A stretch of DNA of 64,000 nt from Octopus sinensis (Eukaryota), in NCBI RefSeq assembly GCF_006345805.1, contig NC_043002.1, positions 115,568,001 through 115,632,000 of the forward strand, written 5' to 3'. Each line of letters begins with the position of its first letter. Positions within the stretch are counted from its first letter, which is position 1. The position numbers and the translations under genes were made by a program. Shown here in pieces: positions 1-64,000 of this stretch. Under the pieces are notes generated by a model, which saw only the letters and a list, made by a program, of their open reading frames with translations, had not been told where the DNA came from and made no database searches.

Positions 1-30
1 TTAAATAGTCATTTGAATAATAAGAATTGT
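1..30 (-). CDS. candidate exon (5' part; runs off window) of an unidentified minus-strand gene
   Basis: On the minus strand, cctaac branch-like motif plus ctgctttcag| acceptor. Joined to exon 140-174 it reads YNSYYSNDYL. Confidence 0.4.
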   Translation of the reverse strand, partial: TILIIQMTI

Positions 31-139
31 CTGAAAGCAGACGATTACTAGTTAGGTGACTTCTTTTTGATATTGATGTAAGTTTGCTATTGTTATTTTC
101 AACAGATAATATAAATAGAAACATGCACAATAACCTTAC

Positions 140-174
140 ATTCAGAAGCCGTTTCTTTGATCTGCATGCAACCA
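140..174 (-). CDS. candidate 35-nt exon
   Basis: Minus strand: T-rich tract ...ctaaaactattcag|TGGTTG...CTGAAT|gtaagg. Flanking introns would be 109 and 131 nt. Confidence 0.45.
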
Positions 175-305
175 CTGAATAGTTTTAGAAGATAAATAAA
201 AAAAAGTTTTAAGTAGCAAAAGTATAACTTACGTAAATTGAAATAACAAAGAATCATCTTTATAAAGACTTTCTATCATTAAAACGCTTACTTTAAGCCA
301 CTTAC

Positions 306-344
306 ATGTTTTTGTATACCATTTTGTATTGTCCGTGACAAGAC
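306..344 (-). CDS. candidate 39-nt exon
   Basis: Minus strand: tttaacttttag|GTCTTG...AAACAT|gtaagt. The three exons splice to the open frame SCHGQYKMVYKNIGCMQIKETASEYNSYYSNDYL. Confidence 0.45.
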
Positions 345-579
345 CTAAAAGTTAAACAAGTTTCTAAAGTATGAAAATGGAGAAGTTGCAGTTTATGTTC
401 TGTGAAGGCAAAGAAATTCTAAAATGTAAATCTAATCTCATGAACAAACATAATGAAGTGTTCACCTGGTATCCCTACCAATTCATTAAAACATTTAAAA
501 AAGTTCCAGTTAACTTTTTTTGAATTAAGTAATGTCGTGGCTAGCATCCTTATTCTTCTTGTTACCTTTAGTTTCATCA

Positions 580-1080
580 TTGATGACGAAGCATTTTGTC
601 TGTCCTTACATTCTGAGGTCAACTTTGCCTTTCATCCTTTCGGGGTCAATAAATTAAGTACCAGTGAGATACTGGGGGTGACTAGCCCCTCCCACTAGAT
701 TTAAGGTATTTTGCATTTAGTAGAAAGAATTATCATTATTATTATTAAGGCAGTGAGCTGGCAGAATCATTAGGACGCCAGGCAAAATGCTGACCAGCAT
801 TTTATCTGTCTTTGTTCTAAATTCAAATCCCGCCAAGGTCAACTTTGCCTTTTATTTTTTTGGGGGTCAATCATTTAAGTACCAGTGAAATACTGGTGTC
901 GATATAATCAACTAGCCCCCACCCCAAAAATTTCAGGCCTTGTGCCATTAGTAAAAAGGATTATTATTATTATTGTGGTGGATTAGCAGAATTGGTAGAG
1001 CATCAGAAAAATTACACTATGACATTTGTCCTGACACTTTACTTTCTGAGTTCAAAGAATGTGCCAAAATTTGAAAAAAT
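580..1080 (+). mobile_element. cluster of decayed SINE family B copies (tRNA-like head, MESC/Meta-like core)
   Basis: Repeated ggc(a/g)gtgagctggcagaatc...ggtcaactttgcctttcatcctttcggggtc...aagtaccag, with (ATT)n tails. Confidence 0.8.
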
Positions 1081-1418
1081 TATTAGCGAAGGCGGAAGTA
1101 CCGTTTTCAGTCGTGTTTGTTTGTCAGGAACCACTGGATGGATTTGGATGAAAATTTCAGGGATGTTTGGCCCTGCGACTGGCACAAACTGAACTGCTTA
1201 GATTTTGGGATTGATATGGTACTGGACAAGGATTCTAGATTATTTTTCCGTTTTTTTTACTTAATTTTTGAGAGCAGTCAGGTTCATATTTAGTATTCTC
1301 ATTTGTGAGAGCTGTCGAATTTATTTAAGATATTCTCATTTTAAAAATCATTTCCAGCTAATCATTGAGAGGACATTGGTGTTACCTTGCCAGAGGTTTG
1401 CACTCTCTGAGTACTCTT
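1081..1418 (+). mobile_element. HINE/DINE-1-like non-autonomous Helentron element
   Basis: 5' cgaaggcggaagt...gttttcagtcgtgtttgtttgtc...ggatttggatgaaaatttcaggg. 3' ccttgccagaggttt followed by the hairpin gcactc-tct-gagtac. Inserted in a T-rich site. Confidence 0.6.
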
Positions 1419-1448
1419 ATTATTATCATCATCATCATCATTATTATT

Positions 1449-1680
1449 AAGGTAGTAAGCTGGCAGAATCATTAACATGCCAGACAAAATGCTTACTGGC
1501 ATTTTGTCTGTGTTTACATTCTGAGTTCAAATTCCTCTGAGGTCGACTTCGTCTATCATGCCTTCAGGATCAATAAAATAAGTACCAGTTGAATGTTGGG
1601 GTCAATGTAATTGACTTATCTCCTCCCCCAAAATTACTGGCCTTGTGCCAAACTTTGAAACCATTATTATTGTTGTTGTT
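1449..1680 (+). mobile_element. SINE family B
   Basis: Same head and core as above, with an (ATT/GTT)n tail. Confidence 0.8.
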
Positions 1681-1997
1681 ACCATTGACACCCCAGTTTG
1701 ACTAAAAGTCCTACAGCTATTTTTTTGTCAGTACCTCCTCATACTGATTTATATGATTTAATTATTACTTATTTTACCTTTTGCTAGTCCTGTGTCTTTA
1801 CTTTATCTTTGCTTGGTTACCCTTTTACCCTTTTATTACCCTGTCATCTTTAAGATCTCTGATAATGAAAGATTAACCAGTGTGTGTTTTGTGGGTGAGC
1901 ACAAATGCCCGTATGTGTGTATGTATGTGGATGTTTGTGCATGTGTATATACATGTATTGAATCATTTCCTTTTCCCCTTTCCTCTTGACGCTCCAC

Positions 1998-2033
<36 letters not shown>

Positions 2034-2849
2034 GTTGTTGTTATCGTGCTACTTCTGCCATTGTAGTGATGAGGCATGTTTTTTACCAGCTTGGACTTGT
2101 CTGACTAAATAAGCAGCTACACACCATGGAAACTCCAGCATAGTAGGTCACTGGACCTGCCTGGATAAACTACATGTATATCTGTTTGTCATCTGTCTGT
2201 CTGTCATCTATCTATCTCTTTATGTGTATGTTCACACATGCATGTATATGTATATAAACTTACATATGTCTATATACATGTGTGTGTGTGTTTCTATCTG
2301 TCTATATATGTATCTCTGTATTTGTGTGCATGCAGTTTCAGACCTACATTTTGAGGGCCCCTTTTTAGTAACAAAAGAGCAATATCCATCTAGGTCTTAA
2401 AAGCCCTGCTATTTATGCAAGAATCTTGAGGCCCAAAGGGCATTGACTGGTATGATTGAAAATCATACCTCAAAAATGAGGCCATGCAGCAAGTCTCTTC
2501 CTTCAGCAGTGAGGTTTAGACAACTGTTGTTATCTTTTTTAATGTGTGTCTTCCATGACTATTAATTCAGAAATAAAATTTAAGCAGTACATCTCGCGTA
2601 TCTATTTAGATTTCTCTACTGTGTTATCTCACATGTCAACAATTACTGATGTGAATAAAAGATTTTCCATACCTTGTAATTATCCAATTATAGGTGGGAG
2701 ACAAAAGTTATGAATTATTTATATACATATTTGATGCATTACCGACTGATGAACTAAAGCATAACAAAAATCAGAGTTAATATATTCTTTCATTTTAAAT
2801 ATCTATGAGAAAAATACCACACAAACTATATAAAAATATACGTGTTTTT

Positions 2850-3340
2850 GTTTTTTCTAGTATCATATTGATGGAGTTTTGTCATATGAAATCTTCTTAG
2901 AAATGTCATTTTATAAGGATACAAATTATCCTTAAGGAATTTAAGGAATTTAAGCACTCTTTCAACATAGTAGACCAAAATTTATCCGTTAGATAAATTT
3001 ATTTTCTTTAATCTTTGGGAAATTCCTTTTGCTTCACAGCTTATAATAGGCATGGACTGGTATAGTTTAAGTGCAATAACGATATTGGTGAACTCTTCAA
3101 TTAGTTGTTGCTCACAACCAGGCTGAAGAATTTCTGTGCATTGCATTTTGGATGATGCATTTACTTCTGTGTTCTAGGATTTCAAATGGTGCAATTAATC
3201 TCTAAAGCGATAACACTCATTTACTAATATAGCATCAATATCATCTTATAATAACTTAACACTGTCCTCATCAATTTCATAATAGTTAACCATTTCTGGA
3301 GAGAAACTTAAACCTATCTGCAATCTGTTCATTTGGGTTA
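2850..3340 (-). pseudogene. decayed hAT transposase C-terminus (dimerisation domain)
   Basis: Minus-strand pieces EEFTNIVIALKLYQSMP.ISCEAK and DKFWSTMLKECLNSL match the hAT FPN..IAL.IY...P...C..ER.FS...RSTM pattern. Stops and frameshifts present. Confidence 0.55.
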
Positions 3341-3479
3341 ATCCTTTAACGTAATTGGATTACCAAGCAGAAGAGAGTGGATTTAGAACTTCCATTATAA
3401 ATTTTTTTGTTCCCCTCAAAGAAACATTAACACTTGTTTCATCTTAAAATTTTTTGCAACAATGCATTTCAAAGCAACA

Positions 3480-4530
3480 TAATAACTTGCACCTACCCAT
3501 ATCATTTCTTCTACTCTTTCAGGATTCCTCTCTAGCCTCGTCTACTACTCCTTTTCTGTCACCTATCCCTTACACCTTCTGTATATACTCAACCCTTTGC
3601 TAAGATCATTGTCTTCTCTCATCTGTTCTCCTGTAGTTAAAGGAGCCAGTTTAGGGTCTTATCCTTGCAAGTTATGAGGTTATCGTTACCTGTGTTGTAC
3701 TCTCTGTAAAATGGTTAGTGTTAGAAAGGGATTCCAGCCATAGAAACCATGCCAAAGTAGACATTGGTGCCCAATGCAGTCCTCTGATTCATCAGACCTT
3801 GTCAAAACATCCACCTTCATCCAGCATAGATGGAAGATGTCAAATGATGATGATGATATAGACGTGTATGTATGTGTGTGTGACTTTGTTAAAATATCCA
3901 TGAGTCAGAAAAAAAGGGCACCCACATATTAAATAATGGAGTGGGTGTACTATTATTATATAATGAATCAGTGACACAAAAAAGGAACTTGTGACAGTGA
4001 CATGTAAAAGACACCAAGTAAACTCTGTATCGTGGTTGGTGTTAGGAAGGGCATCCAGCTATAGAAACTAAGCTAAAGCAGGCAACTAGAGCCCAGTGCA
4101 GGTCCCTGGCCTAGATCAAATCATCTAACCCATGCTAGCATGGAAAATGGAAGTTAAATGATGATGATTCATTAACATGCCAGACAAAATGCCGAGTGGC
4201 ATTTTGTCTTTCATGCTTTCAGGATTGCAAAATTCAAAACCATTATTGTTGTTGTTGTTGTTACCATTGACACCCCATTTTGACTAAGTCCTACAGCTAT
4301 TTTTTGTCAGTACCTCCTCAGACTGATTTATATTATAGTCTCATGCTAGCTAAATTATATTATAGTTTCATCATCATCATCATCATCATCGTTTTTAACG
4401 TCCATCTTCCATGCTAGGATGGGTGGGACAGTACAAGAGCCGGCCAGGCCGAAGCCTGCACCAGTCTTCTTTGACTCTTTTGGCAGGATTTTTACAGCTG
4501 GATGTCCTTCCTAGCACCAACCATGCTAAC
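3480..4530. mobile_element. three RTE-family-1 3' end fragments (about 3480-3857 +, 3995-4168 +, 4370-4530 -)
   Basis: gttaggaagggcatccagct...cccatgctagcatggaa...gttaaatgatgatg terminus, the same as the end of the RTE at 36645-38993. Confidence 0.75.
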
Positions 4531-5039
4531 TAAATCAGAAAATGCTTTAATACAAGAAATGGAGCATCAAATTCAACAGAAATTGTTGAATGGCACAATT
4601 TGGCATGAGCTCTTTCCTGCCTGTGACCTGAAAATAGCACATTAGGTTTATGAGTTTCAGAGCTCTTGGGGAAAACTGAAACGAATTTCATGGGTAAAAT
4701 CACCCAGGTCAAATCCCAAAAGGAAAGGAATAATCAGTCCGAGAGTTACGTCCCTTGGATTGGATTTTAGGTCTCCTAAAAAAAAGTCCACCCTAGTATA
4801 TAATATTTGATTGTCGGATGGGGTGGAGTAGAAGCCCAGCTGGAGGAGGAATGTAAGTAGAGCTGTGGGGAAGGCTTAATTTTCAAACTATGTGCAGTCA
4901 TGTAAATGCATGTATATGTGTAGGCTTGTATATATTGAAGCTGAATCTAGGGGGAACAAACTGTGTATTAATTTCTCACATAGTGGTAAGGGAATTCCTG
5001 ATGGGAATACTTATGGTGCAGCCACCCAGAACGCTATGG

Positions 5040-5340
5040 TTTACTCGCACTCATGAAGACAGAAGGGGGGAAAAAAGCTCACTTTTAAAGACGTTCCTGG
5101 CTGAAAAGAGTTCTTCAATATGATTCTTTTCTCTAAGCAGACTGTACCTCCTATTGCAGTTAAAGGAAGATTTGCACTTTTCTCGTATTCTCCACTGGAT
5201 GTTGTATTTGTGTGGTGGTTTCTTTCAGTGTCCATAGATTTACAAAGCAGAAATTTATTGATGGTGGGTCTCTGTACGTTTAGCACAGTGAAATTTATTG
5301 ATAATAGTGTTAAACAAGCCATTAAGGGACCCCAGTTGCC
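5040..5340 (-). pseudogene. Penelope-like element remnant, C-terminal GIY-YIG region
   Basis: Minus strand: HKYNIQWRIREKCKS, CLEKRIIL and KSELFSP..LH resemble the PLE Y.I.W.I...C.LCL.EK..I...LN.RSEL...CRH motif. Confidence 0.55.
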
Positions 5341-5356
5341 TCAATATTATCAATAA

Positions 5357-5424
<68 letters not shown>

Positions 5425-5445
5425 ACCCGTGTATTATACACATGT

Positions 5446-5775
5446 GAAGGTGCATGGATCAGTGGTTAGAGTGTTAGGCTCACAATCATGAGGCAATGAG
5501 TTCGAATCTCAGACTAGGTTGTGTGTTGTGTTCTTGAGTAATGCACTTTATTTCACGTTGCTCCAGTTCACTCAGCTGTAGAAATGATTTGCGACATCAC
5601 TGGTGCCAAACTGTATCAACATTTCCTTTGCTCTTGGTTAACATCGGTGGCATGGAGACAGGAAGCTGGTATGTGTGGGCTTCCATAAACAACCTTGCCC
5701 AGACTTGTGCCTTGGAGAGGAACTTCCTAGGTGCAATCCCAGGTCATTCATGACTGAAGGAGGTCTCTACCCTTT
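5446..5775 (+). mobile_element. tRNA-derived SINE family C
   Basis: A-box tggatcagtggttag and B-box gagttcgaatctc. Core ctccagttcactcagctgtagaaatg. The tail is also found at 48608-48790 (-). Confidence 0.8.
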
Positions 5776-5884
5776 TATATGTGTATATTTGTGTTATCCC
5801 ATTATTGTTTAATTTATGCAAATTACCTAGGCCATAAATGTGTTCTATTCTTTTTATCTATGTCTATGTCCCTTGACTTCCAGT

Positions 5885-5956
5885 GATAAGTTAGGATAAT
5901 CGTCATGCTGATGACGCCTATTGAGGCAGAAACATGTCCGTGACAGTCCTCTTATC
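5885..5956 (+). ncRNA. minimal type I hammerhead ribozyme (Penelope-type)
   Basis: Stem I gtcatg/cgtgac, extended by agga/tcct and gataag/cttatc. Core CTGATGA at 5908-5914. Stem II gcct-attg-aggc. GAAA at 5929-5932. Palindromic stem III ACATGT. Cleavage triplet GUC ends at 5938. Confidence 0.8.
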
Positions 5957-7189
5957 TTCAAATAATAAACCTGTCCTTTTTCTCGATGGCTTATCAACTT
6001 TGGAGAATTTTCTAATTCTTCAGATTATCTTATCATATATGGCACTGTTCTCAATTATCATCTAGTAATTGTAACATATTTTCTAAAGCTGGAGATAATT
6101 TTAATAAATCAAGAATTCATGCTGTGTGGCATTTTATACACCTAAGTTATTTCTCTTAGCTCTCATCAAACAAAACATACATTTTGAAATTCCTAGAAGG
6201 GTATGACTAGCATGACCATTTGGTTACCAGAAAATTTCTAAGTTTTAATGTGTCACCGTTATAGTTATATATATTCTGGTGAAGGCTACTTTTAGTTCAA
6301 AAGGAAAAATTTTCAAAGTGTGATTCTGTGATTTGATTAGTTTAAATTAGCATGATTGTTATTTTTATAGTCAACTTCATTTCCTTCCCTGAGAACCAGA
6401 AGTCAATTACCTGGGAATCACTATTCTGTCTCCTGTATAAAATTTCATTTACCCGCTGAAGTAAGAACTTTCTGTTAGTTTCTTTCCCCAGTGCGTTTAT
6501 GGTCAGCTTGTTACCACAATGGAAGTAGGTAAGGGAATTTCAGAACCGGTTCTATGAACTTGTGTAAACTTAGTAACCGGTTCTGTTATAAACTGGTTAG
6601 TCTTAAGAAAAAGTTTTCCAGTTGTAAAAACTGTGCCAAAAACATGGTGTACACAGTAAAGACAGCAAACTTTTACTGTTGCTATGTGTGCCAGATGACA
6701 AAGTACTATGACAAGTGGTAAGACATTGAGACCTGTGTAACCAAGTAACTGAGACTAGTATGTTAGAAACATATATAAAATGATGATGATTTGGCTTCCA
6801 GCTCCTTGAAAATTTCTCTAAATTCTGTATTGCTGTCTTTTATTTTCTTTATGAAATTAATACCTATTGTTACCACTTTCTTAACCTTGTTCATTCTTAG
6901 AGAATGCACTTCCAATTCTTTTTTTATCAAAGGAGCAAGTTTTTTTTTTTTTTGTCTTTTATGTCTTTTGATGGTGCACTATCCATAATTCTGGTGCTAC
7001 AGTTTCCATCATGTTAAACAAAGTAACTGATTCAGCCTCCAAACTATTTTCACCTCTCATGTTCACATGTATTCATTCTTCTCATATTCACATATAAAGA
7101 TTTTAAAGCAAGTAAATTTTCACTTTTCATAAAGTTTACTTTTATCTCATCTCTTCTTCTTCACCCACTTATTGCTAAGATGGCTATGG

Positions 7190-7800
7190 GGACAGAGTCC
7201 TCAGGCACACCTTTCACCAGGTCCTGTCAGAAGCAACCATTGCTAATTGATCTGGTTGGATCCCCAAATGAGACAACCAAGCTCATGGATGTTATCCAAC
7301 CATCTTGCTTGTAAGTCTACTCTTGAGTTGCCTCTGGTCGGTTTTGCCCAGAAAACCTGTCCAGCAATTCCTTCCTGAGACATTCGTATCACATATCTAT
7401 AGTATCAGAGCTGTGATCTCTCAATTCAGAAAAGTACCAGCTCTACATTGAACACCTCTCTCATCTTACATCCCTTATGTAAATATACTTTACTGTACTG
7501 TATTTACTATATCTGTTGTCTCATCTACAGCTGGCAACAAAACACAAATTCTGATACTGCTTATTTCAAGGATATTTGGATACCATTAACCATGAGGTAA
7601 TAATTATCCCCACATAAACGTGGATGTTCTGTTAGAACAAACTATACTGCAGTAGGTAACATGGGAGAAACTCTAATTTTGACTTTTGATGCAAAATACA
7701 CTCTTGTTTATATCACTAACGGGGAAATAAATCCCTGCCATCTCCAGTGTCAAGATCACCAGATCATGTGTTTTCAACCTTCCTTGACCTCATCAAAGAT
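7190..7800 (-). pseudogene. ancient RTE-like LINE remnant
   Basis: Minus strand ...ARWLDNIHE... is typical of the RTE ORF2 C-terminus; heavily decayed. Confidence 0.35.
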
Positions 7801-7879
7801 GGGTGCTCAACCACAGGAATTTATCTTCCCACTGCCTCTGTTGCTAATATGTTTTTAAACCATTAACCATGTCTTTTTT

Positions 7880-8200
7880 GTGATCAGAAACTGTCCTTTG
7901 GAATAAACTAATATTTTTAAATAACCTGACATTAAAATTCATGTAGCAGCAACAACTAAACACTTTTTAACAAACCCATCTTCAATGTATGGGTTGCTTA
8001 CACACTTCATAGCTTTTGTTATGGATGTATTTTTGTTAATTTGTCTCTTGAAAATAATTTGCTGATTCTTTTAAATGTGCTACTAATTTGTCTAAAAGCA
8101 GAATCAGTCCTTCAGTTTCCCTACAATTGGACAAATGGTAAGGTTTACATTTGTACTTTTCGTTAACTTCAACCAAATCATTCCATTTAATTCTATAAAG
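7880..8200 (-). pseudogene. hAT-Charlie (GTF2IRD2-like) transposase remnant
   Basis: Minus strand PYIEDGFVKKCLVVAAT resembles the KPF.DGEFVK.C motif. Confidence 0.4.
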
Positions 8201-9297
8201 AATTAATCATCTGCCCATTTTTCATTCGACAAATGGATTATTGCCAGCAGCTCTTCTTGCTCGTTATTTACAACATTCATTTAATATCCTTATCAAACAT
8301 ACAGATGAACTGCTAATTATCAATTATATGTAATAAAAGTATGCTAATATATTTTCTGTTCCCACATATTCCTACTTAGCATGTTGAAAGCAACTCATTA
8401 TTAAACTAGAGTTTTGGCCTTAAGCCTTAAACTGCATTTTGTTTTCATATGGGTTTTTATTACAATTTCATCCACTGACTCTTTCAGATTTTGAATTGCA
8501 AAATAGGTATTTAGTCCAGCAGAGACAAAACCAGAACCTGATCAACAGAATATATTGCTTGTTGTTATTTTAGCATCTCAATCAGATATTTTTTTCCAGG
8601 CGGTTATTTATTGCAACACACTATTTCAGTGTACATGGTATGTCTGGAATAAAAATTGTTGTAAGTATAACTAGACAGAGAAAATAATTAGCATAGACAA
8701 GGAACAAACAACTTGTAAAGTTAATAGCTAATGTAAGGAGCAACATTTTGTAATAGCACCAAATCAAACAGACTTGAAAGACATGACTGCTTACAAATGT
8801 TCTGCAGCCTAAAATGTCAACAGTAAATAAGTCCCCTTTGTTCATAATTGTTATATGTCACCATCATCAAAAGGTTAAGAAATTATTGGAGCACTGGAGA
8901 TTTTAAATCGAAAGAAAATAAAGGGATTGGATGACAGCAATAAAGTGGAATATTAATACTGAATTTCTTTTTTTATTTTGTATTAACTTTACTACAGTAT
9001 TTTTTGGTTTTAAATATCACTGTGAAGTAAGTATATATGTAAATGAAATACAATATGAAAAACTGTAAGATATTGTTACTAAAACTTCAGCTTTCAAATT
9101 GCCGTTGGTCTGACTCCTTTTTAATGGAAAACTCCCTCTCTAGCTTTCATAAATTAGTATGCATATTTGAGTGTGTGCCTGCCTAGGCCTGTCTCTCAGT
9201 GCATATGTACTGCAGAATCAATTTATGTGAAATCTTGCTGTCCTTCATATCGTTACATATTGATGCAGACATAAAACTGTTGATGATATATTTCAGA

Positions 9298-9760
9298 CTC
9301 TCTCTCACTCTCTCTCTCTCTCTCTCAACTCTTCTCACTCTCTCTCTCTCTCTCTCTCAACTCTTCTCACTCACTCTTTCTCTCTCGACTCTTCTCTCTC
9401 TCCCTCTCTCTCTCTCAACTCTTCTCACTCTCTCTCTCTCTCTCAACTCTTCTCACTCACTCTTTCTCTCTCGACTCTTCTCACTCTCTCTCTCTCTCAA
9501 CTCTTCTCACTCACTCTTTCTCTCTCAACTCTTCTCACTGACTCTTTCTCTCTCGACTCTTCTCACTCACTCTCTCTCTCTCAACTCTTCTCACTCACTC
9601 TTTCTCTCTCGACTCTTCTCACTCTCTCTCTCTCTCTCTCTCAACTCCTCTCACTAACTCTTTCTCTCTCTCTTTCAACGTATCTTACTCACCTCACTCT
9701 CAACCTCTTTCTCTCTCACCTCACTCAACCCCTTCTTCCTTCCTCTCCCTCACTCTCTCT
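9298..9760 (+). repeat. complex (CT)n minisatellite
   Basis: About 25-30 nt units of ctctctctctc(a/g)actcttctcact. This is the source of the spurious 152-aa L/S ORF. Confidence 0.95.
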
Positions 9761-10024
9761 CCACTAAGAACCTTTATCTAATATCATTTGTTTAGAAATG
9801 AGGGTTTCTAGTTTCAATCCCACTGAGTCCTATGTACATATCCAAAAATAAAGACATGATGATGATGATGATGATCAACCTGAACTGAGTGGAGTATAAA
9901 AGATGATATCAAAAACATTTATCGTCTCTAAAAATGACAATAACACTTCAAAAAATATATTAGAAATCACTTTTCTTAGTTATTTTGACAGGAATTTTTA
10001 ATGTTCACAGATATTTATCATTCC

Positions 10025-10385
10025 ACGTCTTCGTTTAATGTCCACTTTCCATGCTAGCATGGGTTGGACGATTTGACTGAGGAAACCAGATGGCTGCACC
10101 AGACTCCAATCTGATCTGGCAGAGTTTCTACAGCTGGATGCCCTTCCTAATGCCAACCAATCCGAGAGTGTAGTGGGTGCTTTTTACATGCCACTGGCAC
10201 AAGGGCCAGTCAAGCGGTACTGGCAACGGCCAGTCTCAAATGGTGCTTTTTATGTGCCACCTGCACAGGAGCCAGTCTAGCGGCACTGGCATGACCTCGC
10301 TCGAATGTTTTTTCACGTGCCACCAGCACAAGTGCTAGTAAGGCGATGCAGGTAGCAATCAAGCTCGAATGGTGTTTTTAACGTT
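10025..10385 (-). mobile_element. RTE family 1 3'UTR fragment
   Basis: Conserved terminus plus four ggtgctttttac(a/g)tgccac-type modules. Confidence 0.8.
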
Positions 10386-10642
10386 GATAACTCTTTTTCA
10401 ATATTCAGATGACTTCAAATAAGGTTCCACATAAGGTATAAATATATACAACCTTTGAGGATTACAGTATACAAATTCTAATCACCCATTGATGAATGAA
10501 AGCTTTCTTCTTTCTGATTGTTCAATGGTGAATATAAGATGACATAATGCTATGTTTTTAAATCGGTATAATATTTTTGTTTGTTAACTTCACTCAGAGC
10601 TATTGTAAAGTTCAGTCTGGGTTGCTCAATAAAGTTGAAGAC

Positions 10643-10863
10643 AGGTGCAGGTGTGGCTGTGTGGTAAGAAGCTTGTTTCCCAACTACATGGTTCTGGGTT
10701 CAGTCCCTCTGCATGACACCTTGGGTAAGAGTCTTCTACTATAGCTTCAGGCCAACCAATACCTTGTGGGTGAATTTGAAGCCTGTGTGTTGTGTGTGTC
10801 TGTGTTTGTCCCCTACCACCACCTGACAACTGGTGTTGGTGTGTTTGTGTTCCTATAACTTGG
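10643..10863 (+). mobile_element. SINE family A, 3'-truncated
   Basis: ggtgcaggtgtggctgtgtggtaagaagcttg head. Confidence 0.85.
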
Positions 10864-11591
10864 CAAATTTAAACGAGTAGTACCATGTTGTCAAAGCCAG
10901 ATTAAGAGATTAAGCACTCAAGAGATTTTTGTTCCCCCACATATATATGTAATTCAAAATATAGACAATAATAAACCATAAAATAAATTTTTATCTTTCA
11001 AAATGAAATAAAACTAACAGTGAGATGGAAAATAATGTTTATTTTTGCAAACTTCTATTTTATTTATATTTGTAAAGTTTTCTCCTACTTTTTTAATTGC
11101 AAAGTATTTGATCAGATCCTCAAAATTAATCTTACATGACATTTCTCCTTCTATACTTAGTAGAGATAAGGCAACCTCAATATTATTTTAGCAAGTGATT
11201 TCTTTTGTGCCATAAACCATTTACCATTACTGTGGTGCCCCACTTCCCTTGATGCCCGAAGCATGTGCTCATTTTGCTTAATGGTTAATCCAGCACTGCA
11301 TGTTGTCTTGTCATGTCCTTTTGCAAGATCATCAAATAAAAGTAGATTAGAATGAAAAGTTTGTTTCTGACAAATATGACATAACATTATTTTCTCATAT
11401 CAAAAAAATATTTATTCTCATTAATATCACTCACAGGAAAAGTGATAAGTACAGCTACAGAAAATATCCAGTCAGTATGACTCAGTAAAGATAAACACAT
11501 ATACATTAGGTCTATACATATACGTATACATTAGGTACATGCATACATGTCCTTATTTGTGTATATTTTGGTTGCCATCTCCAACTGAGTA

Positions 11592-12030
11592 TACTCTTTA
11601 CTCTTTATTTTACTCTTTTACTTGTTTCAGTCATTTGACTGCGGCCATGCTGTAGCACCGCCTTTATAGTTGAGCAAATCAACCCTAGAGTTTATTCTTT
11701 GTAAGCCTAGTACTTATTCTATCAATCTCTTTTGCTGAACCACTAAGTTACGGGGGACATAAACATGCCAGCATCGGTTGTCAAGCGATGCTGGGGGGAC
11801 AAACACAGACACACAAACAAATACACACACATACATACACACACACACATATATATATATATACATATACGACGGGCTTCTTCCAGTTTCCGTCTACCAA
11901 ATCCACTCATAAGGCTTTGGTTGGCCTAAGGCTATAGTAGAAGACACTTGGCCAAGGTGCCACGCAGTGGGACTGAACCCAAGACCATGTGGTTAGTAAG
12001 CAAGCTACTTACCACAGCCACTCCTGCGCC
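11592..12030 (-). mobile_element. SINE family A, full length
   Basis: Minus strand: ggcgcaggagtggctgtggtaag head, internal (TA/TG)n, and aagtaaaagagt tail. Confidence 0.9.
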
Positions 12031-12059
12031 TATATAAAAAAAAATAAGGGTTGAGAATC

Positions 12060-12560
12060 AAAGATATTTATTACAAAATAACAGAAATTTCTACAATGTT
12101 CCATATCAGTCATCGGCAAACGTCAGACTGTGGCACTTTCTGCATGATACACCAAATGGAAATTTGCCTTGTAATTCCTTTTAGTAGTGAGCCTTACCCG
12201 ATGACGACCCACATCTTATTTTGCCTACTTTTCAAAGATGGCTTCCCATTTCTGTTCTGAATGGTTTTTGGTGCATAAATCCAGCAGACAATGGCAATTT
12301 GGTGTGTTCAGCTACCTGCTCATCAAGCTGCAAAGGGCAAACTATCAAAGTGTCAGCCATTCTCCAAGAGATTTATGGTTGAGCCTGTGGCAGTGAAGAC
12401 CTCCAAACTATATCCTTGCTCACTGCTATCAGGGTGGAGATGGCTATCTGCAAGTGTGAGCCCTGTGAGTCAGGGTGGTTGTTCCAGCACATCTCCTTGA
12501 CCATCTAACAGAACAACACCTTTTCCATTTTGTCTGCTGGTGTCATGAGGCAGTTTGACA
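12060..12560 (-). pseudogene. possible decayed piggyBac transposase C-terminus
   Basis: Frameshifted pieces QTKWK/KVLF..M..MCWNN and LDEQVAEH loosely resemble PGBD4; weak. Confidence 0.25.
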
Positions 12561-13041
12561 AGCCTTTTTAGATATTTCTCTGCTGAGAGGACAAGGAATT
12601 GTGGATTTCATCACATTTCAAAATTTTATAGCTTGGTATTGAGAAGAATCATTCTATTATTAAAATGTTGGCAGATATTATACCATATTATGAAAGTGCC
12701 TTATTGACTGAAGTCTGGAATAAACTTGAAGTTTAGTGTCGAGACTATCATTGATGAAAGCAAACCTATGATAAAATACTTAGCACAGCTACTATGAGAC
12801 ATCAATGGCTAGAATAACAATCAAAAAGCATGACTACCTCTTTGCATAGACCAAATATAGAATTGTTGGCCGAAATACCCAATCTACATATAGAGATGTT
12901 TGTGCTTAAATCCTTAGAGAAATGATCTGCTATCAAGGATAAAATATAGATATTTTGCTTTCAACTTAATTCCATTTGTTTGCTTGAAATCTGTAATGTT
13001 GTAGGTAAAGGAAACCCCAAGTTCAGATGCTCTAAAGATAA

Positions 13042-13403
13042 AGTAGCTTGCTTACGAACCTCATGGTTCCAGGTTCAGTCCCACTGCGTGGCACCTTGGG
13101 CAAGTGTCTTCTACTATAGCCTTGGGCCAACCAAAGCCTTGTGAATGGATTTGGTAGATGGAAACTGAAAGAAGCCCATCGTATATATATGTATATGTTT
13201 GTGTGTGTGTGTTTGTCCCCCCAACATCGCTTGACAACCAATGCTGGTGTGTTTACGTCCCCGTAACTTAGCAGTTTAGAAAAAGAGACCGTTAGAATAA
13301 GTACTAGGCTTACAAAGAATAAGTCCTGGGGTCAATTTGCTCGACTAAAGGTGGTGCTCCAGCATGGCCACAGTTAAATGACTGAAACAAGTAAAAGAGT
13401 AAA
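13042..13403 (+). mobile_element. SINE family A, slightly 5'-truncated
   Basis: Close match to the other family A copies. Confidence 0.9.
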
Positions 13404-14179
13404 TCTTAAATCATTTAAGCTATGCTGACAGATCTGAATGTTTGAAGAAGAAATACAGCTGTTCAATAAAAACATTAACCACACTGATATCACTGGTGTC
13501 AGGAAGCCTTCAGGGTCTCTGGGCCGAGTTTCTTCTTCCAAACTAACTGAAATAAATAAAGAAATCAAAGAAATTTTCAGAATATTTAAGATTTGTCTGA
13601 TTCTAAAACATTTTCTTTCCTTCTAATGAAACACCACCTGTGAATAAGAATATAATATTATTACCAGATAACATGCTCTATCAAATTGGTTTAACTTCTA
13701 GACTGACTGATGGGGATTTAAGCATGTATATATGTTAATTGTGGTCAATTTCAATGTGAAAAATACTCCTATTAATATAAAACTGTGATTATATGTTCCA
13801 GTTGTTCCACCTGACTGTGCTCAAAATAAAGATATGAGGACCATAGCTGTAACAAACACTCAAACATCTCATTCAACCAACTGTCATCGTGTCGTGTGTT
13901 TGCAAAACAACAGTTGGCTTCAACTTTGTTTTCAAAACAAAATTTAAAGGCCCAATGTTTAAAGCATCTAATTATGAAAGCAGTGACTATTAGAAATTTA
14001 TTTCAGTTGGTTGTTATTATTGTATAGCAACAGGTGTGCACTAGACCTAGTAGATATGAACCAAAATTGGTTGTTGCAAATACACAACACCTCCATCTGA
14101 CTAAGGACTACCCTGCACATTCTGACATATAGTAGTTAATCTTGTGGGTTGCAGTATCACATTCTGAACATTCTCTACC

Positions 14180-15900
14180 ATCTAGTCTATTTCTGGTTTT
14201 GTTTAGCTCCAGGTCAGCTAAAGAGGTTATTAATGCTGTGGCTGATATTTTTTGAGTGTATGTTCTGGTGTTGTAGATATCTGCTTATTTGGGGGTAATT
14301 GCATATGTAGTGGCAAGGACTGTGAGAGTTAAAGATTGCTGTAGCAACAAATGTCTGCTGTTTTGTGTTGTCTCATTTAAGGCTTTTGTAAGGTTTGAAA
14401 ATTGCAATGAATATTCTTCATGTTTTCAGTTTCTGGGAAATCAGCAGTTTTGATGTAGTAATAATAATAATAATAATAATCGTTTAATGTCCGTTTTCCA
14501 TGCTAGCATGGCTTGGACGGTTCGACTGGGGTCTGGGAAGCCAGGAGGCTGCACTAGGCTCCAGTCTGATCTGGCAGTGTTTCTACAGCTGGATGCCCTT
14601 CCTAACACCAACCACTCCATGAGTGTAGTGGATGCTTTTTACATGCCAGGGAAGGCTGGCAGCGGTCACGATAGGTTGGTGCTTTTTACATGCTACTGGC
14701 ACAGAAGCCAGTCAAGGTGGCGCTGGCATCGGCCACATTCGGATGGTGCTTTATACGTGCCACCGGCACAGGTATCACAACTACAGTTTACATTTGATTT
14801 TGATTTTGATGGTGATGTACTTGACTCAATAGGTCTCCCCAAGCACAGCAGGTCGCCCAACAATCCAAGGTAAGCACAGCAGGCTGTCCTGCAATCCAAG
14901 GTACTTTGGATGGGCTGGGGCTGCTATGTGAAGCTGGTGCAGGAAACAGCCATGAACTCACGTTATTTGTCGGGTCTTTGCAGTCACAGCATATCTCCAG
15001 AGATCTCGGTCTTTCGTCATTACCTCTGTGAGGCCCAACGTTCAAAGGTCATGCTTGACCACCTCATCCCATGTCTTCCTGGGTCTACCTCTACCCCGGA
15101 TTCCTTCAACTGTTTGGGAGTGGCACTTCTCACATCTCTCCTCATCCATCCGTAGTACATGACCATACCAATGCAAGCGTCTCTCTTGCACACCACATCC
15201 AATGTTTCTTATGTCCAGCATTTCTCTCAGGGCGTTACACTTTGTCATGTGTGCACACTGACATTACACATCCAGTGGATCATGCTAGCTTCATTTCTTT
15301 CAAGCCTACGCATGTCCTCTGTCATCACAGCCCATGTTTCACTACCATGTAGCATGGCAATGTTTTAAGTATATATTAATAATTTTGTCACTTAAGACTT
15401 TTCCGTATTTTAATTTCCTTTAGCTTTTCTGATATCTGATCAAAGGAAGATGTGAAGTTATTGTTTAAGAAGAAAGTTTATATCATGTATTTAGTGTTAG
15501 TCTTTTTCATGCAGTTTTTATAGATAATTTGCTAAGTGAATTTGCTTGTTCTTAAACAATGGGTACTTGTGATTGTTGTTATTACAGGTGTAGGTGTGAT
15601 GTGACCATTGTTGGAATTATTAAATATTTTGTGTAATGTTTTACTGCTTCTTTTGGATGTTAGAAATAAATGTTGGCCACTTTTTCTGACTTTCTTTTAT
15701 TCATTTTTTTAATATTATTTTCTTGTTTATTTACTTTATGCTAAATTTTATTTCTTCTGTTTGTAGTTTTAATCTTGTCTCTTGTTTTATCAGATTGTCT
15801 ATTTGTGTAATTGGGTTGTATTCTTTTATGTTGCCTTAAATGCTATGTATGTTCTTAATGGGGAATGGATATGTGCGTGACTTTTCTCATTAATAATTAA
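14180..15900 (-). pseudogene. old Penelope-like remnant interrupted by an RTE insertion
   Basis: Minus-strand pieces PLFKNKQI..FFLNNNFTSSF and ALNETTQNSRH resemble the PLE linker and endonuclease end. Confidence 0.35.
14460..15357 (-). mobile_element. 5'-truncated RTE LINE (family 1): ORF2 C-terminus, 3'UTR and (TTA)n tail
   Basis: ERRLHWYGHVLRMDEERCEK...GRGRPRKTWDEVVKHDL. Confidence 0.9.
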
Positions 15901-15902
15901 TA

Positions 15903-16482
15903 GGCTTAGGCATGGCTGTGTGGTAAAAAGCTTGTTTCTCAACTACATGGTTCCAAGATCAGTCTCACTGCATGGTACCTTGGGCAAGTGTCTTTTACAA
16001 TATCCCCAGCCCAGCTAAAACTTTGAGTGAATTTTGTAGGCAAAAACTGAAAGAAACCCTTCATATGTTTATGTAGTGTGTGTGTATATCATTCATTAAC
16101 AGTTGTGTAGGAGTGGCTGTTTGGTAAGTAGCTTGCTTATGAACCACATGGTTCTGAGTTCAGTCCCACTGCGTGGCACCTTGAGCAAGTGTCTTCTAAT
16201 ATAGCCTTGGGCTAACCAAAACCTTGTGAGTGGATTTGGTAGACGGAAACTGAAAGAAACCCATCGTGTGTGTGTGTGTGTTTGCGTGTCTGTGTTTGTC
16301 CCCCCAACATCGCTTGACAACTGATGCTGGTGTGTTTACATCCTTGTAACTTAGCGGTTCAGCAAAAGACACTGATAGAATAAGTACTAGGCTTACAAAG
16401 AATAAGGTTGATTTGCTCGACTAAAGGCGGTGCTCCAGCATAGCCACAGTCAAATGACTGAAACAAGTAAAAGAATAAAAGA
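15903..16482 (+). mobile_element. two tandem SINE family A copies (partial 15903-16085, full 16105-16482)
   Basis: Family A head, core and tail. Confidence 0.9.
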
Positions 16483-17412
16483 GTTGAATAACTGACTTTG
16501 ATAAATTGCAAAGTTTTCATGTTTTCATATTTGTTATGATTGTAGTTATAGCCAATGGCCTACTGGTTACAGTGTTGGGACTTGGATCTTAAGGTTGTGG
16601 GTTTGGTTCCTGGACTGGGCAACATATTATTCTCCTGAGCAAAGCATTTTATTTTCTGTTGTTTCAATCCAGTTAGTCATGAGTCCCAGCCTATTGCTGA
16701 TGCACCTCTTTCCTTCCAGCTGTCACATCCACAATGGTCTGCAGTGTTAAAGGTGAGAGAGAGAGAGAGAGAGAGAATGTCTATGTCTGCTTGCTACTAC
16801 ATATATACCTAAGACATTTATTAGAGAAATCAAGGTAAAAGCTACCAGTTTATGCTGTCTTGTGCGTGACAGCTAAGCTTTTTGTAGATAGTGAATTGGT
16901 AGAAACAACAACAGAGAGTTAGGCAATAGACCTAGCAGCATTTAGTGACAGGTCTTTACATTCTGATTTAAATTGTGCCAAGGTCAACTTTGCCTTTCAG
17001 CCTTTTGGACTTGATAAAATAAAGTACTGCCCAAGTACTATGGTCAATATGATCAGCTAAAATCATCCTCTCAAATTTGTTAGCCCTGAGCATAAAATAG
17101 AATTAGTTCATAATTAAGGAGACCCATAACCAAAAGTATCTCAGATGTGACCATCCTGTTACTTTGTGTTTCTGGAAATTTATTATGCAATATATTCTTT
17201 CATTTTTAAGACAACAGGATGCTATTTGAGAGAAATTTGGCTGTTATTTCTAGCTTAAAAACTAACCATATAGAGATACTTTATTGGCTCATTTTTATGT
17301 TGTTGTTTTTTAAATTCTGAAATTGAAAGAATCAATCACTTAAATAGTTAAACTTGCGTTCCTAACTTGTAGGTCTATGGATTACAGGGGTCAATGGATT
17401 TTGTTGAAAAGG

Positions 17413-17770
17413 AGGTGCAGGTTGAGTGGTTAAGTTTGCTTCCCAATTACATAGTTTTAGGTTCGATCCCACTGCATGACACCTTAGTCAGTTGTCTTCT
17501 ACTATAGCCCCAGGCCAACCAAAAGTTTGTGAGTGGATCTGGTAAATGAAAACCAAAAGAAGCCCATTGTGTGTGTGACTGTGTGTGTATGTTTGTGTTT
17601 CTTTGTTTTGATATTGCATGATAGTTGTAAATGATAGTCACTGTCATACAAGCAACGCCATTTATTTCCAATTTTCTGCAAGCCATGGGGAAAAAACTAC
17701 CGGGAGGGCATCTGGCCATAGAAAATTTACCTCAGAAAACTATATACAATCCATGCAAGCCATAATGATG
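17413..17770 (+). mobile_element. SINE family A variant with an RTE-1-derived tail
   Basis: Family A head, then gggcatctggccatagaaa...ccatgcaagc...atgatga. A similar variant lies at 32888-33335. Confidence 0.7.
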
Positions 17771-18138
17771 ATCTATCTATCTATTTATTTATCCATTCTA
17801 AATTCAAATTCCACTCAGGTCAACTTTGCCTTTCTTCCTTTCAGGTTCAATAAAATAAGTACCAGTTAAATACTGGGGTCAATGTAATTGACTGAGACCC
17901 TCTCCCAAAATTGCTGGCTTTGTGCCAAAATTTGAAATCAATATTTGTGTAAGTGTGTATATGTATACATCTATTGCCTACGTACATACATTAACTTACA
18001 TCAGTAATTGGTTCCATGACATGCAATTCAACCCCAAAATCAAGAAATTCGTTAAAAAGACTTCCAGCTACTATAAAATTCTAAACTAAACATTTAAATA
18101 AATATATGCAAAGATAAACACAAAGAACCAACAAATAC

Positions 18139-18679
18139 TTAACCCTTTGGCATTTAAACAGGCCATGTCTTCTAGCCCATATATTCTACCTATTTTATGT
18201 TCAAACTTAGCCTACAATGTCATTCTAAAAATAAGCAATCACATCAAAATCTCAAAGATATGGGATACTGCAACTGGCACTCATGCTGGTGGCATGCAAA
18301 AAGCACCTTTTGAGCGTTGGGCCTCACAGACGCAATGGCAAATGACCGAGACCTTTGGCAATATGCTGTGCTTGAGTAGAAGACCCATCAAGCCAAGTGA
18401 AATTGTAGTCATGGCAGATACTCATGTCACACAACTGGCACCCGTGCCAGTGGCACATAAAAGCACTCATTACACTCTTGGAGTGGTTGGTGTTAGGAAG
18501 GGCATCCAGCTGTAGAAACCATGCCAAATCAGACTGGAGTCGGTGCAGCCCTTTAGCTTGCCAGCACTGGTCAAGCAATCCAACCCATGCCAGCAAGAAC
18601 AATGGACATTAAAGGATGATGAGGAATAGAATAAATAAGCATGACTTTTGACTGAGTAATCTGAATGCTAAAAGGTTTA
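18139..18679. mobile_element. piggyBac-type MITE with a nested RTE 3' end (18268-18622 +)
   Basis: Imperfect TIRs ttaaccctttggcatt ... aatgctaaaaggttta, with TTAA at the left end. Confidence 0.65.
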
Positions 18680-18689
18680 GGTAAATGCT

Positions 18690-19140
18690 TGTGTCGTGAG
18701 GATGTTGATGTGTTCTGTCTCCAAATGCAGAAGTCAACAGCACCTCAGGCAGTGAAGATAGCTCTGTAAGTGTTTTGGCACCTTTTCACCTTGACACCAT
18801 CATTACCTGAGATAGGCAACAAAATTTCCACACACCAACACGAGCTTTGTTGAGTCAGGTGTTGCAACTCTGGGCCAGAGTTTGGTTTTACTGCACCACT
18901 CCTCCTCTCTCTTGAACCCTATGTAATGGATTACTTTCTCAGTGGCTTCTAACAGTTTTCTGGCAATGTCTTTTCTCTCCTTCATAGCTAGTCTAGTCCT
19001 CCTAAGTATCAACTGAACTCTGGGTCCTGTAAGTCCTCTAATACCTATCTCTAGAGGAAGGTATATTGCTTCTTATCCACTGTTTTCACAGATTTCAACC
19101 AACTCACTGTATTTCAGGTGCCCTATTCTTTCTCGGCTCA
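18690..19140 (-). pseudogene. HERO-like (R2 superfamily, restriction-like endonuclease) non-LTR retrotransposon 3' fragment
   Basis: KYSELVEICENSG*EAIYLPLEIGIRG...RKLLEATEKVIHYIGFKREEEW matches KY.ELV..C...GW....P.EVG.RG...EAAE.AS.W.W.KR...W. Confidence 0.75.
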
Positions 19141-19499
19141 AACTTGGAGTTTTCATTTCTAGTGTAGGGTTTCAATGTTTCTTATCATTATGCTACAGTT
19201 TTGTAAGCATTAGAAAACTATTACAGAGGTTAAGAACATTGAAACTAAGTGGCAGAAATCAATGAATAGAGGTCAGAGGAGAAACTGAATGAATGATCAG
19301 CAAGCACACTATAAAGCCACCACCACTTGCATGACTTATAGTTTCTGATTTTAGAATACCATTAATGGAACTTCACTTTGCTTCAAACATTTGGATCAAA
19401 CCTTCTGTTCCCTATTTTTGTAAATGGTTTCAAGTAGACATTGACCTATAGACATTAGTCACATCAGTCACTTCAACCAAAAATCATAGGTACTGACCC

Positions 19500-19878
19500 T
19501 TATCTTTTATGTGTTTCAGGCATTAGATTGCAACCATGTTGGGGGACTACTTTGAGGAATTTTAGTCAAACGAATCAACCCCAGTACTTACTTTTTGTAA
19601 AACCTGGTACTTATTCTGTTGGTCTCTTTTACAAAACTGCTAAGTTACAGGGATGTAAACATACCATCACCAGTTGTCAGCCACAAAGACACACACACAC
19701 ACAGATATATATATATATATACACACATACACACGATGTCTACCAAATCCACTCACAAGGCTTTGGTCATCCTGAGACTATAGTAGAAGACACTTGCCCA
19801 AGGTGCCATGCAGTGGGACTGAACCTGGAACCATGTGATTAGGTAGCAAACGTCTTACCACACAGCCATGCCTGCACC
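19500..19878 (-). mobile_element. SINE family A, older copy
   Basis: Family A sequence. Confidence 0.85.
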
Positions 19879-20479
19879 TAACTTATATATAAAAAAAAAT
19901 GTTTAACTTCTAAAATGGAACAAAGAATCAAAATTGAAGCATCGGTCACTTAGTTTTAAATAGGGATCTAAAGCTATACTAACATGGCTGCAAGTAAGAG
20001 CAGTAATATTTGATGAAGGTTTTATTATCTAGCCGTGCTAAGCTCAATGCTCTTGTAAGCATATCAATTGATGAGGAATGGATTGCACCAGGTCAATCTG
20101 TCCTGAAAAACCAAGCTTTTAATTAGGGATCTATATCTATTTATTGATAATTAAAATCTGTCACTTGGCAAAACATTGTTTAGCAAATTGATTAGGAATT
20201 AAAAATGCTTTTGTTCTTTCCCTTATAAAGAACATTGATAATGTAGATGTATGAGTATACCTTTAAGTATGCTAATTACAGTGCAACAGCTGACCCAGAT
20301 AGAGATAATGAATAAAACAGGGATTGTAAGGTGTATACAACTAAGCTGGCCTAACATACCAACTGCTTCAAATACAAGTCAATGAAGGAGCCTCTACGTT
20401 GTCACTTGAGCAGTTAGAGCTAGCAGCCAAATTCACTCAGATCAATAAAGAATGGTCACATTTGATGTGACCATTTGAT

Positions 20480-20675
20480 TGACATAGATATCATTAAAAA
20501 GGCAAGGTGGTCATGGCTGGAACGTCTTTGAATATAAATGCCCACGAATGTTGACAAACTTTGGTGAATATGTTGATGTGACATAGATATCATTAAAAAG
20601 GCAAGGTGGTCATGGCTGGAACGTCTTTGAATATAAATGCCCACGAATGTTGACAAACTTTGGTGAATATGTTGA
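20480..20675 (+). repeat. perfect tandem duplication, period 99 bp
   Basis: tgacatagatatcattaaaaaggc...ggtgaatatgttga occurs at 20480 and again at 20579. Confidence 0.95.
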
Positions 20676-20969
20676 CTTCTTCGTCCCAGTTTTGGAGGTG
20701 GGCAGCACGTCTATCATTGATATATGATGTAATTTTTAATTATTTTATCCAATGGACATGACTCAGGTTCTACTTCCTCAATAAATATTACATCATAAAT
20801 TCATCTTACTCATTTCCCAATTGCAAATAGCTTGTTATTTCTTCTTTTATGGGTAAAACATTTCCAAGAGTTTGTCAATATAATTCATAAACTGTTTTTA
20901 TCCTTTAGAATTTTTTTTTCTTTTTACCCAAAATAACCTAGTTTTCTAAAGGTTAAGTTGTGTAACAGA

Positions 20970-21785
20970 AAAAAAATCCGTATGACAGTTGTGCGAAAAG
21001 AGGGGAAACTAATTGTTTTATTGTGTTTATCTTTTACTCGTGGTCTCGTCCCCTATGCTATTGGTATGTAACTTTTTTTTTTCAGCTTTGCCTAGATCCT
21101 CTCAGAGAATATATTTGGTTCTCAACAAATATAAGAAAATTTCAGTCAAGCACACGATCATAACAGAAATTAGATATTTAAATTCAGTCATAGTAGGCTT
21201 TTTTTATTTTTCCCATTTTGCCATCCCTCTTATAGATGACCTGGAAAGAATTAACGGCGCAGGTTAGTTGGTTGTTACTGATTCAGTCACTTTCCCCACT
21301 TACTTAAGCACACACGCATACACACCTGTAGCATTGCAGACTGTTGACAAACTAGTCGTCATTCACATACCCGTTACACCCTCAAGGCTTACACATTATT
21401 CAAAACTGCAAAAACTAGCAAGAAATAAAGACAAAAAAGAAATATAAAAGAAAAAATTCGAGAAAACTAGAATCTAATTAAAACCTACGGCTGATGCTAA
21501 AGCGGACTAACAAGTTTGCAGTTTGCCACGTATTTTTACCGGCAACACGACTTTCAGACTTGTCACTTGACGATTTTAAATCCTTTGAATCTCATAATAG
21601 TTAAATATTTACCTTACAGCAGGTATAACAGTCATTTAAAAACTTATTCCCCAGCTCTTATATTAATATAATCTTGACTGAAACTTTTTCCTGGAAATAG
21701 TTAATTTATAAGGAATTCTATTTCCAATTGCTTCGATTCTTCTTCATTTGTTATTACTGGTGTTGTCAACTATTTCAAGTTGAAG
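20970..21785 (+). promoter_or_regulatory. putative promoter / 5'UTR of the orphan gene
   Basis: Repeat-free and CpG-retaining. Three TCAGTC initiator-like motifs (21142, 21184, 21283). Only one ATG (21494) between 21290 and the main start codon. Confidence 0.5.
21236..21262 (+). CDS. candidate 27-nt microexon
   Basis: Long pyrimidine tract ttttcccattttgccatccctcttatag|ATGACC...GCGCAG|gttagt. Reads MTWKELTAQ (phase 0) or DLERINGA (phase 1). Confidence 0.45.
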
Positions 21786-22412
21786 ATGTCTGAATATCGA
21801 CTGTCAGTTAATTTTGAACATAACCCACCACCAGAACCCATCGACAAAGATCGCCTTCAACGGATTAGACAACTGGAACGGCTTCGAGAAAGACGATTCC
21901 ACGATTCCCGGTCTGTAAGAAAGGTGGGTCCAAATGGAAAGTCTAGTTATTTAGATGACTATGGGAGACGATTGGAAAGTGACATGCAAACACTTAAAGA
22001 AATCAAAAAGAGCCGCGAACAGAGAGCAACTTCACCAGTTCCACGAGCATTGTCACCTCTTCCACCACTCTTCGATGTTAGCCCTGATACTTCCCCTAAA
22101 ATTCGACAAAATCTGTTTTTCGGAAATGAAGATTATACAAGGACTCGCATGGAAGAATTGAAGCGAATGAGAGATGAAAACGGACATAGCACCTTTTCAG
22201 CCACGGAAGGACTCAATACGGCTGTTGACAATCTTGAGCAAGTGAATGAGAGACTGAGCGCACTCAGGTTGAAGTCTTCGGCTCTACAGAAAGAAATTCA
22301 AGAAAAACAATCAAACAGCGAAAACAGCATTGAAGAAGAAAACTCTACTGAATCCTTTGCTATTCCAGATATAACAATTACCAACGAAGAAGCGGAGAAT
22401 GCTGAAGAATGA
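21786..22412 (+). CDS. uncharacterised 208-aa intrinsically disordered/coiled-coil protein with a PxIxIT motif
   Basis: Longest non-repeat ORF in the window. ATG context aagATGt. Natural, non-repetitive composition and many CpGs. R/E helix, SP cluster, coiled coil and acidic tail with PDITIT. No TE motifs. Confidence 0.85.
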   Translation: MSEYRLSVNFEHNPPPEPIDKDRLQRIRQLERLRERRFHDSRSVRKVGPNGKSSYLDDYGRRLESDMQTLKEIKKSREQRATSPVPRALSPLPPLFDVSPDTSPKIRQNLFFGNEDYTRTRMEELKRMRDENGHSTFSATEGLNTAVDNLEQVNERLSALRLKSSALQKEIQEKQSNSENSIEEENSTESFAIPDITITNEEAENAEE

Positions 22413-23519
22413 GTTTACAAGTTAATTAGAATGTTAATTGAAGCTGGAAGATTTCTTATCATCGACGGCAAATCTAGTTTTAACTCTGGCATTCACAGAC
22501 GTTTCATCATCAACAATCAACAGGAATGAGATTTGAATTTTCTTATTATTTCGAAAACAAATGTTTATCGTAAGGAATCAAAAGTTCATTGTTTGTCAAG
22601 TTAGTCTTAAAGTGTTATCTTCCAGATTTTAATTTGATGTGTCAAAGGTGAAGGAAGTTGTAATTGACAAAATATCATATATTGATTTGATTTTATACTT
22701 TACGTTATAACAAATATTATTTGGTTAAAACTAGAAATTGTATAAAAAAAAAACCATTCCCATATTGAGGAATATCAAAATATTACTTTTTTGTTGGTTT
22801 CATTAATTTGTTTTTGTTTATTTCGTTAATTTCGTAACGGGATTTTATTACAGTCTTTATAAACGATATAAACCTAAATGTCCAATACTGAAACCGATCC
22901 CTTGCATTTCTTTGTTGTTGCTATAATAATTATAAAGTTGTTATTATCATTTTTCTTTAAAATTGCCAAGATGCTTAATTAGTAACACGTATTACATTTG
23001 AAGTGTTTTGCTATGTTGAGAATTGAAATTATGTACACATGTGTTTGTCTTACCACTTTGCTTAGTTCCTCTTCCAGAAAACCAGAACATTCCTTAATCT
23101 ATTCAAATATCTACAACAAGACTTAGATTACTTTATTTTATTTTCATATACTTTGCTTATGGGAAAATTGTGCTGGTTTCATTTTGTAACCGACTACAGT
23201 TTTGTATGGTACGATATGATCAATACAAGTAAAGGCATTAACTGTTTTTGAACAACAGACAACTTGGAATAGATTTAAACAAACTCTCACAACCATACAT
23301 ACGTGTACAGGTGCGTGTGAGAGAGTGAGGGTATATGTGTTGGTGTATGGATATATGAATGTATATATGTATGTGTGTGTTTGTTTGTGTGTGTGTTAAG
23401 TGCATGTTTGTGTATGTATGTAAATAAAAAGTATGTACATCTGCGTACAAAAGTATACATATTTATATGTACATGCGTGTGAATTTAAATACATATATAT
23501 ATAAGTATACATACATACA

Positions 23520-23550
<31 letters not shown>

Positions 23551-23614
23551 TTATATATATGTACACTTGTATATACATTTACGTATATTTATAAATATAT
23601 TTATCATTCTTAAA

Positions 23615-23727
23615 CAAGAATCTTACTGACAGTAACTTCGAAGTATCGGCCAGCTAAGCCATCGTCGGGATGTCCGACGATGGCTCAAATTCCCGATACT
23701 TCGAAGTCACTGTTAATAGTAATCTTG
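23615..23727. other. CpG-rich imperfect palindrome (hairpin/cruciform)
   Basis: Perfect 12-bp inner stem agccatcgtcgg/ccgacgatggct, a 7x7 unpaired spacer, a perfect 15-bp stem acttcgaagtatcgg/ccgatacttcgaagt, and further outer pairing. Confidence 0.9.
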
Positions 23728-24539
23728 CATAGGAACAGTAAATTCGTTCCTTACAAAAGTATTGAGTACCCCCCATCAGATGAATGTAAAATTTGTTTTT
23801 ATTATAAGTGAACATAAAATCAAATATTAATATTTATAAGTATACATATATGTGTATGTAGCACTGTTTGGATATATATGTATAAATGCATGTGTATGTG
23901 TGTGCATATATATATATATACACACATACACACAGAGGTTGGTAGATAAATATATGTGTAAAACTATGTATATATGTATGTGTTTTATGTGTGTGTGTAT
24001 ATATACACAGGAACATATGTATATATGTGTATGCAGATATGTACATGCACACACACATATATATACAAATATATATTTACACACATGAACATGTATGTGT
24101 CTGTACATGTTTGTATGTATGTAAATTTATATGTATGTGTGTGTGTGTGTGTGCGTGTATACATTCATAGACCACAGTGTTCCAAAGTCCACTTTTGTCT
24201 AATGAAAAATTGCCTAAAACTCAGAATAACAGGTTATGAAGTTTATCAGCTTCAATAAAGCATTACATTCTATTGTTTATTTGGTGTTTGAGTGCTCTTT
24301 TCTCCACCTTGTTTTGCACATTTTTGTTCACATATATGAACATACATACATATACTGTATGTATGTATGAGTGTGTATACAAACACGAGGGCCTTCTTTC
24401 CATTTCCGTATCCCCAACCACTCATAAGGCCTTGGTAGAAGACAGTCACACTTAAGGTGTCATACAGAAGGACTGAACTTGGATTTTTACAGCAAACTTC
24501 TTGGCCTCACAAATATGCTTAATCTGTCCCACACACATA

Positions 24540-25050
24540 AATACCACCTGGATCAACCAGGCTATCTGATGTTGTTGTATATCACTGATCACAATGCACT
24601 TCCAATTCATTTTTGATTGCACACTTCTTTCCATGTTGGCCCAAATTGTTCAACTAAATTGCCTTCCCATTCCCATGGTGGCCTTCTCAGTGACCTTTTC
24701 AATCCCTTGGATACCACTCACCAACTGCCCTCTTTCACCTCTTGTCTGCGAACCTTGCAGCATGTCTGCTATTCTGCAGTCACATCATAGATTTCGCTCC
24801 ATTTCAGATCTGCTCTCACAATGATGTTCTTTCCATGGCTCTTTGCATTGTCGCTAATGGATGTTCTTCCTTCTTCATAGTAACCCACATTTCACTTGTT
24901 TATAATAGTGCAGGTAGAACAATACCGTTGAAGAGACTGGCCCTTAGGATCTTCACCAGCTTTGCTTTGAGAACATCTTTTATCAAGGTAAATGCCTTTT
25001 ATCCTGCCCTTATTCTCCTTGAGATTTCAACACCCACATCTTGGGCCATA
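24540..25050 (-). mobile_element. RTE LINE family 2, 3' fragment
   Basis: EISRRIRAG*KAF...LRASLFNGIVLPALL*TSEMW...MQRAMER...EWYPRD*KRSLRRPP. Confidence 0.85.
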
Positions 25051-25081
25051 TTCACTCTATATATGTGTGTGTGTGTGCATG

Positions 25082-25105
<24 letters not shown>

Positions 25106-25113
<8 letters not shown>

Positions 25114-25230
25114 TAAGTAAAAAGTTATACACACTCTTGTTTCTGTAAAAGCAAAAGCAGGGACTGAACTGTTATATCATTTTTAGACATAGTCTCTTTG
25201 ATTTTCAATACATTTCTTCCAGTGGTCCAA
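25106..25230. mobile_element. mariner terminal fragment
   Basis: cgagggtaagtaaaaagtt TIR-like start. Another mariner-type end lies at about 29068-29132. Confidence 0.5.
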
Positions 25231-25289
25231 TATATAATATATCTTTTAATGGTTTCAGCCAGAAGCTGAAGTAATGCTGAACACTACTT

Positions 25290-26160
25290 TTTAGTGTGTT
25301 TGGGTCTCTTTTCTCTACTGTTTCTGGTGAAGTAACAAGTTGGACGGGGCTGCTCTTCTTTGTGCCTCCTGCCATGATGTAGGTTCATCTGGTATGTCAG
25401 ATAAAAATTTGTCCAGATATTCTTTGAAGACCTTCACATCTACACTTCACAAATCTCTGAAGTTATTTGGCAGAATATTGAACAGTTGTGGATCCTTGAA
25501 ACCTAAACTATTACAGTACTAGCTCTTTATTTGAGATGGAGGAGGTGGGATTTTTGGTACTATATCTAGTTCGTTGGTTGGTATAGCTTTTAATCCTGAA
25601 GTTGGGAACTAGTTTTCAGGGTTTTCCCATATGTATATCACTACATATCTTTTACACCTCTCTAGTGAGTAGAGCTTCAGTTCCTTTAGCTTCTCCCAGT
25701 AGCTATCTGTTTTACTGAGTCAATTTTCTTTGTGTAGTGGCATTAGATTACCTCAAGTTTCACCACCAGTTTGATGCTATGCATGACCGCAGTTGGAAGC
25801 AGTAATCCAGATGACTGAGAACAAAAGTTCTCCACAGGAGTTGCATGGTATCCTTTTTCCTGGTCCTGAAATGATCTTGGAATCTACCTAACTGGTCACT
25901 TGTACAGTGTTGCCATCTTAGTAATATGCATATGAAATATTATATCATTACTCATGTGGACTCCCAGGTCACACACCGACTCTAACTCTGGGATTGCACT
26001 ACCTCTTGGGCTTGTGTATTCCAATTGTAGTCTGTTTGTGGGCTGGTATTGGAGAACTTGAAACTTCACAGCATTGAACTGCATGCTATTTTCATCAGCC
26101 CATTTGTATATTGTATTCAGTTTGTTTGCAGTGTTTGTATATCATCAGGGTCCTTGACCA
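25290..26160 (-). pseudogene. CR1-clade LINE, RT C-terminal remnant
   Basis: MQFNAVKFQVL...SVCDLGVHMSND...LVLSHLDYC...YWEKLKELKLYSLER. Confidence 0.85.
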
Positions 26161-26189
26161 TCTATGATATATATATGTATATAAACACA

Positions 26190-27317
26190 CCTTACTAACA
26201 GCATCCCGGTATAGGACTAGTACAGTTTTTACCAATCACTCATCTATCTCCAGTTTCTGCATTGACCACCAGTTAAGCGATCAGGTGACCCTGTCAAAAG
26301 CTTTCTCCAAGTCAACAAAAGCCAAGCACAGAGGTTTATCTTTGGCTAGGTATTTCTCCTGCAGATCCCTTACCAGAAATATAGCATCAGTGGTGCTTTT
26401 GCTTAGTACAAAACCAAACTGCATCTCATCTTGGTTAACTCTGTCCCTAATTAGTTGGGCTATAACCTTCTCTGTAACTTTCATCACCTGATCCAATAAT
26501 TTGATACCCCTGTAGTTATTTCCATCTAAAGTATCACCTTTTCCCTTGTAGCAGTTGACTATGGTGCTGCTACACTAGTTATTGGGTATGACTGCTTCAT
26601 GAACCACCTGATTTATGATACAGGTAACAAGACCATAACCCACACCACTCGATATTTTAAGCATTTCAGTAGAATTTCAGTAGGATTCCTGATGGGCCTG
26701 GTGCTTTTCCTGTCTTCATATCCTTAATATTATCTACCAGGGTACTGTCAATTCGGGTAGCTGGTCTCTCAGCCAGATCAACCTTTGGCAGACTCTCCTC
26801 CTCCCATTTATTCTCCACCTTCAGCATTCTTTCATAATGGCATCTCCAAGCCTCTCTTTTTGCAGAATCATTAAACGCAAGGGCACCATCATCCATGTGG
26901 ACACATTTCTCTCCTCTGACATCATGGTTTTTTTTCTAACACAGTCTTGCAATCCAAAATACTTCAGTACTTTGGTCCTCATGTCGTTGAACATTGGCAG
27001 ACTTCTTTTCTGCTACTCCCTTCACTATATATACCTGTCTCCTAGCTTCCCTTTTGGCTATCTAATACATTCTCCTGCTACCCCTACTCTTCCAGGCCTT
27101 CCAAGCCTGTTTCTTTGCTCTAATAGCCCTATCTACAGTATTGTTCCACCACCATGTTACCTTAGGTCTAGAAGGGACTTTGCACCAGCCACAGATTTGG
27201 TCTGTGGCACTCAGCAAGCTGTCTTGCAGGAATTCCTAACTGCCTTCTATGATGCCAAAGTTTGGGACAAGTCCTTCCAGGATCTTCTAGATGTATTATA
27301 TGGCATATCTTTCTCGC
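26190..27317 (-). pseudogene. RTE family 1, ORF2 middle fragment
   Basis: KTGKAPGPSGI...DQVMKVTEKV...QFGFVLSKSTTDAIFLVRDLQEKY...FVDLEKAFDRV. Confidence 0.9.
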
Positions 27318-28110
27318 CTACACTCTAAGGAATAGTCTTAATCTCTTGAGTCTTTTCCAGTAGCTTAAATGCTGCACAGAGGCTATCTTCTTCGTGTAGC
27401 TTCGTTGGATTGCCTCAAGTTCTGTGATCAACTTGACACTGGTTGGTGACCATAGCTGAGAGCAATAGTCAAAGTGGCTTAGGACAAGTGTCCTCCAGAG
27501 GACCATCATAGTTTCCTAGTCTCTTGTTCTAAAAGTTCTAGGAATCCATCTGGTGAGCTACCTGCATTTCATTGCCAATTTAGCAACATGCACATGGAAG
27601 GATGCATCATTACTCATGTAAATGCCCAGGTCTCGTACTGACTGTGCCTCTGGGATTGCAGTCCCTCCTGGTCCAGTGTATTTAATGAGTATTGCATTTC
27701 GTTTTGCATGCTGATAGCACAAGGCTTGAAACTTTGTAGGGTTAAACTGCATGCTATTCTTTTCAGCCCGCCTGTAAAGTTGAGATATATCACTTCCACA
27801 TTTGAGTGGTTGAGCAGCTGTTTCAGCACCCAGTCAAAGTTTTTTAGGAGCTGAGTCAAGCAGCTTCTTCCTGGTCGGAAACCATGTTGGGTGTCAGACA
27901 GCAAGTCATTTTCTTCAAGGAAGGTGTTTAGTTTTCTTCTGACTATTCATTCCATGATCTTGCTGATGTGCAATGTCAGAGAGATAGGTTTGTAGTTTCT
28001 TGGCCTCCTTCTCTGCTACCTCTTTGATGAATAGGACATATTTTACCCTCCTTCAGTTTTCTTGGAAGTTGCAAGGAAGCTCTGAAAGAGGGACTGCAGT
28101 GTCTTGTATT
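27318..28110 (-). pseudogene. second CR1-clade LINE RT remnant
   Basis: LSDTQHGFRPGRSCLTQLL...SVRDLGIYMSND...LSHFDYCSQLWSP...SYWKRLKRL. The RT core is deleted. Confidence 0.9.
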
Positions 28111-28370
28111 TGTCGGGGAGGTGTGTGTGTGCATGCTTGTGTGTATGTGTTTGTTGTGGTTGTTGGGATTGTATTGTGAGTATATGTGTGTGTTTTTTTT
28201 TTGAGTGTGTGTGTGTGTGTGTGTGTGTGGTTTTATTACAGACCAACACATACCCACATGTGAACAAACGCATATACACACACACACACTTTAAAATTGC
28301 ATTTTCAAACCTTCTTTCATATATATTTCCACTCATGCGGTACCTTACAACTTCACTTTGTTATATATAT

Positions 28371-28416
<46 letters not shown>

Positions 28417-28632
28417 TATTATATATATATGTATTTATATAATGGAAATAGGTTTCAAAGGAAAAAATATATGTGGTATAAATAGGGGAAAAGTAAAAAG
28501 AAAACAGAGAAAATACACATTAGAAAAAAAAAATAAATAAACGCTTTTTTGAGAAAGCTTTTCTTAAAAAAGCCTTTAATTTTTTTATCTAAGTTGCATT
28601 TTCTTTTCTTTTTACTTTTCCACTTACTGCTA

Positions 28633-28671
<39 letters not shown>

Positions 28672-28672
<1 letters not shown>

Positions 28673-28893
28673 TAGCAGTATCGCCCAGCGTTGCTCGGGT
28701 TTGTTTCAACCCACTGGAATTGGAATTTTTGAAAAGTAAAAATTTTTGCATTATGTAGCTTGTTATTCTCTTTAGGTGAACATTTTTCTGGTTGAAATAC
28801 ACCGAAAAGTGGCGACACAGCAGTGAAAAAATCGTAAAAAATAGGGATTTTCATAGAAAAAAGCACCTTTTTGATGTAAATAATTTTTGGTGT
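28672..28893 (-). mobile_element. Helitron 3' terminus
   Basis: The minus strand ends acccgagcaacgctgggcgatactgCTAG|t: a GC-rich hairpin about 10 nt before CTAG, inserted in (TA)n. Confidence 0.75.
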
Positions 28894-28909
28894 AAGTATA
28901 TATACCTAT

Positions 28910-28972
<63 letters not shown>

Positions 28973-29030
28973 CACATATATATAAGTATATATATTGCAT
29001 AACTATATATGTATATATGACAATATAATC

Positions 29031-29070
<40 letters not shown>

Positions 29071-29212
29071 TGGGATACTGAGAAGTTTCTGGCTTTGGGT
29101 AAAAGAGAATACTGGACGATCAGTTAATTATGTAAAAGAACTTGGGGTGGGTGTCCTCCAATTTGATTTTTTTTGTGGTCTCCTTAGATTCAGGAACTTT
29201 TTCACTTATATA

Positions 29213-29697
29213 TCATCATCATAATCATCATTTAATATCTATTTTCCAACATTGGTATCGTTTGGATGGTTTGACCAGAGTCGGCAAACTGGTGAGCTGC
29301 TCCAGATTCTAGTTTGATTTGGCATGGTTTCTGCTGCTGGATGCCCTTCCTAATGCCAACCTCTTCACAGTTTGTGCTGGGTGCTTTTAATGTAGCACTG
29401 CAAGAGTGGTTCTACATGGCACTGGCTCACAACACTTGCAGGCCAACCCTCTTCACCAGGGGTGGGGCTTGACATTTCTGCTGTGGAGGTGTCAGGTGTC
29501 TAAGTCCTTTGTCATCTCATTTGAAAGGTCATTCTTCAGTTCTTCATCCCATGTCTTCCTGGTTCTCCCTCTTCCACATCTTCCATCTACTTTGAGAGAT
29601 CAACACTCCTTTATTGAGCTGTCAGCAGCCATCTGCATCACATAACCAAATCAGTGCAGTCTTCTCTCTTGCACACTGCATCTAATTCCTCTTATAA
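29213..29697 (-). mobile_element. RTE family 1 3' fragment
   Basis: ORF2 end (GRGRTRKTWDE) plus 3'UTR and (GAT)n tail. Confidence 0.8.
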
Positions 29698-29786
29698 TTC
29701 GTGTGTGTGTGTGTGTGTGTGATTTACATAGTACATTTAAGTATTTCAATACTAAATAACACATTATTTTTCCTGTAGTACAGTAT

Positions 29787-29982
29787 ACTCTTTACTCATT
29801 TGACTGTGGCCATGCTGGAGCACCGCTTTTAGTCGAGAAAATCGACCCCGGGACTTATTCTTTGTAAGCCCAGTACTTATTTTATCGGTCTCTTTTGCCG
29901 AACCGCTAAGTGACGGGGACGTAAACACACCAGCATCGGTTGTCAAGCAATGCTAGGGGAACACACACAGACACACAAACAT

Positions 29983-30056
<74 letters not shown>

Positions 30057-30208
30057 TACGACAGGCTTCTTTCAGTTTCCGTCTACCAAATCCACTTACA
30101 AGGTTTTGGTCAGCCCGAGGCTATAGTAGAAGACACTTACCGGAAGACTGATCCCGGAACCATGTGGTTGGTAAACAAGCTACTTACCACACAGCCACTC
30201 CTGCGCCT
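29787..30208 (-). mobile_element. SINE family A, young
   Basis: Family A sequence with CpGs retained. Confidence 0.9.
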
Positions 30209-30239
30209 ATGCTATTTTTTCTAAAAAATTTTGTAGTAT

Positions 30240-30600
30240 ATTTAATAGATAGGAAATTGTGGTGATATAGGTTTTTGTTACTGTACTAATTTTTGGATTG
30301 CAGAATTTCTGTTTATTTTTTATTCTTTTGTTATTTACTAACATTATCGAAAGTTGAATATTAAACTCGCTTTTCTTAGAACATTATATTTGTTCTTAAT
30401 GTTCTTTTTGTATGTATTCACCTATTAGAGATATTTTCTTAGGTCTCTTTGAATTTAACCCACTTTGAATTGCCTTGATAACATTGTGTTTACATATATT
30501 TTTGGATATATTCATTTGACTGATATTTTATACCTTTTTATTTATCTAAATATGCTGATACAGTAAAAACAATCATTGGCAATGTATGGTGTTAAAGATG
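30240..30600 (-). pseudogene. Penelope-like RT remnant
   Basis: Minus-strand pieces KHNVIKAI, KKISL and YNVLRKA resemble PLE RT C-terminal motifs. Confidence 0.35.
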
Positions 30601-31094
30601 TGATATTCTCCATTCTTATTCTTGCTGTCTTATAATCCAAATTCCTTGACATTCTTCTAATTGGTATTTGGAGTTACTTGTCATATATGAAGAATTACTT
30701 TGGATGTTAATTCTACATGCATTTATTGGTACAAACACACACACACACACACACACACATGCAGCAGGCTTCTCTTGGTTTCCATCTACCAGATCCACTC
30801 ACAAAGCTTTGATCAGCCTAGGACTATAGAAGACTCTTGCCTGTACACTTGGACTGAACTCAAAACCTTTTGATTGAGAAGCATGTTTCTTACCCCACAG
30901 TTACACCTGCACTTATGTTAAAATAACAATGCACTGGTGAGGCACCAGAATAGAACAAATTAATGCAACAGTAGGAGTAGAATGGGAGAAATTATAGAAA
31001 GAGCAGGAAGTGATGAGTACCCGAAAAAGGAGGAAGTTAGTGCAGAGTTTAAGGAAGTTAATAATTATCAGAAGCAATATATATATATATTGGC

Positions 31095-31489
31095 AGTTGA
31101 GTCCTGTGCCAGTAGGGTGCTAAGAGCACCATCCGAGCTTGATTGTTGCCAGATTGGCTAAATGGCTTCCATGCCGGTGGCAAGTGAAAGGCACCATTCA
31201 GGCGTGATCGTTACCAGCATCACCTTACTGGCACCTGTGCCAGTGGCATGTGTAAAAAGATTCAAGCGAGGTCATTGCCAGTACCGCCTGACTGGCCCCC
31301 GTGCCGGTGGCATGTAAAAGCACCCGGTACACTCTCGAAGTTGTTGGCATTAGGAAGGGCATCCAGCTGTAGAAACTCTGCCAGATCAAGATTGGAGCCT
31401 GGTGCAGCCATCTGGTTCGCCAGCCCTCTGCCAAATCGTCCAACCCATGCTAGCATGGAAAGCGGACGTTAAACGATGATGATGATGAT
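31095..31489 (+). mobile_element. RTE family 1 3'UTR with four ~65-nt modules
   Basis: tgcc(a/g)gtggca.gt.aaa.gcacc modules and the aacgatgatgatg tail. Other copies at 31750-32050 (-) and 39233-39515 (-). Confidence 0.8.
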
Positions 31490-32538
31490 ATATATATATA
31501 AAATGGAATCTCCCATCAAAGATGATGTAGGAATGTTCAGTATTTGCTGAGCCACCAGCACAAATGATTTGTTTATAGTGTCAAATGTATGTGCTGTTCA
31601 TGAGCACATTCCCTCCATCAGACTAACATTGACTGTACAGGTGCCACATGACATGCCAAAATGATTACAACATGCATCCTGGTCTAGGAATTGAACCAAT
31701 GTGCCAATGGTTACAGTATATATATTTATGTGTGTGTATGTATATATATATCATCATCATCATACTTCCATTTCCCATGCTGGCATGTGTTGAACTCTTT
31801 GACTGAAAACTGGTAAGCTGGAGAGCTGTACTAGGTTCCAGTCTGATTTGGCATAGTTTCTACAGCTGGATACCCTTCATAACACCAACCACTCAGAGAG
31901 TGTAGTGGTGCTTTTTACATGCTACTGGCATGGGGGCCAGTTATGAGACACTGGTATAAGCTACGACCATGGCCTCACTTGACTTGATAGGTCTTCTCAA
32001 GCATGGTATATTGCCAAATGTTTCAGTCACTTGTCACTGCTTCTGTGAGGATTTTGTGGCTATTTGTTTTGACTCTTATTTCTAGCAATACTGGTGCTGA
32101 ATTGCACCCTCAGTCACTTTAGTGACATATATGTTTGCCTTTCGGTTGAAAAATTGTTAACAAGCCACCCTTATTATTTATTATCATTTATATATGTGTT
32201 TTAACATATGTATATATATTATATAGATTTTTGGTGATGTAAACAGGTAAATCAAATGCAAAACATGAGTAAATACTTCTTTCATATTAATTAACATGGC
32301 AGAAGTTACAGAATGAATTGAGAGCCAAAAATTTTATGTGTTGATAAGTGCAAATGGATAAAACTCTCTGCCCTTGAGTCACACTAACTTCTGCCAATCA
32401 TTAATAAAAAAAAAAAAAAACTTTCTATCAGTGTTTTTTGCCAAACCTCTAAGTTACAGGGATGTACAGAAACAGACACCTGTTCTCAAGTGCTGGTTGT
32501 TGTTGTTGGGGGGGGGGGTACAAACACAGGGACACACA

Positions 32539-32569
<31 letters not shown>

Positions 32570-33364
32570 CATATGTTGGGCTGGCTGCTTTTAGTTTCCA
32601 TCTGACAAATCCACTCTCAAGACTTGCCCATGGTGCCATGCAATGAGATTGAACCTGGAACTCTGTAGTTGAGAAGCAAACTTCTTACTACACAGCCACA
32701 CCTGCACCCATATGTGTAAATATTGTGTATATACATATATAATACATGCATATAAATATATCATATATTTATATACATAAAAGATATTTGAACATATAAG
32801 GTTTATCAAGTATAGAAGAGGTTACTGTATATCATAGTGCCTACATTACCGTAAGTCCATTGAAGATGTTTATATGTGTGTGTATATGCAGGTGTAGCTA
32901 TCTGGCACAAAGTTTGCTTCTCAACCAGGTTTTGGGGTTCAGACCTACATGGGACCCCGAGGAGCAAATGTTTTCTACTATAATCCCAGCTCAACCAAAT
33001 CTTTGTGAAGGAATTTGTTTGATGGAAAAGGAAAGAAGCACACCATACATACATGTGTGTGTGCGTGTGTATACATACATATATATATATATATGTGTGT
33101 GTGCATATTTGTGTGTATTACTCTCTCCTTGCCTTGACATTGTTCTAATTGTAACCAAGTGTTACCGTCTTGCAAGTAGTGTCCTTCAGTTCCAGTCTTC
33201 TAATTATTTTACTTTGAAACTTGTGAGTGTTGGCAACAGGAAGGGTATCCAGCTGTAAAACATCCACATCAAGCAATTCCATCTGACCCACATGAGTATG
33301 GAACAGTGGACATTAAGCAATGTTGATGATGATGAATGTATGTATATGTGCATGTGTGTGTATG

Positions 33365-33437
<73 letters not shown>

Positions 33438-33451
33438 ATGTGTACATATAT

Positions 33452-33484
<33 letters not shown>

Positions 33485-33488
<4 letters not shown>

Positions 33489-34066
33489 TAAGTTTATGTA
33501 AAATATCAAATTCAATCAATTCATGGTAGGAGTAATAATTTCAGTTTGATAAACCTAATGAATGCAATTATGTCCCTAAGTATAATTTGAAAGGCCCTAG
33601 TAATTGTCTGCTGAATTGTCTGCTTTATAGGACTAAAGTCCAGATCGATAATAACCCTACATATAAAACTTACATCAGAGTCAAAATGAAGACAATTTCA
33701 TAACAAGATTTTATGTTCAGAAGAATTCCTTTAAATTGTTGGAAAACAGATCATCAATGATCATCAGATTATCAAAAGAATCCGATTCTGCTCATTTCAA
33801 AATCCAAAAATCTATCTCAGAAAGAGCAAGCCTATACAGAAATAGATCCTACTACAATTTTATTTGTTTAAATTGATTCTTAACTTCTTTAGATGCTGAA
33901 TTGTCTGTACTGATTACATTCTATTAAAACCTGTGTGCCAATTATACTAATTTAGGAAACAGTATATTATGTTCCATTAATGTCATTCCTTTAGGTACAA
34001 TTTCTCACCTGTTATTCCAGAAATTGATTGAATATTTCAGATTTTGATTAGATGCATGCATGCATG

Positions 34067-34114
<48 letters not shown>

Positions 34115-34690
34115 TAAGTTTATGTAAAATATCAAATTCAATCAATTCATGGTAGGAGTAATAATTTCAGTTTGATAAACCTAATGAATGCAATTATGTC
34201 CCTAAGTATAATTTGAAAGGCCCTAGTAATTGTCTGCTGAATTGTCTGCTTTATAGGACTAAAGTCCAGATCGATAATAACCCTACATATAAAACTTACA
34301 TCAGAGTCAAAATGAAGACAATTTCATAACAAGATTTTATGTTCAGAAGAATTCCTTTAAATTGTTGGAAAACAGATCATCAATGATCATCAGATTATCA
34401 AAAGAAACCGATTCTGCTCATTTCAAAATCCAAAAATCTATCTCAGAAAGAGCAAGCCTATACAGAAATAGATCCTACTACAATTTTATTTGTTTAAATT
34501 GATTCTTAACTTCTTTAGATGCTGAATTGTCTGTACTGATTACATTCTATTAAAACCTGTGTGCCAATTATACTAATTTAGGAAACAGTATATTATGTTC
34601 CATTAATGTCATTCCTTTAGGTACAATTTCTCCTGTTATTCCAGAAATTGATTGAATATTTCAGATTTTGATTAGATGCATGCATGCATG

Positions 34691-34694
<4 letters not shown>
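33485..34694 (+). repeat. near-perfect tandem duplication (~585-bp unit, period 626) bounded by (CA)n
   Basis: 33485-34070 versus 34111-34694. I see only one substitution and one 2-nt indel. Confidence 0.95.
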
Positions 34695-34736
<42 letters not shown>

Positions 34737-34742
34737 TTCATA

Positions 34743-35140
34743 GGCGTAGGAGTGGCTGTGTGGTAAATAGCTTGCTTACCAACCACATGGTTTTGGGTTC
34801 AGTCCCACTGCGTGGCACCTTGGGCAAGTGTCTTCTACTATAGCCTCAGGCTGACCAAAGCCTTGTGAGTGAATTTGGTTGACGGAAACTGAAAGAAGCC
34901 CATCGTATATATGTATGTGTGTGTGTATGTTTGTGTGTCTGTGTTTGTCCCCCCAACATCACTTGACAACCGATGCTGGTGTGTTTACGTCCCTGTAACT
35001 TAGCAGTTCGGCAAAAGAGACCGATAGAATAAGTACTAGGCTTACAGAGAATAAGTCCCGGGGTCGATTTGCTCGACTAAAGGCAGTGCTCCAGCATGGC
35101 TACAGTCAAATGACTGAAACAAGTAAAAAAGAGTAAAAGA
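34743..35140 (+). mobile_element. SINE family A, full length
   Basis: Family A sequence. Confidence 0.9.
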
Positions 35141-36249
35141 CACACATACACACACACATACACACATACAAAACTGAGATGCAAATTTTTTCATCAGAAT
35201 TAAGTTACATGTATTTGTGTCCAATATGAACTGCAATGTCTCTGTTTTATACTCTCTGGCATGTTTCATCTTAACTTACCATATTTCTACTTTTCCATGA
35301 GCAATGACTAAACTTAGACACATTTTTCTAACACCCAGTTTCAGTGTCCTTGTTCATTGTACTACAATGAATACACAGAGTCAATAGTTCAATAAATCCA
35401 CCTGCATTAAACAGCTGTGCAATTCATTCTTGCTAAATCAGTAAATTTTTTGTCAAAATTATTCCTTAGCTGGTTATATTTTTAAGGTTATCTGATTGAT
35501 TGATTGAGAACTAGATATTTGTGGGTGTGGCTGTTTATATGTTTTATAATTTTTATGTTGGATTCTGATATTTTTGTAGTGTTTATTTTAGTTTTTTTTC
35601 CAAGGGGTTCTCTTTTCATTTATTTCATACTTTCCTGGGTTGAACTGATTTTGATATTCAATTAGATGAAGATAGTTTTTTGGTGAAAAGTATGAAATAG
35701 CCTGTTAATTTAATGATATAGGGTAAATACTTTGCATAAATGGCCCCTTAATGATGAAGGAACCCCATACAAAATGGAGGATCATAGAACAGCTGGGGTC
35801 CTACGTAAATGGAAGTGGATGATGCAAGTTTTGCATAACAGAGACTCATAAATTCTAGACGTGAGATCTATGGTCCCTGCTCCCATTTCAAATGTTACCT
35901 GCTGCAAGCACGAGATTCCCCATTCGTCAATTAGAGCTGGAAAAGTCCTCACAGGCTGGCTAGATCCTAAGAGCAGAGATTCCCTGTTTGCCCCTTAAAC
36001 CCATAAGATTTGCCAACTGACTGGTCTAAGAAAGATAACTCATCTTGGCTGAACCTCAAATGGTGCTATTTTTTGTTTGCAAATTAACTGACTTGTAACG
36101 GATTTCTACCTCCTTTTTTGAAGAGGGGTTATATGCCCTCTGCCTTTAGAGTCGGACAAGACATATATTTAACTGCTTGTAAATACCTTACTGCTCCATA
36201 TTTTAGAGTGTGCATCTTTCCCGGATATATGACCACTAGCAATAGATAT

Positions 36250-36431
36250 TTTACATGTTTCAATCATGAGTTTTTTTCAGTCAAATGTATTGACCCTAGT
36301 ACTTACTTTTTATAAACCTGGTATTTATTTTATCAATCTCTTTTGCTGAACTGGTAAGTTATGGGGATGTAAACACACTAGCACCGATTGTGAGGTGGGG
36401 GGACAAACACAGACACACACACTCACACATG

Positions 36432-36468
<37 letters not shown>

Positions 36469-36630
36469 GACAGGCTTCTCTTAGTTTCCATCTATCAAAT
36501 CCACTCATAAGGCTTTGGTTAGCCCGAGGTTATAGTAGAAGACACTTTCCCAAGGTGCCATGCAGCGGGATTGAACCTGGGACCATGTGGTTGAGAAGCA
36601 AGCTTCTTACTACACAGCCGTGTCTGCACC
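36250..36630 (-). mobile_element. SINE family A
   Basis: Family A sequence. Confidence 0.85.
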
Positions 36631-36644
36631 TTAATAAATATATA

Positions 36645-38993
36645 TATGTACACAGTAGCATTGTAATTAGCTGCTATAAGGGTAAAGATGATGCCTTAGA
36701 TAGAAACAACTACAGAGGTATTAAACTATTAGACCAAGTCATGAGAGTTACTGAGAGGGTTAGAGTCTTTAAGGAAGTTAGGAAGTAGAGGAATGGCTTA
36801 TTAGAGCTGTCCAAGCCATGTACAGTTGTGCTGTCAGTAACATGAGAGTCGGCCATGAATACAGTGATGAATTTAGCATTCAGATGGAGGTTCACCAGGG
36901 CTCAGTTCTCAATATAATTATTCATTATAGTCCTCCAGGCCATGACAGAGGAATTCAAAAATAGGTGCCCTTGGGAACTACTATATGCTGATGACCTAGC
37001 CCTTATTGCAGAAGCTTTAGCAATATTGGAGAAGAAATTTCAGGTATGGAAACAAAGCCTGGAATCAAAGAGCCTCAAAAAGTTAACCTAGCTAAGACAA
37101 AAGTGGTTGTTAGGAAGAAAGAAGATAAAACTCTCTTTCTGTCAGGTCAATGACCTTGGTCCATATGTAGGAAAGGAGTTGGAAGAAATTCCATTCGCTG
37201 CACCCTGTGTAAACTATGGACACATAAGAGGTGCAGTGGAATCACAGGTAGATTAACAGATAAAGTAGTCTTTGTATGTGGCAGATGCACAGGAACAATA
37301 AGCACTAAGAGCACACAGGAATTAGATTCTCCCAAATGCCCAGGAGGCTCTCTTGAGGCTGTAGGTAGTTTCTGTTACCTAGGTGACCAAATTAGCAATG
37401 GTGGAAGATGCTCCGAAAGTATTGCCTCTAGAATAGGAATTGGGTGGAGGAAGTTCGGAGAGCTATTACCTCTTTCAGCAACAAAAGGCCTCTCACTCAG
37501 AATGAAAGGTAGACAATATGATGCTTGTGTACAAACAGCTATACTCTATGGTAGTGAGACATGGGCTCTGAATACTGAAGACATGTGTAGACGGGAGAGA
37601 AACGAAGGTAGTATGCTCTGTTGGATGTGCAACATCAGTGCACATGTACAACAAAGTACAAATGTATTGAGAGAAAAGCTGGGCATAAGAGGAATCAAAT
37701 GTAGTATGCAAGAGAGAAGACTACGTTGGTTTGGATATGTGATGAGTATGAATGAGGACAGCTGCATAAAGAAGTGCTGATCACTGAAAGTGGATGGCAC
37801 CCATGAAGGAGGGAGACCCAGGAGGATGTGGAATGAAGTGTTAAGGACTGATCTCAGGAAGTTGGACTTCACAGAGGAAATGACCATGGACCGAGATGTC
37901 TGGCGATATGAAGTTCTTGAGAAGACTTGCCCACATCAGTGAAACTGGGTTCTAGAAGCATCGTGTGTCCCACCCACAAGAGAACTTCTCACACACTCTA
38001 CCACAACGAACCAAACTACATCCCTTCTCTTCCTAACACTTCCAATTCGTGTACTATGATTACCTCCCACTCCTCAGTCTTTTCCTCTTGACCTGGTACC
38101 ACTGTATCATTGTCATCTGCTAGCCTCTGACATGTAACAAGAACACTTTTCTACCTCCCTACCCCAACAATCCAATCTACATCTCTTTCTTGCATCATTA
38201 TGCCTAGCTCTCACTCCCCAATCCTGTCCTTTGTATCATTGCTATCCAGTAGCCTCTCCAACTCTATATATGCCCAGGTCTTTCACCACTTACTTGCACT
38301 CTTTAATCACACTCCCTTCATGATATCCTATCACTTATATTATGGCATTTGAACTTCAAGAGTATGCCCTGGCACTTGCCACCATCTCTATCTCTCTCTT
38401 CCTTTACTCAACCATCTCATTTATACTCTGATCCCCACTCCTTGTGAGTATGTCCAGCATTTTACCACCGTCTCCATCCTGTGGTCTCCCACTCTCTCTC
38501 TCTCTCCCCCTCTCTCTCTCACTTTACTCAGGCTGGGCAACTATGTATTTTCTTTGCAGTAGCACACCTGTTTCTGTCTTCATTTCTGATCTTTCTCTCT
38601 CAGGCCAGGTAACCTTGTACTTCCTCTACAGTAAGACACCTTTATCTGTCTCACCCCCACCTCTTAAAAGTTTTTGTCTTGCAATTGCTTGGTGACCCTG
38701 TCAGTGCAGGTGCCACTTAAAAGCACCCAGTCCACACTGTAAAGGGATTGGTGTTTGGAAGGGCATCCAGCTGTAAAAACCTTGCCAAAACTGCCCTTGC
38801 CTGTGCTTGTGCCACGTAAAAAACACTAAGTCCACTCTGCAGAGTGGTTGGTGTGAGGAAGGGCATCCAGCTGTAAGAATCTTGCTAAAACAGTCACAGA
38901 AGTCTGGTGCAGGCTTCGGCCTGGCTGGCACTTGTGGGGTCGTCCCACCCATGCTAGCATGGAACACAGATGTTAAATGACGATGATGATGAT
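36645..38993 (+). mobile_element. decayed RTE LINE (family 1): RT domain, long 3'UTR and (GAT)n tail
   Basis: DRNNYRGIKLLDQVM...VHQGSVL...LLYADDLAL (YADD at 36984-36995)...FCYLGD...ILYGSETW...ERRLRWFG. Stops and frameshifts present. Confidence 0.92.
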
Positions 38994-39511
38994 AAGAAAT
39001 ATATGAAGATTTATTTCAGTTACAATTAAAGCACTTCACTGATCTAATATTTGTATGATTTTCAAGAATATAAGTTTTGGAGAATGGGGAGCTGTGTCAC
39101 AAACTGTATTTATACCTCTGGATATCCTTGTTGCTTATTTTGATTTTAATAACTTTACTTTGAAATTGTATGGATAATACCATACTAAATTTTGGTGCCT
39201 CAACCTAAGTACCATATTCATCGGAATCATATATCATCATCATCATCGTTTAACGTCCATTTTACACGCTAGCACGGGTTGGACAGTTCGACCGGGGTCT
39301 GGGAAGTCAGGAGGCTGCACCAGGCTCCAGTCTGATCTGGCAGTGTTTCTACAGCTGGATGCCCTTCCTAACGCCAACCACTCCACGAGTGTAGTGGGTG
39401 CTTTTTACGTGCCACCTGCACAGGTGCCAGGGGGGTCTGGCATCGGCCACGTTCGGCCTTGGCTGCCTTCTGTGCCAGTGGCATGTTAAAAGCACCAACC
39501 GATCGTGGTCG

Positions 39512-39549
<38 letters not shown>

Positions 39550-39656
39550 CGTGACCGACCAGGCTATCAGATGTAGCTACACATCGCTGGTCACAATGCG
39601 CTTCGCATTGTTTTAGCCTTCAAATGACGCCACCCCGCTGGCTAAGCGAGCAGGCC

Positions 39657-39696
<40 letters not shown>

Positions 39697-40248
39697 TCTT
39701 TCCATTTCCTCTTTTTTATAATGTTTTCAACTAATGACATTCAACATTTAGTATGAAATTGAAGATAAGCCAGCTGTAGGTTCTGCCTGTATGAATAGCA
39801 AAGTGGATTATACACACAAATTTAATTCAATGCAATTGATAAGGTATTTAATCCTTAAAGACCACTGGCTGCATGAGTCACTTAGGAAATCAAATAATTC
39901 TTAATTAAATACAGTCCTGACAATTAAAATGAATGAACAAGTTTCCAAAGATGTCATTTCCATTTACAGCATTTCTGCAATTTATATGTTAAAAGCACTA
40001 TAAGTAACTGTAAGAGTTGGTACTATGTTAGTGGGAGCTTTGTAGGTCTATGAAACGGTTAAGGCGTTTGATAAACATTGGTTGATCAAATATTTATAAG
40101 CCAAACGTTTTGACTAAAAACACTTTGTACACCTTGTCACCTGTGGTTCCTTATGTCACGACCAAGGGGAAGATATTTATATGTAAGAAAAATTTTGATT
40201 GGTGGTTGTAATAGAGACAACTAACATGAACTTGATTGGTGAATAAAA

Positions 40249-40852
40249 AATGATACAGTGGTACCAGGTCAAGAGGAAAAGACTGAGGAGTGGGAGGTAA
40301 TCATAGTACACGAATTGGAAGTGTTAGGAAGAGAAGGGATGTAGTTTGGTTCGTTGTGGTAGAGTGTGTGAGAAGTTCTCTTGTGGGTGGGACACACAAT
40401 GCTTCTACAACTCAGTTTCACTGATGTGGGCAGGTCTTCTCAAGAACTTCATATCGCCAGACATCTCGGTCCATGGTCATTTCCTCTGTGAAGTCCAACT
40501 TCCTGAGATCAGTCCTTAACACTTCATCCCACATCCTCCTGGGTCTCCCTCTTCCATGGGTACCATCCACTTTCAGTGATCAGCACTTCTTTATGCAGCT
40601 GTCCTCATTCATACTCATCACATATCCAAACCAACGTAGTCTTCTCTCTTGCATACTACATTTGATTCCTCTTATGCCCAGCTTTTCTCTCAATACATTT
40701 GTACTTTGTTGTACATGTGCACTGATGTTGCACATCCAACAGAGCATACTACCTTCGTTTCTCTCCCGTCTACACATGTCTTCAGTATTCAGAGCCCATG
40801 TCTCAATACCATAGAGTATAGCTGTTTGTACACAAGCATCATATTGTCTACC
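40249..40852 (-). repeat. inverted duplicate of ~37508-38112 (RTE ORF2 end plus 3'UTR part)
   Basis: Reverse-complement match over ~600 bp, with roughly 9 substitutions by eye. Confidence 0.95.
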
Positions 40853-41797
40853 TTTTTTTTTTTTACCATTCTTGGTATTTTCTGCTTTTTCATTTATATT
40901 TTGTCCCTGAAAAATAATAATAATTCCTCCCCCACTTTTCTCTTTTTTTAATGCGTAATACAATCTTAAATTTGTTCAGCTTTCTTGAACAATAATAAAC
41001 GGTTTCTCCTTCACGTTTACATAAATCTCTTAGGAAAGGAGAAAAGAAGGGAAGGAACTCTGTAAAAGTTAAGATTTTTTCCTGATATTTGCTTACGAAA
41101 CCGAATTCACTATTTTTGCTATTACCCCCTCTTCCACTATCTTCTGAACTACGATTATAGACCAGTCTTCAAGGATAGAGTTCATTGTTTTGCAAAGTTA
41201 TTCCCCTTCATATTGATAACTACGAATTTAATGCAAGTACTCCAGTAGTCGGGGATCAGGAACTATAAGCACAAGTAGGCACTCCACTTGCTAAAAGTAG
41301 CAAAATACACCTTCCCATGAAAAAAAGTATATACTTTGGATAATGTAATCGGAGATAAGCTATGTCTAAGAAATATAGGATAGTTATTATCTAGAATGCT
41401 TTTAATCATAGGTCCCCCACCCACCACATGACAGGAGTTAAACAACAACCAATATACACTTCAACTATTTTGATTTGCAAAAATTCTAGTTTTGAAATGA
41501 TTCTAGTTAGATTTGTAATCACCACTACACATATGATCAACGAAAATCTTTATTGACAAATATTTTATATTTTTAAATACTAAACACTGAGTAGAAAGCA
41601 ATATTTAATGACCTTTATATTGTACAAGGCTGATATTTTTCATGGCTAAAAGCTATGTCTGAAAATAGATATTTACGCTACCCACGGGTGCTTCGGGGAA
41701 AAAATAAGTTTGCAAAACCCAGATAGGATGTTGACAAATGTCCTCCTAAAATTGGAGCAACATGCATGCTAATTTGTGGACGTGCATAAATTACAAT

Positions 41798-41829
<32 letters not shown>

Positions 41830-42065
41830 TCCTCTCTTTTATAGATATGATGTTGCTTGTAACTACTACAATACAGTTCTCAAATTTGGGTACACATATA
41901 TTCTTATGGACATGTAAGTGGTATTGCAGAGTATACAAGCTTTGTAAAATGGCTGCAACAATGAAATAATCACATCCAACTAAACACCTCTTGTGTATTT
42001 AGAAAATGTGTTGATAGCTTTTTTATGTTTCCCATCCACTTATTATGAACAAGGGTTTTCAGCAA

Positions 42066-42444
42066 TGTTATAATGAAAAACAGATTTCATGCAAGACTGT
42101 CAACTGAGAATGGTATGTAGGTGTGCCTCTCTGAAACTCTACTTAGAACTGAGTTGCTCGTTAGAAAGAGCCAAGCTGATTAAAGATGTAACATTAAATT
42201 TAACAAAAGCAATTTCTTATTGTTGTGGCGAAAGTCACGACCATCTCTGCAAGAATAGAGTTGAGTGAACGACTATAAATAAGTTGCAGTCAAAGTGAGA
42301 GGAAGTCATAAAGTGTGATTTTGATAGTTGGTTCATGTATTGTTCGTGAAGAGTTTGTTGGATTGTTACATTGTTGTTACCCTGCTTTGTTATATATTTT
42401 ATTGTTACTACGCTGTTGTAGTGTAAACAAGTATTGTCATAACA
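42066..42444 (+). mobile_element. candidate LTR (Gypsy-like)
   Basis: TGTTAT...ATAACA termini, internal tataaataa, followed by attggc (PBS-like). No TSD match. Confidence 0.4.
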
Positions 42445-42669
42445 ATTGGCAATACTACAATAATTGGTAATACTTATATTACTTATACATTATAATACTT
42501 ATAAAGGCACAAAGCCAAAAGTTTTGGAAGAAAGAGCAGTCAATACAATGATTCCAGTATTTGGCTGGTTCTTCATTTTATCAACCCGAAAAAAAATGAA
42601 AAACAAAGTTCGCCATATCAGGACTTAAACACTTTAAATTAATAACAATTAATAATTGTATGTTGTTGC

Positions 42670-43120
42670 AGGTGATGAGCTGGCAGAATCGTTCGTATGC
42701 TAAGCAAAATGCTTAATGGTATTTCATCTGTCAGAACCGTTAGCACGCTGGCCAAAATGCATAGCCGTATTTCGTCTGCCATTACGTTCTGAGTTCAAAT
42801 TCCGCCGAGGTCGACTTTGCCTTTCATCCTTTCGGGGTCGATAAATTAAGTACCAGTTATGCACTGGGGTTGATATAATCGACTTAATCCGTCTGTCTGT
42901 CCTTGTTTGTCTCCTCTGTGTTTAGCCCCTTGTGGGTAGTAAAGAAAAAGAGATAGGTATTTTGTCTGTCTCCACGTTTTGAATTCAAATTCTATCAAGG
43001 TCAACTTCGCCTTTCATTCTTTTTGGTTCAATAAAATAAGTACCAGCTGAGCACTGGGGTCAATGTAATATACTTACCCCTCCCCCGAAATTTCTGGTCT
43101 TGTGCCCAAATTTGAAATCA
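42670..43120 (+). mobile_element. young SINE B nested in an older SINE B
   Basis: The inner copy is flanked by ggtattt(ca/tg)tctgtc direct repeats at 42718 and 42956. Confidence 0.8.
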
Positions 43121-45737
43121 ATAAATATATATTTTGTATGTATTCTTCACATGGGGTATACACCAAGATTGTTAGACAAGATGAAAGGTACATTGGAAGA
43201 AAAAGTTAGAGAACCTCTGCTGTAATATTTTCATTATCAAATTGAATTAATTGCAAAGCCATTTTATCATAACACATTTGTTAAATGTGTTATGATAAAA
43301 AGATTGTGATTGAATAGTAGTGTTCTTCAGATTTTTTCTTTTCTTATCCTTTTCTGTTTTAGGATAACAGTTTTTTTTGGGGATTGATTTATTATTGGTA
43401 GAATATTTTCTATGAAACATTTGAGCAACCATCAAGCAACCAAGGATAATATCAGCATTGTTACAAACTGAAATATGGAGTGTATTCTAACCCTGTCCTA
43501 TTGCAAGCCACTGGATACTCACAAAAGGGTAGAATTATATTGATCAGGAAATGAAGCACTTGAATGAAAAGAAAAAAAAACTGACACTTCAAGAAATAAA
43601 ACAGCAGGATTTGTGAGTGGAAGAAAAACTGGCTAAATATTATTTTTACTCATGTTATGCCATCAAGCATATTTGGTTTGAGGAATTGCACATATCACGC
43701 CTTAGATTAGTGGTTTCTTTGCAATAGCATATGCATTCTATTCTTGCTTTGAATTTACACTTGCAGCATTTAAATTGATAAAGAAAGTTGAAATATTTGT
43801 TTGTTTCTTTTAAGTAATTCATTTTCCTCTTATTAATGATTATTAACATTTACCTACATATATATATATCACATACTATGATTATTAACTTCAAACTATA
43901 TATAGCATATATTATTAAATTCTGTTTGTTGTATGATTAAATCAAAAATTAAGCATTTACCTTTTTTCTATCATGTTTGCTTTTTTTCTTAATTTTGGAG
44001 AAGTTTGGATAAATTTCTGAATAAAAAGATTTTTTTAACATTTCTTATTTTTTCAAATCACAATGTGAATTTTGTAAGTTTTATCAAGTTAAAGGTTAAT
44101 AAAATATATTAATACAATATTAACAACTTCTGTGAGTTTTCAGCTAAATATCAGACATAATTGTAAAGACTTGACAGCAGCACTTTTTCTAAAACTGGAA
44201 AGTTACAGCAAGTAACCAAAATGTCTGTAGGCTGTTTTGGTGAATCCTCATCATCCATCCACTTTCCATATTGGCTTGAGTGTGTCAGATTGTCACAGAC
44301 CAAGTCGATTCTTATTCAGCTCATATCCTCCAACCTTTCTGGGCAGGTTAGGGAATATGTCTTGTTCATATGTTCCATTTTTAACATATAAAATTTCTTA
44401 AATTAGATGTCCTTCCCAACACCAACCCCTTTACAGAATGTACTGGTTGCATTTTGTCTTGGTACCAGTACTGCAGAAGTTGTTGAACCCTTAGCAAAAC
44501 TAACATGTTCTCTTAGCCCTAAGCTGTCTCTACATAATTTGCAAGCCACTTTAAAGAATACATGGGTGTCTTCCACCTCACCAGGCTGAAGAGCCTTTAC
44601 TCTAGAAAGGAGAATACAAGAGAGTATGTTGAGAGAAGTGAAAGTATTATGGAAGGAAGAGAGTTATTGGTAGGTGGGAAGAGAGTAGTAGAGGAGAGAG
44701 AGAGCAACAGAATGTAAGAGAGAAACTATTGGAAGATAAACAAGTGATTCCAAAACAGTGAGAAACAGTGGTGGCATCTTTGGTGATAAGAGAGTTGAAG
44801 ATGGTTAAAAGAAATGTGAGAATACAAAGATAATTTATTTCATAATCATTGTTATGGGAAAGACAGAGAGGCAGAGTGATGAGGATAAGAGAGGCATTAA
44901 ACTGAGAGACAGAGAGAGATCTAGTACATGCATTCACACACACACACATGCATGCATGCACATGTGCATTCATACACACACGTGTACATGCATACATAAT
45001 AAACATGAAACAAATGGATGATTTGAGTATGACCACCTGCACTTCAGTATCAAATTAATTATTAACACATTGTTGTACTATTTTTCACATGCAGTAACAC
45101 GCAAGATTATATAAGATTATAAGATAATATAAGATTATAAGATAAAGAGTTTATGTAACATTGCTACATTGTCAGCTAATACTCCATGAGAGGCTTTTTT
45201 GGTGATATATTCCAATAGTATAATGGTAGCTTAGGAAATTTGCAGGTGAAGGGTAGTTTAAAATACTATTTGATTCATTTGGAGGTGATAGGGTTAGTGA
45301 GCCATTAACTAGTGAAAATCATTAGCCTCGCGTGCTAAAGAGATTCATTATTTTCTAACAAAAGGACAAAGTAACACATGGGAGTGTACATTATGATAGC
45401 AACTAATCAATTCATTAACTGCACAAACGAAACAGACTCGTTATATTCATTTCCCATTAGGGAGTGGTTATAACTTAGTTTATTAAACTCAAATTGGATG
45501 GAAGAGAGAATAATTGATTACAATAGATAAAAGCTAACACCAAGCAATTCTTATCAACAATAATAGTGGTCACTAGTGTTATTAGCTGACAAAGAACCTG
45601 AAAGAGATGGTGCCAAAAAAAATATCCAGACTGTTGTATAAGGTCCTTATTTTGGGGTAAGATATTAACATCAGTTTTATAGTTTAGTGTCAACAGATAT
45701 ATGTGAGAGGGTGATAGACAACCACAGTCATGCTAAT

Positions 45738-46131
45738 GGATGGATGGAAGCACTCCGTTGGTTACGATGACGAGGGTTCCGGTTGATCCGAATCAACGAA
45801 ACAGCCTGCTTGTGAAATTAACGTGTAAGTGGCTGAGCACTCCACAGACACGTGTACCCTTAACGTAGTTCTCGGGGATATTCAGCGTGACACAGAGAGT
45901 GACAAGGTCGGCCCTTTGAAATACAGGTACAACAGAAACAGGAAGTAAGAGTGAGAGAAAGTTGTGGTGAAAGAGTACAGCAGGGATCGCCACCATCCCC
46001 TGCCGGAGCCTCGTGGAGCTTTTTAGGTGTTTTCACTCAATAAACACTCACAACGCCCGGTCTGGGAATCAAAACCACTATCCTACGACCGCGAGTCCGC
46101 TGCCCTAACCACTGGGCCATTGCGCCTCCAC
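45738..46131 (-). mobile_element. young full-length tRNA-derived SINE family D with TSD
   Basis: Head ggaggcgcaatggcccagtggttagggcagcggactcgc. 9-bp TSD catgctaat at 45729-45737 and 46132-46140. An older relative lies at ~51850-52160 (+). Confidence 0.9.
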
Positions 46132-46904
46132 CATGCTAATACATAGACACATACACACTTGTTTGTGAATGCACACTCATCAAATAAAAGTTAAAAAAGA
46201 AATTACAATGTGAAGTTCATATAAATGGAAAGACTAATAAGAAATAGGAATTTCAAATTTTGGCACTAGGCCAGCAATTTTGGAAGCTTGTACTTACTTT
46301 ATCGGCCCTGAAAGGATAAAATAATAATAATAATGAAATTATTGTATACAGTGCTCAGGTGCACCACAACTTATATATGCAGTAATGTAGAAATGTCTGG
46401 AAAGCGAACAATGCATGAGTCAGATAGATGCTTGTGTGTGTATGGAGGGGATACAATCAGGATGCTAGGCAAAGTCAACTTCAGCAGAATTTGAAATGCC
46501 ACTAAGCATTTCGCTAGCAATTCTGCCAGTTCATTGCCTTGAAACTAACAAGAAATATTGATAATTTGCCAAGATGAGAGCAGAAAATATTAACAAAATA
46601 GAATTTAAGAAAAATTAAGGTAGGAAAAGAGCAAAAAATTAATCAGTAATTGGATAAACTTGGAGGAACTGAAACATTCTTCTTCCTATAAGGATTAGGG
46701 GTAATACTAAACACATTTATAGAAGTTCAGATTGAGACCATCAAAGGCTATTAACTAAAGCTATTGAAGATAGTATTTGATAAGTAAAATATAAGTGTAT
46801 TGGTTCAGTTAAGGAAAACACACATGTGAGTTTGATTTAGAATGTAACCAGTTTAATGAAAATATAAGTTAAAAGAATAAGTTAGAAAGATATATATATA
46901 TATA

Positions 46905-47320
46905 GGTGCAGGAGTGGCTGTGTGGTAAGTAGCTTGCTAACCAACCACATGGTTCCGGGTTCAGTCCCACTGCATGGCATCTTGGGCAAGTGTCTTCTGC
47001 TATAGCCCTGGGCCGACCAATGCCTTGTGAGTGGATTTGGTGGGCAGAAACTGAAAGAAGCCCGTCGTATATATGTATATATATATATATGTATGTATGT
47101 ATGTGTGTGTATATGTTTGTGTGTCTGTGTTTGTCCCCCCCCCCACCATCACTTGACAACTGATGCTGGTGTGTTTACGTCCCCGTCACTTAGCGGTTCG
47201 GCAAAAAGAGACCGATAGAATAAGTACTGGGCTTACAAAGAATAAGTCCTAGGGTCGATTTGCTCAACTAAAGGTGGTGCTCCAGCATGGCCGCAGTCAA
47301 CTGACTGAAACAAGTAAGAG
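46905..47320 (+). mobile_element. SINE family A, young
   Basis: Family A sequence. Confidence 0.9.
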
Positions 47321-48107
47321 AATATATAGGCTAGTTAAAACTAGACTTCAATGTAAATTTAATTTATAAAGTCAAAGGGCTAAATTAATGAGAAGTGATT
47401 ATATTATAGTGATTATAAACACACAAATATACAGATATACTTTCCTAACCACATATTGGTTAGTAAGATGGGTATGTGAGCAAAATTTGAGTGGGGTAGG
47501 AGTGCTACATGGACCCTGTTGCTCAACTGGTGCTTATTTTATCAACCCCAAAAGAATAAAAAGCAAAGTCGACCTCAGTGGAATGTGAACTCAGAACATA
47601 AAAATAGGTGAGATGCCACTAAGCATTTTGCTAATGGTTTTGCCACCTTAATGCTGAACCACTGAAGTTGACTTTGCTCTTCATTCTTTTGGGGTCAATA
47701 AAATAAGTACCAGTTATGCACTGGGGTCAATGTAATTGATTAGCCCCTGTCCTCGAAATTGCTGGTCTTGTGCCAAAATTTGAAACCAATAATATGGTTC
47801 AGCATAAACAAGCAAAATAATTGCAACTAGGAACATAATGGAGAAGTATAGTAAAGAATATTTAATCCAGATTAGGTTGTTTTATATTATTTATTCATTT
47901 AATCATTCTTATTAATTTATTTGCTATTCATTACTCGACGTCATCCGAGTATAGATTGTTAGGAAGAATAATAGAGAGTGCTAGTTACTGAATCAGAGTA
48001 AATACTTTCAGTATAGGATAATTAGTATAAGCGAATACATAATTTATACACCAAACTCTCACAATAGAATAGGTTTATAGTATAAGAAAGTTCTATGAAA
48101 GGAATAT

Positions 48108-48513
48108 TCTCTCTTTTACTTGTTTCAGTCATTTGACTGCGGCCATGCTGGAGCACTGCCTTTAGTCGAGCAAATCGACCCCGGGACTTATTCTTTGTAA
48201 GCCCAGTACTTATTCTATCGGTCTCTTTTGCCGAACCACTAAGTGACGGGGACGTAAACACACCAGCATCGGTTGTCAAGCAATGCTAGGGGGACAAACA
48301 CGCACACACAAACACACACACATACACACACACATATATATATACTTATATACGACAGGCTTCTTTCAGTTTCCGTCTACCAAATCCACTCACAAGGCAT
48401 TGGTCGGCCTGAGGCTATAGCAGAAGACACTTGCCCAAGGTGCCACGCAGTGGGACTGAACCCAGAACCATGTGGTTGGTTAGCAAGCTACTTACCACAC
48501 AGCCACTCCTGCG
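48108..48513 (-). mobile_element. SINE family A, young
   Basis: Family A sequence, inverted relative to the 46905 copy. Confidence 0.9.
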
Positions 48514-49423
48514 CATTTTATATTCTTCAAATCTATTGATAAGGTTGTTCTAATACTACAGAATTTCAACAAGTTCTACACATGCATGTGTGTGTGTGTG
48601 TGTATTTTAAAAGGTAAAGACCCCTTTCATCATGAATGACCATGAGATTGCAACTAGAAAGTTCCTCTCCAAAGCACAAGTCCAGGCAAGGCTGTTTATG
48701 GAAGACCAGCAGTTGCCCATGCACACCAGCCTCCCCCCTCTCCATGCCACTAAGGCAAAAGCCAAGATAGCTTGGCACCAGTGAATACAAGGCATGTAAT
48801 AGTATTTTATAAAATACAGAAAAAATATGTGGTATTTTATGCTTTATGAAGCATACAATGGTTTCATCATATTAACTGCCTGGAATACATAACTTCTTGT
48901 TATGTAACATTACTTAATCTTATGTACCTCCTCAGTGTTTAGCAAAAACTACCAAGAATGATGTTAAATGCTCAGTGTTTTTTATTTCTCTTATGCAATT
49001 ATAAACATTAGTGGAATGGCTGAATCCAGGGTACAGTATAGTAAGAGAAAAACAGCACAGAGGTTCAAGATTATGCTTTTTCATATGTAAATGGGAAGAC
49101 ACATATACATGCTCTTACACATTCGCATCATACCTATCCACAAGTTCCCACACACATACAGATATACGTATACATACATATATACAGCAGAGAGAAAGAA
49201 ATGGAAAACTAGATAGTCTTGTAGTCAAGACAGTTCCATCATCAACCACTCCAATAACAGCACTTCAAGATGACAGCCCAATGGCCATGACAATGGCATT
49301 AATAACAACTGTAATAATACAAATAGCAGTTACAATTTGAGCATTCTTGTCATAAATCAAGGTCAGTGATGCTTGTGATTACCTAATTGTCAAGTTTATG
49401 GTATCAATTTCAAACAATTGATA

Positions 49424-49835
49424 TGGCGAGCTGGCAGAATCGTTAGCACGCCGGGCGAAATGCGTAGCTGTATTTCGTCTGCCATTACATTCTAAGTTCA
49501 AATTCTGCTGAGGTCGACTTTGCCTTTCATCCTTTTGGGTTCGATTAAATAAGTACCAGTTACACACTGAGGTCGATATAATCAACTTAATCAGTTTGTC
49601 TGTCCTTGTTTGTCCCCTCTGTGTTTAGCCCCTTGTGGGTAGTAAAGAAATAGGTATTTTGTCTGCTGCTATGTTCTGAGTTCAAGTTCCACCAAGGTAG
49701 ACTTTGCTTTCATTCTTTCGCGGTCGATAAATCAAGTACCAGTTACATACTGGGGTCGATGTATTCGACTTAATCCGTCTGTCTGTCCTTGTTTGTCCCC
49801 TCTGTGTGTAGCCTCTTGTGGGTAGTAAAGAAATA
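49424..49835 (+). mobile_element. SINE B with a duplicated body
   Basis: One head and two tandem bodies. 19-bp TSD ggtatcaatt(t/g)caaacaat at 49400 and 49836. Confidence 0.85.
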
Positions 49836-50049
49836 GGTATCAATTGCAAACAATCTCCTCTCTAGCAGACGAACAAAAGGTACATTGATATAAATTTCTG
49901 TAGTCAGGGGTAGGTCACATACAGTATGCCTCCTAACCTGTAACCCAATGACTCACATGCATTAACATTTTGTATACTGTCTCCCCACACACATACCTAT
50001 CCACAAGTACCCACACACATACAGATACACATATACATACGTATATATA

Positions 50050-50275
50050 TATTTCTTTACTGCCCACAAGGGGCTAAACATAGAGGGTCAAGCAAGGACA
50101 GACAAAGGGATTAAGTTGATTACATTGACCCCAGTGCGAAACTGGTACTTTATCAACCCCAAAGGTACAAAAGGCAGTCGACCTCAGCAGAATTTGAACT
50201 CAGAATGTAGCGACAGACAAAGTACCGCTAAGCATTTCGCTCGGCACGCTAACGTTTCTGCCAGCTTGCCACCTT
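50050..50275 (-). mobile_element. SINE family B
   Basis: Family B sequence with a TSD-like atacatacgtatatat. Confidence 0.85.
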
Positions 50276-51597
50276 ATTCATATATACATACGTATATATT
50301 CATCAAGGCCTCACAGCACATGTCAAAACTTGTGGCATCAAGGATTTCAGTGGAGTAGCAAATATATGAGCATAACATAAGGCTCTTCACTTTGAGACTA
50401 AGTCCAAGAGAGGCAAAATATGTCTGTAGTGTGGTATATATGGATATTGAAGGAAAATACTGCATATCTAGAAAAGTTTAAACTTTACTTTCACAGCTTT
50501 GCTTGGCTGAGGAAAGGATCAAACTAAAGAACTCTACTCAGGAACCTATCTAAACAGTAAAAGCGAGGTTTTCTACTCATACGCTCATGAGTGCAAATTT
50601 GCTCTAACACACTGACCATGTATATAAGTACTGGAATAACCTCATCAGTTTTTTCTCCTCACCAAAATCTGAGGAATTAATATAAGACTCACAACATCCA
50701 GCTGTGATATATACACATATATAAACATGCACACGACCTCACAAACTCACATAATTTTAAAACGAACTCTCTCCCACACTGCCCCATCTCTACTTACTCC
50801 CTTTCCAACTTCTCTAATCCCCACCCTACAAGCAAATATCTTCCCTTTTGCTCCCAATCCAAGGGGTATAACTCCATTGAACTAAAATAGTTTTCTTCTT
50901 CAGTTTTATGTTTCATCCCTTCAGAATTGATAATATCTGTACCCGCTTGGCAATAGGGTCAGTGTAATCAAACAGCCTCCACCCCCAAAATTTCAGGCCT
51001 TGTGTCTTTAGTAAAAATGATTATTAATTATAATGATAATAATTCTTTCTAATTTTGGCACAAGGCCAGCAATTTTGGCAGTGTTCAACTGGTACTTATT
51101 TTATTGACTCCTAAAAGATGACAGCAAAGTCTATCTTGGCAGTTTTTGAACTCGGAATGTAAAGAGTCATACGAACTGCCACTAAGCATGTGTCTGGCAC
51201 GGTTATGATTCTTCCAGCTCACTGCCCTGATGCAATAAAATGTCCTGATATAATACCAAGCAGTGGCTCTATGACCTGATGTAATACAAGGCAGTGGCCC
51301 CTCATGACTTCTGATCTTAACTGATTGGAAGTGTTATCATGTACATTGTTTTGTCTTGGTATAAAAGATGGGCTACAGCAAATATTCTGCTCAATACCAC
51401 AGATTTGCTTGTCCTTAATCAGTTGAGCATATCTGTTTAACTTGATACCATGTCATGCACAGATGGTTGTGATGCATTTGCCAAGTGTACCCTTATCAGA
51501 CAGGTAGTCATGACTATATTGGGCTTTGTATATTTATACCCCAGTGTCACTTCTGATGACATGCACTGCTCTCTCACTCAATAATAATAATATATTA

Positions 51598-51832
51598 AAG
51601 GCAGCGAGCTGGCAGAAACGTTAGCACGCTGGGCGAAATGCATAGTCGTATTTCGTCTGCCGTTATGTTCTGAGTTCAAATTCCACCCAGGTCGACTTTG
51701 CCTTTCATCCTTTCGGGGTCGATAAATTAAGTACCAGTTACGCACTGGGGTCAATGTAAAATGACTTAATCCGTTTGTCTGTCCTTGTTTGTCCACTCTG
51801 TGTTTAACCCCTTGTGGGTAGTAAAGAAATAA
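51598..51832 (+). mobile_element. SINE family B, young
   Basis: TSD aataatatattaaa. Confidence 0.9.
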
Positions 51833-53039
51833 ATAATATATTAAAATTGTATGGCTTAGTGGTTAGAGTAATTGGCTCACAATTGTATGGTTTTCAGTTC
51901 AATTCTCAGCAACGTGTCCTTGAGCAAGACTCTTTATTTCACATTATTCCAGTCCACTCAGCTGGGAAAAATGAATTATACCTGTAATTCAAAGGACCAG
52001 CCTTGTCACATTCTGTGTCATGCTGAATCTTCCTGAGAACTACATTAAGTGTACACAAGTGTCTGTGGAGTACTCACCCACTTGGACATTTATTTTACAA
52101 CCAGGCTGTTCCGTTCATCAGATCAGCTGGAACGCTCATCATCACAACCGACGGAGAGCCAGTTTTTATTTCATTTGAGGTTTTAGTTAAAATTTTGTTA
52201 TATTCTTTATATTGAGCTTTATATAATGACTGAGACTGGTTCGTAACAATCTTATAATCATCGTTATTTCTATATTCATTTCATTGTACTTCTGTTAATC
52301 ACAATTGTTTTTAAAATTACTGACACAATATTATTATTGTATTGCAAAATGCTTATTGCTTCATCACAAATGTTTTCACCCATCAATGTATTTCGTAATG
52401 ATTTATATATATTTTATTTCTTACTAAAAATTTTGTATTGTTAGAAATATTCCAACATTAGCTTCTAAAATGGAAAAATGTTTACTCGAAATCGTAGTTA
52501 CTTCCCTTCAATTAATCAAATTGTACATCTTTTTTCTGTGTGTGAATGCGTGGGTTAAAATCACAGTTGTACACACCCTTTGCTAAAAATTTAGTCACAT
52601 ATAGTCTCTTTTTCCTTCTCTCTCTCTCTCTCTCTCTCCTTAAGTTTTTTCTTCCTCTATATTTCACTCACTTTACTTCTCTTCCTAGCTTGCTTCTTTC
52701 ATATACTATGTGTGTGTTTTATGTAAATTCAGTATATATTGCTAAAAGGTCAGACAGTTGTATGTTAGTATAGCTAATTATTTTGTGTTACTAGTTGTAT
52801 GTCAGAAGTATTCATTTAAGTTACAGTTACATACTTTAACACATATACCAGTACAGAATAATTCAGTAAACTTTATAAATTGAATTAGCTTCTCTTCTTT
52901 TAACAGTTTGTTCTTAGTTCAAATCCTGCGTAGACCAATTTTGCCTTTCATCCTTTCAAGGGAAATTAAAGAGGTATAAAACCAGACCATTCGATTAGTT
53001 GAACGGTATGAATGTTTATCTAGTTGCCTTGTGGCATCT

Positions 53040-54650
53040 CTTCTGGCTTTGTGTGTTCTGAGTTCAAATCCCAGCATGGTTTAATCTGGTGGTGCACTTC
53101 ATTCATGATATGGTTTAGTACTAACACCTGCACATTGAGTTCCTCTAGTGGAGTCATCTTTGTTACAAACATTCAAGCCAAGTCACTGCTTTGAGAGTAC
53201 TTCCCCCTCTCCCTGCCACAAGCCTTTGAGATCACGTAATGGTCATAGTCACTGCCTTTCCTGCTGACTAAAAGATTTTTTTGAAAAGTTAAACAAAATA
53301 TTGGTTTTGTAACTAATGCCACTTCACGTCTGGCATTCATTGTAGAGTTGTACCTAGCTCCAGCAAACAGTTCCTTGTTGAGAATTTTATAGATGCCTTG
53401 AGGCATCTGCCTATCAACATCAGAACTCTTCACTCATACAGATACTCAGAGTTGTTTTACTCTTGCTTTTTCTCCAAATTTTCAAAAAAGTGTATGTTTA
53501 TCTAATGATGTCTCTAATTGGCAAAGATTGCTTCTTTTCCCACTTGTTACTCTCTATATGAATGACAAAGAAGTCAGTTCGCTCTCTTCTCTAAAACAAC
53601 AATTTGAGTCATTTGAAACTTCCTTAACTATTTCTTATTTCAAGTCAACAGCAAATTGAAAGAAAAAAGCTACAAATACCAGCCAATTCAAACCTGAACA
53701 ATACTATAAATGCCAAGTTCAAGAATGTGATATCAAAAGAACTGTCCATCTTTTCCCTTTTTTCACGTTTTCTGCAGAAAGACTGTTGCTACATCCTTTG
53801 ATCAATTGAGAAGGGAACTTCTCTACCCCCCATCAGGCTATTGAAGATGGGTTTTTACACTAGATAATGCTAGAAAAGTGATTACTTCTTTTCTTGCAGT
53901 GTCTGGTCCCAGAATCCACCACCACTATCTTGAAGACAGTATTTGCCTTTCAATTGGTGGTGTAAGTTTCAAACTTTTAGAATGTCTGTAGCAACTCATG
54001 AACCAGTTCTTCTCCCAAGAGTTTTCTCCCCCTCACAAGTTCTTGGTTTTTAGTTTTTGAGTCCTTAAATCCAGTGGTCTTTGCCTCATTGTAGTGGAAT
54101 GTACTTTGAAAGCATCATGCTCAGTGTGTGCTTGTCATTGATCTCCTAATGCCTCTCTTCGAAAATCACAACCATTCTGCTCAGGACTGATGCTAAACTA
54201 GGGTGCAAAGCAGCTGTTCACACCACCACCATTTGTAAGCACTTCTGAGGCCCCCAAGAGGGTTCTTAAACTCTTTATTCAGGTGTAATCTCTTCCTAAT
54301 GAAGGTTTCAGAACTCTGGACCACCTTACTTGGTAGGCCTTTTAGCAGCCACCTCATCTCTCCTTAAGCAACCAATGTGCTCTTTCTACTCCAGGAATTT
54401 GGCAGAATGAGCACTTGGCTCTGTACTATTTGCATTGAGCATCATTGATATTGTTAAGCTGGGATCTGACTTAGATTTGAATATCTGGGATCTTGATACT
54501 TCTTTAGCCCCAGACCATCTGGGTTTATGTATCTTTCCCTCATTCATACTTACCGCTCTGCTCAACATAGACTGGTTCCAACAGGGTGGTGGGTGAAATT
54601 CTATAACTAGATTGCTAGTTCCAGAGGAGAAGTTTACTCAGTGTCTGAGA
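53040..54650 (-). pseudogene. possible ancient non-LTR retrotransposon remnant
   Basis: GC-richer block with weak RT-like pieces (LGPD, IYKIL). Not assignable. Confidence 0.25.
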
Positions 54651-56599
54651 CAATTTATAGTCAAAATACATTTTTATTTCTGTTTTATGCATTAGTTATT
54701 ATTTTGCTGAACAATATATTAAAAAGGGAAATGATCCTTAAGCCATCTTCTTCTGATGTATATTCAAAATTGCAGATGTGGAAGCTCAAGAAATGCAATC
54801 AGGGTCAAAAAGATCCCTAAAATCATGACCAAACTGGAGTAATAGTGAGTGTTTGTGATGATGCTATATTTCTCTGGCATGCTGCATGATGCACTGGCAT
54901 AATGAAAATTGATTTTGTAGGTAATTTGTCAATATTGCCATTTTGACACTTTTGTGCATGGAACTCTATTTGAACTGTTACATGATGTTTTGCTGGAACT
55001 AGTGGATGGAACTGGAAATCTCAGAATAGGAGACCAGCAATGTTAACATTGGAATATCTTTCTTGTTGAATATATTAGTAATGTCATTTGTAAACACTGA
55101 GTATTCATTATATTTTTTAATGTTCAGCATATGTATGTATATTAATATGAGAAGCATTACACCATTTATCCCATTATGATGAGATAAACCTAATCATTAA
55201 ATGAGCCCTAGCCAACATAAATATCCCCAGGGACATTGGAAAGAGACATGATTAATTCACTCTTTGCCCTTAGTTAGAAGCAGATGCCTCGTATAAGATA
55301 CTGCTGTTAGCAAATCTTTCACTCCATCATACATCATTAACATGTAACATCTGCTTTACCATGCTTGCATGGATCAGACGGAACTTGTCAAGACAGATTT
55401 TCTACAGCTGGATGCCCTTCTTGTTGTTGGTCCTCACCTGTTTCCAAGCAACACACACACACACACACACACACACATGATGGACTTCTTTCTGTTTCTA
55501 CCAACCAAATATACTCACAAGGTTGATTTGACCTGTAGCTATAGCAAAAGACACTGATTCATTGTGTTGTACAATGGAGCTGAACCTAAGACCAATGATT
55601 GCAAAGCAAGCTTCTTCGCTATATAACAACGCCTGCTCCTGTTATGAAATAAAATAATGGAATATCATAATTGCTTTTAAATTACATTTTTCAACTTTTG
55701 GCATTTGAGATGTTCTGAGGAGCCAGATTGCTTGACAAGGGTGTATTTGATGCATCCTGTCTCACTGAAGTATCAAATAATGCTTGCAAGAGTGTTTGGC
55801 TGTTCCAGTGCCTCAGGCTCATCATCACTTATGATAATGCTGTGAATAATTACCTCAAAAATTTCTAGACAGATACGCCATTGTACCTTAGTGCAATGTA
55901 TAATTTTGGAGAGTATATGCATCTATATTTTGTTTATTTGAGTAGTTTTTGTTTTCACTTTTGTAATTTTGTTTTTCATGTATTACAACTTTTATTAAAA
56001 TTTAAATACAAAGAAACAGGAAAAAGAGATGAGAAAATAAAAGAAAGAAAACAAAAAAGGTGAGGAGTAAAGCAACAGAAGGAGGAGGAGGAGGTGGTAG
56101 GGTGGGGGGGCAATGAGCCACATACCCCAGAAGAAAATAGTGTGCTCAGCCATGCCCTGTGGTAATGACTATGACAGCGTTGCCACAGGGAGAATGGCCA
56201 GTACCATTCATTGCAACAGCCACTCCACCTTGCAGGACCCATTCCCCTGATGGGCTACCGTTATTCTATTTTGCAGATGAAATCAGTAGTATAGGGTCTG
56301 ACAGGGTCTGAGAACATCTGTCATTTTGACAGCATCTGACACAAACTGATAGTGACCTGTCATGACCTTGTATTTATTGATTTGTAAATTGTGTTCTGTT
56401 TTGAGAAATAAAGATCATTTGATTTCATATATATATATTAACTGAAATATACAGTATCCTATATCAATTATGGGTATACATGGGTATAAATTCAGATACT
56501 CTACTGACAAATGTATGAGTGCATTTTTTTCTGATTTATGGGTTCTTAGACAACTTACACATGCAAAAAAAAAACACACGCACACACACACATATATAT

Positions 56600-56902
56600 C
56601 ATGGTATTACTGTATTGACCAGGCTATTAGACGTTGTTGTACATCGCTAGTCACAATGCACTTCCTTGCATTTTTGTTGCTTTATAATGATGCCACCCTT
56701 CTGGCTAAACAAACTGGCCAACATTCCTCCTGAATGGAATGCTTGTTCATTGCAGGATTACCCATTTAGGGCTGAAAGGACTGGAACAGTGTGTAGTGAA
56801 GTGTTTTTGCTCCAGGACACAGCATACTGCTGGTTTGGAAATCAAAACCATAATCTAGCAATCATGACTGCAGCAACCTGACCAATGGACCATGTGCCTT
56901 CA
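56600..56902 (-). mobile_element. tRNA-derived SINE with an RTE family 2 tail
   Basis: Head gaaggcacatggtccattggtcagg. The tail (gaccaggctat...tcacaatgc) matches 24545-24650 and 39546-39657. Confidence 0.65.
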
Positions 56903-56972
56903 CATACATACATTTACATTACTAAAGTACTTATCAGACAATAATTTATGGTATATACATACATACATATAT

Positions 56973-57349
56973 ACTCTTTTACTTGTTTCAGTCATTTGAC
57001 TGCGGCGATGCTGGAGCAGCGCCTTTAATCGAGCAACTCAACCCCAGAACTTATTCTTTTGTAAGCCCAGTACATATTCTATCGGTCTCTTTTGCCGAAC
57101 CGCTAAGTAACGGGGACATAAACACACCAGCATCAGTTGACAAACACAGACACACAAACACACACGCATATATATATACATATATACGACAGGCTTCTTT
57201 CAATTTCCGTCTACCAAATCCACTCACAAGGCTTTGGTCGGCCCAAGGCTATAGTAGAAGACACTTGCCCAAGGTGCTACGCAGTGGGACTGAACCCGGA
57301 ACCATGTGGTTGGTAAACAAGCTACTTACCACACAGCCACTCCTGCACC
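56973..57349 (-). mobile_element. SINE family A
   Basis: Family A sequence. Confidence 0.9.
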
Positions 57350-57380
<31 letters not shown>

Positions 57381-57769
57381 TTCTGTTTTATTGTTCTGCA
57401 TTTACATTTCCTAGAACTTAACCAAAGGGAAAACAGTGTATGAACACAAACACACACACTTCTGTATAACTCTTGTTGCAAAAATAAGAAAACAAAATAA
57501 GAAGAAAAACAGTGACTGGCCCATTGCGAACCTGTAATCAATGATGCTATTGTCCACCAATTGCAGTAGAAATTACTATAAATAAATAACTGTTGAAAAG
57601 CAAAGCTAACTGTGTTGCATATACATATATATATCTATATATATATATTTGGTAAGTGCCAATGCATGAAACTCTCCGACCTTCAGTCACTCTGTTACTT
57701 CTGCTAAATATAAATAAAAATATACTTATACTCATATTTTGAGTTCTATTTTCCTGTTTGAACCGACAT

Positions 57770-57829
<60 letters not shown>

Positions 57830-58019
57830 ATGTGTGTGTGTGTGTATCGTTTTTGAATTTTGTTTGCAAGATTCTTTATGTGAGTTCATGTGTTGAAGCA
57901 TATTTTGTTATGCCTAGAGTCATTCTCTTTTTGTGTGTTGTTATTTAACACACTCACCTGTTCAGTTTCCACTCATTTACTTCTTTATTTTTGCTAAATT
58001 TGTTTTCTAAAATTTCTAA

Positions 58020-59029
58020 GAATTGTGAAAAAAATAATCCATGTCACACATGAGACATCACGGAGATTCTCCATGTATCTCATGTGAGAATTATAATGCA
58101 TTTAAAAACACTTGGTTACATAAATTGCTATGATGTTTGAGTGCCTCATAACTTATCAGAAAAAAACAACAGCTTAATACAATGCATTTCCATCTGCAAT
58201 TCTCTGCTCAGACAAAAACAAATTACCCATTTTTGTAAAGAATGATCACATGTGATGAGAAATGGATTATTTACAACATAAAATATTGTTCTATATTTAA
58301 TAATGTAAATAATGAACATAAAATGTAAAAGATCCTGGATAAAACAAGATGAACCACCTTCAATCTCTCCAAAAGCTGGTCTGTATCCAAAGAAGGTGAA
58401 GCTCTGTATCTGGTGCGATTGGAAGGGCATTGTGTATTACAAGCTACTTCCACAAAATCAGGCATTAAATTCAGACTATTATTGTTCCCACTTAGACCAA
58501 TTAAAGGAAGCAATTAATAAAAAAACGTACAGAATTAGCCAACCGAAAGGGTGTAATCTGACATCAGGACAATGCTGACCACATGGTTCTTTGCAGATCA
58601 AACAGAAACTGGTGCAGCTTGGGTGGGATGTCTTACCCCACCCACCGTACTCACCTCACCTTGCACCATTGGATTATCTAAGCTAGTGTTGAGAATATAA
58701 ATTGTGGCTAAGGTTTGGTGGAAGATTTTAATTCAAAACTTATGAAAACAAGACACTTGTACTCAGAGCCAGAGGTGTGTTGGTAACGAAAGGGTTAATG
58801 GGAAGAACTTTGATTCTTTAAAAGAGTGTAAAAACTGCTTAGGCCAGTTCATGACCCAGACAGATGCCAAGTTCTGAAAGGATGGGATCATGAAACTGCC
58901 TCAAAGATAGCAAAAGGTAGTGGAACAAAATGGGAAATATGTAGTTGAGTAAAGGTGTGTACAACTATCTAAATATTATTAATGAATTTTATTTTAAAAA
59001 ACTCTACAAACTTTTTTACTAACTCAATA
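58020..59029 (+). pseudogene. decayed mariner (DD34D) transposase with right TIR, interrupted by a piggyBac-type MITE end (58680-58798)
   Basis: VPHNLS...ITCDEKW...PKKVKLCIWCDWKGIVYYKLL...HQDNA*PH...PHPPYSPHLAPLDY...GIMKLPQR*QKVVEQNGKY. The insert ends aaagggttaa. Confidence 0.92.
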
Positions 59030-60099
59030 TTTACAAGTGTTGTGATATAGACCCAGGTTATGCACATTAATCAGTTTACCACAGTCAGCTTAACTGATAC
59101 TTTTTCCACATCATTTGAAGGTTATAATAGAAAGAGCAGAGGGCTATAAAATATATGCAACAACTGCCTGAAGCCTCCATAACTGTTAAATCACCTCATC
59201 CATGCAATCATGAAAAATTGGATATAACAACAAAAGAGGTAAAAACAAATATTGACCTAGATACAGGAATAAATATTTTACAATATTTTTAATTTAACAA
59301 CATCTGTTACATGTATGACTTTTATTTTCCTCAATTATTCACTGGTTTAAATTCATTGTATTCTCACATTTTTAATGTATGCTCCTACCTATTTTCTGAT
59401 CAGATACAAATCTCATTTGGCATGTGGTCACTCATTCGTTTTCACTGGGATAATTATCATAAACTTGAGAGTTTTTATATTTTTTCTAACATAAAGATTA
59501 AAAGGTAGAATACTTTTGTTTTTATTCTCTATCTCAAAAAATATTATAACTTTGAGCACTAACATGTAGATCATGGCAACTAAATAGGCTCTCAAAACAG
59601 TTATTAATTTAGTATATAATTGGTTGCTGTTTTGATTCATGTGAACAAAACATGACATAGATATTATTTTTGAAATTTGATAACTATAAATTCTCTTGTT
59701 GGAGTAAAATAGTCTTTTAGGAAATTACAAAGAAGTAGATATTACTTATATATATATATTAACAGAAGAATGTTTTAGAGGTAACGTTAACTTCCAGAGC
59801 TACTGCAGTATGTAGCCTTTGAGTGCCTTTAGTAGAATTGTAAGCACTCAGACAAGACCTGTAGTTTAAGGGAACACAGTCACTAGATGCACTTGGCATA
59901 GTGCCACTGATTATTAGAAGATTCTGGTGTAAAAGGTTTTCCACCAGAATCCTACCTTTAGAGATAATATGGAGACAAGAGATCTATATCATAGGTAACA
60001 CCATGGCAGGCTGCCCTATCAGCTGGTACATAACCAGTATGCTCTTTTTTTCTTACTTTGTGACTGATGTTCAGTATGTTGAGAGGCCCAACTAGGTTA

Positions 60100-61875
60100 A
60101 TAATTTCCAGTGTTTGGCAACAGCCCGTGAGCTATGGTTTCCTTTTCCTCTCCTACCCAAATATTAATCTTGAGAATCACAAAAATGTCTCAATAAGAAT
60201 CACATCTGTTTGGACATATTTCATCTTTCCATAACAATATCTGATTTCCTTTCAGCCTCCCAACTAACTCCTCATAACATGCAAACTATAAATTTTATTT
60301 CTCTCTATGGTACAAATCTCTCATCTCTATCTCTAACCCATCTTTGTTGTCCAAGTTTCAGGCTATATACTATATGTTTTCTGAAAAATGGTATTTGGAA
60401 TTATGTAGGATCTTTCTCTGACTCATTTTCACCTAGATATCAGCAACAAAGTCCATTTACTCTGACTCTCTTCTCTGATTCTCTGAATTCATCTGCTGTG
60501 TCTATTGCTCTTTGAATTCTCTCAACAATCAGCTGTTTCTCAGCTAAATTTAATCCTAGATTGAGGATATCTATCTTATTTCACCTCACTGAGATGGTCT
60601 CATCATTCATGTTATGGTCCCAATGAACTCTTGCACTCATACCAGCTGATACTTCTGGTACTGAATCATTTGCCTTTCTAAACTGGCTCACATCAGTTAG
60701 TGTCCTCTTCTACTCATATCTTTGACTGACACACTAACTTATTAAACAATATTGACCTTTTCCTCCACCCACCTTTCTCCCATTGCTTATTCAAGGAAAC
60801 TCCCCTTACAATTTTCTATGATATAATAAATCCTGTCCTTTGACTTGTCTGGACCTTTCTGAGGCAGCTAAGTCTCTAGTCAATACCATTCTCTTAAATA
60901 TACCCATCAACATTCTCTCCCTCACAATGAAGTCTCACAAGCCTAAAACTCAATGTACAGCGCAGAAGCTGTACAGTTAGGTGAAGAACACTACTTATAA
61001 CATATGAAAGAAGTCACCCATCATCTCCTACTAGAAGGCATTTACCCATTATTACACTTAGAAGACAACTATCTTTGAAAGCAACGGATATCTTCTTGCA
61101 AGCTCACTCACTCCATAGCTGGGCCTGATCCTCTGTAAAGATAGTCTTCCCAGTTTTGCAGAATTTTCTTACTTCCTATTTGTGAACCAGTTTTCCCTGA
61201 AACTTGCACTTCTGATAAAACCACAAAATTGTTTGCCTGTTTTGCTTTCAACTCCACACTAAATACACACAACAAACATTTTCCTATGCTCTTTTTATTC
61301 CTTTAATACTGCAAAAATACACAGTTATGAAAACTTCTCTCTTGAAAAATCAGAGAGTGAGTGACTCTATATTGGGTTGGTCAAGTAGCTGGAAATTGTA
61401 ATCCAATTTCCCTCAAATCATGTCCTATCATAAAAATATAGAAAAGACACATTGGAAACTGTAGTAATTGATACACTATGGTTGAAAAGAGAAGTGGATG
61501 CTAATGATTAGAATGATTTTGGTATTAGATCTGCTCAATTAGGGCTAACATGTGAATAACCAATCACTAAATATTATATTATTTCTTCACTTACCAATCA
61601 AAAGTAATAGGACAATTAGTCTTGGTAGTGTCCCTTCTGTTAAAATTCTTATTCACACCAAACTCTTCAACTATACCTTTTCTCAAGTTATCCTACCAAC
61701 TAGCCTGCAACCTCTCTGACTCTGCCAATTACCTTCCAATTACTGTCATTTCTAATATCCCAACATTGAAAAAAACAATCATTAGCAACCACCTTCATCA
61801 TTTTGTATTTTTTTTAATCATTCTCAGTGATCACCAAAATGGTTTCTGCAGGGCCAGAGTTGCATGTGATTAATT
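60100..61875 (+). pseudogene. ancient CR1/L2/Jockey-group LINE remnant
   Basis: SDSANYLPITVISNI...LSDHQNGFCRAR resembles the RT N-terminal NYRPIS...LSD.Q.GFR motif. Confidence 0.55.
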
Positions 61876-62268
61876 CTTACTCCGTTACAGCATGTATTGA
61901 AGGGCTTTCCCTCTATATACTAACAATTCTGATGTACATCAAGGTTTGGTTATTTCTCCAACACCTGCCTTGCCAAATGAATATTAATAACCTACATTCT
62001 GTTACTTTTAACCATATATACACACACTACTACACTCCTGTAAATTCTCACACAACTTGAACATCTTAAATCAAGCATGCACTATGTAAATGTATTTCAA
62101 TGCAGCCAGAATGGTTTAGTCTTCAAATATAAAAAAAAACATTACGTCACTATAGCCTCGTATACATAACACACAATTACAAACCTGAGAGTCACCAGGA
62201 ATGCTAGCTTTGACAATCTTTGATAATGATTTCATGTATGACATTGCTTCTCTTTTTAACAGAAAATA

Positions 62269-62512
62269 TTGGGTTGGGGCATAATTATTGCAGCTTTTTT
62301 TCAACAAATTTTATTCAACAATAACAATATTTAACAAAAACATGTTTAAATGATGGTCTGACCATCTGCCAAGCAAATGGGAAGCAGTAATTGAAGTAGG
62401 TGGTGAATACGCTCCGGAATAATCATTTAAAGATGGTTTTGTTACATGTTGTTATTGTTTTTGTTGAATAAAATTTGTTGAAAAAAACCGCAATAATTAT
62501 GCACCTACCCAA
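62269..62512 (+). mobile_element. mariner-derived MITE
   Basis: TA TSD. ~85-bp imperfect TIRs (ttgggttggggcataattattgc / gcaataattatgcacctacccaa). Internal DHLPSKWEAVIEVGGEYAPE*. Confidence 0.9.
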
Positions 62513-63492
62513 TACTTTAGCTCTGATTAGTTGGTAATTCTCCACAGTTTGTATAACACATATTGAAGAACTTCTCACATATCTAAAACAGTGCTACTAT
62601 TTTCCTAACAAACATCCTTGACCAAATACAAAGAAAAAAACAAATGGTCACTCAAACTGGCAAAGGCTCATGAAGACAATAGAGAAACACTGATTTGTTT
62701 CTCTGGTGTTTCTACAAAAGAATTAGAGATTGCTAAATATGTCATGGTTTTGTATATGAATTCAGTTATCATGATGTACTCTTGTGAAGGTTAACTGTAT
62801 AAGAATATGAGAACAATTATCTAAATATAATTCCTTGACAAAGTTATCTCCCTGGTTTTGAATAGTGATAAAAAAAAAGAAGAAAAAATCATCTTCAAAT
62901 ATTTCAGTAATTTGTGTATGTTTGTATTTGTAAATTTGTTATAAGAGTTTCAATTATATCAGTTGTAATTATATTGGTTTGCAAACTGAAAGATGGATTG
63001 TTCATATCACACCATAAACATTTTCCACTGACCAAATTATTCAGCTGCAAATAAATAAGTTAAGATCTATTTCTGAACTCTAGGTTGCAAGAATACTTTA
63101 TAATTGATAAATCAAATCCTTGCATCAGTTTAACTTGGAAAGGGTGGTATCTGCTACATGAAGATGATATCTTGGATAGGGTTCAAAAATCACTTTATTA
63201 TTATTTTTTTCTATTTCTATATTTTTATATTTCAAGTTACATTTTCTCTATTTGCTATAGTAATTTGCTATAGTAAATGTCTTTCGGACATTTTCTTGTC
63301 TTCTTTTTTAGCAAAATAATCCATGCCAGAAAGAGAATAGACTATTAATTTGTTGTTAGATAAAGACTATTTTATGTCTCCACATATTTTAAAATCTCCA
63401 TTGTTTTTGCACACTGGCACTAACAGAGAGGGAAGCCCTTTTACTCTCACCAAAACAAACTTTTTCTAAAAGACCATTATTAATTCGAGTCC

Positions 63493-63680
63493 TAAGGTGG
63501 CAAGCCGGCAGAATCATTAGCACACTGGACAAAATGTCTTTATGTTCTGAATTCAAATTCTTTGCTTGTCTTGCTTTTGAGTCAATGAAAGCAGTACCAG
63601 TCAAGTACTGATGTCAATGTAATCAACTCGCTCCTCACCCCAAAATTTCAGGCCTTGCGCCTCAAGTAGAAAGGATCAAT
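63493..63680 (+). mobile_element. SINE family B, old
   Basis: Family B head and core. Confidence 0.75.
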
Positions 63681-64000
63681 GAGATTACTCAGCTTTTTTA
63701 TGGCCAACGATTTAATCCGTATACGGCAATTCCTTTACCTTAGAATACAAAAAAATAACTGAACAAGTTGAGTTTATGTCTTGATTTGTAAAAATATAGA
63801 TTTCATTGCTTTACATTTGATGGAATACAAAGCAATAGTAAGTATTTACGCAGTAACTTGACCTGCCATAATTAGAAACCAAATAAATCTCATACCACAC
63901 CCTATCTTCAAAAGAAATGTTGTCTAAGTTACATCAAGCCTGATAAAAATATAGGATAGTCATTACTGAAATGCCTTTGGTTATAGATCTGCTCAGTCAG

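Follow-up and report, generated by a model that had tools for sequence, protein, structure and literature searches.

A single-copy octopus gene for a predicted calcineurin-docking protein and its giant paralog-like neighbor

The Locus and Its Transcript

The window (the whole stretch of 64,000 nucleotides of Octopus sinensis DNA analyzed here) carries on its forward strand an open reading frame (ORF), at 21786-22412, that a sequence-only reading had proposed to encode 208 amino acids, and translation confirms it. We refer to the protein as P0001. The features discussed below are these, with amino acid positions those of P0001:

21158..22669, plus strand: 1512-nt unspliced contig of run X10 (probable RNA; the contig itself does not give strand or ends), with 1 other letter, 0 gaps and a depth of 13.4
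21786..22412, plus strand: one coding exon of 208 codons and a TGA stop, supported by translation, one genome match and an upstream in-frame TAA
21798..21815, plus strand: RLSVNF, aa 5-10, a proposed PP1 motif, rejected here; not conserved in the alignment
21843..22010, plus strand: module of two predicted helices, aa 20-75, in which R..L...RERR and D.Y..R...D...I are invariant; common to P0008
22044..22076, plus strand: R-x-[LI]-S-P-L-P-P-L-F-D, aa 87-97, with R87 and S90-D97 invariant; candidate DYRK-type RxxSP phosphosite at S90
22122..22136, plus strand: G-N-E-x-Y, aa 113-117, an invariant cap ahead of the third helix (from the alignment)
22212..22313, plus strand: predicted coiled-coil helix, aa 143-176 (AlphaFold2), with a weak colinear counterpart in the giant ORF
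22365..22382, plus strand: PDITIT, aa 194-199, which matches the PxIxIT consensus for docking on calcineurin; the tail around it is acidic and modeled with low confidence
L004:1900-8352 (G000:C6:115633900-115640352), plus strand: P0008, a 2150-aa ORF in a 2175-codon frame, 44 kb 3' of the small gene and just past the window end

Of the 59 stop-to-stop frames in the window that reach 90 aa, the longest, with 235 codons, holds the small ORF, and the GC content of the ORF stands out (42% vs 34% upstream and 28% downstream). P0001 finds one match in the 2.72-Gb genome, that is, the gene is single copy, and the 1.8 kb of DNA around the ORF is matched in full once, with a further match of 55 nt in its 3' flank. 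An in-frame TAA lies at 21702-21704 with no in-frame ATG ahead of the start at 21786, and a start Met falls in the same region in all five aligned sequences. The first AATAAA downstream of the stop is at 23423 (stretch 22413-23423), which would make the 3' UTR about 1 kb long unless a variant signal is used. The stretch 21786-22412 is a real, conserved, single-copy gene that very probably stands alone. Elsewhere in the window, a near-perfect 99-nt tandem duplication occupies 20475-20675, 1.1 kb 5' of the ORF, and broken LINE-like reverse-transcriptase fragments were recognized by eye at 26281-27946, 37154-37780 and 40580-40975.

Sequencing runs were compared over positions 8000-23300. The contig that spans the ORF comes from run X10, which holds 77 million letters and whose RNA status is a guess. 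Two unique control bins had a depth of 0-0.07 in all four runs, and for three of the four the mid-ORF bin showed neither depth nor a contig, a gap that proves nothing by itself. With no contig there from these three, the exon structure rests on one run. Among the matches listed, 20 of 24 runs, from 9 studies, contain at least 50% of the words of the region, and none of them is recorded as RNA. The sequence-only reading would fall if the ORF were silent; with one probable-RNA unspliced contig across it, the 208-aa gene is probably transcribed.

That reading would also fall if the ORF were the last exon of a well-known protein. The form of this idea that we weighed is an alternative last exon of a plus-strand gene lying upstream of the window. 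Exon-like stretches do exist there at L008:3543-3743 (ending in phase 0) and L008:6758-7964 (ending in phase 1), an exon scan did not find the next exon of that gene, and there are two weak AG sites in phase 0, at 21779 and 21785, from which the frame stays open to the ATG. Against this, the X10 contig runs unspliced across both AG sites, the nearest upstream donor is in phase 1 and does not fit, and all relatives share the start Met and similar lengths. Fused forms were found neither among candidates of 110-2000 aa, a weak test, nor among 1.84 billion representative proteins. The upstream in-frame TAA, the lack of an earlier ATG, the unspliced contig and the shared start Met together make a last exon very unlikely.

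The upstream gene has a further exon-like stretch at L009:795-892, and this and the two in L008 have clear AG/GT borders and compatible phases. The first is short, the second is coiled-coil with a weak HR1-like match (E 0.029), and the third is a 1.2-kb low-complexity stretch with a phase-1 end. Joining that end to a phase-1 site of the giant ORF would be in frame, and the 208-aa gene would then be intronic. We rejected the upstream gene as the main TOCA locus, as the HR1 match is weak, five better loci lie elsewhere and no SH3-like exon was found. On the minus strand, some 75-77 kb before position 1 of the window, lie two large S/T/P-rich exon-like frames from another gene.

Relatives and the Giant Neighbor

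Relatives of P0001 fall into two sequence groups. From 281 candidates came P0002, unnamed and 79% identical, and P0003, the Argonauta hians hypothetical protein Ahia01_001114100 (GAB1608299.1), annotated by NCBI at 203 aa and 67% identical over its full length. P0003 is a gene prediction without name or function and on its sequence a likely ortholog of P0001. From 8000 candidates came P0004 and P0005, also unnamed and 39-40% identical; P0006 and P0007 belong to the cluster of P0005, and P0005-P0007 are 247 aa long and found on 12, 130 and 6 short contigs. A HMMER search of the 1.84 billion representatives returned two matches, P0002 and P0004, both already known. We infer that the group at about 40% identity comes from squid or cuttlefish. 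If that placement is right, the split of octopods from squid and cuttlefish about 275 million years ago (PMC9068888) applies to the comparison. Conservation rests on few independent lineages, because only two deep groups, about 40% identical to each other, are sampled.

No known family emerged from the searches, and the sequence-only reading had not recognized one either. The best Pfam E value was 0.088 for P0001, with nothing better than 0.012 for five members; PDB sequences gave at best 0.064 and 0.85, and Foldseek had no match at E ≤0.001. VIA-align reached at best Z 7.4 at an rmsd of 19, on generic helical hairpins, which is not proof of a new fold. The ESM Atlas held no usable match for P0001 and scores of ≤0.78 for the N-terminus of the giant ORF, and none of 598 pattern matches in JGI metagenomes was confirmed. 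The P0001 family, seen here only in cephalopod-like sequences, fits none of the families searched in Pfam, the PDB or the Atlas. The label "orphan" holds in that no named family claims the protein, but it was overstated, because ortholog-like relatives exist and a paralog lies 44 kb away. Our literature searches found no paper joining calcineurin, PxIxIT and cephalopod, and nothing relevant by title on related terms or the Argonauta locus tag. Arrays of squid genes without known function are in Supplementary Table 4 of PMC9068888, and these might include the present family.

The giant ORF was discovered as the second genome match to a P0005 query (E 0.012). It is a single frame of low complexity, rich in S, T and E; it has eight tandem repeats of 25 aa, and nothing in Pfam matches it over cut-off. 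Several comparisons connect it to P0001. In reciprocal genome searches the 65-residue modules of the two are each other's best other match (E 0.009 and 0.018), hhalign aligns module and giant ORF at a probability of 96% (50 columns, 40% identity), and with the A2 profile P0008 scores 26.3 bits, whereas none of the local shuffles that were scored (296 of 300) exceeded 6.8. A second, weak block of P0008 corresponds to the coiled coil, with the order of the two blocks preserved, and a single-sequence model places helices at both blocks with low confidence. Judging from these alignments, P0008 is a paralog that shares the helical module of aa 20-75.

The 344 kb around the gene held no third member of the module, and we rejected two weak matches elsewhere in the genome, one in a LINE-like frame (E 1.36) and the other with a stop (E 5.05). 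The module search recovered four known proteins among 7985 scored candidates of ≤2000 aa, a limit because of which giant orthologs of similar length could not appear. A module tree on five of six rows had no supported branch. P0008 has no strict PxIxIT, and its five loose matches are no clear excess over the 3.2 expected. An acceptor-like site in phase 1 was seen in the giant ORF at L004:1990.

Predicted Architecture

The sequence-only reading had called the protein disordered, which is overstated because the AlphaFold2 model built from a five-sequence alignment gives four helices (21-43, 58-82, 115-131 and 139-179) that cover 106 of 208 residues (pTM 0.27). What stands of that claim are the unstructured N-terminus, hinge and tail, where confidence is low (aa 1-13, 96-109 and 181-208). 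On this model P0001 would consist of helices strung together by flexible linkers and be neither a folded domain nor wholly disordered. Charge is unevenly spread, with +9 net over aa 21-82, the basic two-helix region, and -10 over aa 180-208, in keeping with the acidic tail described earlier. The heptad coiled coil also reported there was borne out: starting at aa 143, the a/d positions read L,L,L,S,I / A,V,L,L,K. A homodimer prediction in which the alignment was unused scored 0.00 and is no evidence either way.

A Conserved PxIxIT Motif

The motif PDITIT lies where the sequence-only reading had placed it. Its strict form P.I.IT arises in 0.12% of 100,000 shuffles of P0001. The relaxed PP1 pattern arises in 12.5% of shuffles and four or more [ST]P sites in 13%, and so PxIxIT is the only one of these features that exceeds chance. 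All seven sequences keep P-x-I-x-[IV]-T, 9-10 residues from the C-terminus, in the forms PDITIT, PDITVT, PDITIT, PEIKIT and, three times, PEIKVT. Shuffling the last 40 residues of each sequence yields the motif in 0.08-0.5% of cases, the seven being related sequences and not independent draws. Over aa 175-208 in five aligned sequences, 4 of 34 columns are invariant, namely P194, I196, T199 and E208, and in Argonauta P0003 all six motif residues are kept vs 3 of 19 in the preceding linker. The anchors are fixed and the x positions vary (D/E, T/K), as expected of a linear motif. The PxIxIT is selectively retained in a variable tail. The sequence-only reading had proposed to check whether PDITIT and SVNF are islands of conservation; PDITIT is more conserved than its flanks, but SVNF is not conserved.

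The setting of the motif matches in part what is described for calcineurin docking, with flanks that point both ways. The region of aa 181-208 has no predicted secondary structure and a block pLDDT of 36-46, that is, predicted disorder, and the loose consensus P[^PG][FILV][^PG][FILV][^PG] of 10.1101/632547 is found in 7/7 sequences. According to the same source, that consensus has 21,791 matches in the human proteome, most of them expected non-binders, and position-specific scoring plus disorder are the main filters, with conservation helping modestly. The sequence-only reading held that acidic flanks favor binding. In PMC6728138, D/E at position 9 raises binding slightly, which agrees, but acid at -1 lowers it strongly; since acid there would hurt binding, acidic flanks are not generally favorable. 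Across the family, position 9 carries E, D or G and is acidic in six of seven. The -1 residue is Ile, described as favorable in PMC6728138, in P0001-P0003 (3/7) and either A or T in the remaining four. According to the same paper, binding is enhanced by R/K at position 2, a position that is acidic in 7/7. A pattern for the docking strand of calcineurin A (NIR) has one genomic match, with NIR intact, in an exon with 39 of 40 aligned residues identical to calcineurin A and with solved calcineurin A chains matching at E ~1e-25. With the motif kept in 7/7 sequences while its flanks vary, the assignment to calcineurin stands as a prediction of binding.

Two observations concern similar stretches. 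PLFD[VI]S at 22065-22082 (aa 94-99) is a second loose PxIxIT-like match in 4/7 sequences and overlaps the invariant SPLPPLFD. In P0005 and P0007 the tail is partly duplicated, and some 20 residues ahead of the PxIxIT stands a second I-x-I-T copy that lacks the proline.

The four SP sites reported earlier were found at S83, S90, S99 and S103, and S90 is the only one of them that is invariant. It stands in RxxSP in 7/7 sequences, a form that DYRK kinases prefer (PMC5831797).

A link from calcineurin to PP1, in the manner of Inhibitor-1 and DARPP-32, had been suggested on the strength of LSVNF. P0001 resembles those two proteins in being small, acidic-tailed and partly disordered. They carry a threonine pseudosubstrate site, after basic residues, that PKA phosphorylates. 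P0001 lacks such a site; PKA-type sites ([RK][RK]x[ST] or RRx(1-2)TP) occur in none of the seven sequences, and none of the five members scanned (5/5) matches the DARPP-32/Inhibitor-1 Pfam family at E ≤1. Both proteins are described as phospho-dependent PP1 inhibitors (PMC6406801), and the RVxF consensus [K/R]x(0-1)[V/I]x[F/W] given in that source is found in 0/7 sequences. What speaks for the bridge is the relaxed form LSVNF (aa 6-10), present in P0001 and P0002 (2/7); it reads LSINY in Argonauta and is lost in distant relatives, and its pattern is the one that one shuffle in eight produces by chance. PP1 probably plays no part, and a calcineurin-PP1 bridge, which conservation appears largely to refute, is scarcely credible.

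Proposed Mechanism and Alternatives

We favor, with moderate confidence, the reading that P0001 is a lineage-restricted calcineurin-docking phosphoprotein, that is, a substrate, or an adaptor. The flexible acidic tail would add a β-strand to the PxIxIT site of calcineurin A through PDITIT. A proline-directed kinase of the DYRK type would phosphorylate S90 in the invariant RxxSPLPPLFD hinge, and calcineurin, activated by calcium and docked on the tail, would remove the phosphate. Through the coiled coil and the basic two-helix module, P0001 and hence calcineurin may be tied to a partner or site. P0001 would then be regulated by calcium and calcineurin.

Two alternatives accept the conservation of the tail and give it another meaning. 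P0001 could be a competitive inhibitor or a pure anchor of calcineurin, with a real PxIxIT and with SPLPPLFD binding some other domain. The second docking motif, L.[ILV]P, is found in 0/7 sequences, the eight invariant residues in a row from S90 to D97 exceed the needs of a kinase site, and PxIxIT peptides alone inhibit NFAT signaling (PMC6728138), all of which fit this view. The invariant R at -3 and S-P match the DYRK consensus, which argues against it, and the acidic position 2 suggests a moderate affinity less suited to an inhibitor; we regard an inhibitor or anchor as doubtful. Alternatively, the tail could be a β-strand ligand of a different protein and its likeness to PxIxIT coincidental. 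Small heat-shock proteins, for instance, have a groove for I-x-I/V, and I-x-[IV]-T ahead of an acidic C-terminus resembles the tails that fill it. Consensus matches often fail to bind calcineurin (10.1101/632547). Against this, both the Thr and the Pro that precedes the first Ile by two residues are invariant, which completes the four PxIxIT anchors; we judge such a ligand unlikely.

Read as a calcineurin-docking protein, P0001 can be compared with known systems. Like the NFAT and AKAP79 clients, it has the full consensus in a disordered stretch with Ser-Pro sites nearby, and P0001-P0003 share their hydrophobic -1 residue. It differs from them in having no homology that we found, no LxVP, a motif at the extreme C-terminus, and an unclassified helical module and coiled coil. 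Members of the RCAN/calcipressin group have an RRM-like domain, and we rejected membership there, as the AlphaFold2 model has no β strand and there is no such Pfam match. Calcimembrin (C16orf74) binds via the composite motif LDVPDIIIT with D at position 2 (PMC12612047). It too is small, with the same spacing as F-A-I-P-D-I-T-I-T and the same D at position 2, and a large hydrophobic -3 residue like its own occurs in 6/7 sequences. In the three closest sequences F or M replaces the calcimembrin Leu, so that L.[ILV]P is absent. In contrast to calcimembrin as described in that source, the P0001 family has neither the myristoylation site Gly2 (residue 2 is S or E in the five sequences that were complete) nor the phosphorylated Thr at position 9, and P0001 is about half helical, with no homology found. 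P0001 would work like a PxIxIT client and, by these comparisons, appears to fall outside the Inhibitor-1/DARPP-32, calcimembrin and RCAN families.

If the predicted binding is true, the gene would add a calcineurin client from a family seen here only in cephalopod-like sequences. PxIxIT motifs are reported to evolve fast in fungi (10.1101/632547); this one is kept across groups about 40% identical, and so it would mark an important calcium-regulated node. Lineage-restricted genes without known function are expected in coleoids (PMC9068888), and since PxIxIT docking is also well known, the surprise is moderate. The helical module common to P0001 and its giant tandem paralog, still unclassified, offers a second handle on the system. 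A speculative scenario, to which we attach little probability, is that the small gene and P0008 arose by local duplication of a new, cephalopod-born two-helix and coiled-coil module. The small copy would have gained its PxIxIT de novo and would either bring calcineurin to the complex of the giant scaffold or compete with that scaffold for a partner, phospho-S90 being the switch. The giant protein also has at its aa 26-31 an FxxIxE stretch that we take to resemble a PP2A-B56 docking motif.
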